64,000 bases of DNA, from the NCBI GenBank assembly GCA_938018055.1, contig CALIKL010000040.1, forward strand, positions 89,137 to 153,136, read 5' to 3'. This document shows positions 1-64,000 of this stretch, piece by piece. The notes beneath the pieces are model-generated. The model was not told where the DNA came from, searched no databases, and was given only the letters and a program-made list of their open reading frames with translations. This DNA comes from an uncultured bacterium. GTDB taxonomy: Bacteria > Bacteroidota > Rhodothermia > Rhodothermales > UBA10348. Numbering within the stretch: position 1 is the stretch's first letter; each line of letters opens with the position of its first letter. The translations under genes and the position numbers were made by a program.

Positions 1-740
1 TCATCCCATTTATCCCGGGACAAGCGGTCGATATCGCTGAGCTTCCAGCCTTTCAGTGGATCCGATTCTCGCGAAGTCATACGTGCCCGTTGCGCTTCCC
101 GTGTCACGGAGAACCAGTACTTAAACAGGATGGTGCCTGAACGGACGAGCATGCGCTCCACTTCTGGAGCCTGCCGAAGGAATTCTTTGTATTCCTTGCC
201 AGTACAAAACCCCATCACACGCTCGACACCGGCTCGATTGTACCAGGAACGGTCAAAGAACACAATTTCGCCGGAGGTAGGAAACTGCGCTACATAGCGC
301 TGGAAATACCATTGGCCGCGCTCTTCTTCGGTAGGTTTTTCAAGGGCAACAATGCGGGCACCACGAGGATTGAGGTGCTCCATGAATCGTTTGATCGTAC
401 CTCCTTTACCGGCAGCATCCCGCCCCTCGCAAACCACCATAATGCGCTTGCCCGTCTTCTTGGCCCATCGCTGCACCTTGAGTAATTCGATCTGAAGTAG
501 CCGTTTACGGGTCTCGTAGGCCGCTCGACTCAGTTTTTGCTGATATGGGTAGATGCTGTCCCTGAAAAGGGAATCGATTTCTTCCGGGGTATACCCCAGA
601 TCTTGCCGGACCAAGTCAGTGCGAGACGCTTTTAGCACCAACATGGTTCTGCCTTTCTGTCCAATCCCAAGCTCGGACTCACCCTCTTCTGCGGAAGCAT
701 CTACCTTTTTCAGGTCGAGTACTTTCTTCGATTTACCCAT
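1..740 (-). CDS. ppk2: Polyphosphate kinase 2 (PPK2), partial; the C-terminus lies beyond the window edge
   Basis: Not in the ORF track because it runs off the window. My minus-strand translation from the ATG at 740 reads MGKSKKVLDL...RIMVVCEGRDAAGKGGTIKRFMEHLNPRGARIVAL...FFDRSWYNRAGVERVMGF. The Walker-A GRDAAGKGG and the overall pattern are typical of PPK2. Confidence 0.85.
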   Translation of the reverse strand, partial: MGKSKKVLDLKKVDASAEEGESELGIGQKGRTMLVLKASRTDLVRQDLGYTPEEIDSLFRDSIYPYQQKLSRAAYETRKRLLQIELLKVQRWAKKTGKRIMVVCEGRDAAGKGGTIKRFMEHLNPRGARIVALEKPTEEERGQWYFQRYVAQFPTSGEIVFFDRSWYNRAGVERVMGFCTGKEYKEFLRQAPEVERMLVRSGTILFKYWFSVTREAQRARMTSRESDPLKGWKLSDIDRLSRDKWD

Positions 741-911
741 GGATGTCTGTGTTTTGAACTTGTGACGAACGGAAAAAGGTAGCAAGTCGAGCGAACTCTA
801 ACCCGGATGACCCGACCAATCCAACAACTCGCAAAGTTAACATCGAACCGAGCTGGAAAGGCGCCGTATATGTGCGACTTCACCGAAAGACGTGAAAGCC
901 ACCGGCAAACT

Positions 912-3125
912 ATGCGCTTCTACAGGAATCTGGCTTTTTTCCTGCTTTTGATCGGCTTCCTGAGTCCGATCACAATCTCGGCTCAGTCCTCCTCAAATAC
1001 CGTAGCTCGTCTGTGGAATGAGGCCCTCCTGCAATCCATTCGGGAGGACTTTGCTCGACCTACGGTCCATGCCCGAAATATATTCCACACGTCGGTGCTG
1101 ATGTGGGATGCATGGTCCGCCTATGATGACTCGGCGCAACCGTACATGTTGGGTAACACACTCAACGGCTTTGCTTGCTCTTTTGATGGCATTCCTGACC
1201 CGGGCGATGAGTTGGCAGCGCGACAAAAAGCCATCAGCTATGCTGCCTACCGATTGCTCAGACATCGCTTTGAGAACTCTCCCGGAAAGGAGGCCGCTTT
1301 TGCCCGCTATGATGTGCTCATGAATGAGCTGGGCTATGATCGAACGTTCGAGGAGGTGGATTATGCCACCGGTGAGCCTGCGGCACTCGGCAATTATCTG
1401 GCCCAGTGCATGATCGAGTACGGGACAAATGACGGAGCGAACGAAGGAGAGCTCTATTCCAATCGCCATTATCGTCCAGTCAATCCCCCCCTGGCTCCGC
1501 CGATTTCGGGTAATCCCCATATCCTGGACATGAATCGCTGGCAGCCTTTGTCGTTCGATGTATTCATCGATCAGGCAGGACAGGAAATTCCACTTGGGAC
1601 GCCTGAATTCCTGGGTCCGGAATGGGGGCAGGTCTTTCCGTTCTCCTTGACGCCCGATGATCTGACCATCCATGAGCGGGGTGGGTTCGAGTACTGGGTG
1701 TATCACGATCCGGGTCCTCCGCCGATGCTCGATGTGCTCAACGGTAACGGTCTATCGGACGAGTACAAATGGTCGCATGCCCTGGTCGCCGTTTGGTCGT
1801 CCATGCTTGACCCCGCAGACGGTGTGCAGTGGGATATTTCCCCGGCGCGTATTGGCAATATTCCTTTGAGTCACCTTCCGCGCGACTGGGCCGGACATCG
1901 TGATTTCTACAACCTGTTTGAGGGGTTGGATGCCAGTCAAGGACGTCGCCTCAATCCACACACGGGAGAGCCGTATTGGGCACAGATCGTCCCCAGAGCG
2001 GACTATGCGCGGGTGTTGGCTGAATTCTGGGCTGATGGTCCGGACTCGGAAACGCCTCCGGGTCACTGGTTTACCATTCTCAATTATGTGTCCGATCACC
2101 CGGACCTGAAAAAGCAGTTTCGGGGGAGTGGACCAGTCCTGGACGATCTGGCCTGGGACGTTACGGCCTATTTCGTGCTTGGAGGCACGATGCATGATGC
2201 GGCGATAGCTGCCTGGGGAGCAAAAGGCTGGTACGATTATATCCGCCCCATTTCCGCCATCCGCGGGATGGCCGAGTTCGGCCAAAGCTCAAATCCATCC
2301 GAGCCGCGTTACCATCCTGCGGGCATTCCGCTGATTCCGGGCTACATCGAGCTGGTCGGCGATGACGACCCATTGGCTGGCAGCAACAAAGAGAACCTGT
2401 ACAAGATCAAGGTCCGCAGTTGGCGTGGTCCTGCCTACGTTTTTGATCCAGAAACCGATGTGGGAGGTGTGGACTGGATTCTTGCGGACGATTGGTGGCC
2501 TTATCAGCGACCGAGCTTCGTGACCCCACCTTTTGCAGGATATGTATCCGGTCACTCGACGTTTTCGCGCGCGGCCGCAGAGGCCATGACGCTGCTTACG
2601 GGAGATGAGTATTTCCCCGGTGGCATGGGCGAATTCCTGGCACCAAAGAATGAGTTTCTGGTGTTCGAGGAAGGTCCAAGTGAGGATGTCATCCTGCAGT
2701 GGGCCACCTATCGGGATGCCTCTGATCAGACTAGTTTGTCGCGCATCTGGGGTGGTATCCACCCACCGGCCGACGACATTCCCGGACGTCTGATGGGTCG
2801 CGAGATCGGCATCGATGCCTTTCACTTTGCAGAGCGATTCATCTCTGGTCTCGCCACGGATGTCGAGCGCTCTGAACTGCCCGACGTCCTTGCGGAGCTG
2901 TCAGCCTATCCGAACCCGGTTCGAACCGGGAATCATTTCACTCTGGATGCTTCTCGAACGGGAACGTATGTCTTGGTCGATGTACTGGGCCGTCAGGTGC
3001 GAACGCTGGATCTCTCCAGTGGTCGCAATGTGGTCGATACAGCCGGCCTCGCTTCAGGGATGTATTTCATCCGATCGACCGAACAGCCAGCGAAGCGCGG
3101 AGCCAGCCTCGTCGTGACGCGATAA
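912..3125 (+). CDS. Secreted PAP2 / vanadium-dependent haloperoxidase-like protein with a type IX secretion C-terminal sorting domain
   Basis: ORF 807-3125. I moved the start to M36 (912), where a signal peptide begins (MRFYRNLAFFLLLIGFLSPITISAQS). All three PAP2/V-haloperoxidase motifs are present: KGWYDYIRP (Kx6RP), VSGHS (PSGH) and SRIWGGIHPPAD (SRx5Hx3D). The C-terminal ~75 aa (SAYPNPV...VLVDVLGRQV...GMYFIR) look like a T9SS CTD. Confidence 0.75.
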   Translation: MRFYRNLAFFLLLIGFLSPITISAQSSSNTVARLWNEALLQSIREDFARPTVHARNIFHTSVLMWDAWSAYDDSAQPYMLGNTLNGFACSFDGIPDPGDELAARQKAISYAAYRLLRHRFENSPGKEAAFARYDVLMNELGYDRTFEEVDYATGEPAALGNYLAQCMIEYGTNDGANEGELYSNRHYRPVNPPLAPPISGNPHILDMNRWQPLSFDVFIDQAGQEIPLGTPEFLGPEWGQVFPFSLTPDDLTIHERGGFEYWVYHDPGPPPMLDVLNGNGLSDEYKWSHALVAVWSSMLDPADGVQWDISPARIGNIPLSHLPRDWAGHRDFYNLFEGLDASQGRRLNPHTGEPYWAQIVPRADYARVLAEFWADGPDSETPPGHWFTILNYVSDHPDLKKQFRGSGPVLDDLAWDVTAYFVLGGTMHDAAIAAWGAKGWYDYIRPISAIRGMAEFGQSSNPSEPRYHPAGIPLIPGYIELVGDDDPLAGSNKENLYKIKVRSWRGPAYVFDPETDVGGVDWILADDWWPYQRPSFVTPPFAGYVSGHSTFSRAAAEAMTLLTGDEYFPGGMGEFLAPKNEFLVFEEGPSEDVILQWATYRDASDQTSLSRIWGGIHPPADDIPGRLMGREIGIDAFHFAERFISGLATDVERSELPDVLAELSAYPNPVRTGNHFTLDASRTGTYVLVDVLGRQVRTLDLSSGRNVVDTAGLASGMYFIRSTEQPAKRGASLVVTR

Positions 3126-3129
3126 CGGA

Positions 3130-3516
3130 TCAGCTCTGGTGCTTCATTTCGCGGCCTTTGACGATGACGAAGGCAATAAGGGCGAACACGAAAAAGACCA
3201 GCAGCATCCAGGCGACACTTTGCAGCGTACCTACGATGGCACGGTAAATCTCCATGGTCCACGCCTCTGCGGTAAGGGCGGCAACGACGCCATCTTTCGG
3301 GGCAATCAGGTACTTCTCAAAATCCCAGACCCGTACGCCGCCCGAAATACCGACGACATAGACGGCAAACGTGAGGTAGCGGGCCCAGGCATTCGAAACA
3401 TCCTCGCCGATGATGCGGTCAAGGATTTGTTGAATGGGGTTTTGAAATATCCGCGTCAAAATCCACGAGACCGTTACGGCCAGGGCAAACGTGACTGCAA
3501 GGAGAAAAATGAACAT
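3130..3516 (-). CDS. Hypothetical small membrane protein (about 3 TM helices)
   Basis: 128-aa ORF with hydrophobic N-terminal, middle and C-terminal helices. It is last in the same-strand run after the thioesterase. I recognise no family. Confidence 0.5.
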   Translation of the reverse strand: MFIFLLAVTFALAVTVSWILTRIFQNPIQQILDRIIGEDVSNAWARYLTFAVYVVGISGGVRVWDFEKYLIAPKDGVVAALTAEAWTMEIYRAIVGTLQSVAWMLLVFFVFALIAFVIVKGREMKHQS

Positions 3517-3545
3517 GGGGCCTCTCTGTTTTGATCATGTAGCGA

Positions 3546-3965
3546 TCACGACTCCTGTTCCGCATCGAAGTACATGGACATCAGTCTTTCCGGAATGGCA
3601 GATGGTCTACCCGATTCCCGATTCAGACATACCCAGTTCGTCTCTCCCGATGCCATCAAGGCGTCGTCCCGCGTACGACGGAATTCGTACCGCCGAACGG
3701 AGGAAACGCGCTCGACAGAGCCCACCCAGGTCATGAGTTGGATCTCGTCGCCTTCGAGGATCGGAATCCTGTATTCGATATGATGTGAGCGCACGACCCA
3801 GATCAATCCAGCCGCCGCAGCCCGCACATCAGCGCCGAGATGTTGGGTATGCCGAATGGCGATTTCCTGCATCCAACGGACGTATTCCACATTGTTCACA
3901 TGACCGTTGATGTCAATGGACTCGCGACCAACGGTAAATGTCCATGCGTAACGGTTGGGAATCAT
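3546..3965 (-). CDS. Acyl-CoA thioesterase, hotdog fold (4HBT/YbgC-like)
   Basis: 139 aa. The N-terminal pattern ...FTVGRESIDINGHVNNVEYVRWMQE... is typical of 4HBT/YbgC thioesterases. Its ATG overlaps the upstream stop by 4 nt (3962-3965). Confidence 0.75.
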   Translation of the reverse strand: MIPNRYAWTFTVGRESIDINGHVNNVEYVRWMQEIAIRHTQHLGADVRAAAAGLIWVVRSHHIEYRIPILEGDEIQLMTWVGSVERVSSVRRYEFRRTRDDALMASGETNWVCLNRESGRPSAIPERLMSMYFDAEQES

Positions 3966-4237
3966 GAAGCAGGGGATTCAGAAGGGGGGATGTCGGAATT
4001 CCGATGCCGGAACCAAAGCACGATACCCCACAAACTGATCAAGATCCAAAAGACCTCAATGACGACCGACGCAAGATTGAAGCTGTAGCGCAAGGATACC
4101 AGAATCATCGCCGCGCCGATCAGATTCATGACCGAGTAGGATAGCTGCTCGGAGCGCATCTTGCGCGTCTGGACGGCTCCATAGGCCAGGATGATCAGAG
4201 CGACTCCAATCGTTCCTATGATGTCGAACCACGCCAC
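3962..4237 (-). CDS. Small integral membrane protein (3 TM), unknown function
   Basis: 91 aa with three clear hydrophobic helices. It is tightly packed between the IMPase-family gene (2-nt gap) and the thioesterase (4-nt overlap). Confidence 0.55.
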   Translation of the reverse strand: MAWFDIIGTIGVALIILAYGAVQTRKMRSEQLSYSVMNLIGAAMILVSLRYSFNLASVVIEVFWILISLWGIVLWFRHRNSDIPPSESPAS

Positions 4238-4239
4238 GA

Positions 4240-5055
4240 TCAGTGTCCTTTCAATGTGTTCAGCATGTCGGAGAGTAAATCCGGATTCGCTGCAGTGACC
4301 AGATTAGGGGCATGCACCATGTCCTCGGTGCTTCCGGAGATGTCACTCAGTACACCCCCCGCTTCCAGGATGCACGGAATCAGTGCGGCGTTGTCCCACG
4401 GGTTCATCTTGGGATCGACGGCGCCGTCCAGCAGGCCCCGTGCAACCCACGCATGCTGAAGGCAGTCTCCTACGAATCGGAATTTTTTGGCCCGGCGAAT
4501 CAGGCTGGACATGGATGGAACGGTGTCATCTCCGCGCGGATCGACATCGGTGTTGTACAGACCGGTCGTGGACAGATACGCTTCTTCGACGCGTTCCACT
4601 CCTTGCGAAACCCTGACCTGTTCCAATTCACCCAATCGATTCAAGTACCAGCATCCGCTTCCCAGTTCAGCGTAAACGGTCTCCTTGAGTCCGGGCATAT
4701 TGATCACGCCCAGAACGGGGTGTCCGTTGCGCAACAGGGCGATGAGAGTACCAAATGTGGGAAGTCCCAAGGCAAAGGACGACGTTCCGTCAATGGGATC
4801 CAGGACCCAGCACAACTCCGCCTCCGGATTGATGTTGTCCTGCTCTTCTCCCATGATCCCATGGTCCGGGTAGCGCGCCTGAATCAGCTCCCGCATGACC
4901 CGTTCTGCCTCGGTATCTGCTTCCGTCACAGGAGAGCCGTCAGCCTTTGACCGAACGTCTGTCCGTTGGAAACGGGGCACTATTTCTTGGGCAGCTGTCC
5001 CGGCCAACTCCAGAGCGAATTGGAGGTAGGGACTCATTTTCGACGCTTCACTCAT
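4240..5055 (-). CDS. Inositol monophosphatase family protein (SuhB/HisN-like)
   Basis: 271 aa with IMGEE, WVLDPIDGTSSF and WDNAALIPCILEAGG motifs, the IMPase/FBPase-fold metal-binding signatures. Confidence 0.85.
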   Translation of the reverse strand: MSEASKMSPYLQFALELAGTAAQEIVPRFQRTDVRSKADGSPVTEADTEAERVMRELIQARYPDHGIMGEEQDNINPEAELCWVLDPIDGTSSFALGLPTFGTLIALLRNGHPVLGVINMPGLKETVYAELGSGCWYLNRLGELEQVRVSQGVERVEEAYLSTTGLYNTDVDPRGDDTVPSMSSLIRRAKKFRFVGDCLQHAWVARGLLDGAVDPKMNPWDNAALIPCILEAGGVLSDISGSTEDMVHAPNLVTAANPDLLSDMLNTLKGH

Positions 5056-5093
5056 TGTAGGTCAATCGGAAAAGCAGGGTAAAAAGAGGAGGG

Positions 5094-6275
5094 TCAATCG
5101 ACGTTGAATGAAACGCTCCATCGCGTGGTGTCCCAGGAAAGGCTGATGATTCCTCCGTCTTCGACCTCGGTGACATCAATCAGGAATCGTTCCTGAACAT
5201 CTTCGAGCGCTTCGGACGTCATGGGAAGAGAGAACAGGTCCCGTTCAGCGTCGTGCGCGGTACCCCATTGACTGGTCTGCTCGTTCAGGATGAGTGAAAA
5301 GGCGCCATCCTGGTAAAGCGACCAAAGTGTGTACGTTCCAGCCGGTAGCTCATGCTCGCCAAAGGTCAGGTCGCGACTGGTAGTAAAATGGGTGGCAGCA
5401 TTGGCACCGGTCCGCCAGATGGAACCGTTTGGAACCAGATTGCCCCAAATATCGCGTCCGCGCTTGGCCGGCTGGGAGTAATTAACCTCGATATCTGCGC
5501 CATCGACTGTGGCATGGGTTGTGGCCGCTGGGCTGGGCGTGCCCATACCCTGTCCGGCCGCGTCCATCGCACCCCAACGGTCAGCCATTGACCCGACCAG
5601 GAAGGCCTCTACTCGGTGGCTTACCGATGAATTGGTTGTACCCGCACCGGAGATTGCAAGCAGTTGCCCAGAGCCGTCCGTCCATGCTCTACGGGCTTGC
5701 CCGAAGTACTCCATGGCCACCGTGTCACCTGCCACTACAGTGGCCTTGTTTTCTGCCGGTAGGCGTCCGGTAGGTCCGAGAATCATGGTGGATTCCGCAC
5801 CATCCAGCAGGCGGTTGGCTACCTCTTCAAAGGCAAACGCCGATGCGGCGGTGCGGCCAAGCGTCAAGATGGTCCCCGAAGGCACGTAGACCGTGCTGGA
5901 ACCGGGGTTCTGGCCACCATAGCGCTCAACCAAGGCCGAATCTCCCTGTACGGTGACACGGCCGCCTTGCATGGCAGGACCATCTGGATTCGTCGTCGGA
6001 ACGTGCGTGGACCAAAGGAGCCCGGAAAAAGAACCATCTTCGGAAATGTCGACCCGGTACTCCGTCATCCGCGTAAACGGAGAGCGTTCCACCAATGTGC
6101 CTTCAATAGAGGTTTTCGTTCGCAGGTAGACTTCGACCGATACGGTATCTGCACCCAGCGTGGTGACGAAAGCTCGAGGCTCCTCTGGATCAGGAGTCCA
6201 TCCGGAATCGGATACACAACCTGACAGTAAAAAGGCCGCAACAAGGCAGAGGGCCGGGAGTCGCTGGAAAGTCAT
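5094..6275 (-). CDS. Lipoprotein with a C-terminal DUF2911 domain
   Basis: ORF 5094-6323. I moved the start to M17 (6275), giving the lipobox MTFQRLPALCLVAAFLLSGC. The C-terminal region DIWGNLVPNGSIWRTGANAATHFTTSRDLTFGEHELPAGTYTLWSL matches the DUF2911 pattern. Confidence 0.7.
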   Translation of the reverse strand: MTFQRLPALCLVAAFLLSGCVSDSGWTPDPEEPRAFVTTLGADTVSVEVYLRTKTSIEGTLVERSPFTRMTEYRVDISEDGSFSGLLWSTHVPTTNPDGPAMQGGRVTVQGDSALVERYGGQNPGSSTVYVPSGTILTLGRTAASAFAFEEVANRLLDGAESTMILGPTGRLPAENKATVVAGDTVAMEYFGQARRAWTDGSGQLLAISGAGTTNSSVSHRVEAFLVGSMADRWGAMDAAGQGMGTPSPAATTHATVDGADIEVNYSQPAKRGRDIWGNLVPNGSIWRTGANAATHFTTSRDLTFGEHELPAGTYTLWSLYQDGAFSLILNEQTSQWGTAHDAERDLFSLPMTSEALEDVQERFLIDVTEVEDGGIISLSWDTTRWSVSFNVD

Positions 6276-6389
6276 GGCAGTGACGGTTTGAGGAGGGAAA
6301 GAATGGGTCCTACGACCCGTCACCCCGTCTGTTCAACCGCAGTGGCTCCGAAACTGGGAGGGAGCGGGACATCCAGGAAACATGGCCCG

Positions 6390-6773
6390 CTATACCGTCT
6401 CTTTCATGATGGTTAGGATGGTCGATTGAACTTCGTCGGCGATCGCAGCAAGGCGTTCATCATCCGACAGCATCTTGAGCATGTCTGAAGGGTTGATCAT
6501 CCCCACTTTGGTCTCCCCATCTTGCGAATAAATAGAAACGCGACAAGGAAGGGCCATGTTGATTTCGAGATCGATATCAAGCACGTTGGTCGCATGCCCG
6601 GGATTGCAGATTTCGTAGACACGAATCTCTTCGGCGCGCTCGAAGCCCTTACTTTCAAGCGTTTCCTTGAGATTGTACACGTGCAGCACGCCAAACCCGT
6701 TGCGGGAGCATGCTTCTTCCAAATCAGCAGCAGTCTGGTCGACGGACTTTCCTGTCGAAAGAATCGTTTTCAT
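6390..6773 (-). CDS. DUF302 domain protein
   Basis: 127 aa. The size and pattern (...FGVLHVYNLKETLESKGF...EICNP...ALPCRVSIY...) are typical of DUF302. Confidence 0.65.
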   Translation of the reverse strand: MKTILSTGKSVDQTAADLEEACSRNGFGVLHVYNLKETLESKGFERAEEIRVYEICNPGHATNVLDIDLEINMALPCRVSIYSQDGETKVGMINPSDMLKMLSDDERLAAIADEVQSTILTIMKETV

Positions 6774-6895
6774 GGGTAGGTCGAATGAGAGTCAAGAATG
6801 TCAGTTGAGCGGTAGGGGGAAGGCAACCTATTGGCAAGCCCATTGGCCTTCCAGCGGGGAATTCCTTACATCCATCAAGCCAGGGAGATCCAGTT

Positions 6896-7543
6896 CTACT
6901 CCGCGCTTGCCGATTCGATGATGGCCAGAATCGTCGCGACGGTCTCTCGACCACCGTCCGCTTCGTACCAAGCAAATTTCTCCCGGACGAATGCCCGACT
7001 GGGCAGGTCAGCGCCGTCGGTTTCAACCCATGTCTTGAGCCCCTCCGGTCTTTCAATGAACGCGCCAACCGGTTCAAACCGTTCGTTCAGGACCAGAACA
7101 GTCGGTGTGGAAGCTCGCCCGTCGTTCGTTCGATGTGCCTCCATGATGGGCCGTCCCGACTCCGGAAGCACAATGCGCATGCTTATCTGGTCGGAGTAGT
7201 TTGCCAGATGCGCCAGATAAGGAATGGTGGAAACGGAATCGCTGCATCCATCAATTGCCACTGCCAACAAGTACCACGATCCCGTGAGTCGGTCTGCTCG
7301 AGCGGTCCAGGCATCATCGGGAGTGCCGTCACCGTAATTGGATACCCACCGTTCTCGGCGGGCCTGGGCTTCGTCAAGAAACTGGCCGAATGCCGTGCCG
7401 GATTGGTAAAGGGAGTCCAGCCACACAGGATCCGAAGTGCGATCCAGAACGGTCTCCTCCGATACGGGCATATTGTCCGTTTGCCCCCACGCCAACGAGG
7501 GCACGAGAATCAGGACCAAGAGACCCGGAAGGAAACGGATCAA
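6896..7543 (-). CDS. Secreted thioredoxin-like family protein
   Basis: 215 aa with signal peptide MIRFLPGLLVLILVPSLAWGQ and a thioredoxin-like CxxS site (IDGCSDSV). Its TTG start forms a TTGA overlap with the upstream stop at 7540-7543. Confidence 0.6.
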   Translation of the reverse strand: MIRFLPGLLVLILVPSLAWGQTDNMPVSEETVLDRTSDPVWLDSLYQSGTAFGQFLDEAQARRERWVSNYGDGTPDDAWTARADRLTGSWYLLAVAIDGCSDSVSTIPYLAHLANYSDQISMRIVLPESGRPIMEAHRTNDGRASTPTVLVLNERFEPVGAFIERPEGLKTWVETDGADLPSRAFVREKFAWYEADGGRETVATILAIIESASAE

Positions 7544-8268
7544 GAGCCCGTCCTCCCACCAAATACACGCTGCAGCAATGCCGATGTCCGAGCCACTGGA
7601 TCTTCTCGGATGCGTTGCTCCTCTGAGGCCAACGTAGAGAACATGCCATCGAGCGTCTGTGAGACCACATGTGACTCCAGATTGAATTCGACAGGCCGCA
7701 CGAGCGGAATAGCATTGTAGCGTGTCACGAGGTCCTCGTAGACAGGTACGACGCCCAATTGCTGCATCACGTCAACCACGACCGGCCCGAACCGACTGGT
7801 CAGCTCCTGCGCAGTCCGGTCCCTGAAGTACATCGTGGCTGCGTTCTCAGGACCGTTCAAAATACCGAAGGCATCCTGAATGGTCATCTCTCGAATGGCA
7901 TCTGCAAATACATCAATCGCCAATCCTGCGGCCTGCTCAGCCGCTGTGTTCATCTGGTCCTCGAATCGGTCAACCTGATCCCCGGACCCTACTGTTCGCA
8001 GTCGATTCGTCATGGTCTCCAGATTCTCCGGGATGGGGATGCGCAGCAAGTCGTTCGCCCCGAAGCCTCCTTCAGCAGACAGCGTTTCGACAGCGCGTCC
8101 TGTTCCGACACTCAACGCTTCGCGCAGGCCGGAAGCGACGGTCTCTTCGTCCAACGGGGCCTCCACAGCGAGCATGTCGCTGAGTGCTGCCACATCGATG
8201 GATGCACAACCCGGGAGGAATACCAGGGTTGCAGCAAGAAGAGCAGGAGCCAGTTGTTTTCGAAACAT
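7540..8268 (-). CDS. DUF4197 family lipoprotein
   Basis: 242 aa with lipobox LVFLPGCAS. The pattern GLREALSVGTGRAVETLSAEGGF...LRIPIPENL is typical of DUF4197. Confidence 0.65.
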   Translation of the reverse strand: MFRKQLAPALLAATLVFLPGCASIDVAALSDMLAVEAPLDEETVASGLREALSVGTGRAVETLSAEGGFGANDLLRIPIPENLETMTNRLRTVGSGDQVDRFEDQMNTAAEQAAGLAIDVFADAIREMTIQDAFGILNGPENAATMYFRDRTAQELTSRFGPVVVDVMQQLGVVPVYEDLVTRYNAIPLVRPVEFNLESHVVSQTLDGMFSTLASEEQRIREDPVARTSALLQRVFGGRTGS

Positions 8269-8275
8269 GGGGAGT

Positions 8276-8659
8276 CTATTTGGTTGATACCAGCCGTCCG
8301 CCGTAAAGCGTGGCTGGAACGATGAAGATCAGGAAGGCAATGTGCCACCAGGCTGGAAGGAGTTTCCATGCCATGGATTGGACGACAATACCGGTTACAA
8401 GATTGACTATGGCCAGTGCCTTTACCGCGGTACCAGCATGATCCAATCCGAATCGCGCACTGCCATATCCAGACAGGATGGAGACCGGAATGCTCAGAAC
8501 CAGATAAACAACCAGCGTGAGGGTGTCCGTCAGGGGCTCTCCCAGGGTGAACGAGTCGGAGAAGATAGCAGCCATGGCCAGGCCAAGCACATTCCAGACA
8601 ATTCCGTATAGCAACCATCCAACGAGGACGGCCAGTACGATGCGCACATTCTCGTTCAT
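8276..8659 (-). CDS. Hypothetical membrane protein (4 TM)
   Basis: 127 aa with four hydrophobic helices. It lies 7 nt upstream of the DUF4197 gene on the same strand. Confidence 0.5.
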   Translation of the reverse strand: MNENVRIVLAVLVGWLLYGIVWNVLGLAMAAIFSDSFTLGEPLTDTLTLVVYLVLSIPVSILSGYGSARFGLDHAGTAVKALAIVNLVTGIVVQSMAWKLLPAWWHIAFLIFIVPATLYGGRLVSTK

Positions 8660-8878
8660 GACAGGGGTGGGTCGGATTTCACAGCCCGAATATCCGTGTT
8701 CCGTGTAGCCTCTGCAACCAGTCTCGGTCAGCGATTTCCTTTTAGAAGATCCTTTCGCAAAAGCTCAGGAAACTTCTCGATTGCATAGCGCAACAAGGTT
8801 CTTGGCATGTCCACATAGTGAGCATCCAGAAAGGCGACTTCAAGATCGAATGCTCGGTTACCCACCTCTCGAAGCGCC

Positions 8879-9277
8879 TCAGAGGTCGTAGCCTTCTGCT
8901 TTCAGGACTTTCAGCGCCCGATCCAGATCGGAATTCTTGACAAGGATGTAGTCCGTGTCAAACGTGGAAATGGCAAAGATGCTGATACGTTCACGCGCCA
9001 ACGTATCAGAAATCCGTGCTAGAATACCAACCAACGTAAAATCGAGCGGTCCGACTACCTGAAAGCACGCCCAGTCCGGTTCAGATTGCTCGCTTTGAAC
9101 GAACACATCGCTATGACACACGATGGAGAGTTCGTCTTCGGTTTGGGCCATGAACCAAGGTTGGGAGTCCAGAACGGCCGAAGGAATAGCCATGTCCGGA
9201 TGCAACCGATGTACGACGAAAGAGCCTGGAAGCAGTCGAAGGGTCAAGTTCGGAGAGGTCGGCATATGCTGGAGCAA
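8879..9277 (-). CDS. ACT domain-containing protein
   Basis: 132 aa. WACFQVVGPLDFTLVGILARISDTLARERISIFAISTFDTDYILV is the classic ACT pattern. It starts 10 nt after the GT2 stop. Confidence 0.7.
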   Translation of the reverse strand: MLQHMPTSPNLTLRLLPGSFVVHRLHPDMAIPSAVLDSQPWFMAQTEDELSIVCHSDVFVQSEQSEPDWACFQVVGPLDFTLVGILARISDTLARERISIFAISTFDTDYILVKNSDLDRALKVLKAEGYDL

Positions 9278-9287
9278 TCAGGAAAGG

Positions 9288-10364
9288 TCATCCGGTCGAA
9301 GCAATGATACGACCTTTCCATTCGATGCGTCCGCGTGACCGATTGAACATCGAGTCCAATCCCAGGAAAACGATGAGAACAAACGAGACCGGAGCCAGAA
9401 GCGTGACCGCAAACGGTTGGCGGGTGAGCCGATCCGACATGAATTTCAGCAGGAACAGGGAAACGAATAAAACCGGAGCAAGCAGAGGCGCTACGATAAA
9501 CATCAGAATGTATCCGGCAAGGACCATTGTGGAAGAAAGAAGGGTGCGACCAAGAATGTCAGCTGTATTCTTTCGGAATCCCCGCCAAGCCTCCGGAAAT
9601 GTGCCGTACATGTGGACCGTCAGATCATCGGTTACATCATCCAGTAAGGGCGTCAGCCCCTGACGGTGTAGATAACGGCCGATTCGGATGTCTTCGAGCA
9701 CTTCTCCGCGGACCTGCTGATGAGGCAGTAGACGGCGATAGTCATCAGCGGTGATCATCCAGCACTGTCCGTTCACACCTGACATTGCGGAAAGAGGAAC
9801 GCGCTTGCCCATCCACCACGGGATACAACCGATGATGAGGGCGCCTACCATGGTTACGATGCTCCGGCCGCCTCCTTTCAGGAGCGTCATCCCGGTCAGC
9901 ACCGTGGACGGCGGTCGAGCTGCGAATCGCTCGCTCATGTGTCTGAGAGCTGCGGGATGCTGAAATTCGGTATCCGCGTCAATGAACAGGAACGTCGATC
10001 CTTGGGCGTGCAGGGACAGCTGATGGCACCCATTCGTTTTTCCCACCCATCCTTCGGGGAGGTCACCACCTCTGATTCCTCGGATACGAGGGTCACCTGC
10101 CTTCTGGATGATATCCCATGTGCTATCCGTGGATTGATCGTCATAGATGACCATTTCAGCAGAAGGGTGGTCCTGCCGTGCGAAGGAGGCCATGAGACGA
10201 GGAAGATTGTGCTCTTCATTCCGCGCCGGAACCAGGACAGAAACCGGTGACAACGTCTCCGTGCTTCGAGCACGCCTTCGCAAGGTGAAGGTCGCCAGGT
10301 TGAGCAGCAGGTTGATAACCATCACGCCATGCAGCCCGATAAGTACGAGAGTCAGTTCAGCCAT
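9288..10364 (-). CDS. Membrane-bound family 2 glycosyltransferase (CruC-like candidate)
   Basis: ORF 9288-10388. I moved the start to M9 (10364), giving a TAATG 1-nt overlap with the upstream stop. It has an N-terminal TM helix and the GT2 motifs VSVLVPARNEEHNL, IYDDQSTD and FIDADT (DxD), followed by C-terminal TM helices. Confidence 0.8.
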   Translation of the reverse strand: MAELTLVLIGLHGVMVINLLLNLATFTLRRRARSTETLSPVSVLVPARNEEHNLPRLMASFARQDHPSAEMVIYDDQSTDSTWDIIQKAGDPRIRGIRGGDLPEGWVGKTNGCHQLSLHAQGSTFLFIDADTEFQHPAALRHMSERFAARPPSTVLTGMTLLKGGGRSIVTMVGALIIGCIPWWMGKRVPLSAMSGVNGQCWMITADDYRRLLPHQQVRGEVLEDIRIGRYLHRQGLTPLLDDVTDDLTVHMYGTFPEAWRGFRKNTADILGRTLLSSTMVLAGYILMFIVAPLLAPVLFVSLFLLKFMSDRLTRQPFAVTLLAPVSFVLIVFLGLDSMFNRSRGRIEWKGRIIASTG

Positions 10365-11020
10365 TACCGAATCCGGTAACCAGGCCACGCAGCATCGGCC
10401 GTTTCTCCGTGTTCTCGTAAAAAACTGCGCAGGGAGGAAACGGTATCCCGAAAAGCCTCAGCCGCTTGCTCTCCCGGAACGGGCGAGCCAATCCGAACGA
10501 AAAGGCTTGGCTTGGAATGCGTGAGCGCTTCTACGGAGAGGGCCATGGGCACGAAGTGCGTGGGAATGGTTTGATGCTCGAAAGAACGGTATCCATGCTG
10601 GATTGAGGTCAGATCTGCGTCGACCGCCTCGATGCGACCCTGTGGGAAAATCACCACGCAGTCGCCCGGAGCCAGTTCGTTGCGGACCATGCGCAAGATG
10701 TCCCTGCCGGAAGCCGTAGAACCCGGTGAAATCCCCAAAGCGCCCGCCTTCTTGAACACCGGGTATCGCTTCAGTTGACGATCCAGCATGATGGTTACCA
10801 AGCGTGCCTTGGGGGCAGCCTGGCGCTGGATCATGCGTACTATGAACCCATCCAGACGGCTGACATGCTGCGGCATGAGGACATTGACGGCCCCCGGTGT
10901 GTAAAGCAGCTCACCATCTACAAAAACGCCATGGGTCCGTCTTCGGACGTAGAGTCGCATGAAGGGATCGAGCCATAGCATGCGGGAACGACTGAACGTG
11001 AACGTACTTCGGTCACTCAT
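10364..11020 (-). CDS. Lysophospholipid (1-acyl-glycerol-3-phosphate) acyltransferase family protein (CruD-like candidate)
   Basis: ORF 10364-11050. I moved the start to M11 (11020), 4 nt after the DUF2141 stop. It has the H(x)4D acyltransferase motif HVSRLD and a later FPQGRIE block. Confidence 0.75.
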   Translation of the reverse strand: MSDRSTFTFSRSRMLWLDPFMRLYVRRRTHGVFVDGELLYTPGAVNVLMPQHVSRLDGFIVRMIQRQAAPKARLVTIMLDRQLKRYPVFKKAGALGISPGSTASGRDILRMVRNELAPGDCVVIFPQGRIEAVDADLTSIQHGYRSFEHQTIPTHFVPMALSVEALTHSKPSLFVRIGSPVPGEQAAEAFRDTVSSLRSFLREHGETADAAWPGYRIR

Positions 11021-11024
11021 GGTG

Positions 11025-11480
11025 CTAATCAAGGTGGACCGAGATATCAATCACGCTTCCCGAAACTTCGAAAACGGCGTCTTCCCACTTGGGTGGTCCA
11101 AAACGAACGCGCGCATTTTCTGAGAACCCGAAGGATTCCTTGAAGAAGCCGATCAGATTGCGGTCCAATTTGCCGTTGCGGTTTTCATCCAGATAAACGG
11201 CTGCGCCATACCTGCCGGGTGGAAGTGATTCGAATACCACGGTCGTCTCTGTATCGGTGGTTGCTGCCAACCCACCGAAGATCGGCTCATCATCCAGCCA
11301 GTTGTCGAGCGAAGTGTACAGACCTACCCGAATATCGGCATCGGGTGCCGGTGGGTGCGATACCTTGACGCGAAGCACGGTCCTGTCCGCTTCCGAGGAT
11401 TGCGCCCAGACCGTTCCGAAGGGGGTAGAGAATCCCAGAACCAGGCAGACCACAGCCACAATCAAGGAGTACCTGTTCAC
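11025..11480 (-). CDS. DUF2141 domain protein, secreted
   Basis: This is the C-terminal 151 codons of track ORF 11025-11879. A GTG start at 11480 gives the signal peptide VNRYSLIVAVVCLVLGFSTPFGTVWAQS. The body (VGLYTS...GRYGAAVYLDENRNGKLDRNLIGFFKESFGFSEN) fits the DUF2141 pattern. The GTG overlaps the upstream TGA (GTGA). Confidence 0.7.
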   Translation of the reverse strand: MNRYSLIVAVVCLVLGFSTPFGTVWAQSSEADRTVLRVKVSHPPAPDADIRVGLYTSLDNWLDDEPIFGGLAATTDTETTVVFESLPPGRYGAAVYLDENRNGKLDRNLIGFFKESFGFSENARVRFGPPKWEDAVFEVSGSVIDISVHLD

Positions 11481-11827
11481 GATCGAAGCCGCTTGGCGAT
11501 GCGCTCTACTTCTTCCCGGTTTTCTTCTCCGGGATCGGGCAGCAGGACTTCCGGCTCGGGTTCCGGAAGGGCGGCAGGATCTTCCGACTCGGTCAACTGA
11601 TCCCAGTCTGCGCTCGTGACGATAGCTTCGAGATGCTGAATGCGGGTGATGAGCGACGCATGTTGCTCTTCGAGTTTCCCTGAGAGCTCCTTGTAAGAGG
11701 CTTCGAGTGATTCTGCTGATGCACCCAGCGATGCCTGTTCCTTCTTGAACTTGAGCCATTCGGACCAGGCGCCGGCCATGATTCCAGCGATGGGAATCAA
11801 AATCCATGCATTGGATAAGAAATCCAT
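11477..11827 (-). CDS. Small membrane-anchored coiled-coil protein, unknown function
   Basis: 116 aa with one N-terminal TM helix (WILIPIAGIMAGAW), a coiled-coil-like segment and an acidic Pro/Glu tail. It is the first gene of the coupled minus-strand operon. Confidence 0.55.
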   Translation of the reverse strand: MDFLSNAWILIPIAGIMAGAWSEWLKFKKEQASLGASAESLEASYKELSGKLEEQHASLITRIQHLEAIVTSADWDQLTESEDPAALPEPEPEVLLPDPGEENREEVERIAKRLRS

Positions 11828-12004
11828 GGTGTAAAGGAAAAATTAAGCTCAAAGCGTGCTGAACGGGATAATAGTACACGATTAACAGAGTCGAGTTGCG
11901 AATGCAGGCTACAAGCCCGACTCGTGAATCCTACCTTTTGACGTAATCCCGTTAGGTCGTCTCCTTCGGCAAGAAATCAAACACCGACAAGCCTCTGTCT
12001 GACT

Positions 12005-12577
12005 ATGCGTACAATTCGTTTCATGTCCCTTGCACTGATGTTGGCCGTGGTGGCCAATGTCACGTGGCCTTCCCTGGTTTCTGCAGAGGGAGATTCTGCC
12101 AGATCTCAAGTGACGAAGACCATCATTTTGGTTCGGCATGCCGAGAAGTGCAGCGAGCCTGCAGGAGATCCGGAGCTTACAAGCCTGGGACTGGAGCGCG
12201 CGGATGCGTTGCGTCGCACACTGACGGACGTTGGTGTAGAGGCCATGTATTCCACACCATTGAAGCGCACGCTACAGACGGTTCAAGGCCTTGCTGAGGA
12301 TCACGGCCTGGAGACTATCGAAACGCCGATAGCTGCGGGTTTTCTGGAGCGTCTCGCAGAGACCATCCTGTCGTCGGCCGAATCGGTAGTCGTTGTATCA
12401 GGCCACAGCAATACGACCACCCGGATGGTGAATCTGCTTGCTGGTACCGAGTACCCAGATCTCGACGAGTCGGAATACGACCGGCTGTTCATCGTCCACA
12501 TTCCAACGTCAGGATCCCCCGAGGTAACAGCTCTTCGCTACGGACCGCCCTCCGGTCCATCCTCCTCACCCTGCTGA
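12005..12577 (+). CDS. Histidine phosphatase (phosphoglycerate mutase/SixA-like) family protein, secreted
   Basis: 190 aa with a signal peptide. It has the catalytic LVRHAEK (RHG-type motif) and a second histidine in SGHSNT. Confidence 0.75.
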   Translation: MRTIRFMSLALMLAVVANVTWPSLVSAEGDSARSQVTKTIILVRHAEKCSEPAGDPELTSLGLERADALRRTLTDVGVEAMYSTPLKRTLQTVQGLAEDHGLETIETPIAAGFLERLAETILSSAESVVVVSGHSNTTTRMVNLLAGTEYPDLDESEYDRLFIVHIPTSGSPEVTALRYGPPSGPSSSPC

Positions 12578-12943
12578 AGCGTCCCGACGGGCACTCTTCT
12601 GCAATGCCAGCACCTCCAGGAGGAGTCGGTCCAGATTCTGTCGCTGCGTCCTCCAGATACGCAACCGCACATCATTGGCGTGCTTGCCCGGTACGATGTC
12701 CAGCAGTTCATGCTTCTTCGGTGTGATGACCAGTCGGTCCTTGAAGGGACGTCGCTGAATTCGGATATCCTGGATCGCAGTGGCCTCAATCTTGATCACG
12801 TCCGTATCCCCATCGATGAGCCCAAACAGTTTATTGGTGAGCTGTATTACGAGAAACTCATCGTCGACCCAGACCATGCCCTCAATCTCCCTGAGACCGA
12901 CATCGGGAAGTGTGAATGGAATTCGGGTCATGGCGAGACGCAA
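12566..12943 (-). CDS. Hypothetical protein
   Basis: 125-aa ORF starting 34 nt downstream of the desaturase on the same strand. I recognise no family. Confidence 0.45.
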   Translation of the reverse strand: MRLAMTRIPFTLPDVGLREIEGMVWVDDEFLVIQLTNKLFGLIDGDTDVIKIEATAIQDIRIQRRPFKDRLVITPKKHELLDIVPGKHANDVRLRIWRTQRQNLDRLLLEVLALQKSARRDASAG

Positions 12944-12977
12944 TAGAGGACGGGTTCCGTTGGCCGATTGGATCTAC

Positions 12978-14078
12978 CTAGGCAGCGGCAGGGGCTGGAT
13001 CCGGTTGACCAAGCGACTTGAGCATCCGATAGTGCGAGCCGATCGCTCCTCCCAGTGTGGGGTGATAGTTGTACGGGATGTCGTAGCGCTCGGCTACCTC
13101 CCGTACAATCCTGGAAACTGCCGGATAGTGGATGCTGCAGACCTGAGGGAAAAGATGATGTTCAATCTGGTAATTGAGTCCACCGATGTAAGCCTGGAGC
13201 ACTTTGTTGCGATGAGCAAAGTTGGCCGTGGTCAGCATTTCGTGAATCAGCCATGCGTGCTCCATGTTGCCATCATCATCCGGGCTCAGGTACTCCGTTC
13301 CCTCTACCACATGAGCCAACTGGAAAATGACCCCGAGGATCAGTCCAGCCGTCAGGTGCATGGTCAGGAATCCGATCAGGAATTGCCACCAGGTGATGTC
13401 GAAGAGCCAGAGCGGGAGAATAATCATGTACAGGACAACAATTGCCTTGGTGACGAAAAGCGTTATCCATTCGGAGGTGGGGTGTCGCTTGTCCTTGTAA
13501 GGTCCGATATCCCGTTTCAAGAACTGCTGGAAGTCCTTGGCAAACAGCCAATTGATGGTGGCCAAGCTGTACGCCGGAAAGGCAAAGAACTGCTGAAAGC
13601 GGTGGAATCCGTAACGGGGCTCCTCAGGAGAAAGACGAACGAGCGGTGAGACGGCCAGGTCCTCATCAACCCCGGGAATGTTGGTATAGGTGTGATGGAT
13701 CACGTTGTGCGTGATTTTCCACATGTATCCGTTGGCTCCCAGCATGTCGAATGTAAACCCGAGAAGCTTGTTCACGGTGGCGTTCGATGAGTAGGCGCCA
13801 TGCAGCGCGTCGTGCGCAACACCGAATCCGACACCTGCGGCACCGACGCCCATAACAAACGTCAAGAGCCACATTTGAAGCACGGTGAACTGACCGGAGA
13901 TGATCAATGCATACGAGCCGAACGTCATCAGCAGTACGACGATGCCATTTCGAATCATGCGCCAGTTGGCATGCTTCGAGAGATTTCGGTCAGTGAAATA
14001 CTGATTCACCTCAGCTTTCACTTCTGGAATGAAGCCACTGAGGTCCCGGTTGGCGAATCGGATTTTTCTCTCAGACAT
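12978..14078 (-). CDS. Membrane fatty-acid desaturase, front-end (Delta6-like) type without a cytochrome b5 domain
   Basis: 366 aa with three histidine boxes: HDALH, HNVIHH and QIEHH. A Gln in the third box (QxxHH) is the hallmark of front-end desaturases. Confidence 0.85.
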   Translation of the reverse strand: MSERKIRFANRDLSGFIPEVKAEVNQYFTDRNLSKHANWRMIRNGIVVLLMTFGSYALIISGQFTVLQMWLLTFVMGVGAAGVGFGVAHDALHGAYSSNATVNKLLGFTFDMLGANGYMWKITHNVIHHTYTNIPGVDEDLAVSPLVRLSPEEPRYGFHRFQQFFAFPAYSLATINWLFAKDFQQFLKRDIGPYKDKRHPTSEWITLFVTKAIVVLYMIILPLWLFDITWWQFLIGFLTMHLTAGLILGVIFQLAHVVEGTEYLSPDDDGNMEHAWLIHEMLTTANFAHRNKVLQAYIGGLNYQIEHHLFPQVCSIHYPAVSRIVREVAERYDIPYNYHPTLGGAIGSHYRMLKSLGQPDPAPAAA

Positions 14079-14153
14079 GATCTAAGACTTTAACAGGTCC
14101 GATAAAAGGGATGCGTCAGCCAACAAGATAGGGATGTGGCGGCGCATCCTGGA

Positions 14154-14630
14154 TTATCTTTGGGATTGGGCTTCCCGAATCTGGGCGACCACAGGTCGCA
14201 ACAATTCGTTTGGAATGGGTACGGTCAAATTGTACTGCTTCACCTTCCAGGCACCATCCACCTTCACCAGTACGCCCGTTCCCCTGCATTCCCCGAATCC
14301 TGCGTTCTCCAATCGCTCGTCGAACCAGGCCGTGTTGCCGTCTTCATCGATGAAGACATGTCGCTCGGTCATCGTATACGTCCAGCCGGTCCCCCGGTCG
14401 AACGCCGGACGCGCATATTGTTGGAAGTCGGAGATCGTCCAGCGCTCCTTGGCGTCCGTTCCCATGAAAATGGCATCTGGCGTGTACAGGTCGAAATAGC
14501 CCTCGAAGTCTGCCTCTGAGGCCAGGCGATGGACATCGTCCAAGACGGCGGAGACGGCTGCTTCTTCATCTTGTGCTGCGACGGGAAGAACCAGGAAGGC
14601 TAGGGCGATGAGCGTCAGGAATCGGGACAT
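14154..14630 (-). CDS. Secreted NTF2-like (SnoaL/DUF4440-type) protein
   Basis: ORF 14154-14672. I moved the start to M15 (14630), giving the signal peptide MSRFLTLIALAFLVLPVAAQ. The size and W/F-rich beta pattern suggest an NTF2-like fold. Confidence 0.55.
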   Translation of the reverse strand: MSRFLTLIALAFLVLPVAAQDEEAAVSAVLDDVHRLASEADFEGYFDLYTPDAIFMGTDAKERWTISDFQQYARPAFDRGTGWTYTMTERHVFIDEDGNTAWFDERLENAGFGECRGTGVLVKVDGAWKVKQYNLTVPIPNELLRPVVAQIREAQSQR

Positions 14631-14712
14631 GACAGAGAGTGGCTGATCAAAGTCGGACATTATGCGTGGCATATGCTATCATGCCAATGTACCACTAAGA
14701 TCTTCGTTCGTC

Positions 14713-15978
14713 ATGGCTTCTCGACGCTCGTTCCTGAAAACCGCACTTGTCACTTCCTCCGCGGCAGTTATTTCTCCTGTCGACCTGATGGCCATGATCC
14801 CCCGGCCGGATGGATCGGAAGTGACACCTGAATGGGTGCTGAATGCCCGAAAGCAGATTCCAGCTACAAGGGATCGCTTTTTCCAGACGGCCGGTATCGC
14901 TCCCAGTCCCACTCCGGTGCTGGATGTCGTATCAAAGGTCCTTCACTACCAGAATCAGGGACCGGTTCATCCGGATATCTATCCGAGCGTTGCGGCCACA
15001 GAGCCGGATTTGCGGACCCATTTCGGTGCCATGTTCGGTGCGCATGCGCATGAAATCGCGCTCACGCATTCCACGTCTGAAGGAATCAATATTGCCTCCT
15101 GGTCGAGGAATTGGGACAAGGGCGATGAGGTGATCATCAGCAACCAGGAGCACCCTGCCAATACTATCCCGTGGTACAACCTGGCTACGCGGTTCGGGGT
15201 CACGGTGCGCCGGGCCGATCTCACGACGGGTACCAACCTGATGGATGCCGTCAGGGCAGTCGCTTCGACGCGCACAAAATTGGTATCCATTCCTCATGTA
15301 TCGCGCAATAATGGTCGTCGCATTACGGATGAGGAATCCGCTACGTTGGCCGCATGGCTTCGGGAAAGGGACATCCGCTTCCATCTCGACGGGGCACAGG
15401 GTCCGGGATGCGTGCCTGTGGATTTTCGACTGTTGGGATGCGACTACTACAGTGCTTGTGGGCACAAATGGCTTCTGGGACCGAAAGGGACCGGTGCATT
15501 TTTCTGTCATGAAGACGTTTTGGACCGCACGGAAATATCCTGGACAGGCTCCCATTCTACGCTTTCCTACGACCAGGAAGGCGGTTATGAACTCATTCCG
15601 GAGGCGCGCCGATTCGAATTCGGTACGCGCGCGCTGGCTACCTTTGCTGGATTCGATGCCGCATTGAGCTGGATGGAGTCGATCGGAATGGATCGGATTT
15701 TGAAGCGGGTAGACGAATTGGTTGCCTATGCGGAAGAATCCTGGCAAGAACGAGGCCACACCATCACTTCACCGATCGGAGAGGCTCGTTCCGGCGTGTT
15801 GGTGATTCAGCTTCCTGAGCCACTCACCGGGTGGCAGGTCTACGAATCGCTCAGATCAGAAGTGTCAACGTTCACGTCACCGGTCGATGGCCCTCGTGAT
15901 CTTCGGATCGCCATTCACTTTATCAACATGCGTTCTGAAATCGATGCCACGTTCGATGCCATTGAGTCGCTCCTTTAG
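14713..15978 (+). CDS. Class V aminotransferase-fold PLP enzyme with a twin-arginine signal
   Basis: ORF 14662-15978. I moved the start to M18 (14713). The Tat motif is perfect (MASRRSFLKTALVTSSAAV). The PLP-lysine block is SACGHKWLLGPKGTG, and the overall class V (cysteine desulfurase / isopenicillin-N-epimerase-like) pattern is present. Confidence 0.8.
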   Translation: MASRRSFLKTALVTSSAAVISPVDLMAMIPRPDGSEVTPEWVLNARKQIPATRDRFFQTAGIAPSPTPVLDVVSKVLHYQNQGPVHPDIYPSVAATEPDLRTHFGAMFGAHAHEIALTHSTSEGINIASWSRNWDKGDEVIISNQEHPANTIPWYNLATRFGVTVRRADLTTGTNLMDAVRAVASTRTKLVSIPHVSRNNGRRITDEESATLAAWLRERDIRFHLDGAQGPGCVPVDFRLLGCDYYSACGHKWLLGPKGTGAFFCHEDVLDRTEISWTGSHSTLSYDQEGGYELIPEARRFEFGTRALATFAGFDAALSWMESIGMDRILKRVDELVAYAEESWQERGHTITSPIGEARSGVLVIQLPEPLTGWQVYESLRSEVSTFTSPVDGPRDLRIAIHFINMRSEIDATFDAIESLL

Positions 15979-17701
15979 GTGGCTGCTTCTTCCACTGTTT
16001 GCTGGCGCTTTTCTGACCGTACGTTGCTCCAGTAATTCCCAGGCAGATCTCGTTTTATACAACGGTCAGGTCTACACCGTGGAATGGTCTGATCCCGGGC
16101 TGAACGGCATGCCGGCTCCGGATGCTCCGGTGCATGACGGTACGTGGACACCCGATGCCTCTGCTGTGGTCGTGCAGGACGGAAGGATTGTGTTCGTGGG
16201 TGATGACGATGAGGCGCGTTCATGGACGGGCGCATCAACGCGCGAGGTGGATCTGAATGGAGCGACGGTTCTTCCTGGATTGGTAGAAAGCCACGGCCAC
16301 CTGCACGAGATTGGAGAAAAAGCAGAAGAAATCAGCCTTTTGGGTGTCGCGTCCGAGGAAGAGATCGCGGATCGTTTGACGCAAGCAGCCGGGGAGCGTC
16401 CTGCTGGCGAGTGGATTCTTGGTACGGGATGGGATGAAGGAGAATGGGCCAATCAGCTTCCTGACCGGGCCTTCCTGGATACGCTCTTTCCCGAAAACCC
16501 TGTCGTTCTCAAGGGCCTTCGGGGATTTGGAACGTTGGGTAACGCACTGGCCCTGGAAGCAGCAGACGTGGGCTCACAGACCCAAGATCCCGTGGGAGGG
16601 ACCTTGGTTCGGCGTGACGATGGGTCGCTGAGTGGGGTATTGCTGAATAACGCCACCGATATGCTCAATGACGCGGTGCCCCAGAGGAGTCTGGAACATC
16701 GCAAGCGCATTCTGCGGCATGGGATGGATGCGCTGCTCATGGCTGGATATGTATCGACCCATCATGCAGGCGTGCGAACAGATTATTTGCCGGTCTATCA
16801 AGCCATGGCGCAGGCCGATGAGCTTCCGATGCGGGTTGAGGCCATGCTGTCTGTTGGAGCGGTCGAAGCGCCGGATGTAGAGGAATGGACGCGCCGCGGG
16901 CCCACAAGGGATCCTGAGGCAATGCTGCAGATCCGCTCCGTCAAGGCTTATTACGATGGATCCCTTGGGTCCCGCGGCGCGAAACTGATTGAGGATTACG
17001 CCGATCAACCGGGTCATCGCGGGATTGCCGGAGCGGAGTATGGCTTTGACCCCGATGCTGTCGAGGCATTCATGGCAGCCGGGTTTCAGGCCGGAATCCA
17101 CGCCATCGGGGATGCCGGAAACCGGGATGTGCTCGATTTCTACGAGGGCGTCTTTGAACGGCACCCGCAAACCCAGGCGTTGCGTCACCGCATAGAACAC
17201 GCTCAGGTCGTGCATCCGGACGACTTTGCCAGGTTCGGAACGTTGAGCATAGTGGCATCCATGGAACCTGGACATGCCGTCGAAGACAGCCCATGGGCTG
17301 GCGAGCGACTGGGTCCGGACCGCGTGCGAGGGGCATATGCCTGGCGTCAGCTCCGAAAAGGAGGTGCACTGCTTCTTTTCAACTCCGACTTCACCGGAAC
17401 CGATTGGTCTGTGTTCTACGGATTGCACGCCGCGGTGACGCGCACCAAGAAGGACGGGACGCCTGAAGGTGGTTGGCTGCCCGAAGAAGCGGTTTCGGTG
17501 GAAGAGGCCCTGCGCGCCTACACCATCTGGCCAGCCCGCTCATCGGGACTGGAATCCCACACCGGCACGCTTGAAGCCGGCAAGTGGGCTGACATCACCG
17601 TCATGGATATCGACCCATTCAACACCCCGGTCGACCGATTGATGGAAGGTCGAATTCTGATGACCTTGGTTGACGGAAAGGTGCGCTACGAGGCGGAGTA
17701 A
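15944..17701 (+). CDS. Amidohydrolase family (YtcJ/Amidohydro_3-like) lipoprotein
   Basis: ORF 15887-17701. The likely start is 15944 or 15956, giving MPLSRSFRWLLLPLFAGAFLTVRCSS. It has the metal-binding ESHGHLH motif and later HAIGD / HAQ motifs. It overlaps the 3' end of the upstream gene. Confidence 0.8.
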   Translation: MPRSMPLSRSFRWLLLPLFAGAFLTVRCSSNSQADLVLYNGQVYTVEWSDPGLNGMPAPDAPVHDGTWTPDASAVVVQDGRIVFVGDDDEARSWTGASTREVDLNGATVLPGLVESHGHLHEIGEKAEEISLLGVASEEEIADRLTQAAGERPAGEWILGTGWDEGEWANQLPDRAFLDTLFPENPVVLKGLRGFGTLGNALALEAADVGSQTQDPVGGTLVRRDDGSLSGVLLNNATDMLNDAVPQRSLEHRKRILRHGMDALLMAGYVSTHHAGVRTDYLPVYQAMAQADELPMRVEAMLSVGAVEAPDVEEWTRRGPTRDPEAMLQIRSVKAYYDGSLGSRGAKLIEDYADQPGHRGIAGAEYGFDPDAVEAFMAAGFQAGIHAIGDAGNRDVLDFYEGVFERHPQTQALRHRIEHAQVVHPDDFARFGTLSIVASMEPGHAVEDSPWAGERLGPDRVRGAYAWRQLRKGGALLLFNSDFTGTDWSVFYGLHAAVTRTKKDGTPEGGWLPEEAVSVEEALRAYTIWPARSSGLESHTGTLEAGKWADITVMDIDPFNTPVDRLMEGRILMTLVDGKVRYEAE

Positions 17702-17740
17702 TTAGGACGTTCTGGCTTGCCCAGCGATCCGGTCCCGGCG

Positions 17741-18658
17741 TTAATCTGTGTCGGGATAATTCGTGACCCAGTCGGATTCGGCTGCGAGGTAACCAAAGGA
17801 AGCCCAAGTCCCTTCGTCAAGGAGCGAACCGAGCAAGTTCTGGGCACGCTCGACGTCGTGGTTTTCGAAATGCCAATTGGCCACGCCGTAACGGATGGCA
17901 TCGCCCGCCGATCCATCGCCAGTCAGCTCCTCTTCGCTTATCAACCCCTTGTAGAACAGGGTCAGTTGGTGGTATGCATGGTTTTCGATGATGTCCATGT
18001 CTGCTGATATCGGTTCCAGCACGGCCGCTGCTGCCTCTTCATTGCCCATGCGGCGGTGAATCATGTAAAGCCAGTGGGTATTGGACACAACGTTGTCTGC
18101 ATAGGCGCCGGAAGCCAGGCTTCGCTCGTAAGCGCGCAGGGCGCTACGCATGTCTTGCTTCAGGTAATAGGCCAAGCCGAGGTGATAGTAGATGTTGCCA
18201 TGCAGCGTGCTGACGGGGATGCCTTGGGCGTTGGGCATCCCATCGGGCTCGACCTCGTTCTCAGTACCCTCGATCAGATCAGAGGCCTTCTCGAAATCGA
18301 TGATGGCGCGGTCCAGCTCTCTGATCGTGATATAGCGATGCCCTCGGTGACGATAGAAGCGTGCATCATCCGGAAAGCGTTCAATTCCCTCGGTGAACAG
18401 CGTGATCGCCTTATCGTAGTCTCCGGCATAGGCAGCAAAGCGTCCGTACCAGATCAGGGCATCAGCGCTGCCGGGATGCGCCTCGTAATCGCGTTCCCGC
18501 GCCTCGTACCGGGCTATCAGGGCGCTGTCTGGTGCGGACGCATACAGGTCACGCCCATCGAGCGAAATCGCATCTGGTGCATGGTCGGACATCGCCACAT
18601 CGTCAGCAGGCTGACAGGCGGCCACGACGAAGGCGAGCAGAATCAGGGTACGTTTCAT
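17741..18658 (-). CDS. Tetratricopeptide-repeat lipoprotein
   Basis: 305 aa with lipobox LLAFVVAACQP and repeated TPR-like A/Y/G patterns (YGRFAAYAGDYDKAITLFTEGI, YYHLGLAYYLKQDMRSALRAYERSL). Confidence 0.6.
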   Translation of the reverse strand: MKRTLILLAFVVAACQPADDVAMSDHAPDAISLDGRDLYASAPDSALIARYEARERDYEAHPGSADALIWYGRFAAYAGDYDKAITLFTEGIERFPDDARFYRHRGHRYITIRELDRAIIDFEKASDLIEGTENEVEPDGMPNAQGIPVSTLHGNIYYHLGLAYYLKQDMRSALRAYERSLASGAYADNVVSNTHWLYMIHRRMGNEEAAAAVLEPISADMDIIENHAYHQLTLFYKGLISEEELTGDGSAGDAIRYGVANWHFENHDVERAQNLLGSLLDEGTWASFGYLAAESDWVTNYPDTD

Positions 18659-18709
18659 GGTGATCAGGTCAGTAGGTTGAACGGCAGGTGCCTGTGCGGC
18701 AGGACCGGT

Positions 18710-19249
18710 TCAGTCAGAGGAAAGCGTGCGCTCAAAATAGCGGATTTCTGGTCCACCGGTCGAAAGGTGTCGCTGTTCGCCGCCTTCGAGACCCAATTTC
18801 CGAAGCACACGCACAGATGCTTCGTTGGTCACAGTCGTGAATGCGCAAACTTTTGGTAGCCTGAAAACGGTACGGGCTACGCCCACCATGGCATGCCCTG
18901 CCTCCGTCGCATACCCCCTTCCGTGGAAAGCGGCCAGGTAGGCAAAACCGACGTCAGGAAAGGTCAGCGTTTCGCGCTGCAAGAGCCCGCAGATTCCGAT
19001 TCGAGTAGACGTATCCACGAGTTCCACCGTGTTCATGCCAAAGCCGTGCTTGCGGTAATTGTCCCATCCAGCGGACTGAATGTATCCGAGGGCGTCTTCC
19101 AGGGTCCGTACCTCTTTATCCCCGATGTTTTCCAGGAAATCGGGTTCGTTGAGGAGCTCGAGAATGAACGCAGCGTCCTCGGTCTGCATGGGCCGGATCA
19201 GGAGTCGGTCAGTTTCGACGGGCAAGCCTCGGGCGTCATTCAGGCTCAT
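18710..19249 (-). CDS. GNAT family N-acetyltransferase (RimJ/RimL-like)
   Basis: 179 aa. TDRLLIRPMQTEDA... and the acetyl-CoA block FHGRGYATEAGHAMV are typical of GNAT. A 4-nt ATGA overlap links it to the upstream gene. Confidence 0.8.
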   Translation of the reverse strand: MSLNDARGLPVETDRLLIRPMQTEDAAFILELLNEPDFLENIGDKEVRTLEDALGYIQSAGWDNYRKHGFGMNTVELVDTSTRIGICGLLQRETLTFPDVGFAYLAAFHGRGYATEAGHAMVGVARTVFRLPKVCAFTTVTNEASVRVLRKLGLEGGEQRHLSTGGPEIRYFERTLSSD

Positions 19250-19668
19250 GGTGATGGGTTTCTGGCGCTGGTGATGCTTCGCAGAATGACCACGCCCACC
19301 ATGATGTCAAATGCGAGGCAGGCCCACACATACCACTCGGGGGCGTGCGTCCACGGGCCGATGGGAGCATGTAAAACCAGATCCCACACTGGGTGGAGTA
19401 ACCATCCTATGCCCAACCACCGGGGATCGTGGGTTACGGACAGGAGCACGAACACGCCAAAAACCAACACGCCGCATGCCTCTACCAGGATGGCCCAGTC
19501 AGATGCTCCTCCCAGAAAGGCAAGGACGACGTAGATCAACGCAGCGATAATCAGGGTCAACACGTAGTACTCGCGAGCCCGTTCTGGACGCGAGCCGACG
19601 TATCGGTTGAATGCAAAAGCGGCTAGGACACCGACCAGCAGGCCAATCAAGGCGGAACCTCCCATCAA
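19246..19668 (-). CDS. Hypothetical membrane protein (4 TM)
   Basis: 140 aa and hydrophobic. It is coupled by 4-nt overlaps on both sides (19665-19668 and 19246-19249). Confidence 0.5.
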   Translation of the reverse strand: MMGGSALIGLLVGVLAAFAFNRYVGSRPERAREYYVLTLIIAALIYVVLAFLGGASDWAILVEACGVLVFGVFVLLSVTHDPRWLGIGWLLHPVWDLVLHAPIGPWTHAPEWYVWACLAFDIMVGVVILRSITSARNPSP

Positions 19669-20570
19669 TACACCCCCAAGTCTTCTGCGTTGACAACACT
19701 TCCATCAAATTCTGATCGCACTTCTTCCAACAGCGTCTCCAGGGAAGAAGACCACTCCAATTGATGATAGAGCACCAATAATCCCGGTTGCGCGCGCTGT
19801 GCGATGCGGCCAAGCTCCTTAGCCGACGTATGGAACTGGGCGTGATAGCTTTGCCAGAACGGTGTGCGACGCTCCCAGGCAGAATCGGAGTATGCTTCGT
19901 GCAGCAGCACATCGCATTGCTGGCACATCTGCTCGATGATGTCTGATTCTGCCGTATCGCCCGAGATGACGATGACCCGATCCGGTGTCGTGAACCGGTA
20001 GCCGAACGCATCCGGCCAGCTTCCATGTGGGACATTGAATGCCTCCACCGTAACCAGTGAATCCTGATACACAACCCCGGCGGTCACATCGTGCGCTTCT
20101 ACGCGCCATCCCGTGTTGTTGGCTGGTTCCAGTCCGTACAGCCGGATCTGGATATCCCGTTCGTAGGCCTTCAACAGGTGATAGGCCATGTCTGAGGTGC
20201 CTTCCGGACCGTACAATTCCAGCGGATCCGTGCGCTCGAGTACCCAGGGTGAGAGCATAAGATCAGGCAAACCCACCGTGTGGTCCGAGTGCAAGTGCGT
20301 CAGGAACGCCTTGCTCAATTTGGTCATGTGCAAGCCTTCTATGCCCTGGTCAACTGCAGCCTGAGCGCGACGAACGATGCCTGGCCCCGCATCCACGATG
20401 TAGGGAGTCGTTCCTACAACGATGGCCACGCTGGGACCGCTTCGATCCGGCATGGGATTGGGCGTACCGGTGCCCAGCATCACGACTTTGGTTTCGATGG
20501 CTGGAGGCTCCTGTGCCGATGCGGGCAGCAGCACTAGAAGGGTGACAATCAGGAAGGACAGGGTGCGCAT
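19665..20570 (-). CDS. Secreted MBL-fold metallo-hydrolase (RNase Z / beta-lactamase-like)
   Basis: ORF 19665-20630. I moved the start to M21 (20570), giving the signal peptide MRTLSFLIVTLLVLLPASAQ. It has the HLHSDH zinc motif. Confidence 0.8.
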   Translation of the reverse strand: MRTLSFLIVTLLVLLPASAQEPPAIETKVVMLGTGTPNPMPDRSGPSVAIVVGTTPYIVDAGPGIVRRAQAAVDQGIEGLHMTKLSKAFLTHLHSDHTVGLPDLMLSPWVLERTDPLELYGPEGTSDMAYHLLKAYERDIQIRLYGLEPANNTGWRVEAHDVTAGVVYQDSLVTVEAFNVPHGSWPDAFGYRFTTPDRVIVISGDTAESDIIEQMCQQCDVLLHEAYSDSAWERRTPFWQSYHAQFHTSAKELGRIAQRAQPGLLVLYHQLEWSSSLETLLEEVRSEFDGSVVNAEDLGVY

Positions 20571-20699
20571 GTTGGCAGAGTTGGGGTAGCTGGAGGAAGT
20601 ATGGTACGAGTGCAGCAGATTCGTGTCCAAATTTGCCAGAGAATTCAGCGGTTCACGGCCATAGGGGAATTACCAGTTGCCACTTGTCGGAAATGAAAC

Positions 20700-20731
20700 G
20701 GGCCGGGCTCGCCATGCGGCGAGCCCGGCCC
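20700..20731 (-). terminator. Intrinsic terminator-like hairpin after the AbgT-family gene
   Basis: Perfect 14-bp stem GGGCCGGGCTCGCC / GGCGAGCCCGGCCC with a 4-nt loop, 26 nt downstream of the stop at 20757. On the minus strand it is followed by GTTTCATTTCC. Confidence 0.6.
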
Positions 20732-20756
20732 GTCTGGTTGATTCGGCCGAAACGGC

Positions 20757-22313
20757 TTACATAGCCGGAGGTGGATAGCTGTAGAAGGCCTGCAGACCGA
20801 GCGGAATGCCAATCGCCCAGAAGACGAGCAGGAAGATCGACCAGACCACCAGGAAGACCACCGTGTACGGGATCATGATGGAGGTCAGCGTGCCGATGCC
20901 CGTCTTCTTGAAATACCGCTGGCAGTAAACCACCACGAGCGGGAAGTATGGCATCAGCGGCGTGATGATGTTCGAAGACGAATCTCCCACGCGGTAGGCT
21001 GCCTGTGTCAGCTCGGGCGAGATGCCGACCTGCATGAGCATGGGCACGAAGATCGGAGCGAGCAGCGCCCACTTGGCCGAAGCCGAGCCCACGAACAGGT
21101 TTACAAAGGCTGTCAGGAAGACAATACCAACGATCGTGACACCGCCCGGGAAGGCCAGGGCCTTGAGCAGAGCAGCGCCTTTGAGGGCGAGCAGGGCGCC
21201 GATATTCGACTGACCGAAAGCGTATACGAAGAGGGCGCAGAAGAAGGCCATCACGATGTAGTAGGACATCCCATTCATGGCCTTGGTCATGGCATCGACC
21301 ATGTCCTTCGACTTGCGGAATTTGCCCGTGACATATCCGAAAACCACCCCAGGCAGCAGGAAGAGCAAGAAGATCAGCGGCACAATGGACTGCATGATCG
21401 GTGCTTGGAAACTGTTCAGACTGCCGCTGGCGTCACGCATGGGGGAGTCTTCTGGAAGGAGGATGAGCACCAGTGCGACCAAGCCGGCCACCAGGGTCAG
21501 CGTAGACCACACGAAGGCCTTCTTCTCGACCGCCGAAACCGAATCCATGTCCTCTGCTTTTTCAGCATCCTCATCGACCGGCGTGGTCCGATTCAGGCGA
21601 GGCTCGATGATCCAGTCGGTGATGGCCCAGCCGAGCGCCACGATCAGGATGGATGAGATGGCGGTGAAGTAGTAGTTACCCAGCGGGTTGACCAGCACCG
21701 ACGGGTCGATGATCTGCGCGGCGGGTTGGGTAAAGCCCTGCAGCAGCGGATCGAGAGCGCCTGGCAGCGGGTTGGCCGAGAAGCCTCCAGAAACTCCTGC
21801 AAAGGCAGCAGCGATACCCGCAATAGGATGGCGCCCAACGGCATAGAAAATGATACCGCCCAGTGGAATCACCAGGACATAACCGGCATCAATAGCGCTG
21901 TGCGATACGAGACCAACCAGGACGACCATCGGCGTCATGAGCGCTTTCGGCGTCCAGGACAGGGTCATTTTGATACTGGTGTTGAAATAACCGGCTTCGT
22001 CAGCTACTCCTACTCCGAGCATGGCCACCAGTACGACGCCAAGAGGAGCGAAGCCGGTGAAAATGGTCACCATCTGTGAGAGGAAGGTCGCCATCGCATC
22101 CCCGGCAAGCAGGTTGTTGATGACGATGGGAACGCCCGATCGAGGATCAATGTCGGCAAACGACATACCTGACATCAGCCAGGACAGGATCCAGACGACA
22201 ATCAGGGAAATGAGGAAGAGCATCGCCGGATCGGGCAGTTTATTGCCGATCACTTCGATACGGTTTAGAGCCCGTTCGACAAAGCCGGGCTTGGCTTGTG
22301 CAGTGGTGTCCAT
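20757..22313 (-). CDS. AbgT family transporter (p-aminobenzoyl-glutamate transporter family)
   Basis: 518-aa polytopic membrane protein. The N-terminus (FVERALNRIEVIGNKLPDPAMLF) and overall pattern are typical of AbgT/MtrF. Confidence 0.85.
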   Translation of the reverse strand: MDTTAQAKPGFVERALNRIEVIGNKLPDPAMLFLISLIVVWILSWLMSGMSFADIDPRSGVPIVINNLLAGDAMATFLSQMVTIFTGFAPLGVVLVAMLGVGVADEAGYFNTSIKMTLSWTPKALMTPMVVLVGLVSHSAIDAGYVLVIPLGGIIFYAVGRHPIAGIAAAFAGVSGGFSANPLPGALDPLLQGFTQPAAQIIDPSVLVNPLGNYYFTAISSILIVALGWAITDWIIEPRLNRTTPVDEDAEKAEDMDSVSAVEKKAFVWSTLTLVAGLVALVLILLPEDSPMRDASGSLNSFQAPIMQSIVPLIFLLFLLPGVVFGYVTGKFRKSKDMVDAMTKAMNGMSYYIVMAFFCALFVYAFGQSNIGALLALKGAALLKALAFPGGVTIVGIVFLTAFVNLFVGSASAKWALLAPIFVPMLMQVGISPELTQAAYRVGDSSSNIITPLMPYFPLVVVYCQRYFKKTGIGTLTSIMIPYTVVFLVVWSIFLLVFWAIGIPLGLQAFYSYPPPAM

Positions 22314-22527
22314 GCGGGTAACGTCTGATGAACGAATCGCATGAATCTACGGGGTCGCTTTCGGAATCGCGAGGTCTGGGGATACCATTTCTTGCGGGTC
22401 ACGAAGCAGTCGAGCGAATTGGAGCACCAAGGTGGAATGCTTTGAGGATCCAAATCGTCCGAATTCAAGAAACGCGGTGCATGCAGCCGCGTTATGCGGA
22501 TTCCGCGCTTCTTTTCAACCAGTCTAT

Positions 22528-24927
22528 ATGTCCATGAAAAGCACGTTTTTCCATCGTTTGCTGGGCCTTCTGGCGATCGAGTTGATGCTCGCGCTCGTCG
22601 CATTGCCTGCAGTCGCCCAATCGCTGGCTGTTTCTGGTTCAACCGGTCTCGGATTCGGAGGCACCCTTTCGGTTTCAGGTGATCACATTGTGGTAGGCTC
22701 TGCCCCCACGGGTTGGCCTCGCGGGGATGAGCCCGCCGGTGTCATTTATGTTTACCAACGGGATGCGGACGGCGCATGGATGGAAGCGGCGCGTCTCATG
22801 GCCTCCGACGCCCAGACGGGCGATGACTTTGGTCGCACCGTGTTCATGCGCGATGATCGCATTGTGGTAGGCGCACCGGGCATGAGTACGGCCTACGTAT
22901 TCGACCGTCAGGAAGATGGCAGCTGGGCAGAGACCGGTAAACTGCAGCCGGGTGATCTTGCTGAAGGTGCAGAATTCGGCGGGGCCTACGCGCGCGCAGG
23001 AAGCCGAACCGGCAACATCGCCTTTGCCAAGGACCAGATCATTGTTACGTCCTATAACGGTGACACCCACACCGGGGCAGCACACGTATTCAAGCCGGGC
23101 AATGACGGGTGGGAAGAAATGACTGTGCTGCAGGCGGCCACGGCCAAAGAAGGTGACGGATTTGGTTTCAGTGTGGCAGCCGACGACGGAAACATCTTCG
23201 TTTCTGCACCTCGCACCAACGAGCAGGCCGGCGTCGTATACGTATTCATGGACCATGGTTACTGGATGCAGATGGGAATGCTGCGTCCTTCTGGAGAAGG
23301 TGCAGCACAGCTCGGTTCGTCACTCACCGTTTCGAACGGAAAGGTGTTCGCTGGCGCCCCAGCTACCAATCGCACCGGTGCTCTCGAAGTGTATGCCCTT
23401 CAGCCGAACGGCATGTTTGGACATGAAGCCACGATGGTCCCGGAACTGGAGGAGGGCGAACGGCTCTTCGGCTTCGGTCGCAGCGTCGCTGTTTCTGGCA
23501 GCCACGCCATGGTCACAGCCGGTGGATCGGCCTATGCCGTGAACCTGGAATCAGGAGGCATGACCCCAATTTCTGCACCAGACCGCCGCTTCCAGCCCGG
23601 ATTTGGTATTGGCGCATCACTTGATGGAGCTATTGCTGCCATCGGAAGCCCCACAGCTGACTACGAAGCTGGTGTGGCTACGGTGTGGGAAAACCACGGG
23701 GGTTTGTGGCACCATACCGGCATTTTGGCCAGTGATGTCAGTCGTTTCTCTTCGTACACAGACGGTAAAGTCGAGTGCGAAGAAGGCGATGCGCAGGGTT
23801 TCGCCTGTGATAACGTAGATCTCGTCTCCTTCCTCAGCATTGGTGACGTGTCCAGTGATCGCGGTGTAGGCATGACGGATATCTGGGGTTGGGAAGATCC
23901 GGAAACGGGTAAGGAGTGGGTCATCCTTGGTCGTACCGAGGGTGTTTCCTTCATAGACATCAGCAACCCATCGAACCCGGTTTGGGTGGGTGAGATGATG
24001 AAAACCGCATCTTCACCAGGTAGTGGTTGGAGGGATGTAAAGGTGTATAAGGACCATGCATTCGTGGTGGCAGACGGCGCCGAGCAGCACGGTCTGCAGA
24101 TCTTCGATCTGACCCAGCTACGCGATGTCGATCCGGCCGACATGCCGGTGACCTTCCCGGAAACAGCCCGCTACGATGGCACCGCTTCAACGCACAACGT
24201 GGTCATCAACGAGGCCTCCGGGTATGCCTACCTCGTGGGTAACCGTTCCGGCGGCGAAACCTGCAGCGGACAGCTTCACATGGTAGATATCCGCGATCCA
24301 CAGAATCCGGTGTTCGCAGGATGTCAGTCTTTCGCCGATGCTGGCGGCACGCATGATTCGCAGTGTGTCCTTTACCGTGGCGACGACACGGATTTCAACG
24401 GAAGCGAAATCTGCTTCAACTCGAGCGGCAACATGTTTGTGATCGCGGATGTGACGGACAAGGCCGATCCGGTCACGCTCGCCGCTACGTCTTACCCGAA
24501 TCAAGCCTATACCCACCAGGGATGGCTGACCGAGGACCACAACTACTTCTACATGAACGATGAACTGGACGAGATGGGTGGTCTGACCGAGAAAACCCGG
24601 ACGCTCATCTGGGATGTGCGCGATCTTGAGGATCCGGTGCTCGTGCGCGAGTTCTTCCTGTCGAATGCCGCATCGGATCATAACCTGTACATCAAGGGCA
24701 ACTTCATGTACCAGTCGAACTACCAGGCGGGCCTGCGCATTCTGGATGTCTCTGATCCGGAGAACCCGGTTGAAATCGGGCACTTCGACACGGTGCCGTT
24801 CGGGGAAGATGAAGCAGGCTTTGGTGGCTCATGGAGCAATTATCCTTACTTCCGCAGCGGTGTGATCGCCGTATCGAGTCGTGGAGAAGGACTCTTCCTC
24901 CTGCAGAAGCGAGAACTGGATCTATAG
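22528..24927 (+). CDS. Secreted choice-of-anchor-B / LVIVD-repeat beta-propeller protein with N-terminal FG-GAP-like repeats
   Basis: ORF 22432-24927. I moved the start to 22528/22534, giving a signal peptide (MKSTFFHRLLGLLAIELMLALVALPAVAQS). It has repeated GDDFG/GDGFG...VGAP motifs. The C-terminal half (GYAYLVG..., HNLYIKGNFMYQSNYQAGLRILD) fits the choice-of-anchor-B/LVIVD pattern. Confidence 0.65.
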   Translation: MSMKSTFFHRLLGLLAIELMLALVALPAVAQSLAVSGSTGLGFGGTLSVSGDHIVVGSAPTGWPRGDEPAGVIYVYQRDADGAWMEAARLMASDAQTGDDFGRTVFMRDDRIVVGAPGMSTAYVFDRQEDGSWAETGKLQPGDLAEGAEFGGAYARAGSRTGNIAFAKDQIIVTSYNGDTHTGAAHVFKPGNDGWEEMTVLQAATAKEGDGFGFSVAADDGNIFVSAPRTNEQAGVVYVFMDHGYWMQMGMLRPSGEGAAQLGSSLTVSNGKVFAGAPATNRTGALEVYALQPNGMFGHEATMVPELEEGERLFGFGRSVAVSGSHAMVTAGGSAYAVNLESGGMTPISAPDRRFQPGFGIGASLDGAIAAIGSPTADYEAGVATVWENHGGLWHHTGILASDVSRFSSYTDGKVECEEGDAQGFACDNVDLVSFLSIGDVSSDRGVGMTDIWGWEDPETGKEWVILGRTEGVSFIDISNPSNPVWVGEMMKTASSPGSGWRDVKVYKDHAFVVADGAEQHGLQIFDLTQLRDVDPADMPVTFPETARYDGTASTHNVVINEASGYAYLVGNRSGGETCSGQLHMVDIRDPQNPVFAGCQSFADAGGTHDSQCVLYRGDDTDFNGSEICFNSSGNMFVIADVTDKADPVTLAATSYPNQAYTHQGWLTEDHNYFYMNDELDEMGGLTEKTRTLIWDVRDLEDPVLVREFFLSNAASDHNLYIKGNFMYQSNYQAGLRILDVSDPENPVEIGHFDTVPFGEDEAGFGGSWSNYPYFRSGVIAVSSRGEGLFLLQKRELDL

Positions 24928-24998
24928 CAATGTGACGTGGTACGGCTGGGTTTCACCGTCTGGTGAAACCCAGCCGCCCTCAACCCGTCCCACTCGAT

Positions 24999-25412
24999 AT
25001 GTCTTCGTCACGTACATCAACGCGCCGCAACTTCCTGAAAGTTGCCTTTGCCGGAATGGGCCTCAGCGTCCTTCCAGCACGTGCTTTTGCTCGTTTCGAG
25101 CATCCGGAGCCACGTGAAGGAATCGATGCCTCTCTCGTCATTTCCGACGAGCAGGCGGCTCGCTATGGAGAGGAAGCCGTGGAAGTCGTGCAGATGATCC
25201 GCGAGATCCCTGAAATCGCGGACGGGATCGGGTGTTATTGTGGGTGCCACGTGCGACCAGGCTATCGTTCGCTTCTGACCTGTTTTTACGAGGATGGCCG
25301 GGGAGCCGGCTGTCCCATTTGCCAGGGCGAGGCCAGATTGGCTCATCGCCGACACAAGGAGGGCCAGTCCCTCGATCGTATCCGGCGCGCCATCGACGCG
25401 CGATTCGGGTGA
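24999..25412 (+). CDS. Tat-exported PCYCGC-motif protein
   Basis: ORF 24963-25412. I moved the start to the ATG at 24999. It has a perfect Tat motif (TRRNFLKVAFAGMGLSVLPARA), a GCYCGCH cysteine cluster and a CPICQGE pair. Confidence 0.65.
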   Translation: MSSSRTSTRRNFLKVAFAGMGLSVLPARAFARFEHPEPREGIDASLVISDEQAARYGEEAVEVVQMIREIPEIADGIGCYCGCHVRPGYRSLLTCFYEDGRGAGCPICQGEARLAHRRHKEGQSLDRIRRAIDARFG

Positions 25413-25436
25413 CCTGTCACTGATCCTACCTGATCC

Positions 25437-26348
25437 ATGCATCGATTATTGCCGGCACTGACCTTATCCGGTCTCCTGTTTTTTTCGCTTCTCCTGCTTC
25501 CTCAACAAGCGGATGCGCAGATTGCGATGAGTCCTCGCGGTTCCGTGTCTCAGACGATTGATGGGACCACGATTGATATCGAGTATTCCCGGCCGCGTTT
25601 GCGCGGGCGTACGGGAATGTTCGGGGGACCAATCTGGTGGGGCCACATCTGGACGCCTGGAGCCGATTGGGCAACGACCATCGAGGTGAACAACGATTTT
25701 ACCTTGTCGGGAACGGAGATCCCTGCCGGAAAATATTCCATCTGGATGGTGGTCACCGAGGAAGGAGACTGGGAAGTGATCATCGATCCCGAATGGAAGC
25801 AGTTTCACTTGCCGGAGCCGGAAAAGAACGGCGACGAGATCACGTTCTGGATAACGCCGAATCGCGAGGGTCCCATGACCGAGACCCTGACATTCCAGTT
25901 CGTTGACAACACGAACTCAGGAACGACGCTTCGTCTTCGCTTTGAGGATCATGAAGTCCACATGCCGATCGAGGTCCCGTCACGCCTTCAGATGTTCGTT
26001 ACCGAAGAAGAGGTTGCGCCGTATGTGGGTACCTACAAGACGCAGGTGAACGAGTATCTGAGGACGCCTGTGGCATTCGAGTATGATATGAACATATGGT
26101 TCGAAGAGGATCAGCTGCGCTTCAATATGCAGCTGTCCGCTGACGACCCAAACTTCATGTTTCAAACCGGCATCCTCCCCCTGCCACAAGCCGAGGGCAT
26201 CTTCTACTTGTCGTTCCTGGAAAACGGTGAAGTATTCCAGACGCTCGAAGACATGGTTGAGTTCGTCTACGATGATTCTGGAGCTGTATCAGGGTTCGAG
26301 CTTCGTGCCGAAGACGATACGCTATGGATGGTGGGGACCCGGCAGTAG
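25437..26348 (+). CDS. Secreted DUF2911 domain protein (second paralog in the window)
   Basis: 303 aa with a signal peptide. SQTIDGTTIDIEYSRPRLRGR...IWTPGADWATTIEVNNDFTLSGTEIPAGKYSIWMV fits the DUF2911 pattern. Confidence 0.7.
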   Translation: MHRLLPALTLSGLLFFSLLLLPQQADAQIAMSPRGSVSQTIDGTTIDIEYSRPRLRGRTGMFGGPIWWGHIWTPGADWATTIEVNNDFTLSGTEIPAGKYSIWMVVTEEGDWEVIIDPEWKQFHLPEPEKNGDEITFWITPNREGPMTETLTFQFVDNTNSGTTLRLRFEDHEVHMPIEVPSRLQMFVTEEEVAPYVGTYKTQVNEYLRTPVAFEYDMNIWFEEDQLRFNMQLSADDPNFMFQTGILPLPQAEGIFYLSFLENGEVFQTLEDMVEFVYDDSGAVSGFELRAEDDTLWMVGTRQ

Positions 26349-26447
26349 CAGGGCCGCCCAGGAATCATTTAGGCCTGCCCCACGGCTTGCACGAAGGACA
26401 GGGTGTGCACGCCTCGCCTGATCGTGCTCCAGGGGCTCCTTGGAGGT

Positions 26448-27476
26448 CTATGCTCCGGGCCAGGTATCGCCCACTCGATAGCCCTGTGGCCATGGATCTT
26501 CCGGGTCGAGCATCAACTGCCTGGTTCCAACAATCCAAGCCCGTCCGGAAACGGTAGGAATAACTGCGTCCCGATCACCGACGTTGGTCGTCCCTTCAAT
26601 CCGTCCTATGAATTCGGAGTCTATGATTGAACGGGCTCGGTACGTCATGCTCGCATCCATGAGACCCTTCGCGTGCAAGACGGCCATGCGCGCAGAAACG
26701 CCCGTACCGGTCGGGCAACGGTCCAGTTTTCCAGGACGAATAGCGACCGTATTGCGGCCGTTCAGAACCCCGTCTTTCTCTTCGAGAGGTTCCGTGAACT
26801 GACAAAACGATATGTGATCCCAATCAGGATTTTCAGGATGAGTGAATCCCAATTGTTCGTTTGCTGCCGCAACGATGCGCACACCAACCTCGGCCAGATC
26901 ACGAGCGTTGGATGGATCCAGCTGAACACCCGCTGCGTGCGCATCTACGATGACAAAGCTGTCACCGCCGTAGGCAGTATCTACCTTCAGTAACCCTATT
27001 CCAGGTACGTCCAGCTGCGCGTCGAGCCGGTCTGCAAAGGAAGGGACATTCGTGATCTGCACGCGTTCGGCCTTCCCATTCCTGCACGTGGCGCGAACGC
27101 GCACCAAGCCCCCCGGTGCTTCTAATGTGAGCAGGGTTTCGGGTTCGGACATAGGTATCAACCCGGTATCGAGAAGGGCCGTAGCAACACACATCGAATT
27201 GGAACCCGACATGGGCGGTGTATCCGCCGGTTCCATGATGATGAAGCCCATGTCCGCTTCTGGATGTTTCGCGGGGACGAGCAGGTTTACATGACGAAAA
27301 ACCCCTCCTCGTGGCTCATTCAGGACGAAATTGCGTAGTGTTTCGTCGTTTGCAATGAAAGAGCGCTGGTCCCATATCGTTTCTCCAGGAGGTGCAGGAA
27401 CGCCCCCTACAATTACATCACCCACTTCGCCTTCAGCGTGTACGCTGACAATATGAATCAATTTTTCAGTTCTCAT
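26448..27476 (-). CDS. Proline racemase family enzyme, Cys/Thr active-site type (predicted trans-3-hydroxy-L-proline dehydratase)
   Basis: 342 aa. The first catalytic Cys is in [11 protein letters not shown] (C96; codon 27189-27191 checked). The second catalytic position in [13 protein letters not shown] is Thr (T256; codon 26709-26711 checked), where racemases and epimerases have DRSPCGTG. Confidence 0.8.
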
Positions 27477-27546
27477 GCTGAAAAAAGTCGGGTTTGTTTC
27501 GTCCTGTCGCGTTCAGTCTGGTGGTATTCAGGTAATCGTCAGGATA

Positions 27547-29361
27547 TCAGTAAGTACCCATGTGACGTTCCAGAGAGGCACGTCCGCCGACAATCGGAAT
27601 TTCGATTGAAGTAGCACCCAGATCAATCTGGAGCTCAGACCCGGGTGCTGGCCACAAGGTGAAGTCCCGATCTGAGGACATGATCATCAGCCCGATCTTC
27701 TGCCCTGCAGGAACGACCTGATCATCGGGCTGGAGATTGAATTCGAATTCTACAAACTCTCCCGGTGTAAGCGGTGTGCTTTCGGTCATCGAGGTGGCAT
27801 TCTGAGGATCGAACCAGCCCCTGGTTATGATACCGCCGCGTGCTCGTCGGCCTTCGGTCCACGGAAGCGAAACCAACCAGACCGAGAAGTTGACTGCCGG
27901 CTTGTTGGCGGCCAGCCGCACCTTCATCGTTGCCGTTCCAGAAATATGCACGTCCTGTGTCAGTTCTGGTGTGACGTAGAGCAAGCGGTGATTCGTGTAC
28001 TCTGCTTGTGCCAGCGATTTACCGCTGAAAGAGACGTTGTCAACAAGGGACTCCACACCCTGCTCCGATGGAGCTTCCAGGGACAACTCCGCAGTGTATT
28101 GTCCACCCTGGGTCGGATAGAGGCGCACGCCCTCAGATTCCGGATTCGGATAATCAGCGTAAGGGGTAGGATCCAAACGCTCGTCGCCCTCGCGCGTGAT
28201 CCAGGCTTTGGGATCGTTTTCCACTCCATTCTCGACTTCGTACAAATAGCGGGTAAACCACTTGTTCATCATGTCGAGCGGGGGTGGACCGCCGTGACCG
28301 CCCTGGTGGAAATACATCTGGACCGGTACCCGACCCTCAAGCGCCTCCACGATCCTGACACTGTGCTCCGGCATCACGTTCCAATCGTTGAATGCATGGG
28401 CCATAAGGGTAGCCGCTTTTACATTTTCGATGACGTTCAAATAATCACGGCCAGCCCAGAACTCGTTGTAATCCCCGGTTACGCGGTCCATGCCCTCCGC
28501 ATATTCACCATCACGAATGGTAGCATTGCAATAGTCGCGCCGGTCGCTCTCGCGGCTGTGGATGAAGTCGTAAAGCACATCAATGTCTTCACCGAGGTAT
28601 CCCCCCGGGTGACGAATCAGACCATAAGAGCGATAATAGTGCCAGTATGATGTGTTCGGAGCTACCGGGATGATGGCTTTCAGCCCGTCGACGCCGGTTG
28701 TAGCGGCGGCCAACGGTAGTGTACCGTTGTATGAGGTACCCGTCATACCCACGTTACCCGTGGACCAGGCAGCGACCACTTCTTCACCACCCTCAGGTGC
28801 CGTGTACCCCTTGGCCCGTCCATTTAGCCAATCAACAACGGCCTTTGGGGCGAGGGATTCATTGATTCCACCGACCGTCGGACATCCTTGGGAAAGACCC
28901 GTGCCCGGAGATTCGGAATGCACGACAGCAAAGCCGCGAGGTAACCAGTCCTGAACAAAACCGGTCGAAATCCCGGGTCGCGTGCGAGCGGAGAACCCCT
29001 CATATCTTTCCTTGGCGGGTGGAGCAGCTCCAACTTCATGCTCAACATCCCAAAACAAATCAGCCAGCCCTGCTGTACCGGAGTAGTAGGGACTGGTCCC
29101 GTACACAACAGGAACTTTCAGACCTTCGGAATCCGTCTGGGCCTGGCGGACGACGGATACGTGTACGCGGTCGAGTGTCCCGTCACCGTCCGAATCAAAT
29201 TCCGTTTCGACCCAAAGTTGCTCCCGGATCCAATCGGATTCGTTGTTGAATGCGTCGACGATCTGGGCCATCCCGTTATCAAATACGGGTCCCGTCTGGG
29301 CAAGAAGAGGAGATGTCGCAAAAATCAGCGACAGGACTGCTGAGGCAAATACACGCTTCAT
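27547..29361 (-). CDS. Xaa-Pro dipeptidyl-peptidase (S15 / CocE-NonD family), secreted
   Basis: ORF 27547-29568. I moved the start to M70 (29361), giving the signal peptide MKRVFASAVLSLIFATSPLLAQ. It has the nucleophile motif GMTGTSYNG (GxSYxG) and the S15 architecture with a C-terminal beta domain. Confidence 0.8.
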   Translation of the reverse strand: MKRVFASAVLSLIFATSPLLAQTGPVFDNGMAQIVDAFNNESDWIREQLWVETEFDSDGDGTLDRVHVSVVRQAQTDSEGLKVPVVYGTSPYYSGTAGLADLFWDVEHEVGAAPPAKERYEGFSARTRPGISTGFVQDWLPRGFAVVHSESPGTGLSQGCPTVGGINESLAPKAVVDWLNGRAKGYTAPEGGEEVVAAWSTGNVGMTGTSYNGTLPLAAATTGVDGLKAIIPVAPNTSYWHYYRSYGLIRHPGGYLGEDIDVLYDFIHSRESDRRDYCNATIRDGEYAEGMDRVTGDYNEFWAGRDYLNVIENVKAATLMAHAFNDWNVMPEHSVRIVEALEGRVPVQMYFHQGGHGGPPPLDMMNKWFTRYLYEVENGVENDPKAWITREGDERLDPTPYADYPNPESEGVRLYPTQGGQYTAELSLEAPSEQGVESLVDNVSFSGKSLAQAEYTNHRLLYVTPELTQDVHISGTATMKVRLAANKPAVNFSVWLVSLPWTEGRRARGGIITRGWFDPQNATSMTESTPLTPGEFVEFEFNLQPDDQVVPAGQKIGLMIMSSDRDFTLWPAPGSELQIDLGATSIEIPIVGGRASLERHMGTY

Positions 29362-29446
29362 ATCAGTGCAGGGGAAATGAATCAGAATACAGTAGGGATG
29401 CGGACGCTCAATTCGACCGGATCGGGATCCGAATGTACATCGTTGG

Positions 29447-30589
29447 TCACCGTGCAATTGACGGGGTAAACCGTACAATGCCAGCCTCGTCCTCGTCCCC
29501 GTCCAGTCCGACGTAGAGCGCGCCATCGGGTCCCTGGCGGATATCGCGTACGCGACCCATGTCCTCAAAAATGGTCTCTTCGCTCACAACGGACGTTCCA
29601 TCCATGGTCAGCCGGGCAATCTGCTGTCCCCGCAATCCACCAACAAACAGATTTCCTTTCCAATTCGGGAAAAGGTCTCCCGAGTAGGCGACCATACCAG
29701 AGGTGGCTATCGACGGCACCCAATAATGTAGTGGCTGCACCATACCCTCCTGATGCGTGCTTTCGTGGAGCGGGTCACCGCCATAGTTCACGCCGTATCC
29801 GATGACAGGCCAGCCGTAATTCAAACCCGGTTCGACCAGGTTTACTTCGTCGCCACCCTGCGGACCATGCTCATTGGACCACAGGAGCTCGGTGCTGGCG
29901 TCGAATACCATTCCTTGGGTATTGCGGTGCCCGAAGCTCCAGATGGATGCTTCCATTTCTTCCTGACCCACAAAAGGATTGTCTTCCGGAATGCTGCCGT
30001 CGTCGTGCAGTCGGTTGATGGTACCGTGGTGGTTGCTACGATCCTGAGCCGGGTGGTTGGTCTGGTCTTCGTTCGGGTTGGCCTGTCGATCGCCGACGCT
30101 GACGAACAGGTACCCCTCATTGTCAAAGACCAGTCGAGATCCATAATGTCCCCGGCCCCGACTGTCTGCAATCCAGATATCCTCGACGTCAATCAACCCC
30201 ATACCCTCCAGACGCCCTCGAGCCACTGCAGTAGTTGAATTCCCATCGTACGGCTTGGCATAGCTCAGATATACCCAGCCATTTTCTTCGAATTGAGGGT
30301 GTATCGCCACGTCGAGCAGCCCACCCTGCCCGCGTGCATATACTTCTGGAACGCCGCTGATCGATCCTTCAGCCAACACACCGTCTTGAATGACGCGCAG
30401 CCGACCGTCCCTTTCAGTAACCAGGATGTCACCGTTGGGAAGGAACGTAAATCCCCAAAGAGAGGACAGTCCATTGGTCACAACGTCGACCTGAACTTCT
30501 CCAAATTCAGTATCGAACGATGAAGTCTGAGCGTGTGCAACCAGGGAGGTGGTTCCGACCAGAAGGAAAGTGCAAAGAAAGCGGATCAT
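29447..30589 (-). CDS. PQQ-dependent sugar dehydrogenase (soluble glucose/sorbosone dehydrogenase family), secreted
   Basis: ORF 29447-30673. I moved the start to M29 (30589), giving the signal peptide MIRFLCTFLLVGTTSLVAHAQ. It has the typical blocks LWGFTFLPNGDILVTER, GGLLDVA and GHRNTQGMVFD. Confidence 0.8.
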   Translation of the reverse strand: MIRFLCTFLLVGTTSLVAHAQTSSFDTEFGEVQVDVVTNGLSSLWGFTFLPNGDILVTERDGRLRVIQDGVLAEGSISGVPEVYARGQGGLLDVAIHPQFEENGWVYLSYAKPYDGNSTTAVARGRLEGMGLIDVEDIWIADSRGRGHYGSRLVFDNEGYLFVSVGDRQANPNEDQTNHPAQDRSNHHGTINRLHDDGSIPEDNPFVGQEEMEASIWSFGHRNTQGMVFDASTELLWSNEHGPQGGDEVNLVEPGLNYGWPVIGYGVNYGGDPLHESTHQEGMVQPLHYWVPSIATSGMVAYSGDLFPNWKGNLFVGGLRGQQIARLTMDGTSVVSEETIFEDMGRVRDIRQGPDGALYVGLDGDEDEAGIVRFTPSIAR

Positions 30590-30626
30590 GAATCTGGAAG
30601 TCTTGGAGTGGGCAAGGATTGCCGGT

Positions 30627-31640
30627 TTACTCAGGCCTGTCTGTCTTCGTTTCCAGAACAGGCCTTTGCTCAATTTCCTGCAGGAACGAGGTCACCATGC
30701 CAGCGACCACATCTGGCCGTTCAGCAGGCGCAGCGTGCCCGGCTCCTTGGACTACCTGAACGCGTGCATCAGGCATTTCATCTGCAAATTCCTGCATGGT
30801 GACAGGACGGGCTTCGTCGAATTCACCGGAGATGATCAGGACCGGCACGTTGATCTCGGCCAGCCGGTCTCTGCGGTCGTATTCCAGCAGGGTACCCGTT
30901 GCTGTAAACTCTGTTGGTCCCCACATCGTGTTGTAGACCGTGGAGTTGCCGGAAACCCCCTCACATTCAGGTATGGGGTCGTACCCCCAGGGGTCCATGA
31001 AGCGGGCGTAGAAAGAATCGGTGGCGGCTACGTAATCGGGATGATCGTACGTTCGGGCATCTTCGTGCAGACGAATGGTAGCCTGCACGTCTTCCGACAT
31101 GGTTTCCAGAAGGGTTGTTGCATCTTCAATCCATACTGGGGTACTCAGCAGCGGGCCTGCCATGATGGTGCTTATTACCCCTTCCTGCTCACTTTCCAGC
31201 ACGTATTCAGCGGCGACCGCACCGCCCCAGCTCCAGCCCAAAAGGTGCACTTCATCCCAACCAAAATGCGATCGAATGGCATCAATCTCGGATACCGAAT
31301 GGTCGATGTGCCACTGCTCTTGAAGGCCGGGTCGATCCGAACGTCCCGTTTCCAGTTGGTCATAGCGCAGGACGGGACGATCCATCATCTCATCGTCCAG
31401 CAACCCGAATCCGCAGCTGGTACCACCGGGTCCACCGTGGATGAGGATGAGCGGCGTTGCGTCGACGTCTGGATTGGAGAGCTCGTAGAAGACCTTGCCA
31501 CCAGACACAGGCACGAATCCTGTTCGAATAACCTGGCCGGTCCGAGCATCGATACGCTCAGCAGGCGGCTCGGTCGGAGCGCATCCAGAGGTCAGGCGTA
31601 GTGCCAGAGCCGCAGCTACGGCAAGAAAGGAATGATTCAT
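30627..31640 (-). CDS. Proline iminopeptidase-type alpha/beta hydrolase (S33), lipoprotein
   Basis: ORF 30627-31691. I moved the start to M18 (31640), giving MNHSFLAVAAALALRLTSGC. It has the oxyanion motif LIHGGPGG and the nucleophile elbow GWSWGG. Its ATG overlaps the upstream TGA (ATGA at 31637-31640). Confidence 0.75.
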   Translation of the reverse strand: MNHSFLAVAAALALRLTSGCAPTEPPAERIDARTGQVIRTGFVPVSGGKVFYELSNPDVDATPLILIHGGPGGTSCGFGLLDDEMMDRPVLRYDQLETGRSDRPGLQEQWHIDHSVSEIDAIRSHFGWDEVHLLGWSWGGAVAAEYVLESEQEGVISTIMAGPLLSTPVWIEDATTLLETMSEDVQATIRLHEDARTYDHPDYVAATDSFYARFMDPWGYDPIPECEGVSGNSTVYNTMWGPTEFTATGTLLEYDRRDRLAEINVPVLIISGEFDEARPVTMQEFADEMPDARVQVVQGAGHAAPAERPDVVAGMVTSFLQEIEQRPVLETKTDRPE

Positions 31641-33700
31641 CGCCGGTATTCTATTCGGGTCAACGTGGCATCTTCGTTTCGGGTATTCCATGCTTCACCG
31701 TATTCGATAACGTAGAGCGCACCGTCTGATCCAAATGTCATATCCATGGGACGACTCCATTTCCTGGATGGAAGAAATTCTTCCATGAATCGATAGTGCC
31801 CATCCTGGTCCATGGTTACGAAGAAGGTCTTGTGTCGCATCCACTCATACATCAGGAGCTTGCCTTCGAAATAGGAAGGGAAGGAATGCTCGCCCATTAC
31901 AGATTCGCGGAATATGGGTCCTGCCATGGCACTGCGTCCGCCGTCACCCAGTAGTGGATGATCCTGCGTGGTGCCGTAAGGATAGAACAGGAAAGCCGGT
32001 TGGGCAGGGGGCAGGACCACGGTCCCGGAGCTGTTGGGAGAATCGTTCACAGGGGCTCCTGCATCAAACCAGTCCTTACCCCGGTCCGCCTCAAAGTCCC
32101 AGTCACGATACGCTTTGTTGTCTGCGATGAAATAGGGCCAGCCGAAGAAGCCTGCAGAGCGTGCCTGATTCAATTCATCGTATCCCTGAGGCCCGCGGGA
32201 TTCAGAAGGCTCCGAGGCATCCGGCCCGATATCTCCCCAATACAACCATCCGGATTCGGAGTCGATGGAGATACGGAAAGGATTGCGGTTACCCATCACA
32301 TAGATTTCAGGTCTGCCGATGGACGGGTCGGAAAACAGGTTGCCGTCCGGGATGGAGTAGCTTCCATCGGGTTCTGGGCGGATGCGAAGGATTTTGCCTC
32401 GCAGATCCTGGGAGTTGGCCGACGTTCCTTGGGCATCGTAAGGACTTCGGCCCGGGCGCTCGTCGATCGGAGCAGAGCCACTCGCCTCGAATGGATTGGT
32501 GTTGTCTCCCACAGAAAGAAAAAGGGATCCCTCTGGCCCGAATTCCAGTGACCCGCCTGCATGGCAGCAGGTCTCGCGCTGGGTACCTACGTCCAGGACG
32601 GCGACTTCGGAGGCCAAGTCCAGACGGGATCCATCAAACGTGAACCGGGAAATGCGATTGAGCGATTCATTCAACGGAGAATGATAGAGGTAGACCCAAC
32701 CATTCTGCTCAAAATCAGGGTCCAGTGCCATACCGAGCAGACCGTCTTCCAAACCGTATGCCACTGGAATTTCGTTGACGATGGAATCGAATCCCGTAGA
32801 AGGATCAAACACGTGAACGGCTCCCGGGCGTTCGATGAACATGATACGTCCGTCGGGAAGCGCCTCCAGTTCCATCGGTTCGTTCAGATTCGTCGTCAGG
32901 ACATCCACTTTGAATTCCCACTCGTACGGAGTTTGCGAGACCGGCTTTTTCTGGGATCCGGATTGGGTAACCCACGTCATGGCCGAACGGACCAATTCCA
33001 AGAACGCAGGCTCGCTCCACGACGCGTCCGTGTGACCTGGCTGGATGTAATAAGACCGGCCACCGTCAAAATCGTGATACCAAACCATGGGATGACTGTC
33101 CTCTTCAGAGGTGTCATTTCCCACGTCATACGTCGTTTCATCGATGCTGATCAACGGAATGATGTCAGGGTTTACGAATCGGAAACTGTACCACTCGTCA
33201 AAGCGCTCCCAACGCTGGGGAAGATGATCGACCGTGGGGTGGGTCGCGTCCAGAATATCCAGCGTTGCTTCTTGCGGCGCCGGGTGCCCTGAGAAGTAGG
33301 CGCCGACCAATTGTCCGTACCAGGGCCAATCATATTCCGTGTCGCTGGCAGCGTGAATTCCCAGGTATCCGCCGCCGCGTTGGATGAATCGCCGGAAGGC
33401 CACTTCTTGCGGGCGATCAAATACATCGCCTGTCGTACTCAAGAACAGGACTGCATCGTAGCGGGCGAGATTTTCCTCATTGAAATCCGCTGGGTTTTCG
33501 GTGGTATCAATCACCATTCCCATCTCCGTACCAAGTCCCTGGACAACTTCTCTCGCAAGCGGAATGTGCCCATGCCGGAAGCCTTCGGTGTGAGAAAAGA
33601 CCAGCATTCGTACTGGATCTTGAGAGCATCCCGACCATGCGGTCCCGAACAGGATGACGGCAATGAGCCAGAACAGGTGCGGGCGGAAAGATGAGGTCAT
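31637..33700 (-). CDS. ThuA-domain / PQQ-dependent sugar dehydrogenase fusion lipoprotein
   Basis: ORF 31637-33760. I moved the start to M21 (33700), giving MTSSFRPHLFWLIAVILFGTAWSGC. The N-terminal ThuA pattern is MLVFSHTEGFRHGHIP...YDAVLFLSTTGDVF. The C-terminal sGDH-like propeller blocks include LLGMALDPDF and CCHAGGSLEFGPEG. Confidence 0.75.
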   Translation of the reverse strand: MTSSFRPHLFWLIAVILFGTAWSGCSQDPVRMLVFSHTEGFRHGHIPLAREVVQGLGTEMGMVIDTTENPADFNEENLARYDAVLFLSTTGDVFDRPQEVAFRRFIQRGGGYLGIHAASDTEYDWPWYGQLVGAYFSGHPAPQEATLDILDATHPTVDHLPQRWERFDEWYSFRFVNPDIIPLISIDETTYDVGNDTSEEDSHPMVWYHDFDGGRSYYIQPGHTDASWSEPAFLELVRSAMTWVTQSGSQKKPVSQTPYEWEFKVDVLTTNLNEPMELEALPDGRIMFIERPGAVHVFDPSTGFDSIVNEIPVAYGLEDGLLGMALDPDFEQNGWVYLYHSPLNESLNRISRFTFDGSRLDLASEVAVLDVGTQRETCCHAGGSLEFGPEGSLFLSVGDNTNPFEASGSAPIDERPGRSPYDAQGTSANSQDLRGKILRIRPEPDGSYSIPDGNLFSDPSIGRPEIYVMGNRNPFRISIDSESGWLYWGDIGPDASEPSESRGPQGYDELNQARSAGFFGWPYFIADNKAYRDWDFEADRGKDWFDAGAPVNDSPNSSGTVVLPPAQPAFLFYPYGTTQDHPLLGDGGRSAMAGPIFRESVMGEHSFPSYFEGKLLMYEWMRHKTFFVTMDQDGHYRFMEEFLPSRKWSRPMDMTFGSDGALYVIEYGEAWNTRNEDATLTRIEYRR

Positions 33701-33853
33701 GAGCTGGCGCGGTAGATGATCGGGATCGCGCAAGCTACCGGGTCCGAAGGGGATGGTCAATGATCACGTGACGGCTCGACACGTTTATTGCAATCTAGCC
33801 TGAATTGCCCCAAATGGCTGTAGGGGAGGACAGTCCCGTAGTTGTTGATGACG

Positions 33854-34034
33854 TGTGGAAAACGTTCAAAAACGTCCGTTTTCGCATGCTACGCCATGAT
33901 TAAGAAAACGGGGACTTTTGTAAGTCCTTGTAAAATAAAGACATATGAAAATCATATTCGATGATGGCGCGACGGTGGCAGAAAAACATCGAGATTCAGC
34001 CTTCTCCAACCAGAAGTGGAAAAGCTGTGGAAAA
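33854..34034 (-). other. Candidate oriC core: three same-orientation DnaA-box-like 9-mers flanking an AT-rich stretch
   Basis: On the plus strand, TGTGGAAAA lies at 33854-33862 and 34026-34034, and AGTGGAAAA at 34015-34023. On the minus strand these read TTTTCCAC(A/T), one or two mismatches from TTATCCACA. An AT-rich stretch, ttgtaaaataaagacatatgaaaatcatattcgat, lies at 33928-33962, and GTTTTC units repeat through the region. This is a 303-bp gene-free gap 2.5 kb from dnaA. Confidence 0.3.
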
Positions 34035-34063
34035 CGATGAAAACCTGAAAACGCCCGAAATGA

Positions 34064-35194
<1,131 letters not shown>

Positions 35195-35255
35195 CTAAAC
35201 GCCTATCGTTGCTCTGAGAAACGACCGCAAAGGGCACAATTATTCCGAGTAACCC

Positions 35256-36137
35256 ATGTCCTCTACCCAACCTGCGATCGGCCGAGCCCTTCGCCTCATC
35301 ACGGCGTTGATTCTAATATGCTGTGTGGTTTTCGTTGCCATTGGCTTCGTCAAGACATCCGTCAGCATTGAAACCACTTCACGGACGGATCGGAGCGTGT
35401 ACGTTGCTTTTGATGCCCTCACGAATGCCACACTGGTTGAGTACTGGATGGAGGGATTTGTCTCGCTTGAAAGCACGCTGTCCAGGGATGTACCCGTTGG
35501 CAATCAGTCAACGTTGACCATGGTTACTGGAGGCGATACACTGAAGCTCCGCCAGGAAATCACCACGTGGGAAGTTGGAGAGCGATTCGGGCTGCATTTC
35601 GACAGTGAAATGACTGGCGGGGATATCATTGTCCAATTGACCGCGCTCGAGTCTGGTACCGAGTTGTTTGTGCGCTCCACCTTTGAAGGTGCTACCTGGT
35701 GGTGGCGATCGCTATTCCCACTCTTTGCTTCTGGTTTGAAAGCCACTCAACAAGCGGATTATGACCGATTGGCTGCCTTGATGGATACCCTCGAAACACC
35801 CCTTGCGGGACAATGGGCGGGAGTGGATGCAGCCGGAAACGAGCAGCTTTTTCACTTCAAATCGCCAGAAGCGATGGACTGGCGTGCGGCTTCCGACGGT
35901 GAATGGTTTGAGTTGACCAACCTTCGGTATGAAAAAGGGTGGTCAGCAGATACAATGACGCTGGATCTTTCTGGGTTTTCCTCTCCACCGCTCGCCGGCC
36001 AGACGCTTTATGGGATCATCTCGTTTGTTTCCGATGATTCCCTGCGTCTCGATCTGGAAGCCGGACCGCCTGGAAGGGAGGACTTGAGACCGGATGAGTT
36101 TTCAGCCTCAACCATAGGTCTGCATCGCGTGCGGTAG
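35256..36137 (+). CDS. Membrane-anchored hypothetical protein (possible SRPBCC-like middle domain)
   Basis: 293 aa with an N-terminal TM helix (LITALILICCVVFVAIGFV). I cannot assign a confident family. Confidence 0.45.
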   Translation: MSSTQPAIGRALRLITALILICCVVFVAIGFVKTSVSIETTSRTDRSVYVAFDALTNATLVEYWMEGFVSLESTLSRDVPVGNQSTLTMVTGGDTLKLRQEITTWEVGERFGLHFDSEMTGGDIIVQLTALESGTELFVRSTFEGATWWWRSLFPLFASGLKATQQADYDRLAALMDTLETPLAGQWAGVDAAGNEQLFHFKSPEAMDWRAASDGEWFELTNLRYEKGWSADTMTLDLSGFSSPPLAGQTLYGIISFVSDDSLRLDLEAGPPGREDLRPDEFSASTIGLHRVR

Positions 36138-36138
36138 G

Positions 36139-36519
36139 CTACTCGGGCTGGAAGAGCGCTATAACCGCCCCGGCCGGATCACGAATGACACAATACGAAC
36201 CGTGTCCCTCGGCATGCTTCACCGAAGTAATCAGTGCACCGCCCAAACGCTCCACGGCAGCTCGAGATGCCTCGATGTCATCCACGTTCACGTACATAAG
36301 CCACTGCGCGGGTAATCCAGCATTGCCTCCGCGGGCATGACAGACACCCGAAACAGGCGTACCGTCGGGTGTCGCCATGACATAATCATTGTAATCCCCC
36401 ATACTGAGGGGAGAGGCAGACCATCCGACGACTTCCTGATAGAAATCACGGACGCCATCAGCATCGTCGACCGTGAGATCAAACCAGCCGATGGTTCCTG
36501 TGACAGGTTTTTCGCTCAT
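36139..36519 (-). CDS. VOC (glyoxalase/bleomycin-resistance) family protein
   Basis: 126 aa. The GTIGWFDLTVDD...FYQEVVGW... pattern is typical of VOC/glyoxalase-fold proteins. Confidence 0.75.
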   Translation of the reverse strand: MSEKPVTGTIGWFDLTVDDADGVRDFYQEVVGWSASPLSMGDYNDYVMATPDGTPVSGVCHARGGNAGLPAQWLMYVNVDDIEASRAAVERLGGALITSVKHAEGHGSYCVIRDPAGAVIALFQPE

Positions 36520-36567
36520 GCTCGATGCGGTTGGCAGCGTGAGGCCGATTCATCCACTTTCGCGGAA

Positions 36568-38100
36568 TCAGGAGTGCATGACCCGGTTCTTGAGAAGCTG
36601 CTCGATGTGTCCGAGTTCTTCCACGAAGCGGGGATCGGTGTCAATGCGGGCCTGGATAGCTTTGCACGCGTGGATCACGGTAGAGTGATCGCGACCACCA
36701 AATCGTCTCCCGATGGCCTCCAGTGAATGCTGTGTCATCTGCTTGCAGAAGTGCATGGCAACCTGACGAGCATCCACGATTGGCCGCTTTCGGCTCTTAC
36801 CGATCAGCAAATCCGTATCCATGCTGTAGAATTCTGCAACGATGTCCCGAATCTGTGAGGCCGAAATGCTCTTGCGTGCGCGATTGTCGATCAAGTCCGA
36901 CAACGCATCCTGCACGAAGGTCATATCGATAGACTGCCGCGTAACACTATGCAGCGCAAGCAACTTGTTGAAGGCGCCCTCAAGCAAACGAATGTTATCC
37001 TTCACGTTGTAGGCGATGTAGTCGATCACCTCGCCAGATAATTCCAAGCCGGCTTCTGAAGCATGTCGCTGCAGGATGGCCGTTCGCGTCTCCAGGTCTG
37101 GCGGCTGTACATCGGCTGAGAGACCCCAGCGGAAACGGGATAGCAGTCGTTCTTCTATGCCTGCGATCTCCGCCGGGCTGCGGTCGGCACACAGAATGAT
37201 CTGCTTGCCACTTTGGTGAAGCTCGTTGAAGAGGTGGAAGAACTGCTCCTGCGTTTTCTCCTTGCCGCCAAAGAACTGAATGTCGTCCACGATCAGGACG
37301 TCGATTTGACGGAAAGCCTGGGTGAACTCACCAAGGGTATTGTTTTGGATGGCGTACACGAAATAGTTGGTGAACGCTTCCGACGTCAGATACAGGACTT
37401 GGGCTCGCGGCTGGCTCTGGACAATTTCGTTTCCGATGGCATGTGCGAGGTGCGTCTTTCCTAGTCCAACCTTCCCGTAGATCAGGAAAGGATTGAAGCT
37501 TGTGGCTCCCGGACGCTTTGCAACGGCAACGCCTGCCGAGCGGGCAAGTCGGTTGCAATCGGCCTCGATGAACGTGTCGAGCGTGTACTTCGGGTTGAGT
37601 GTACGAGGCAAGCTGCCTGGCACCGTCTCAGGGCGGAAGGAAAATGGGGTAGCAGGGGGTTGCTGCGCGGGCGGTGCGTTACGACGACTGGGACGGGGCG
37701 CGTCCGCAGTTGAGTGGTAGCGCGAGGACGACTCGATTCGAGAGGGGTTCTGGGGCTCCGCAGATGAGGCGTCTTTCGAAGCAGCACGGATTTCGTGTCC
37801 GAAGTCAGCGGATACCGTTTCAACCTCAGCTTCGGCAATCGCCGACACCATCAAGGTGAACGATACGTTGCCTTCATAGCAGTGTTCGAGCGACTGCTGT
37901 ACAACATCGCTGAATTCGCGGTCAATCCAGTCCCGATGGAAATCAGATGGTACACCGAGGGTGAGGTGGGTACCATTTCCAGTCGAGGAGCTCGACATGA
38001 AAGAAAGGGGACGAATCCAGGTCTGAAACTGTTGGGTCGGGAGATCCTGCGCCAGCTTTTCCTTGCTTCTCTGCCACAGCACTTCAGATGGGTATGCCAT
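36568..38100 (-). CDS. dnaA: Chromosomal replication initiator DnaA
   Basis: ORF 36568-38184. I moved the start to M29 (38100): MAYPSEVLWQRSKEKLAQDLPTQQFQTWIRPL. It has the Walker A YGKVGLGKTHL, the IDDIQFFGGKEKTQEQFFH block, and the C-terminal DNA-binding block GGRDHSTVIHACKAI. Confidence 0.95.
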   Translation of the reverse strand: MAYPSEVLWQRSKEKLAQDLPTQQFQTWIRPLSFMSSSSTGNGTHLTLGVPSDFHRDWIDREFSDVVQQSLEHCYEGNVSFTLMVSAIAEAEVETVSADFGHEIRAASKDASSAEPQNPSRIESSSRYHSTADAPRPSRRNAPPAQQPPATPFSFRPETVPGSLPRTLNPKYTLDTFIEADCNRLARSAGVAVAKRPGATSFNPFLIYGKVGLGKTHLAHAIGNEIVQSQPRAQVLYLTSEAFTNYFVYAIQNNTLGEFTQAFRQIDVLIVDDIQFFGGKEKTQEQFFHLFNELHQSGKQIILCADRSPAEIAGIEERLLSRFRWGLSADVQPPDLETRTAILQRHASEAGLELSGEVIDYIAYNVKDNIRLLEGAFNKLLALHSVTRQSIDMTFVQDALSDLIDNRARKSISASQIRDIVAEFYSMDTDLLIGKSRKRPIVDARQVAMHFCKQMTQHSLEAIGRRFGGRDHSTVIHACKAIQARIDTDPRFVEELGHIEQLLKNRVMHS

Positions 38101-38195
38101 CAAACAGGTTGGTTCAAAAACGGGGGTGGGATGATTTCTTGAGTGACTAGTGTAGGCAGGACAGTGGCCTGCTGGCAAGCTCATTTCATCCGTAT

Positions 38196-38224
38196 TTATC
38201 CACTCGTCCCACTTCTTATCAACA
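38196..38224 (+). promoter_or_regulatory. Two DnaA-box-like sites in the dnaA upstream region
   Basis: TTATCCACT at 38196-38204 and TTATCAACA at 38216-38224, each one mismatch from TTATCCACA. They lie about 100-125 nt upstream of the dnaA ATG (38100, minus strand), next to an A9 run. Confidence 0.45.
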
Positions 38225-38287
38225 CTCCGAATGTTGAAAAAAAAAGTAGCAGGAATCCCTTGATTTTCCGACCCTGTTCGAAGGCAC

Positions 38288-38321
38288 GGCCTGGGGGTGG
38301 TTTCAGCCCCCCATCCAGGCC
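38288..38321 (-). terminator. Hairpin downstream of bcp (terminator-like, no U-tract)
   Basis: GGCCTGG...CCAGGCC outer stem plus GGG/CCC inner pairs, 17 nt after the bcp stop (38338). No T-run follows, so its function is uncertain. Confidence 0.35.
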
Positions 38322-38337
38322 GCCCTCGTGACCTTTC

Positions 38338-38820
38338 TTAATCGGCCAGACCGAACCAGCGAAGAACTTCGGCTGCATGATCACCCGTCTTCGGGCGCTT
38401 GATAACTTTGACGATCGACCCGTTTTCATCGATCAGGAAGGTCGTTCGCTTCGTTCCATTGATTAGCTTGCCATACATATTTTTGGGCCCATACGTCCCG
38501 TATGCGCCCATTACTGTGCGTTCCGTGTCGGCAATGAGCGGGAATGGCAGTTCGAACTTCTCGGAAAAGCCTGCGTGTTTCTTGACGGGGTCATCAGAAA
38601 CACCAACAACAGCAATGCCATGTGCCTGCAGGTCTGACCAATGGTCACGCAAGTTGCACGCCTGTTTGGTACAACCAGGCGTATTGTCGCGCGGGTAGAA
38701 GTAGAGAACCAGTTTTTGACCGGCGAAGTCGCCCAGCGAAACGGTAGAGCCATCCTGGGTTATCCCCGAAAAATCAGGCGCATTCGTGCCTTCTTCAGGC
38801 ATCTCGACAGTAGTACTCAT
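38338..38820 (-). CDS. bcp: Thioredoxin-dependent thiol peroxidase (peroxiredoxin Bcp)
   Basis: 160 aa with LVLYFYPRDNTPGCTKQAC, the peroxidatic Cys motif of Bcp/PrxQ. Confidence 0.9.
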   Translation of the reverse strand: MSTTVEMPEEGTNAPDFSGITQDGSTVSLGDFAGQKLVLYFYPRDNTPGCTKQACNLRDHWSDLQAHGIAVVGVSDDPVKKHAGFSEKFELPFPLIADTERTVMGAYGTYGPKNMYGKLINGTKRTTFLIDENGSIVKVIKRPKTGDHAAEVLRWFGLAD

Positions 38821-38850
38821 AGTGGCTATTCTGACAGGGTTTGTAATGGT

Positions 38851-39537
38851 CTAGAATGGTACGTCAACCGCAGCGCTCAGGAAGCGCATGAGCGGCGTTC
38901 CCTTGCCCCATTCAGTGGCGAGGTAGGGAAGAAAATCGGATCGGTGTGCATCCTCTTCAGGCAGTCGGCCAACCCCGATGAAGTCTTTGCGTCGCAAATC
39001 CTCTATATCCGGATGATCGGGGGCAAATCCTTTGGGTGCTCGCACCAGGGACTCACCTTCCCAGGTATACGTTGATGCGAAGAGCGTGTCCTCTTTCACA
39101 TCACGCCATTCATCGGGATCCTGATCGATTCGCTGCCGGATGGCTCGAAGATCAGGACCGGCAGGATGCCACATTCCCATGGCATAAAACACATTCCCCG
39201 GTTCCAGATGCAGGTAGTAGCCGGGCGCATGAACATCTTTTCCCAGACGATGCCGGAAGTGGACCCCGGCGACCGTCTTGTAAGGGTCCTTGTTCTTGGA
39301 GAAACGGACGTCACGGTAGATACGGAAGAGCGAGCCGCCAGAGGCTTTCGGGATGGCCAGGTAGTGTGGACTCAGCTCAGACAGCATCGGAGCAAAGTCA
39401 GCGATCATGTCCAACAACGGCTCTTTGACGTCCTGCTCATAGCGGGCCTTGTGTTCGGTAAACCATTCCCGCGTATTGTTGGCTTTGAGTTCTCTGAGGA
39501 ACGAGAACAACGCGGGAGTGATGTACGGATTGGCCAT
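38851..39537 (-). CDS. DUF2461 (TIGR02453) family protein
   Basis: 228 aa. FSFLRELKANNTREWFTEHKARYEQDVKEPL and RIYRDVRFSKNKDPYKT are the characteristic DUF2461 blocks. Confidence 0.75.
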   Translation of the reverse strand: MANPYITPALFSFLRELKANNTREWFTEHKARYEQDVKEPLLDMIADFAPMLSELSPHYLAIPKASGGSLFRIYRDVRFSKNKDPYKTVAGVHFRHRLGKDVHAPGYYLHLEPGNVFYAMGMWHPAGPDLRAIRQRIDQDPDEWRDVKEDTLFASTYTWEGESLVRAPKGFAPDHPDIEDLRRKDFIGVGRLPEEDAHRSDFLPYLATEWGKGTPLMRFLSAAVDVPF

Positions 39538-39692
39538 GGTAGTCAGTGACGGAGATGCGGTGCGGAAGGTAGGAGATCGCCATCTGAGGCGGATCTAGTT
39601 CTTGAAGAGCGACCATATCATGGTACGACGAACGTGTTGAACCGACCCTGTTTGAGCGTGGGAATCTCCGGTTACGCAACGGGTAGCCAGAC

Positions 39693-42194
39693 TCAGTTGA
39701 TTCCGATATCACCCATGCCGTCATCCTGGTTGCCACGATTCGGCCGCTGCGCGCGACGAATCTGTTCCCCGAAGTTGTACTGGAAGGTCAATCCTACCGA
39801 CTGGGATTCCCAGTTGCGGCTTCCAAGTTGATAGAAGGCCGCCTGATCCACCTCAAACTCGAAGCCCATCATGTTGAGCGGATCGCTTACGCGAAGCGTC
39901 AGCGATCCTTTGTTGTTCAGAATGCGCTGGCGGATAGACAGGTTGGCCACCGAGAAGGAGGAAATCCGGCCTTGCGCGACATCGATGGGAGCGCGGTAAA
40001 AATAAAACATCTGCAAATCCGTCCCGTCCTGGATCTTGTAGGACACACTTGCCCGGGAGGACCAGGAAATGGCGTCATTCGCAAGATCCGCGTCGACGTT
40101 CGTTCCCTCCGTTACAATGCGGTAGGCATTGAAGCTGGAGAATCCGCTCAGCTTCCCGATCCGCAATGAACCAATCACCTCGGTACCGTAGGATTCGCTT
40201 TGGTCGAAATTCCGGAATGTGAGCGTGGAAATACCGCTGTTCGGATCAACCGTCTTGTAGCGCTCGATCTTATTGACTGTGCGACGATAGTAGGGTGAAA
40301 TACTGAGGGATCCCTTACGCGAGAATTGTTGGTAGGCCAGCTCGACAGCGTGGATGTATTCAGGCTGCAACTGGGGATTTCCTACGCTCAGGTTCAGTGG
40401 ATCGGAAAAGGTGGTGAACGGATTCAGCTGATTTGTACGAGGACGATTCACCCGCTTGGAATAGCTCACCTTCAACTGCTTCATCTGAGAGAGGTTGTAA
40501 TTCAGGAAGGCACTCGGAAAAAGACTGGCGTAATCGTTGTCGAACGATTCAGCCGTTGTCCGCAGATTGAAGGTGGTACGGGCCTGCTCAGCCCGAAGCC
40601 CGACCTGGGCCTCAAATGAACCAAATGCTTTACTGACAATCCCGTACCCAGCAAAGACATCCTCATCGAAGATGAATTGATTGGTCTGAGCGTCGTCCAC
40701 TTCAAAGACCTGCTGCGTGAGGTCGAGAGACCGCACGTCGAACCGGTTGTCCATTTGGCGCAACGTGGCCTTGGCACCGGCTTCGACTTTCCAATCTCCG
40801 AAAGGTCGAATCCAATCGGATTGCGCATTCCATTGCATATCATGGTTGTCCAGTTCGTTGATGGTCTGCTCCAGCAGCAGATCAGCGCTGCCGCCGTCCA
40901 GCTCCATCAGTCGTTCGGTCAAGTCGTCGAGATCACCACCGTCAGATTCATTGTAGCGCACTTCGCCGGTCAATTCGCGCTTGGAGGCCTCAACAATCCG
41001 GCGACCCGAAAGTGAGAAGTCCATGGATGACCCGTCTGTAGCGCGGATACTTTGCCTGACGGAGCGATCCGTGAGGGAGCGGTCGGGATCCAGTTGGTTG
41101 TATAGGTTCTCGGAAGCATTATCTCCGTCACGAACACTTGCAAGGGCGGAAAACGAAAGCTCAGAAATGTCGCTCAATTTGAGGTCAAGGGAGGAATTGA
41201 CCAGGTGAGAAGTTGAGGTGCGTAATCCGGAATTGTCCTGTTCCAGGTACGTCCAGGGGTCCAGATAGCGATTCTCCCGAAAGTTGTATCCGTCACTATC
41301 GCGGTCCTCTGAGCGAAACCCATAGTTGGCGAACACGGTCATTCGACCTCGCTGCGCGGTGAACGACCCGCCTACATTGTAGTCGCCTCGCGTGGAGCCT
41401 CCGGACGTGATACTGCCACTCTTTCCAAGCTCGGTGTCCTTTTTGAGAATGATGTTCAGGGCACCCGCCTGTCCGTCCGGGTCGTACTTGGCCGATGGAT
41501 TGGGAATCACTTCCACACGATCGACTGAGCTGGCCGGAATCTGCTGCAAAAAGGCAGTCAAGAAGTCACCCCGCAGGGGGGATGGTTTCCCATTGATCAA
41601 AATGTTGATGTTCTGATTTCCGCGAAGCGAGACCTTCCCATCTACATCCACCTCGACCGAGGGGATATTTTGCAACACATCGGTTGCATTACCTCCGGCG
41701 CTGGCGATCTGATCGCGTGTGTTGTAAACCGTTCGGTCAATCTCGAAAGCGACCTCAGCGCGTTCGGCCACCACTTGTACCCCTTCAAGCTCTGCCGCAT
41801 CAGTCCGCAGGGTAACGGCTCCCAATTCCACTCGCGTATTGCCCGGCGTGATTTCGAATATTTCTGATCGGACCGGCTCGAATCCGACGAAACTGATTTC
41901 CGCGAAGTAGCGGCCAGGTCGCAGGCGATCGATCACAAAGCTTCCAGAGGCATCCGTTACCGTGCCGGTAACCAGACTGGAATCAGCGGCTGCACGAATT
42001 CCAATGGTCGCCGTGACCAACGGTTCTCCACTGCGTTCGAACACCTCGCCCGTGACCGTGCCGATGGTTGTCTGGACGTCCGACGTGGGGCCGGCAATCG
42101 TCTGGGCAGTGGCGTCGGCAGTCGGGTAAGCAAGGACCAGAGCCACAGCCATCAGAGGGGCTGCCGGGCAGGGGAAGGGTCGGAATCGAAACAT
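39693..42194 (-). CDS. TonB-dependent receptor / outer-membrane beta-barrel protein with an N-terminal CarboxypepD_reg domain
   Basis: 833 aa with a signal peptide. The carboxypeptidase-regulatory-like domain reads TVTGEVFERSGEPLVTATIGI...RLRPGRYFAEISFVGF. A plug region follows, then a long beta-barrel ending in an aromatic-rich C-terminus. Confidence 0.8.
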   Translation of the reverse strand: MFRFRPFPCPAAPLMAVALVLAYPTADATAQTIAGPTSDVQTTIGTVTGEVFERSGEPLVTATIGIRAAADSSLVTGTVTDASGSFVIDRLRPGRYFAEISFVGFEPVRSEIFEITPGNTRVELGAVTLRTDAAELEGVQVVAERAEVAFEIDRTVYNTRDQIASAGGNATDVLQNIPSVEVDVDGKVSLRGNQNINILINGKPSPLRGDFLTAFLQQIPASSVDRVEVIPNPSAKYDPDGQAGALNIILKKDTELGKSGSITSGGSTRGDYNVGGSFTAQRGRMTVFANYGFRSEDRDSDGYNFRENRYLDPWTYLEQDNSGLRTSTSHLVNSSLDLKLSDISELSFSALASVRDGDNASENLYNQLDPDRSLTDRSVRQSIRATDGSSMDFSLSGRRIVEASKRELTGEVRYNESDGGDLDDLTERLMELDGGSADLLLEQTINELDNHDMQWNAQSDWIRPFGDWKVEAGAKATLRQMDNRFDVRSLDLTQQVFEVDDAQTNQFIFDEDVFAGYGIVSKAFGSFEAQVGLRAEQARTTFNLRTTAESFDNDYASLFPSAFLNYNLSQMKQLKVSYSKRVNRPRTNQLNPFTTFSDPLNLSVGNPQLQPEYIHAVELAYQQFSRKGSLSISPYYRRTVNKIERYKTVDPNSGISTLTFRNFDQSESYGTEVIGSLRIGKLSGFSSFNAYRIVTEGTNVDADLANDAISWSSRASVSYKIQDGTDLQMFYFYRAPIDVAQGRISSFSVANLSIRQRILNNKGSLTLRVSDPLNMMGFEFEVDQAAFYQLGSRNWESQSVGLTFQYNFGEQIRRAQRPNRGNQDDGMGDIGIN

Positions 42195-42337
42195 GAGGTG
42201 AAGTCCGGTAGGTGGATACTTGAATGCCCCTCCGAGTCCTCAACCCCCGACTCGGTTACACGTCAATCAGATGAAATCCCCGCAAAGCATGATCGTGTAA
42301 CCCATAGGCGCACAATGGATAACGCCGACATAAACGT

Positions 42338-44203
42338 TCAGTGATCGGTTTCTGATGAACGGTTCTCTCCCGTATCGAAATATTCCCTGACCAGGCGCGC
42401 TGCGTATGGCCCCACTTCCTCGGAAAGCAAGGTCTCGGACGCTTCTCTGACTCGTTTCAGGGATCCGAATGCTCTCAGCAGCTTGCGTGCCGTTGCCGGA
42501 CCGATCCCCTCGATTTCTTCCAGCTCCGTATGCAGTGTGTTCTTCTTGCGTTGTTTTCGCTGGAACGTGACAGCAAATCGGTGGGCTTCATTACGCGCAC
42601 GCTGCAGAAGCTGCAGCGATGCGCTGTCTTTCGAGATGAAGACCGACTCGGTATCCCCGGGGAAAAACACTTCCTCCAATCGCTTGGCCAGGCCGACGAG
42701 AGGGAATTTCCCGTAGGCCTCCACATCGACCAAGGCCTGAACAGAGCTCGAAAGCTGACCTTTCCCACCGTCAATGACAACCAGGTCGGGCCAAGGCCCG
42801 TTTTCCTCTACCACTTTCCCGTAGCGACGACCGACGACTTCTTTCATTGATTGGAAATCGTCGGAACGCCCATTACCGACGGTTCGCATCTTGTACGTGC
42901 GGTACTCGCTTTTACGCGGCTGTCCATCAATAAATACCACACAGGAGGCAACGACATCCGTGCCACTCAGATGGGAAATGTCGAAGCATTCGATCCGACG
43001 GGGAAGACGCGGAAGGGAAAGATCTTTCTGAAGCTTTTCAACGGCGTGAGGAACCCGGCCTTCCGTCTGTTTTTGTTTGTGGATGAGATGCTCGGATAGC
43101 ATCAATTCCGCATTTTTTTCTACGATCCGAACGAGTCCAGCCTTGTCTCCTCGCTGTGGCACATGCAGTGTCACTTTGTGCCCACTGTTTTCACGAAGGA
43201 GATCTTCGATCAGTTCGGGATCTGCACAGGCAATCGACAACAGGAGTTCTCGGGGAAAGAATGTGGACTCGGTGTAATAGCGCTCCAGGACGGCTTGCAT
43301 CAACTCGTCCTCGGGCGTCTCTTCGATGCGGCTCAAGTAAATGTGACGGCGCCCCACAATCTTTCCGTCGCGCATCTGGAATACCGCTCCGCAAGCCGCA
43401 TTTGACTCCCTGTCCAGAGACAGGGCAAACAGATCCCGATCCGCCAGATCTCCGCTGACGACCTTCTGGCGCTCGGCGTACTTCTCGAGGGCTGCAATCT
43501 GATCCCTGAGCTTGGCCGCCTCCTCGAAGTCCATGGCTTCGGCGACCCGTTGCATCTCATCTTTGAGCAGGGAGATGAGACCGCCCGTCTTGCCGTTGAG
43601 TAGCTGTTCGACCTGCTTGATGGTTTTATCGTAGTCCTCCCTCGATTGCAGACCCACGCACGGCGCGTCACATTTCTTGATGTGGTACTGCAAGCATACT
43701 TCGTATTTCCCGGCTGCAATGGGCTCTGCAGCAAGATTCAACGAGCACGTGCGAAGACGGAAAATGGATCGGATGGTATCGAGCATCAGATTCATGCTGC
43801 GTACGTCCGTGTACGGTCCGAAGTACTTTGACCCGTCCTTTCTTGGACGCCGCGTCGAGAAAACCCGAGGGAAGGGCTCGTTCTTCACGCAAATGAAGGG
43901 GTAGGTCTTGTCATCGCGCAACAGAATGTTGTAGCGAGGTTTGAGACTCTTGATCAGATTGTTTTCAAGCAGCAAGGCCTCCACTTCCGTATCTGTGACA
44001 ATCACTTCAACGTCGCGCACTTTGGAAACCATGATCCGCAGACGACCATCCAGATTTCGACCGGCATGAAAGTAGGAGCTGACCCTCGCCTTCAGGTTCT
44101 TTGCTTTGCCGACATACAACACTTTGCCAGCCTCGTCCTTGTGTTGGTAGACACCGGGGCGGGTAGGAATGCGGGAAAGTCTTTCTGCTAATTCCGGGCG
44201 CAT
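42338..44203 (-). CDS. uvrC: Excinuclease ABC subunit C
   Basis: ORF 42338-44383. I moved the start to M61 (44203). The GIY-YIG domain reads PGVYQHKDEAGKVLYVGKAKNLKARVSSY. A UvrBC-interaction region and a C-terminal HhH (IEGIGPATARKLLRAFGS) follow. Confidence 0.9.
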   Translation of the reverse strand: MRPELAERLSRIPTRPGVYQHKDEAGKVLYVGKAKNLKARVSSYFHAGRNLDGRLRIMVSKVRDVEVIVTDTEVEALLLENNLIKSLKPRYNILLRDDKTYPFICVKNEPFPRVFSTRRPRKDGSKYFGPYTDVRSMNLMLDTIRSIFRLRTCSLNLAAEPIAAGKYEVCLQYHIKKCDAPCVGLQSREDYDKTIKQVEQLLNGKTGGLISLLKDEMQRVAEAMDFEEAAKLRDQIAALEKYAERQKVVSGDLADRDLFALSLDRESNAACGAVFQMRDGKIVGRRHIYLSRIEETPEDELMQAVLERYYTESTFFPRELLLSIACADPELIEDLLRENSGHKVTLHVPQRGDKAGLVRIVEKNAELMLSEHLIHKQKQTEGRVPHAVEKLQKDLSLPRLPRRIECFDISHLSGTDVVASCVVFIDGQPRKSEYRTYKMRTVGNGRSDDFQSMKEVVGRRYGKVVEENGPWPDLVVIDGGKGQLSSSVQALVDVEAYGKFPLVGLAKRLEEVFFPGDTESVFISKDSASLQLLQRARNEAHRFAVTFQRKQRKKNTLHTELEEIEGIGPATARKLLRAFGSLKRVREASETLLSEEVGPYAARLVREYFDTGENRSSETDH

Positions 44204-44333
44204 GAAGTGGTGGCCATCGACGATCTGCAAGGTCTGGATTGACGACAATGTCCGAAAGAGGTTCGTCGTCGCTCCATGAACCGATCCTGATTGTTTAGGT
44301 TCAGGCAAGCATGTCCGCGTCTCTACCCATCTG

Positions 44334-44993
44334 ATGCCCACCACGATCATGTCTGATTCCGAAGCTGACCATACCTCTCCCATTCTGGAGGAGCTTCACC
44401 GACTTTACCCCGACGCTGATTGCGCTCTGAAACATCGCAATGCACACGAGTTGCTGTTTGCGACCATCATGTCGGCGCAGACCACGGATGTCAATGTGAA
44501 CCGGGTCACGGCGTCCCTGTTCGAGAAATATCGGACGGTAAAGGACTTTGCAGACGCCGACCTGGAGATCTTCCAGGAGGAGATCCGGTCTACGGGATTC
44601 TTTCGGAACAAGGCAAAGAATGTAGTGGCAGCCGCAAACATGATCGAGGAAGAGCATGACGGACACGTCCCCGATACAATGAATGACCTTGTGGCCCTGC
44701 CCGGAGTGGCACGCAAGACGGCCAATGTGGTGCTGGGTACGTGGTTCGGGAAAGCGACGGGCTTCGTGGTAGACACCCACGTCAAGCGTCTTGCTTTCCG
44801 ACTCGGACTGACCGAGCAGACTGATCCCGTGAAGGTCGAAAAAGATCTGATGGAGGTTATTCCGCAGGACGAGTGGATCTTCTCCGGTCATGCCATCATC
44901 CTGCATGGTCGCGCGGTTTGCGATGCAAAGAAACCACTTTGTGATGCATGCACCCTACGTCCGCATTGCCCACAAAACGGAGTGGGTTCCTGA
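44334..44993 (+). CDS. nth: Endonuclease III
   Basis: 219 aa with the HhH-GPD block LVALPGVARKTANVVLG and the Fe-S cluster motif CDAKKPLCDACTLRPHC. It is divergent from uvrC. Confidence 0.9.
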   Translation: MPTTIMSDSEADHTSPILEELHRLYPDADCALKHRNAHELLFATIMSAQTTDVNVNRVTASLFEKYRTVKDFADADLEIFQEEIRSTGFFRNKAKNVVAAANMIEEEHDGHVPDTMNDLVALPGVARKTANVVLGTWFGKATGFVVDTHVKRLAFRLGLTEQTDPVKVEKDLMEVIPQDEWIFSGHAIILHGRAVCDAKKPLCDACTLRPHCPQNGVGS

Positions 44994-45053
44994 GAAGAAG
45001 TCCCGCAATCGACCCGCCCGGAAGTCCGGACTCAGACCCGAGCCGGCGGCTCG

Positions 45054-46718
45054 CTAATACGCGTCTTCGTGGACTCCCTTGACGGCACGACCGGACGGAT
45101 CTGCCTGACTGGCGAACGCCGCGTCCCAGGCCAGGGCCTCAGGTGTGCTGCAAGCCACGGATTTTCCACCCGGTACGCAGCGAGCTGCACTTTCAGACGG
45201 GAACAGCTCTTCGAAGATGCTCCGGTAGAAGTACCCCTCTTTCGTGTCCGGGGTATTGATCGGGAAGCGGAACGCGGCACGAGCCATGTCCTGATCGCTG
45301 ACGCGTTCTTCGGCGTGCGCCTTGAGGTAATCAATCCACCCGTAGCCAACACCGTCGGAGAACTGTTCTTTCTGGCGGCGATAGATGCTCTCTGGAAGGA
45401 GGTCCTTGAAAGCTTCCCGGACAATCTGTTTTTCGAGCCGTCCGTCCTTGATCATCTTGGCATCCGGATTCAGGCGCATGGCCGCGTCCAGGAATTCGAG
45501 ATCGAGGAAGGGCACGCGTGCTTCGACGCCCCAGGCGGCCATGCTCTTGTTGGCACGCAGGCAATCGAACAGGTGCAGCCGGTTGATCTTGCGTACCGTC
45601 TCTTCGTGGAATTCCCGGGCGTCTGGGGCTTTATGGAAATACAGGTACCCGCCGAAGATCTCGTCGGCGCCTTCTCCGGACAGCACCATCTTGATGCCCA
45701 TGGCCTTGATCCGACGTGCCATCAGGTACATGGGCGTGGAGGCGCGGATAGTCGTCACATCATAGGTCTCGATATGGTGGATGACGTCCCGCAGGGCATC
45801 GATACCTTCCTGGATGGTGAAGGTAAAACCGTGATGGACGCTTCCGATGTGGTCCGCAACGGCCTTAGCGGCGGCCAGATCAGGGCTGCCCTCGAGGCCG
45901 ATGGCAAAGGAGTGTATCCGTGGCCACCAGGCTTCCGACTGGTCGTCGGCGTCCACACGGGATGCGGCATATTTACAGGCCAGAGCCGCGATGACGGACG
46001 AGTCGAGGCCGCCCGACAGGAGCACGCCGTAAGGGACATCACCCATCAATTGTCGATGGACGGCGTCGGAGAGGGCATTACGCACGACCTGAGGATCAGA
46101 AGACCCTGCTTCGACATCTTCGTAGGCCTCCCAGCCCCAGTCGTGCCATTCGCGTGGTTCACGATCGGAATCGCTGTCGAGGACGTGGCCCGGAAGGAAT
46201 TCTTCGAACCGGTTGCAGACCGGCTCAAGGGCCTTCATTTCGGAAGCGACGATCAGGTGACCGGCGGCGTCGTGGCCGAAGTAAAGCGGGATGACGCCGA
46301 CGGGATCACGAGCAACCAGGAAACGGTTTTTCAGGCTGTCCCACAGTACGAAGGCGTAGATCCCGTTCAGTCGCTTGAGACCATCAATGCCATCCCGATC
46401 GAGCAACGGGATGATGACTTCGCAATCGGAGTCCGTCTGAAAAGTGTAGTCCGGAAATTCCTTGCGCAGCTCCCGATGGTTGTAGATCTCGCCGTTGACG
46501 GCCAGCACGTAACGCTGATCCGGGCTGTACAGCGGCTGGGCACCATGAAGCAGGTCCACGATGGCCAGACGTTCATGGGCCAGAATGGCATGATCGTCGG
46601 CGTGGATTCCGGACCAGTCCGGACCGCGGTGACGCTGGCGACGGCTCATCGTCAACGCCTGCTCGCGCAATTCGTCGGTTACGCTGGGAATGTCAAGAAT
46701 GGCCAGGATCGAGCACAT
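45054..46718 (-). CDS. asnB: Asparagine synthase (glutamine-hydrolysing)
   Basis: 554 aa. It has the N-terminal nucleophile MCSILAILD, the PP-loop LLSGGLDSS and typical AsnB C-terminal blocks. Confidence 0.9.
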   Translation of the reverse strand: MCSILAILDIPSVTDELREQALTMSRRQRHRGPDWSGIHADDHAILAHERLAIVDLLHGAQPLYSPDQRYVLAVNGEIYNHRELRKEFPDYTFQTDSDCEVIIPLLDRDGIDGLKRLNGIYAFVLWDSLKNRFLVARDPVGVIPLYFGHDAAGHLIVASEMKALEPVCNRFEEFLPGHVLDSDSDREPREWHDWGWEAYEDVEAGSSDPQVVRNALSDAVHRQLMGDVPYGVLLSGGLDSSVIAALACKYAASRVDADDQSEAWWPRIHSFAIGLEGSPDLAAAKAVADHIGSVHHGFTFTIQEGIDALRDVIHHIETYDVTTIRASTPMYLMARRIKAMGIKMVLSGEGADEIFGGYLYFHKAPDAREFHEETVRKINRLHLFDCLRANKSMAAWGVEARVPFLDLEFLDAAMRLNPDAKMIKDGRLEKQIVREAFKDLLPESIYRRQKEQFSDGVGYGWIDYLKAHAEERVSDQDMARAAFRFPINTPDTKEGYFYRSIFEELFPSESAARCVPGGKSVACSTPEALAWDAAFASQADPSGRAVKGVHEDAY

Positions 46719-46875
46719 GCGTCAGACACGTAAGACAGTGTGTGGGTCAAGAACTGGTGATACACCGAATCGCCCCACAAGACCCCTTCGAGGCAGAACA
46801 AAAAGCGCTTCCGGTGCAAAAAAAACCACTCATCGACCGCTCAATCGGACCAAAAGGACTCTTCCAGCCGGAGTG

Positions 46876-48147
46876 TCAGGCGACCGAATGCAGCGCCTCG
46901 TCGAACAACTCTGCGAATCGCCGCACGTCTTCGAACGAGTTGTACAGGGGGGCCGGAGAAATCCGGATGCAGTTCGGATTGCGCCAGTCGCAGATCACGC
47001 CGCGCTCTTTGATGAAGTCAAAAACAGCACGCCCGTTTTCCCCATGAACACGCAGTGAGAGCTGTGCCCCACGTTGCTGGGGATCAGCGGGTGTCATGAT
47101 GTCGAATCCGTCCCCGATCTCCTGAAGAAGATCCCACAGATAGCCCGTCAGCTTTTTGCTCTTGGTCCGGATGGCATCCATGCCGACCTCATCGAACAGG
47201 GCGAGAGAGCCTTTGAGTGGTGCCGTGGACAGGATGGGCGTGTTGGTCATCTGCCATCCGACGGCGCCCGGCTCGGGATCGAACTCATCAACCCACTGAA
47301 AGCGGGTTGCACGATTGTGACCCCACCATCCAGCCAGTCTTGGAAGGTCCGATGCACGAGCGAACCGTTCGTGGACGAACGCACCACCCGGCGCAGCAGG
47401 CCCCGAATTCAAGTACTTGTAGTGACACCACGCTGCAAAATCGACATTCCAATCGTGTAATGAGAGGGGCACGTTGCCGGCCGCATGGGCAAGATCCCAT
47501 CCGACAATACATCCCTGATCATGTCCTGCACGCGTGATTCCAGGGATATCAAAGAATTGCCCAGTGTAGTAGTTGACACCGCCGAGCATGATCAATGCAA
47601 GACGTTCTCCTTCGCGCTCGATCGTATCGAGAATATCCTCGGTTCGCAGGTGATCTTCGCCATCGCGCGCTTGTTGGATGATCAAGCACTCGTCCGGATC
47701 AAATCCGTGGAATCGGATCTGCTCTCGGAAGGCATATTGATCGGAAGGAAACGTGTGCTCTTCAATGAGAATGCAAGGGCGTTCGTCTGTCGGCCGGTAA
47801 AAGGAGAGCATCAGCAGATTGATGTTCACCGTCAACGAGTTCATGACGGCCACTTCGATCGGTTTCGCGCCCACAAGGCGTGCTTCCGATGCGCGCAGCG
47901 CAGTGCCGTAATCGGCCCACGGATTATCCCCTGTGAAATACCCCTCGATTCCCAGCTTTGCCCAGTCTGTCATTACGGCGTCCAATGCTTGAACCCCTTC
48001 CCGAGGCTGCAACCCAAGCGAGTTTCCGCATAGATACAGCGTCTCTGATCCATCGGGCATGCGTGGAATGGAAAACGACGCGCGAAACCTTGCAAGAGGG
48101 TCAGCGGCATCCATTTCCTGGGCAATGAGGGCCGGAAATCGAGTCAT
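46876..48147 (-). CDS. kynU: Kynureninase
   Basis: 423 aa. YLCGNSLGLQP, HYKYLNSGPAAPGG and WWGH... are blocks typical of kynureninase (class V fold). Confidence 0.85.
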   Translation of the reverse strand: MTRFPALIAQEMDAADPLARFRASFSIPRMPDGSETLYLCGNSLGLQPREGVQALDAVMTDWAKLGIEGYFTGDNPWADYGTALRASEARLVGAKPIEVAVMNSLTVNINLLMLSFYRPTDERPCILIEEHTFPSDQYAFREQIRFHGFDPDECLIIQQARDGEDHLRTEDILDTIEREGERLALIMLGGVNYYTGQFFDIPGITRAGHDQGCIVGWDLAHAAGNVPLSLHDWNVDFAAWCHYKYLNSGPAAPGGAFVHERFARASDLPRLAGWWGHNRATRFQWVDEFDPEPGAVGWQMTNTPILSTAPLKGSLALFDEVGMDAIRTKSKKLTGYLWDLLQEIGDGFDIMTPADPQQRGAQLSLRVHGENGRAVFDFIKERGVICDWRNPNCIRISPAPLYNSFEDVRRFAELFDEALHSVA

Positions 48148-48417
48148 GGAGAAAAAAGTTTAGAAACGAAGAGGCGCTTTTCGAGCGCCAGGTGCGCTTC
48201 CCAAGATACGTGATTGAACTGGATAGGAGCTGGTTAACACTGTCAAATTTCGGCCCATAGAACACGTAGTGGCCGTTTTTTTGGTAGCGCTTCCAGATTC
48301 TTCACAGGTTTAAAGGTTGATTGGGAGAAGGAAGGCCCCCTACCATTATATTTAGAGCTCGGCTCCATTTCGGCTCGACTAATGTCTCAGCCAGAGCGGA
48401 GCCCCTAACCCATCAAC

Positions 48418-48600
48418 ATGCGTCGAACGATGTCCCGGCTTATCGCACTCCACCTTGCTCCTCTCTCTTCCCTTCGCAGGAAGCAGGGGGTTGAGGCTGT
48501 TGCAGACCTCCCGATCCGTTCGACCGAAGTGGTAGACCTACTAGTGGCGGGCCTCGTGATCCTGCTGTCCCTTCTCGTCAGCGTGCTAATTGTCACCTGA
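48418..48600 (+). CDS. Candidate branched-chain-amino-acid-rich leader peptide or small tail-anchored membrane ORF upstream of ilvD
   Basis: 60-codon ORF ending 80 nt before the ilvD ATG on the same strand. Its last 23 residues, VVDLLVAGLVILLSLLVSVLIVT, are 17/23 Ile/Leu/Val. A GTG at 48529 would give a 23-aa version. No clear U-tract terminator follows. Confidence 0.3.
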   Translation: MRRTMSRLIALHLAPLSSLRRKQGVEAVADLPIRSTEVVDLLVAGLVILLSLLVSVLIVT

Positions 48601-48680
48601 TTATCTGGTCAACCCTGCCGCATCGCGGAATCACTTGAATGCTAGGGGTTGGCTAACACCCCAAACAACGATTCCTTCCG

Positions 48681-50399
48681 ATGTCGCGACGCAGCCATAC
48701 GATTACCAAAGGGTACCAGCGAGCTCCCCACCGGAGCTTGCTGCGGGCAACGGGTGTGGTCCGCAGTGACGAGGATTTCGATCGCCCCTTCATCGGTATC
48801 TGCAATTCGTACATCGATCTGATTCCCGGCCACGTGCACCTTCAGGAATTCGGGGCGCTGGTCAAGGAGGCCGTGCGGGAGGCTGGGGGGCTACCGTTTG
48901 AATTCAATACCATCGGCGTAGACGATGGGATTGCCATGGGGCATCTGGGCATGCGCTATTCGCTGCCAAGCCGCGAGATCATTGCGGATGCCGTGGAGAC
49001 CGTCGTTCAGGCGCATTGTCTGGACGCCATCATCTGTCTGCCGAATTGCGACAAGATTGTACCGGGCATGCTCATGGGCGCCCTGCGATGCAATATCCCG
49101 GTCATATTCGTTTCCGGTGGCCCGATGAAGGCGGGACGGCTTCCGGACGGGCGCAAGGTGGATCTTGTTTCGGTTTTTGAAGGGGTAGGGCAGTACTCGA
49201 ACGGGGAAATCAATGATGTCGAGCTGGATGCCCTGGAGCATCTCGCATGTCCGACGTGCGGCTCCTGTGCCGGTATGTTCACGGCAAACTCTATGAATTG
49301 CATCATGGAAGTGCTGGGTCTGGCTCTGCCGGGCAATGGGACCATCCTGGCTATTGACCCAAAGCGGGGCGATCTGGCGCGATCCGCTGCACGTCGCATC
49401 GTGGAGATGGTCGACGAGGGGCTCAAACCGCGCGATATCGTGACGGAAGAGGCGTTTGACGATGCCTTCGCCCTGGATATGGCCATGGGAGGATCCACCA
49501 ATACGATCCTGCATCTTCTGGCCGCAGCGCATGAAGCGGGGGTGGATTATGATCTGGAGCGCATCAATGCCATGTCTGACCGCGTGCCTTATTTGTGCAA
49601 GGTCGCCCCTGCGACTCCCGACGTACATATGGAAGATGTAGACGCGGCGGGCGGCATCCAGGCCGTCCTCGCCGAGCTGCATCAGGCCGGTCTGTTGAAC
49701 AGCCATCGGCCAACGGTCACGGGTCATCCGTTGGGCCACGGCCTGGATGCCGCCCATACCAGTCACCCCGAGATCATTCGGCCTGCCTCGAATCCTTTCC
49801 GTGCCACGGGAGGACTCCGCGTGCTGTTCGGCAATCTGGCTCCGGAGGGCTGCGTCGTCAAGACTGGAGCTGTTGCTGAGGACATGCATCTTTTCGAAGG
49901 CACTGTCCGCATTTTTGAAAGTCAGGATGAGGCGGTCGAGGGCATTCTCAGCGGTAGTATCGAGCCCGGTACCGTGGTCATCATTCGCTACGAGGGGCCC
50001 AAAGGCGGACCCGGCATGCCCGAGATGCTGCAGCCCACGTCGGCGCTGGCCGGCATGCGACTGGACCGCAGCGTAGCCATGATAACCGATGGCCGTTTTT
50101 CCGGTGGTACCCGTGGATTGAGCATTGGTCACTGTTCTCCCGAGGCGGCCGCAGGCGGCGCGATCGCGCTGGTTGAGGAGGGAGATCGCATCACCATCGA
50201 TTTGCATGAGGCTTCCGTGCATTGGCACGTTGACGAGGTGGAAGAAGCGTCACGTCGCTCGGCCCTGCCGCCATTCCAGGCTCGCATTCAGAGCGGGTAT
50301 CTGGCCCGGTACAGCCACCTGGTGACCAGTGCCTCTACAGGCGCCATTCTACGGGTACCCGATTGGGAGCCTGCACTTCATCCCTCACATTCCGCCTGA
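48681..50399 (+). CDS. ilvD: Dihydroxy-acid dehydratase
   Basis: 572 aa. The [26 protein letters not shown]-terminus, the CDKIVPGM block and the Fe-S cysteines match the IlvD/Edd family. Confidence 0.95.
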
Positions 50400-50471
50400 A
50401 TCATCCTCCGCTCTGAATGTTATCCCGCGCGGCTCAATCCGCGCACACTCAACACACAACGTACATCCCAG

Positions 50472-52247
50472 ATGTCACATCCAGCAAACACCTCACCAAC
50501 GGCAACGGCTCCATCAGCAGCACCGACCGCAACCGATCGTCCGCTCGCGACAGGCGCGGAGATCCTCATCCGCTCGTTGGAAGCTGAAGGCGTGGAATAC
50601 GTTTTCGGTCATCCAGGTGGGGCGGTGATTGCCATTTACGATGAGATGCACCGCATCCAGCCATCTTTCCAGCACATTCTGGTGCGTCACGAGCAAGGGG
50701 GGACGCATGCCGCAGAAGGCTATGCGAAGGCGACGGGCAAGGTGGGCACGGTCCTGGTTACATCCGGTCCCGGTGCTACAAACTGCGTCACTGGAATTGC
50801 CGACGCCTACATGGACTCCATTCCCTTGGTCGTCTTCACCGGACAGGTCCCAACGCACCTGATTGGCAACGATGCCTTCCAGGAGTGCGATACGATTGGC
50901 GTGACGCGCAGTATCACGAAGCACAGTTTCCTGGTCCGCGATGTGAAGGACCTGGCAGCGACGGTCAAGAAAGCCTATCACCTTGCCCGGAGCGGTCGGC
51001 CTGGGCCGGTGGTGGTCGACCTGCCCAAGGATGTGATCGCTGCCCGAGCACCCTTCCATTATCCCGACCATGTACAGATCCGTGGCTATTCCGTTGTAGG
51101 TCGCGGCAATGCGGATCAGGTTCGAAAAGCGGCTGACATGATAGCCGCCTCAAAGAGACCTCTCTTTTACGTGGGTGGTGGGACGATCATTTCCGGTGGC
51201 GCCGAAAAACTCACATCATTGGCCCGCAAGACGTCCATCCCGGTAACGACCACGTTGCATGGATTGGGCTCTTTTCCGGAAAACGATGCCCTGTCGGTAG
51301 GTATGCTCGGTATGCATGGCACCTGGTACGCCAACATGGCCGTGCAGAACACGGATCTATTGATTGCCGTGGGTGCCCGATTTGATGACCGTGTGACGGG
51401 TAAAATCGAAGCATGGGCTCCACACGCCCGCATCATACATATCGATATCGATCCGGCGTGCATCTCCAAGAACGTGCCGGTGGATTGCCCCATTCTGGGG
51501 GATGTTTCCTTGGTATTGGATCAGCTGGATGACCTGGTACATCCGGCCGATAGGCAAGAATGGCTGGCACAGATTGCCGCGTGGAAAGAGGAGTGCCCAC
51601 TCGACTTCCAGAAGGACGATGCGCTGCGTCCCCAGCAGGTTGTGCGGGCACTGCGTGACAAAACGGATGGCGAGGCCGTCGTCGTAACCGACGTCGGTCA
51701 GAATCAGATGTGGGGGGCTCAATTCTTCTCCTACGTTCATCCCCGCAGTCATATCACATCGGGGGGCCTCGGAACAATGGGGTTCAGTTTGCCTGCTGCG
51801 ATGGGCGCTGCGTTCGGAATGCGCTCCATTGGTCGCGATGTCATTTCCATCAACGGGGATGGAGGCGTCCTGATGAATATCCAGGAGTTGGGCGTTGCTG
51901 CGGCGCACAAACTACCCATCAAGGTGGTCATCCTGAATAACAATTATCTGGGCATGGTCCGGCAGTGGCAGGAGCTCTTCCATGAAGAACGCTACAGTCA
52001 CACGAATCTAGAACCAACCAATCCCGACTTCGTGCAGCTTGCCGAAGCCTTCGGGTGCGTCGGCTTGCAGTGTACCGATCCAGCCGATATCGAAGCCACG
52101 TTGGACGCTGCCTGGAAGGTCACCGATCGACCGGTAGTGATGGATTTCCGGGTCATCACCGAGGAAAAAGTGTTTCCGATGGTGCCGGCAGGCGCTGCCA
52201 CGGATAACATGATCACGGCCCAGTTCAGTCCGGAAGACTGCGCTTGA
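50472..52247 (+). CDS. ilvB: Acetolactate synthase large subunit
   Basis: 591 aa with the ThDP-enzyme blocks GAEILIRSLEAEGVEYVFGHPGG, FQECDTIGVTRSITKH and the ThDP-binding GDGGVLMNIQELGV...NN. Confidence 0.9.
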   Translation: MSHPANTSPTATAPSAAPTATDRPLATGAEILIRSLEAEGVEYVFGHPGGAVIAIYDEMHRIQPSFQHILVRHEQGGTHAAEGYAKATGKVGTVLVTSGPGATNCVTGIADAYMDSIPLVVFTGQVPTHLIGNDAFQECDTIGVTRSITKHSFLVRDVKDLAATVKKAYHLARSGRPGPVVVDLPKDVIAARAPFHYPDHVQIRGYSVVGRGNADQVRKAADMIAASKRPLFYVGGGTIISGGAEKLTSLARKTSIPVTTTLHGLGSFPENDALSVGMLGMHGTWYANMAVQNTDLLIAVGARFDDRVTGKIEAWAPHARIIHIDIDPACISKNVPVDCPILGDVSLVLDQLDDLVHPADRQEWLAQIAAWKEECPLDFQKDDALRPQQVVRALRDKTDGEAVVVTDVGQNQMWGAQFFSYVHPRSHITSGGLGTMGFSLPAAMGAAFGMRSIGRDVISINGDGGVLMNIQELGVAAAHKLPIKVVILNNNYLGMVRQWQELFHEERYSHTNLEPTNPDFVQLAEAFGCVGLQCTDPADIEATLDAAWKVTDRPVVMDFRVITEEKVFPMVPAGAATDNMITAQFSPEDCA

Positions 52248-52308
52248 ACCTGGACCCACACCCCTACTTCTTCTTCAACGACGGCTCTTGCCGTCCCGAG
52301 TGCAACCC

Positions 52309-52902
52309 ATGACAACCGACACCGCACAGCAAACCGTCGAGCTGACGCCGCAGCAGCTATTCCGCAAGCAAGCGGCCGGCGAGGCCATTCTTCCGAACGA
52401 GGAGGATTCGGTCCATCGCCACGTGATCACCGTTCTGATTGACGATACGATTGGGGCGCTCAACCGGGTGACCAATCTGTTTTCCCAGCGTGGATTCAAT
52501 CTCGAAAGCGTGACGGTAGGCGAGTCGAAAGATCCGACTCAGCGCCGTCTGACCCTTGTGACGACGGGTAATGATCGCATCATAGCCCAGGTCCTTCGTC
52601 AATTGAATGCCCTGATTGATTCGATCGAGGTCGAAGATCTGACGCGCGAGGATCACGTGGAGCGAGAGCTGTGCCTTGTCAAAGTCCGAAGTACGGCGAC
52701 GGAGCGCGCCGCCCTGCTCTCTGTCGTGGAAGTGTTTCGAGCCAATGTGGTCAACATTACTCCCGACAGTCTCACCTTCGAGGTGACTGGCCCTACTGCA
52801 AAAATAAACGCTTTCATCGGCGTGATGAAGGATTACGATGTGCGGGAAGTTGCCCGCAGCGGGCGGGTCGCGATGCGACGCCGCCTTGCTTTCGAACACT
52901 GA
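52309..52902 (+). CDS. ilvN: Acetolactate synthase small (regulatory) subunit
   Basis: ORF 52288-52902. The track start is TTG, and the first ATG is at 52309. The ACT domain reads [34 protein letters not shown], and a C-terminal AHAS small-subunit domain follows. Confidence 0.85.
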
Positions 52903-52943
52903 AATCCCTCTTAAAACTTTTCATAACCGACTTTTTGAGCACC

Positions 52944-53948
52944 ATGAACATGCATTACGACGCCGATCTCGGCATTATCCAGAACCGCCGCGTGGCCGTG
53001 ATCGGATTCGGTAGCCAGGGCCACGCCCACGCATTGAACCTTCATGAGAGCGGGGTGGACGTGGTAGTCGGCCTTCGTGACGGCTCGTCTTCGCGCACTG
53101 AAGTTGAAGCGCACGGCGTTGCCGTAAAATCGATTTCAGAAGCAGCGGCTTGGGCCGACGTCGTCATGATTCTGATTCCGGATCAGCACCAGAAGCGTGT
53201 CTACGAGGCCGATATCAAAGAACACATGACGCCTGGGAAGGCATTGGGCTTTGGTCATGGATTCAATGTGCACTACGATCAGATCGCACCTCCAGAGGGT
53301 GTGGATGTGTTCATGGTTGCCCCCAAATCTCCGGGTCACCTGGTCCGTCGAACCTATACGGAAGGCCGCGGCGTGCCGTGCCTCGTAGCCGTTGCACAGG
53401 ATGCTTCGGGCTCGACCATGGATCTGGCGTTGAGCTGGGCCAAAGGTATCGGGGGGACGCGCGCCGGCGTTATCGAGACCAACTTCAAGGATGAAACCGA
53501 GACCGACCTGTTCGGAGAGCAGGCTGTACTGTGCGGGGGAAGTGAGGCCTTGATCAAGGCCGGCTTCGAAACGCTGGTGGAAGCGGGGTACTCCCCAGAA
53601 CTGGCCTATTTCGAGTGCCTGCATGAGTTGAAACTCATTGTCGACCTCTATTACGAGGGTGGACTCGAGGCTATGAACCGCTCCGTCTCTGATACGGCCG
53701 AGTATGGTGGGTACTCTCGTGGGTCCCGGGTCGTGACAGATACGGTAAAGCAGGAAATGAAAAAGATCCTCTCCGAAGTTCAGAGCGGAGAGTTTGCGCG
53801 AGAGTGGATTGAAGAGTGTAACGCAGGATGGCCAAACATGTCCAAACTGCGGGAGGCGTCGGTCACTCACCCCATGGAGACGGTGGGTAAGAAGCTGCGC
53901 AGCATGATGTCCTGGCTCCGCCGCGAAGAGCCGGTATCCAGTTCCTGA
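52944..53948 (+). CDS. ilvC: Ketol-acid reductoisomerase (class I)
   Basis: Track ORF 52671-53948 has a spurious 5' extension. The start is at 52944: [37 protein letters not shown]. It has the typical KARI blocks. Confidence 0.95.
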
Positions 53949-53985
53949 TCATCGCTGGACTTGGAAGTCCGGACTACCTTTCACC

Positions 53986-55068
53986 ATGTCAGATCCGATC
54001 CATATTGTTGTATTGCCCGGGGACGGAATCGGCCCCGAAGTGACAGCATCTGCCCTGCAGGCGATGGAGGCTGCCAGTCGGCGATTCAACGTGAATCTTG
54101 CGTGGGAAGAGCATGCTTTCGGAGGGGCAGCCTTGGACGAAGCGGGAGTCGCGTTTCCAGAAGAAACGCGCGCTGCCTGCCTCTCGGCAGATGCCATTTT
54201 GCTGGGAGCCATAGGAGGACCTGCTTGGGACAGTACCACGCCATCGAAGCGTCCGGAAGCCGGTTTGTTGGCGCTTCGACAGGCACTGGATGCGTATGCA
54301 AATCTGCGCCCTGTGCGCGTCCCGGACGTCTTGGCCCACCTGTCTGTACTGCCTCCGGACCGGGTCGGGGGGACCGACATGTTGGTCGTTCGTGAGCTGA
54401 CAGGGGGGATCTACTTTGGAGAGCCGCGTCAGTATTCAGAGGAAGAAGCTTTTGATACCATGCGGTATTCAGCAAGCGAAGTCGACCGCATTGCACGGAT
54501 CGCGTTCGAGCAGGCCCGGTCCAGATCCGGACGCGTTACGTCGGTTGACAAGGCGAACGTTCTGGCATCATCTCGCCTTTGGAGAGAACGGGTGAGTCGT
54601 CTGCATGCCGAAGCATACCCGGACGTCAGTCTGGACCACATGTATGTCGACAACGCCGCCATGCAGATTGTTCGTGAACCGCGAGCCTTCGATGTTGTAC
54701 TGACCGCCAATCTGTTTGGAGATATCCTTTCTGACCTCGCATCGACTCTTGCAGGATCCCTGGGTGTTCTGCCTTCGGCATCGCTTGGCGGATTTTCACC
54801 GCTGTTCGAGCCCGTTCACGGAAGCGCTCCCGACATCGCCGGTCGCGGAGAAGCGAATCCGGTTGCCGCCATTCTGAGTGGCGCCATGCTTCTCGAGAGC
54901 GTCGACCAACATGGCGCTGCGAATCTCATTCGCCAAGCCGTTGATAACATATTGACCCGGGGGATTATGACCCTGGATCTGTCATCGAATGGCGTTTCCA
55001 CTTCCGAATTCACCACCCGTGTGTGCGAAGCCATAGCACAGGCGGACGTTGTGCCATCCACCACCTGA
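53986..55068 (+). CDS. leuB: 3-isopropylmalate dehydrogenase
   Basis: 360 aa: IVVLPGDGIGPEV, VRELTGGIYFGEP, NLFGDILSD. Confidence 0.95.
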   Translation: MSDPIHIVVLPGDGIGPEVTASALQAMEAASRRFNVNLAWEEHAFGGAALDEAGVAFPEETRAACLSADAILLGAIGGPAWDSTTPSKRPEAGLLALRQALDAYANLRPVRVPDVLAHLSVLPPDRVGGTDMLVVRELTGGIYFGEPRQYSEEEAFDTMRYSASEVDRIARIAFEQARSRSGRVTSVDKANVLASSRLWRERVSRLHAEAYPDVSLDHMYVDNAAMQIVREPRAFDVVLTANLFGDILSDLASTLAGSLGVLPSASLGGFSPLFEPVHGSAPDIAGRGEANPVAAILSGAMLLESVDQHGAANLIRQAVDNILTRGIMTLDLSSNGVSTSEFTTRVCEAIAQADVVPSTT

Positions 55069-55075
55069 CATCGTC

Positions 55076-56689
55076 ATGTCTTCAGATCGCGTCATCATTT
55101 TCGATACTTCACTCCGTGATGGAGAGCAGGCCCCCGGAGCGGCCATGACGGTACCGGAAAAGCTACAGCTAGCGGGTCAGTTGGCGCGTTTGGGCGTGGA
55201 TGTGATCGAAGCCGGTTTCCCGATCTCTTCTCCGGGCCAATTCGAGGCAGTACGTCGCATTGTCGCCGAGGTGCAAGGTCCGACCATTTGCGCATTGGCC
55301 CGATCGAAAAAAGCAGATATCGATGCTGCGGGCTCTGCGCTTAAGGGAGGCAGCAACACCCGTATCCACACGTTCATTGCCACCAGCGACATCCACCTGG
55401 AGAGCAAGTTTGCTGACGCGCGTTATGGTGCTTCCCTCGAGGAAAAGCGCGAAACGGTGCTGAAAATGGCCGTAGAGGCTGTTGAGCATGCGCTGACCTA
55501 CACCAACGATGTCGAGTTCAGCGCCGAAGATGCGGGACGGACGGATGCCGACTATCTGTGCCGCATCGTACAGGCCGTGATTGATGCAGGTGCTACGACC
55601 ATCAACATTCCGGATACAACCGGCTATTGTATATCAGACGAATATGCAGAGCTGATTCGCACCGTCATCAATGGCGTCCATGCACCAGAGACAGTCGTTT
55701 TCTCTACCCACTGTCACGATGATTTGGGTCTGGCAGTCGCCAATTCGTTGTCCGGTCTTCAGGCGGGAGCCCGTCAGGTCGAATGCACCATCAATGGGAT
55801 AGGGGAGCGCGCAGGAAATGCAGCCCTTGAGGAAGTCGTCATGGCGTTGCGAGTGCGAGCACCCCATTTTGGATTGCACACAGGCATAAATCCCAGCCTG
55901 CTCTTTGCGACCTCCAAAATGGTCTCTACGTTCACTGGCTTCCAGGTTCAGCCCAACAAGGCCATCATCGGGAAAAATGCATTTGCCCACGAAGCCGGAA
56001 TTCATCAGGATGGCGTACTGAAGAATCGGGAGACGTATGAAATCATGCGTGCAGAAGACGTCGGGCAGGATTCGGAATCCATTCGACTGGGAAGGCATTC
56101 GGGCCGCCATGGCCTATTTTCCCGGTTGGAACGGTTGGGGGTCCGGGTCGATGAAAAGAATCGAGCGGACGTTTATGCCACATTTGTGGAACTTGCCGAC
56201 CGGAAGAAAGAAATCAATGACGCTGACCTCATTAATCTTTTCCACCACGAAGAGCACACGATGGATACCCCTCACTACTCGCTTGAGAAGTTTCATGTCA
56301 CGGTAGGATCCGGCCAAGAACCGGAAGCAACGGTTGTGGTCCGCGACCTGCAGTCGGATGCCGTCAACGAGCAGAAAGCAACGGGTGATGGACCCATAGA
56401 CGCATTGTATCGCGCTATTGACCACGCCGTGGATGAAGGCCATGATCTGGTGAACTATTCCATCAGATCGGTATCGGAAGGATCCGATTCGTTCGGTGAA
56501 GTAAGTGTCCTGATCGGTATTGGTGGTCCCCTGTTTGCTGGTAAAGCCAGTAGCACCGATGTGATTGAAGCCTCGGCCCAGGCTTACATGAATGCCCTCA
56601 ACTCCCTTGCAGCGTTTCGCCTTGACAAGGAGTCCATCGAATTTGTGGGCTCGGGCATCATGCAGGCATTCGGCAATCCCAAAGAGTAG
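55076..56689 (+). CDS. leuA: 2-isopropylmalate synthase
   Basis: ORF 55049-56689. I moved the start to M10 (55076): MSSDRVIIFDTSLRDGEQAPG. It has HCHDDLGLAVANS and a C-terminal LeuA allosteric domain. Confidence 0.9.
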   Translation: MSSDRVIIFDTSLRDGEQAPGAAMTVPEKLQLAGQLARLGVDVIEAGFPISSPGQFEAVRRIVAEVQGPTICALARSKKADIDAAGSALKGGSNTRIHTFIATSDIHLESKFADARYGASLEEKRETVLKMAVEAVEHALTYTNDVEFSAEDAGRTDADYLCRIVQAVIDAGATTINIPDTTGYCISDEYAELIRTVINGVHAPETVVFSTHCHDDLGLAVANSLSGLQAGARQVECTINGIGERAGNAALEEVVMALRVRAPHFGLHTGINPSLLFATSKMVSTFTGFQVQPNKAIIGKNAFAHEAGIHQDGVLKNRETYEIMRAEDVGQDSESIRLGRHSGRHGLFSRLERLGVRVDEKNRADVYATFVELADRKKEINDADLINLFHHEEHTMDTPHYSLEKFHVTVGSGQEPEATVVVRDLQSDAVNEQKATGDGPIDALYRAIDHAVDEGHDLVNYSIRSVSEGSDSFGEVSVLIGIGGPLFAGKASSTDVIEASAQAYMNALNSLAAFRLDKESIEFVGSGIMQAFGNPKE

Positions 56690-56760
56690 CACCTCGAACC
56701 TTTATTTCGACGAACCTGACCGCTGGCCCGAGCAACGCGCGTTCGGTGGGTCGTACCGTT

Positions 56761-58059
56761 ATGGGACAGACCATTACCCAGAAGATTCTTGCTCAGCATG
56801 CCGGGCGCGACCGAGTCGCGCCCGGGGACAACATCTGGGTAGACGTGGACACCTTGATGACACACGATGTCTGTGGTCCACCAACGATCGGCATCTTCCA
56901 GCGTGAGTTCGGGGAAGACGCCAATGTGTGGGATCCCGACAAACTGGTCATTCTGCCGGACCATTACATTTTTACCGAGGATCCGCACGCGCGGCGCAAC
57001 ATCGACATACTGCGGGATTTCGCGGCCAAGCACCAACTGAAGCATTACTTCGATGTCGGGACGGCTCGATATAAAGGGGTTTGTCACGTGGCGCTGGCAG
57101 AGGAAGGGTTCAATCGCCCAGGCACCGTGCTCTTCGGGACGGACAGTCACTCGTGCACCTCAGGTGCATTCGGCATGTTTTCCACGGGGGTGGGTAACAC
57201 GGATGCCGCATTGATCATGGGAACCGGGAAGATCTGGGTGAAGGTACCGGAGACGATGCGTTTTGTGTTTGAAGGCACGCTACCCCCCTGGTTGATGGCC
57301 AAAGATTTGATTCTCAGCGTCATTGGTGACATCGGGTTCGAAGGCGGAACGTACCGTGCGCTGGAGTTCGATGGCGAGGCGGTATTCGATCTGTCGATGG
57401 AGGAGCGGATGACGCTCACGAACATGGCCATCGAGGCCGGCGGGAAAAATGGCATCATAGCGGCAGATCAGAAGACGGTGGATTATGTAGAGGCGCGGAC
57501 CGATATGCCGTACGAGCTGGTTACTTCGGATGCGGATGCCCGCTACATCTTCGAGAAGGTGTACGATGTCTCCACCATGGAACCAGTTGTCGCCAAACCG
57601 CATCGCCCCGATAACAAAGCATCGGTCTCGGAAGTCGCTGGAATCAAGCTGGATCGCGCTTACATAGGCAGCTGTACGGGGGGTAAGTTTGAGGATTTCC
57701 TGGCAGCGGCTCGCATTCTGGAAGGTAACCGGGTACAAGTGGATACATTTGTTGTGCCAGCAAGCACCGAGGTCTCCAAGCAACTGCGTGAGCAGACCCT
57801 GGGTGGTAAGACGCTCTGGCAAGTCTTTGTCGATGCCGGATGCAAGATGGGTCACGCATCATGCGGTGCCTGCTTGGGAGGGCCGGTCGATACCTTTGGT
57901 CGTACACACGGCACGGAAGTCGTCATCTCCACAACGAACCGGAATTTCCCAGGCAGGATGGGCTCGAAGCAATCTGCAGTGTATCTGGCATCACCCCTCA
58001 CGGTAGCCGCCTCGGCATTACACGGCGAAATCACGGATCCGCGCACCGTTCTGGTATAG
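56761..58059 (+). CDS. leuC: 3-isopropylmalate dehydratase large subunit (short, archaeal/type-2 form)
   Basis: ORF 56746-58059, start at 56761 (MGQTITQKILAQHAG). It has the aconitase-family blocks, including the Fe-S cysteines IGSCTGG and ASCGACLGG. Confidence 0.9.
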   Translation: MGQTITQKILAQHAGRDRVAPGDNIWVDVDTLMTHDVCGPPTIGIFQREFGEDANVWDPDKLVILPDHYIFTEDPHARRNIDILRDFAAKHQLKHYFDVGTARYKGVCHVALAEEGFNRPGTVLFGTDSHSCTSGAFGMFSTGVGNTDAALIMGTGKIWVKVPETMRFVFEGTLPPWLMAKDLILSVIGDIGFEGGTYRALEFDGEAVFDLSMEERMTLTNMAIEAGGKNGIIAADQKTVDYVEARTDMPYELVTSDADARYIFEKVYDVSTMEPVVAKPHRPDNKASVSEVAGIKLDRAYIGSCTGGKFEDFLAAARILEGNRVQVDTFVVPASTEVSKQLREQTLGGKTLWQVFVDAGCKMGHASCGACLGGPVDTFGRTHGTEVVISTTNRNFPGRMGSKQSAVYLASPLTVAASALHGEITDPRTVLV

Positions 58060-58125
58060 AACCGGTTTCGCATGAGAAGGGCGCCAAGCCCGACATTCCA
58101 ACCCAATGAAGTCATATTCGACAGG

Positions 58126-58686
58126 ATGAAAGATCGCATTGAAGGAAAGGCCTACGTGCTCGGTGATTCGATTGACACCGATCAGATCATACCGGCTGCG
58201 CACCTCGTCTACAGTATGACGGAGCCGGAGGAACGGCGGATGTATGGTCGTTACGCCTGCAGTGGCGTGCCCAACGACCAAGCCGGCTTGCCTGAAGGCG
58301 GTATGCCACTTACGGATCCCGAAGCTTGGACCAGTGATTTCAGGATCGTGATTGCGGGCTCCAATTTCGGATGTGGCTCTTCGCGAGAGCATGCCCCGTT
58401 TGCCCTGCAAGAGGCTGGAATAGAGGCCGTGGTAGCTACATCGTATGCTCGCATTTTCTACCGCAACGCGGTGGACGGTGGCTTTTTGGTGCCTTTCGAG
58501 TCACGCGAACGACTTATCGATCAGATCCGGACGGGTGACGACGTGGTTATTGACGTTCCAGCTGGAACGTTGACTCATGTCTCCTCGGGCGAGGTTTTTC
58601 TGCTGAATCCACTGGGTGATGTAGCAGACATCCTGCGCGCAGGAAATGTCTTTGAGTATGCTCGCCAGGCAGGCTTCATCAGCTGA
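58126..58686 (+). CDS. leuD: 3-isopropylmalate dehydratase small subunit
   Basis: ORF 58072-58686, start at 58126 (MKDRIEGKAYVLGDSIDTDQIIPA). It has the GSNFGCGSSREHA swivel-domain motif. Confidence 0.85.
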   Translation: MKDRIEGKAYVLGDSIDTDQIIPAAHLVYSMTEPEERRMYGRYACSGVPNDQAGLPEGGMPLTDPEAWTSDFRIVIAGSNFGCGSSREHAPFALQEAGIEAVVATSYARIFYRNAVDGGFLVPFESRERLIDQIRTGDDVVIDVPAGTLTHVSSGEVFLLNPLGDVADILRAGNVFEYARQAGFIS

Positions 58687-58703
58687 TCACACTACTCTCT
58701 GTA

Positions 58704-59069
58704 GTGCCTACCTCCATGACGAATCCCAAGCCACTGGTTCTGACGCGTGCCGACGAGATGCTGATGGTGTGCATTCTGGTCTTGGATGGGGATGCCTTCA
58801 GTACGACCATTCGTCATGAGATGGCCTCCCGGGCACGCAAGAAGATTACCGTGGGCAGTCTCTGGGTTGCACTGGATCAACTGGCCGAACGAGGACTGAT
58901 TGAAAAAGAGAGTCGCAAGAATCCCGACCGGAAAGGGGGACGACCGCGCATCTACTATTCCCTCACGCCTGTCGGACGTAAATCGCTGAAAAAGACACGA
59001 GAGATGGATGCCAGACTATGGCGCCGGGTACCCGATCCGATGGAAAACGCGAAAAAAGACACCAATTGA
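58704..59069 (+). CDS. PadR family transcriptional regulator
   Basis: 121 aa. The winged-helix pattern MLMVCILVLDGDAFSTTIRHEM...GSLWVALDQLAERGLIE...RIYYSLTPVGRKSL is typical of PadR. It starts 17 nt after leuD. Confidence 0.75.
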   Translation: MPTSMTNPKPLVLTRADEMLMVCILVLDGDAFSTTIRHEMASRARKKITVGSLWVALDQLAERGLIEKESRKNPDRKGGRPRIYYSLTPVGRKSLKKTREMDARLWRRVPDPMENAKKDTN

Positions 59070-59079
59070 CCCTGTCGGG

Positions 59080-59108
59080 TTGACCCGATTCGAGAAGCGC
59101 CGTATGTT
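59080..59108 (+). promoter_or_regulatory. Sigma70-like promoter candidate for the arg leader
   Basis: TTGACC (59080-59085), a 17-nt spacer, then TATGTT (59103-59108). The predicted start would fall within a few nt of the leader ATG at 59117. I do not know whether this phylum uses such hexamers. Confidence 0.25.
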
Positions 59109-59116
59109 CGCCGCCC

Positions 59117-59215
59117 ATGACTACTACGATCACATCGCACACACTGCGTCGCCGCTTCCGACGAGTCCGATCGGGACATCGATCCGGGTACGGTATACGT
59201 ACGTCTGCCATGTAA
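59117..59215 (+). CDS. Candidate arginine leader peptide (32 codons, 8 Arg)
   Basis: Hand translation: ATG ACT ACT ACG ATC ACA TCG CAC ACA CTG CGT CGC CGC TTC CGA CGA GTC CGA TCG GGA CAT CGA TCC GGG TAC GGT ATA CGT ACG TCT GCC ATG TAA, giving MTTTITSHTLRRRFRRVRSGHRSGYGIRTSAM. Six Arg codons fall within 8 consecutive codons (59147-59170). It lies upstream of a terminator and of argG. Confidence 0.45.
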   Translation: MTTTITSHTLRRRFRRVRSGHRSGYGIRTSAM

Positions 59216-59246
59216 CGTCGTCTTATTTAACGACTGATTGAATGCC

Positions 59247-59279
59247 AGCGTCGGCCCGTACGGGATCGACGCTTTTTTT
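59247..59279 (+). terminator. Strong rho-independent terminator 78 nt upstream of argG (attenuator terminator candidate)
   Basis: AGCGTCG (59247-59253) pairs with CGACGCT (59267-59273), and inner CCC/GGG pairs add about 10 bp in total. TTTTTT(T) follows at 59273-59279. The opposite strand has no T-run. Confidence 0.75.
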
Positions 59280-59356
59280 ATGTCCCACGATTTTACCAAT
59301 TGAAGGAATCCCGGCTGACGGTTAGCGGAGTCGGACCTACCAACCAACATCTAGAC

Positions 59357-60559
59357 ATGTCCATCATCGTCGCCTTCAGTGGCGGACTCGATACCTCCTT
59401 CTGCGTGCCCTTTTTGCGCGAGCAACACGGTTGTGATATCCATACCGTGACCGTTGATACAGGCGGCATTCGTGCCCAAGAGGCTCGCGAAATTGCTGCT
59501 CGTGCCAAGGAGCTTGGGGCAGCCAGTCACCACATGATCGATGCGCGAGCCGATCTGTTTGACAGATCCCTGCAGTACCTCATCAAGGGAAACGTGCTTC
59601 GAGGTGATCTGTATCCCCTGTGCGTGGGTCCCGACCGGGTAGTACAGGCCGCTTCACTCGTGGACAAAGCCCGGGAGATGGGTATATCCACAGTGGCGCA
59701 TGGCTCGACGGGTGCCGGGAATGATCAGATCCGCTTCGACGTTGCCTTGTCGGTTCTCGGCGGAGATCTCACCATCCTGACGCCCATCCGGGACGGGAAT
59801 TTGAGCCGGGAGTTCACGTCGGGTTGGCTGAAAGAGCGAGGCTACCCGGTAGACGCGTCAACCACGACCTATTCGGTCAATACGGGTTTGTGGGGGACTA
59901 CCGTTGGGGGAAAGGAAACGCTGGGTACCGCGCTACCGCTTCCGGATGATGCATGGCCAACGCCAGCTCCCTCTGAGGCACCCGATGAGGGCGTTTCCAT
60001 TGAAATCGGATTCGATCGGGGCGTGCCCGTATCACTCGACGGCACCATGCATCCTCCTGTTGCCGTGATTGAGACGCTGAATGCGCTTGGTGAAAACCAC
60101 GGGGTAGGCCGGGCCATCCATGTCGGGGATACCATTCTGGGGATCAAGGGACGGGTAGGATTTCAAGCACCGGCAGCTGCGATTCTGATTCCTGCTCACC
60201 GCGAGCTGGAGAAGATCGTCTTGTCGCGATGGCAACAGTATCACAAAGCTCAACTGGGTGACTTCTATGGCATGCTGCTCCACGAGGCCCAGTATTTCGA
60301 TCCGATCATGCGCGACATAGAATCCTTTTTTGACAGTTCACAGGAAACCGTGACGGGGACGGTCCGTGTGACCCTTTGCAAGGGGCTGGTTTCAGTGACC
60401 GGTTGTGAATCACCATTCTCCCTGTTTGACACGGGCGTGGCCACGTATGGCGAACAGAATGATCTGTGGGACGGTCGGGATGCTCGGGGCTTTGCCCGGA
60501 TTCTCGGAGTCCAGTCTCTGCTTACCCATCGGGTCCGCACATCCAGTGAGGACGCATGA
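59357..60559 (+). CDS. argG: Argininosuccinate synthase
   Basis: ORF 59300-60559. I moved the start to M20 (59357): MSIIVAFSGGLDTSFCVPFL (PP-loop). It also has AHGSTGAGNDQIRF. Confidence 0.95.
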   Translation: MSIIVAFSGGLDTSFCVPFLREQHGCDIHTVTVDTGGIRAQEAREIAARAKELGAASHHMIDARADLFDRSLQYLIKGNVLRGDLYPLCVGPDRVVQAASLVDKAREMGISTVAHGSTGAGNDQIRFDVALSVLGGDLTILTPIRDGNLSREFTSGWLKERGYPVDASTTTYSVNTGLWGTTVGGKETLGTALPLPDDAWPTPAPSEAPDEGVSIEIGFDRGVPVSLDGTMHPPVAVIETLNALGENHGVGRAIHVGDTILGIKGRVGFQAPAAAILIPAHRELEKIVLSRWQQYHKAQLGDFYGMLLHEAQYFDPIMRDIESFFDSSQETVTGTVRVTLCKGLVSVTGCESPFSLFDTGVATYGEQNDLWDGRDARGFARILGVQSLLTHRVRTSSEDA

Positions 60560-61617
60560 AAACCATTGAGGTAACCTACGTCTGTTCGACGGCCGCCAAG
60601 ACCGGTCTTGTTCGAAATGTAACCCTGAGTGACTACGTCGTAGCCCAGGAAGGTTACTGTGTCGTAGTCGAAGCGTTGGAAGCCAAGCCCATCTACAATC
60701 AGATTGAATGCGCGGACGGAGAATTCCGCACGATTGCGAAGGGTGACATTTTCGTGGGCGTACTCGGAGAGCGTAAAGCGCTCAAGGGCTACTCTGGCGT
60801 CGTGCCGCGCGTAGCCCTGCCTGGCGACACGCTCAACGTTCTGAACATGGGTGGCATCATCGGGACCTGTGTCAGTGACCATCCGGACCTCGGTCCGGCA
60901 TTGCGGGTCAAGGTGCTTGGTGCGGCCATGGTGGAGCAGGACGACATGCAGGTTCATGCGCGCCTGCAAGACCATGCGTTGCATCCGGTCGATTCACTGA
61001 AATCATCTGTGCCGCTCGTTTTCATTTCTGGTTCGGCCATGAACACCGGCAAGACGTTCGCCGCCTGCGAAGTAGTGCAACGCCTGACGCGCAGTGGATA
61101 TCGGGTTGCTGCAGCCAAAGCGACCGGCGCCTCGCTCATGCGTGATGTGCAATTGATCCGTCGTCACGGCGCTGTCGAGATAGCCACCTTCACGGACACC
61201 GGTGTGGTATGCTCGACCAACAAGGCAATGGCCCCACAGGTGAAAGGATTGATTCAGCACCTCAACGAAATTGCAGATCCGGACGTGATCGTGATTGAGC
61301 TTGGAGATGGGATCATTGGATATTACGGTGTCGATGAGCTTTTGCAAGACAAGGAGTTGCAGAAATTTGCACAAGCACACATTGTCGCTGCAGTTGATCT
61401 TGCAGGGGTTTGGGCGGTGCAACAGCTGTTCAAAGACCGCTATCACGCGGACATTACCGTCGTTACGGGTCCAGTTACCGATAATGGTGTCGGGAAGCAG
61501 TACATCGAGCAGGTGATGGGAATTCCGGCCATCAATGCTCGCGAGGACCCAAAAGATCTCGGAGACAAAGTGGCTTCCAAGCTTCCAGCGCCAAAATTGC
61601 GGGAGGCTCAGGTATGA
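60556..61617 (+). CDS. Uncharacterised two-domain protein with a dethiobiotin-synthase/CobQ/DUF1611-like P-loop C-terminal domain, embedded in the arg operon
   Basis: 353 aa. ATGA overlaps occur at both ends (60556-60559 with argG, 61614-61617 with argC). The C-terminal half, VFISGSAMNTGKTFAACEVVQRLTRSGYRVAAAKATG...VIVIELGDGIIG, parallels the BioD pattern FVTGTDTEVGKT...GYR.A..K....G. I cannot name a family for the N-terminal ~150 aa. The confidence is for a real CDS; the function is unknown. Confidence 0.8.
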   Translation: MKTIEVTYVCSTAAKTGLVRNVTLSDYVVAQEGYCVVVEALEAKPIYNQIECADGEFRTIAKGDIFVGVLGERKALKGYSGVVPRVALPGDTLNVLNMGGIIGTCVSDHPDLGPALRVKVLGAAMVEQDDMQVHARLQDHALHPVDSLKSSVPLVFISGSAMNTGKTFAACEVVQRLTRSGYRVAAAKATGASLMRDVQLIRRHGAVEIATFTDTGVVCSTNKAMAPQVKGLIQHLNEIADPDVIVIELGDGIIGYYGVDELLQDKELQKFAQAHIVAAVDLAGVWAVQQLFKDRYHADITVVTGPVTDNGVGKQYIEQVMGIPAINAREDPKDLGDKVASKLPAPKLREAQV

Positions 61618-62615
61618 TCAGCGTAGCCGTATTACATGCTGCGGGATATGTCGGTCGATCCCTGATGGAGGTGATCCTGGCTCATCCTGATCTGGATCTG
61701 GTGACTGCTACCAGCCGATCATTTACAGGGCAGCCTATTTCGGATGCCCATCCCACGCTGGCTGGCCGAACGAATCTGAAATTCGTTTCCTCCCTGGAGG
61801 AAGGTGCTTGGCCTGACCTGGTGTTTGTGGCCGCGGGTCACGGACAGGGGGCCACCGCCGTTGGCAACCTGCGAGATGCCGGATTCGACGGTCTGGTTGT
61901 AGATATGAGTGCGGACTTCCGATTGCCTGACGCTCAAACCTACGTACAGCGCTACGGCACGAAGCATCCGCGTCCGGACTTGCTGGCAGGTGCCTGGTAT
62001 GGCATGCCAGAAATAACCGGGCCGCCGCCGGCCGGTACAACGCTCATTGCAAATCCTGGCTGTTTTGCTACGGCCATTTCGTTGGCCTTATACCCTTTTT
62101 CCGGGGACGATGCACCAACGATAGATGTGTTTTCGGTCACAGCCATGACGGGTGCTTCCGGGTCGGGAGCTCTGCCCAAGCCCACCACACACTTCCCGGA
62201 CCGGGAGGGCAATATGCGGGCATACAAGGTTTTTTCTCATCAACACGAAGCTGAGATCGACCGCATGGCACCGGGGGTATCCTATCGGTTTGTCCCGGTA
62301 TCGGGCCCGTGGACCGCTGGTATTTGGGGAACGGCCCAGGCGACGTTACCAGCCGGTGTGGATGAGGCAGCCATCACGCGGCTGTTCGAGTCGTGTTATG
62401 CGGAACACGCGTTGATCCGGCTTTGGCCTGGGAAGCTACCGGAGCTGCGCTGGAGCGTTGGATCTCCCTTTACAGATCTGGGCTGGGTCATTCAGCAGGA
62501 TCGCCTTGTAGTGGGATTCGGTATCGACAACCTGATGAAAGGGGCCGCAACCCAGGCCGTGCAAAATGCAAACCTGGCTCTTGGCTGGGAAAACACCCAC
62601 GGACTCATTCCTTGA
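61614..62615 (+). CDS. argC: N-acetyl-gamma-glutamyl-phosphate reductase
   Basis: 333 aa with an N-terminal Rossmann motif (AAGYVGRSLMEVIL) and the catalytic Cys block IANPGCFATAISLALYP. Confidence 0.9.
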   Translation: MISVAVLHAAGYVGRSLMEVILAHPDLDLVTATSRSFTGQPISDAHPTLAGRTNLKFVSSLEEGAWPDLVFVAAGHGQGATAVGNLRDAGFDGLVVDMSADFRLPDAQTYVQRYGTKHPRPDLLAGAWYGMPEITGPPPAGTTLIANPGCFATAISLALYPFSGDDAPTIDVFSVTAMTGASGSGALPKPTTHFPDREGNMRAYKVFSHQHEAEIDRMAPGVSYRFVPVSGPWTAGIWGTAQATLPAGVDEAAITRLFESCYAEHALIRLWPGKLPELRWSVGSPFTDLGWVIQQDRLVVGFGIDNLMKGAATQAVQNANLALGWENTHGLIP

Positions 62616-62631
62616 ATTGGTAGGGTCATTC

Positions 62632-63861
62632 ATGACTCTCTTTTCTGATCATTACACGAGCATGATGCAGCACGAAACCAAGTCCGCCACCGAATGGATG
62701 GCTTTCGAAGACCAGACTCAACTGGGGACGTACAACAAATGGCCCATTCCGCTGGTAAAGGCGGCTGGAGCCATGGTCGAAGATGTGGAAGGGAATCAGT
62801 ACCTCGATCTGTATGGCGGTCATTGTGTGGCCTTTTTGGGTCACAACCATCCCGAGGTGGTCAAGGCCATCAAGGCACAGGCAGATGACCTACTTTTTTA
62901 TTCCAATGCCGTCTACGCTCCCGTGCGCGCACGCGCTTCAGCACGACTTGCTCGTCTCGCTCCGGAAGGCATGAATACCGTGTTCTTTGTCAACTCAGGT
63001 GCCGAGGCCAACGAGGTAGCCATGAAAATTGCCCGTAAGGCGACCGGGCGCGCCCATGTCGTTGGTGTGGAAGGCGATTTCCACGGTCGAACAATGGGCA
63101 GCCTGTCTACGACGTGGGCAAAGAAATACCGGGACGGATACGAAAAAGCCTTTGGGCCGGTATCATTCGCCCCATTCGGTGATGCCGATGCTGCTGTTCA
63201 AGTTATTCGAGATGCCTCACCGGCTGCCGTCATTGTCGAGCCCATTCAGTCGATGGGAGGTATGCGTACTGCGGATCGTTCATACTTCGAGGCGCTGCGA
63301 TTGGCCTGCGATGAGACCGGTGCCATGTTGATCTTCGACGAGGTTCAGACTGGTGTCGGAAGGACGGGATCATTCAGCTATGCGCAGACTATCGGCGTGA
63401 TTCCTCATATGATCACCATGGCAAAAAGCCTAGGTGGTGGGGTTCCGGTTTCAGCGCTAATCCTGAACGATGAAGTGGCTGCGACGGTAGGCCCGGGAGA
63501 ACAGGGAACGACGTTTGGCGGAGGCATGCTGGCCATGGCAGCCGTTGATGCCGCGCTGCGGGTGGTCGAGGAAGAGAAGCTGTCCGAGCGCGCCTTGCTC
63601 GTTTGGGATGCACTCGCTGAAGGGTGCAATGAGCGGGGTTTGCGATATCAGGGTGCTGGCTGTCTCATGGGAATAGACTTCGGTCAGCCCGTCGCTCCTA
63701 TAGTAGCGGGTTTGAGGGGGCATCACATCCTTACAGGTGGGTCGGCCAATCCGAATATCATGCGACTCATGCCTCCTGCGGTCGTGACGCGTGAACAGGT
63801 CGATCAATTCTTTACAGCGCTTGACGCCGTCCTGCAGCAACTCGAAGAGGTGGATGCATGA
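62632..63861 (+). CDS. argD: Acetylornithine/succinylornithine aminotransferase
   Basis: ORF 62566-63861. I moved the start to M23 (62632). It has the class III aminotransferase blocks YLDLYGGHCV, FDEVQTGVGRTGSF and the PLP lysine in ITMAKSLGGG. Confidence 0.9.
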   Translation: MTLFSDHYTSMMQHETKSATEWMAFEDQTQLGTYNKWPIPLVKAAGAMVEDVEGNQYLDLYGGHCVAFLGHNHPEVVKAIKAQADDLLFYSNAVYAPVRARASARLARLAPEGMNTVFFVNSGAEANEVAMKIARKATGRAHVVGVEGDFHGRTMGSLSTTWAKKYRDGYEKAFGPVSFAPFGDADAAVQVIRDASPAAVIVEPIQSMGGMRTADRSYFEALRLACDETGAMLIFDEVQTGVGRTGSFSYAQTIGVIPHMITMAKSLGGGVPVSALILNDEVAATVGPGEQGTTFGGGMLAMAAVDAALRVVEEEKLSERALLVWDALAEGCNERGLRYQGAGCLMGIDFGQPVAPIVAGLRGHHILTGGSANPNIMRLMPPAVVTREQVDQFFTALDAVLQQLEEVDA

Positions 63862-64000
63862 GGCATCTCCTGGACTGGCTCGATATCGATGAAACCACTT
63901 GGCAGTCCTGCATCCGGGAGGCTCACCGCTTCGCGGACCACCGTTCGTTGCACGCCAATCGATTTCTGGGAAAAGCACTGGGTATGGTGTTTTTCAATGA
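63858..64000 (+). CDS. argF': N-acyl-ornithine carbamoyltransferase (argF'-type), N-terminal fragment cut by the window end
   Basis: The ATG at 63858 overlaps the argD TGA (ATGA). Translation: MRHLLDWLDIDETTWQSCIREAHRFADHRSLHANRFLGKALGMVFFN. The GK.L..VFFN(PS.RTR) start is characteristic of acetyl-/succinyl-ornithine transcarbamylases rather than classical OTCase. Confidence 0.7.
   Translation, partial: MRHLLDWLDIDETTWQSCIREAHRFADHRSLHANRFLGKALGMVFFN

Follow-up and report, generated by a model that had tools for sequence, protein, structure and literature searches.

Attenuation by a leader peptide is the textbook case of transcription-translation coupling, and systems of this kind exist for Trp, His, Leu, Thr, Ile/Val, and Phe; Cys and Lys are represented by scattered cases. 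Arginine synthesis, which is controlled in the textbook account by the ArgR repressor, is the standard counter-example. The locus described here raises the question of whether arginine is really an exception. In a stretch of 64,000 nt from an uncultured member of Rhodothermales (hereafter the window), an earlier note made from the sequence had pointed to an Arg-rich short ORF and a terminator upstream of argG, and had proposed that ribosomes stalled for Arg-tRNA would permit transcription into the arginine genes. In this work, we examined the anatomy of this region, its conservation among relatives, and the RNA folds available to it.

The spacer between padR and argG

The stop codon of padR is at 59069, and the spacer that separates it from argG (59070-59356) has the 287 nt given in the earlier note. 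The gene order read there is also borne out: a padR-like gene is followed by argG, a 353-aa ORF, argC, and argD, and argG is supported by a match to TIGR00032 at 4.4e-87, which is over the cut-off. These four genes abut or overlap, which fits a single transcription unit, and argG is probably the first gene under the control of the proposed attenuator. The features of the spacer and of the operon are as follows.

59080-59108, + strand: sigma-70-type promoter (-35 TTGACC at 59080-59085, 17-nt spacer, -10 TATGTT at 59103-59108)
59117-59215, + strand: leader ORF of 32 codons plus TAA, with its ATG 8 nt past the -10 hexamer; encodes MTTTITSHTLRRRFRRVRSGHRSGYGIRTSAM
59147-59170, + strand: putative regulatory Arg-codon cluster, CGT CGC CGC TTC CGA CGA GTC CGA, with the core CGACGANTCCGA at 59159-59170
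59248-59279, + strand: intrinsic terminator (proposed attenuator) with a GUAC loop; 59248-59257 pairs with 59262-59272, and T7 follows at 59273-59279
59357-60559, + strand: argG, argininosuccinate synthase
60556-61617, + strand: 353-aa ORF without assignment (X), which opens the rest of the operon in the window (60556-63861)
61614-62615, + strand: argC
62566-63861, + strand: argD

The promoter was the sole promoter-like site found by a promoter scan of 58000-60000, and the same scan returned none 3' of the terminator. Its columns TTGA and CGTAT..T are conserved in an alignment of 13 relatives, a comparable -35/-10 pair is present in 18 of 19 leaders, and 15 of 19 relatives have the start of the leader ORF 7-8 nt past the -10 box. 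Because of this short distance, the leader mRNA is probably leaderless. No Shine-Dalgarno sequence precedes the leader ATG in the window, and, to judge from the spacing, the ORF is probably translated from the 5' end of such a mRNA. A palindrome search around the promoter (59030-59130) found no inverted repeat. The 18-bp, AT-rich, palindromic ARG box TGAATWWWWATTCA, an E. coli/Bacillus consensus that may not fit this phylum, had no match with up to three mismatches in 59000-59360.

The leader ORF was confirmed at 59117-59215, and its composition is as first reported. It has 8 Arg codons in 32 (CGT, CGC, CGC, CGA, CGA, CGA, CGA, and CGT), six of which fall within the eight codons of the cluster and four of which are CGA. 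Since Arg accounts for 6.1% of codons in the long ORFs of the window, the probability of at least six Arg in eight codons is 1.3e-6. Small ORFs with at least four Arg in seven codons number 80 across both strands of the window, and a strong terminator was found downstream of two of them; the other one (42897-43112) was dismissed as antisense inside a gene. The core motif occurs once without mismatch in the whole window. In the window sequence alone, the Arg run exceeds chance only moderately, and we judged the element to be more than chance because its layout is conserved in relatives.

The terminator hairpin (59248-59272) has 10 pairs and one bulged A, a folding energy of -15.7 kcal/mol, and a pair probability of 0.99 in the minimum free energy (MFE) fold. 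With its T7 run, it is the strong intrinsic terminator with a stem of about 10 bp that had been described. A simple consensus scan did not pick it up, presumably because of the bulged A. The hairpin would also stop transcripts entering from padR, and it may double as the terminator of the upstream operon.

Conservation of the layout in Rhodothermales

Of 23 Rhodothermales-type loci, in which ArgG is 62-100% identical, 22 have the order of promoter, short ORF, Arg cluster, stop codon, terminator, and argG. Among the carriers are relatives of cultured bacteria (Rhodothermus bifroesti and Roseithermus sacchariphilus RA). L029 lacks the element, and L030 has dispersed Arg codons only. The leader ORF has 26-39 codons in 22 of the 23 loci, and that of L031 (37 aa) was annotated by a gene caller. 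The upstream neighbor varies by locus and may be padR, a folD-like gene, an MS channel gene, a hydrolase gene, a lactonase-like gene, or a divergent kinase gene; by this comparison, the element travels with argG and not with padR. Comparison of the argG upstream regions shows that relatives retain the Arg-codon run and its reading frame, as well as the length of the ORF and the terminator. For the terminator, 90% of cells are paired across the family and five pairs show compensatory changes. In two loci (L002 and L024), the T-run ends a mere 22-23 nt short of argG, and argG must therefore be transcribed through the terminator in some relatives.

Within the leader ORF, the start codon and the Arg motif lie 36, 42, or 45 nt apart, invariably a multiple of 3. 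Among the 13 closest relatives, the core CGACGANTCCGA does not vary, even at synonymous third positions. In distant relatives, it is swapped for other Arg clusters, for example, RRRRR, RRLRR, RARFRRR, and the Arg-Pro-rich stretch RPIRPVRRPRRPR of the Rhodothermus leader. Each of 21 leaders has 4-9 in-frame Arg codons, a range that still holds the distant members without the core, and synonymous variation among CGT, CGC, CGA, and CGG is present. In our tally, CGA makes up about 49% of the Arg codons in the leaders, compared with 17% in the long ORFs of the window.

One caveat raised at the outset was that CG-rich palindromes generate CGN codons in one frame by chance. It holds to the extent that Arg-rich ORFs are common in the window, but CG dinucleotides in the leader ORFs are phased to codons in the ratio 138:57:52, with the Arg frame highest (binomial p = 3e-13). 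The sequences compared here are related, and this and the other p-values of the comparison overstate their independence. The drift of the nucleotide motif with retention of an in-frame Arg cluster suggests that selection acts on the codons rather than on an RNA motif.

Competing helices and the position of the ribosome

Three further features define the alternative folds of the leader RNA.

59162-59187, + strand: local hairpin of segments 1 and 2 (possible anti-antiterminator), with MFE pairs 59162-59168 with 59174-59181
59179-59207, + strand: segment 2, the 5' strand of the antiterminator, with conserved parts 59188-59193 (GUACGG) and 59198-59207 and a window-specific extension 59179-59185
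59246-59269, + strand: antiterminator partner strand, in which 59246-59253 pairs with 59198-59207, 59256-59261 with 59188-59193, and 59263-59269 with 59179-59185

Segment 2 lies in the 3' part of the leader ORF and ends 6 nt ahead of the stop codon. The conserved antiterminator is formed by 59188-59207 and 59246-59261, the latter being the terminator's 5' arm and loop. It excludes the terminator, and it is both conserved and co-variant with it. The hand-paired version of this helix in the earlier note (59179-59193 with 59256-59269, 7+6 bp) is real and is the MFE structure when a ribosome footprint covers 59147-59175, but its extension into the 3' arm of the terminator is not general. In the window, this extension (59179-59185 with 59263-59269) coexists with the conserved antiterminator.

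Across the family, 79% of antiterminator cells are paired, compared with 27-38% in slid controls. The energy gained by forming the antiterminator exceeds that of dinucleotide shuffles in 20 of 21 leaders (summed z = -9.9 for the first 13), and cognate pairs of leader and terminator are more stable than swapped ones, with 6 of 20000 permutations as good. The gain of the window itself is ordinary (z = -0.85 against shuffles; rank 7 of 18 against swapped arms). In the Rhodothermus bifroesti-type locus, the terminator arm differs, and a complementary segment of 17 bp matches it (gain -24.3 kcal/mol, z = -6.7).

The helix between segments 1 and 2 is less well defined. The pairing drawn by hand (59167-59173 with 59180-59187) is possible, and a homologous helix is present in the MFE folds of L001, L013, and L017, but it is not the MFE structure of the window. 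Individual MFE folds do show a 1:2 helix. As a single consensus, it was unsupported, with 55% of cells paired, no better than a control slid by -1, and only a CCG:CGG core is conserved family-wide. RNAalifold on a MAFFT alignment likewise recovered only the terminator and this 3-bp core. The 1:2 helix is clade-specific, and support for a single consensus is weak.

We then compared the energies of the two states with the ribosome at different positions. In the window, the terminator state is favored by 5.9 kcal/mol without a ribosome and by 7.6 kcal/mol with a ribosome at the stop codon, and the antiterminator is favored by 0.8 kcal/mol with the A site at 59162. Folding with and without a stalled-ribosome mask gave a divided result. 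The window switches to the antiterminator, but the terminator remains dominant in the equilibrium fold of the full-length leader in 10 of 13 relatives, which contradicts the clean equilibrium switch that had been expected; the forced-state energies for full-length leaders were also mixed. After this outcome, nascent-transcript and 3'-only models were adopted. The latter keeps just the RNA 3' of the ribosome and gives the antiterminator-minus-terminator energy, which in the window is +7.7 kcal/mol without a ribosome, -2.5 kcal/mol at the Arg codons, and +8.0 kcal/mol at the stop codon. The means over 21 leaders for the same three states are 7.6, 2.7-4.0, and 8.5 kcal/mol. The shift has the same direction in 16 of 21 relatives, and near-equal energies are reached in just 9 of 21. 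Since the full-length RNA keeps the terminator at equilibrium in most relatives, the switch must be kinetic (co-transcriptional), and the attenuator model depends on the order of folding, as both the equilibrium (10 of 13) and the 3'-only (9 of 21) results indicate.

The stop codon is always 3-14 columns beyond segment 2, and this position would put a ribosome that terminates there over the antiterminator strand. Geometry and computed energies together suggest that the position of the ribosome would select the fold. In the proposed mechanism, transcription would start from the promoter at 59080-59108 with its 5' end on the ATG at 59117 or no more than one or two nucleotides from it, and translation would be leaderless. 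When Arg-tRNA is scarce, the ribosome would stall in the CGN cluster (59147-59170), cover segment 1, and free 59188-59207, which could pair with the 5' arm and loop of the terminator as the polymerase makes 59246-59261; no terminator would form, and transcription would read through into argG. When Arg-tRNA is plentiful, the ribosome would reach the TAA at 59213 and cover 59198-59226, which includes half of the antiterminator strand, and the terminator would form and end transcription at the T7 run. If the leader is not translated, segment 2 would be kept in a long leader hairpin, with termination likewise. On this model, the element is likely to be a transcription attenuator of the ribosome-mediated, leader-peptide type, by which argG-X-argC-argD would be coupled to the supply of charged tRNA-Arg. 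The earlier proposal of leader-peptide attenuation of arginine synthesis is supported by the conservation of the element, the co-varying antiterminator, the placement of the stop codon, and the need for read-through of the terminator.

Alternative explanations and known systems

The hairpin could merely terminate the ilv-leu-padR transcript, the Arg-rich ORF being a CG-rich by-product and argG being expressed from elsewhere. No terminator lies between the end of padR (59069) and the hairpin, the GC-rich window holds 80 Arg-rich small ORFs, and the stability of the whole-region fold is ordinary (z = -0.56). We regard this explanation as extremely unlikely, however, given that the element stays with argG when the upstream gene changes and that a conserved promoter lies between that gene and the hairpin. 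It also fits poorly with the lack of a promoter-like site past the hairpin in the scanned region, with a hairpin-argG gap down to 22 nt, and with the conserved frame, Arg cluster, and CG phase bias. An attenuator with another sensor, such as an RNA-binding protein or a small-molecule riboswitch acting at CGACGANUCCGA and the hairpin with the ORF untranslated, would account for the nucleotide invariance of the 12-nt core in the 13 closest relatives (synonymous third positions included), its location within a hairpin, and an ATG without a Shine-Dalgarno sequence. Such a sensor is nevertheless improbable. Distant relatives lose the motif but keep the in-frame Arg cluster, the fixed distance from the -10 box to the start, and a stop codon adjoining segment 2; indels 5' of the cluster are multiples of 3; and no conserved aptamer-like core was found besides the switching helices. 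Rfam searches returned no relevant match at E up to 10 in 58500-59800 and none at the gathering score in the whole window.

The peptide itself might be the effector, either by arresting its own translation in response to free arginine (comparable nascent peptides are the fungal arginine attenuator peptide, TnaC, and SpeFL) or as a small basic protein. Poly-basic stretches and the Arg-Pro-rich stretch of Rhodothermus (RPIRPVRRPRRPR) can themselves slow elongation, and the 37-aa ORF of L031 was called by a gene finder. This possibility appears very unlikely, as the sequence and length of the peptide are not conserved outside the Arg cluster, unlike those of arrest peptides. By the folding geometry, stalling at high arginine would moreover increase arginine synthesis, the opposite of what a biosynthetic operon needs. 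Compatible with attenuation is an additional role in trans, in which the terminated leader transcript of about 160 nt would act as a small RNA, like rnTrpL in Sinorhizobium. Arginine sufficiency would release a stable, highly structured RNA, and there is precedent for small RNAs derived from attenuators (PMC6614838), but conservation is poor apart from the switching helices, and we consider such a role unlikely.

Compared with known systems, the Rhodothermales element resembles the enterobacterial attenuators (trpL, hisL, leuL, thrL, ilvL, and pheL) in having a short ORF with a run of codons for the end product, mutually exclusive antiterminator and terminator structures with a U-tract ahead of the first biosynthetic gene, and a stop codon that lets the terminating ribosome block the antiterminator strand. 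It differs from them in being for arginine, in having a leader ORF without a Shine-Dalgarno sequence and probably without a 5' UTR, in its poorly defined 1:2 helix, and in matching no Rfam leader family. The fungal arginine attenuator peptide (arg-2/CPA1 uORF), which senses free arginine in the ribosome tunnel and blocks scanning, is likewise encoded by an upstream ORF that controls an arginine-biosynthesis gene in response to arginine, but it is translational, eukaryotic, conserved as a peptide, and independent of Arg codons. ArgR with its ARG boxes also provides negative feedback by arginine on arg genes; it is a DNA-binding protein that acts at the promoter, whereas the Rhodothermales promoter has no ARG-box-like site or inverted repeat in the intervals searched.

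Leaderless leader ORFs have precedents in other phyla. Deinococcus deserti has 14 predicted leaderless leader peptides, with cysS and trpEGD among the examples given (PMC4007540), and polycysteine leaderless short ORFs are described in mycobacteria (bioRxiv 10.1101/834739). As reported for these examples, they start at the 5' end of the transcript upstream of amino-acid biosynthesis or tRNA-synthetase genes, as proposed here; the examples concern Cys, cysS, and trpEGD, and the full D. deserti set may hold an Arg member. In Salmonella, consecutive Arg codons in orf34 upstream of speF sense arginine availability through the progress of the ribosome (PMC6386406), as proposed for the Rhodothermales leader. 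However, orf34 has two Arg codons instead of 4-9 and controls ornithine decarboxylase and not arginine synthesis. Its output is Rho-dependent termination, decay by RNase G, and accessibility of the ribosome-binding site, with no intrinsic terminator that alternates with an antiterminator (PMC6386406). In the topical literature searched, a set without Lopatovskaya et al. (2010), which is the likeliest place for an earlier prediction, we found no description of an arginine leader or attenuator for arginine synthesis, and no Rfam family matches the element.

A bolder reading is conceivable but doubtful: that arginine synthesis in Rhodothermales is governed primarily by tRNA-Arg charging through a leaderless leader ORF and not by ArgR, that this is the first arginine leader-peptide attenuator, and that the CGA bias tunes the sensor to tRNA-Arg(ICG) with its slow I:A wobble, such that the operon answers the state of that isoacceptor. 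The element is carried by close relatives of the cultured Roseithermus sacchariphilus RA, for which RNA-seq is published (PMC7409140), and Rhodothermus bifroesti, and this makes the proposed attenuator directly testable. If true, a conserved arginine attenuator would fill the arginine gap among leader-peptide attenuators, and it would mean that sigma-70-like promoters and leaderless initiation serve a regulatory small ORF in an order that belongs to Bacteroidota or lies beside it. Annotators would also gain a signature for the regulation of arg operons in Rhodothermales, namely, a promoter followed by an ATG, a CGN cluster, and a terminator.

Organization and conservation of the padR-argG spacer

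The 287 nt from the padR stop to the argG start codon (ATG at 59357) in the window hold, in order, a promoter, a leader ORF, a terminator hairpin, and 77 nt before argG. The elements of this region, with the gene on its 5' side, are as follows:

58704-59069, + strand: PadR-family gene encoding a small regulator, the 5' neighbor of the argG leader
59080-59108, + strand: sigma-70-type promoter found by promoter scan, TTGACC-17-TATGTT
59117-59215, + strand: leader ORF of 32 codons, with its ATG (59117) exactly 8 nt 3' of the -10 hexamer and its TAA at 59213-59215
59248-59272, + strand: GC-rich terminator hairpin (-15.7 kcal/mol; 10 pairs and a single bulged A), with T7 directly 3' of it at 59273-59279

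This promoter is the sole promoter-like site on both strands between 58000 and 60000, and none was found in the 77 nt between T7 and argG in the window. The leader ORF encodes MTTTITSHTLRRRFRRVRSGHRSGYGIRTSAM and contains eight Arg codons, all of them CGN and four of them CGA; six fall within the eight codons at 59147-59170. The factual points made in the earlier note on the spacer, ORF, Arg run, and terminator were all confirmed by the window sequence and its fold. Downstream of argG are a 353-aa ORF (X), argC, and argD, and these genes overlap or abut. The 353-aa ORF (60556-61617, + strand) has no family match above threshold and shows faint P-loop-type matches (MobB, 0.0017; DUF1611, 0.017; CbiA, 0.024). 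Homologs of 362-364 aa without Pfam matches occupy the same position in four of the argG loci compared (L024, L025, L027, and L031), and the ORF is absent from six (L023, L028, L029, L030, L033, and L034). This ORF might encode an unrecognized arginine-pathway enzyme.

Since Arg accounts for 6.1% of the codons in the long ORFs of the window, six Arg in eight codons are improbable (P = 1.3e-6). The window also contains 80 Arg-rich small ORFs, as GC-rich DNA yields many, and the overall fold stability of the region is unremarkable (z = -0.56). The window sequence by itself places the element only moderately above chance. Only one other Arg-rich small ORF (42897-43112, + strand; …HSIRRGRRGRERSF) has a strong terminator-like hairpin and T-run 3' of it; it lies antisense within a 681-aa ORF (42338-44383) and probably arose by chance.

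A comparison of related loci settles this question. The loci compared came from ArgG scans of genome and metagenome contigs (L001-L022, with L014 and L015 representing the source organism itself) and from ArgG homolog look-ups at 62-81% identity (L023-L034). In this comparison, of the kind proposed in the earlier note, one layout is kept in 22 of the 23 distinct Rhodothermales-type argG loci having upstream DNA. It opens with TTGnnn-17/18-TAnnnT and a start codon; the ORF runs for 26-39 codons, 4-9 of them Arg, up to its stop, and is followed by a GC hairpin with T5-T9, argG beginning 22-81 nt beyond. Among the 19 leaders tabulated, 15 have their start codon 7-8 nt past the -10 box. In L017, an insertion of ~37 nt (~1230-1268) that resembles two ~19-nt direct repeats (CCCCCTTCGGGGAAAAAGACA / CCCTTGGGGGAAAAGACA) parts the leader ATG from the -10 box and gives a leadered version of the ORF.

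The carriers include one genome with an ArgG that clusters at at least 90% identity with that of Rhodothermaceae bacterium RA (= Roseithermus), as well as contigs with an ArgG that the sources name Rhodothermus bifroesti. The element is absent in L029, where padR adjoins argG directly, and in two Flavobacteriales-type argG loci (45-46% identity); L030 has only dispersed Arg codons. As far as sampled, the element appears confined to Rhodothermales. The upstream gene differs among loci (padR, folD-like, mechanosensitive channel, hydrolase, lactonase-like, or divergent sensor kinase), so the element belongs to argG rather than padR. A PadR-family gene is the same-strand 5' neighbor in the window, L027 (1970-2206), and L029 (2107-2415), and the upstream ORF ends of several other relatives are apparently homologous to that of this gene.

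Signs of selection on the arginine codons

All 13 of the closest sequences carry the block CGACGANTCCGA unchanged, which by itself could reflect an RNA or protein-binding motif. However, the distant members lost this block and kept an in-frame Arg cluster (SRRRRRA, ERRRTRRVR, IRRVRRR, LRRLRRVRFR, SRRLRRL, VRPIRPVRRPRRPR, and NRARFRRRIDRINRR), in which CGT, CGC, CGA, and CGG stand in for one another as synonymous Arg codons. Start codon and cluster are 36, 42, or 45 nt apart, a spacing that differs only in steps of 3. Furthermore, of the CG dinucleotides in 21 leader ORFs, 138 are in phase with the CGN codons, compared with 57 and 52 in the other two phases (p = 3e-13, a value qualified by the relatedness of the sequences), which answers the worry that CG-rich palindromes create CGN codons by chance. 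Together, these three patterns point to selection acting on codons and not on a nucleotide motif.

When the leaders of the window and its 20 relatives are tallied, ~49% of their Arg codons are CGA, compared with 17% in the window's long ORFs. Tandem CGA CGA is almost invariant in the closest 13. Slow I:A wobble decoding could underlie this bias, as could an RNA-pairing constraint. In the Rhodothermus bifroesti-type leader ORF (L031, 1294-1407; 37 aa, MLLQSMIVMLPVRPIRPVRRPRRPRGGGTGVSCLATA), which public annotation called a gene, Arg alternates with Pro codons, and this may slow elongation further.

A different short ORF of 60 codons (48418-48600, + strand) is located directly 5' of ilvD (48681-50399), with which the ilv-leu cluster begins. 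The encoded sequence ends in ...EVVDLLVAGLVILLSLLVSVLIVT*, with Leu/Val/Ile as 18 of the last 23 residues, and could be either a small membrane protein or a leader peptide for branched-chain amino acids. No Pfam match was found for this ORF, and no T-run terminator was seen before ilvD.

RNA helices and the predicted switch

The terminator is well supported by the alignment, with 90% of cells paired and compensatory changes at five pairs (slid controls, 28-47%). For the antiterminator, the RNA folded was the stretch lying beyond a ribosome stalled on the Arg cluster and cut off ahead of the terminator 3' arm. In all 13 of the first sequences, the terminator 5' arm was predicted to pair largely with a segment of the leader ORF toward its 3' end, at probabilities of 0.9-1.0 for most such positions. 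In the window, GUACGG (59188-59193) pairs with CCGUAC (59256-59261), and 59198-59207 with 59246-59253. The seg2:seg3 helix of the earlier note (59179-59193/59256-59269) shares this GUACGG:CCGUAC core; in the window, it and the conserved helix combine into a single composite structure. In a MAFFT alignment of 17 leaders, the antiterminator is 79% paired, compared with 27-38% in slid controls, and three pairs change on both sides. In 20 of 21 leaders, its energy gain is larger than that of dinucleotide shuffles (individual z from -0.85 in the window to -6.7; summed z = -9.9 for the first 13). Cognate leader/terminator pairs (-10.3 kcal/mol) surpass swapped ones (-8.5 kcal/mol) in stability, with 6 of 20000 permutations as good. 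The Rhodothermus bifroesti-type locus shows the match most clearly: its divergent terminator arm, GACAGGGCGCCGGUUCC, is matched by GGAACCGGCG..CCUGUC within the ORF (gain, -24.3 kcal/mol).

The 1:2 helix (anti-antiterminator) is the weak point. The Arg-codon region (segment 1) is predicted to fold onto the antiterminator 5' strand in the leader ORF (segment 2) in each sequence, in a clade-dependent register with only CCG:CGG as the common core. The seg1:seg2 helix drawn in the earlier note has a homolog in the minimum-energy structures of three close relatives but is not the minimum-energy choice of the window.

The stop codons lie 3-14 alignment columns past segment 2, so a ribosome at the stop would cover much of the antiterminator strand (footprint 59198-59226 in the window with the stop in the A site).

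Forced-state minimum free energies for the window (kcal/mol)
No ribosome: terminator -55.6, antiterminator -49.7
A site at CGA 59162: terminator -35.6, antiterminator -36.4
A site at stop: terminator -42.8, antiterminator -35.2

In a model restricted to the RNA beyond the ribosome on its 3' side, the antiterminator minus terminator energy in the window comes to +7.7 kcal/mol for free RNA, -2.5 under a stalled ribosome, and +8.0 with the ribosome at the stop. Averaged over 21 leaders, the corresponding values are 7.6, 2.7-4.0, and 8.5. With this model, the shift has the expected direction in 16 of 21 leaders, and the two states come within 2 kcal/mol only under a stalled ribosome in nine of 21. 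The masked fold suggested in the earlier note flips the window to the antiterminator at the 59162 stall (-36.4 vs. -35.6), but in most relatives the terminator persists when the full-length leader is folded at equilibrium. The decision must then be kinetic, with the antiterminator forming before the terminator 3' arm is synthesized. The Escherichia coli trp leader is alike at equilibrium, its 3:4 helix being the most stable by itself.

A leader-peptide attenuator is the likely explanation of the observed anatomy, conservation, helix co-variation, and computed switch. In the scheme that we infer for the transcription start, leader ORF translation, stalling, and in vivo response, transcription would start at or beside the leader AUG and a ribosome would load on the leaderless 5' end. 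When charged tRNA-Arg is low, the ribosome would stall in the CGN cluster and leave segment 2 free to capture the emerging terminator 5' arm, allowing read-through into argG-X-argC-argD. When Arg-tRNA is ample, the ribosome at the stop would sit on segment 2 and the terminator would form; without translation, the leader hairpin would hold segment 2, and termination would follow as well. The T-run is only 22-23 nt from argG in some relatives; together with the lack of a promoter-like site after it in the window, this means that all argG transcription has to pass the terminator.

Alternative explanations and known attenuators

The earlier note allowed that the hairpin merely ends the upstream transcript. 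The view that a plain terminator of the upstream operon sits next to an ORF arisen by chance conflicts with the linkage of the element to argG, the promoter inside the spacer, the conserved reading frame, and the closeness of the terminator to argG, although padR read-through may end at the hairpin too. A protein- or ligand-sensing RNA is disfavored because distant members keep the codons and lose the nucleotide motif, and no Rfam match was found. Were the leader peptide itself a sensor of free arginine, regulation would have the wrong sign, and the peptides are unconserved outside the Arg cluster. It is possible that the terminated leader RNA acts in trans, which is compatible with attenuation. 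The feature is genuine as well as conserved, and is best classed as a leader-peptide attenuator that is arginine-specific and apparently leaderless.

Arginine synthesis is controlled by ArgR in textbooks; no ARG-box-like site or palindrome was found at the argG-leader promoter. In its proposed mode of action, the element agrees with the classical trp, his, leu, thr, ilv, and phe attenuators in every feature but the poorly defined 1:2 helix. It differs from them in its amino acid (arginine), its apparently leaderless initiation, and its codon choice biased to CGA. Leaderless initiation is shared with 14 predicted leader peptides of Deinococcus deserti (PMC4007540) and, as reported, with mycobacterial polycysteine ORFs (10.1101/834739). 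The nearest bacterial precedent for arginine sensing is Salmonella speF orf34, which has two Arg codons and differs in the gene controlled (catabolic or polyamine) and in the output route, namely, Rho, RNase G, and ribosome-binding-site access (PMC6386406). Two likely sources of an earlier prediction aside, no description of a leader-peptide attenuator of arginine biosynthesis was found in the topical literature. The attenuation logic itself is not new; an arginine attenuator would fill a conspicuous gap in this textbook mechanism and is directly testable in cultured strains.
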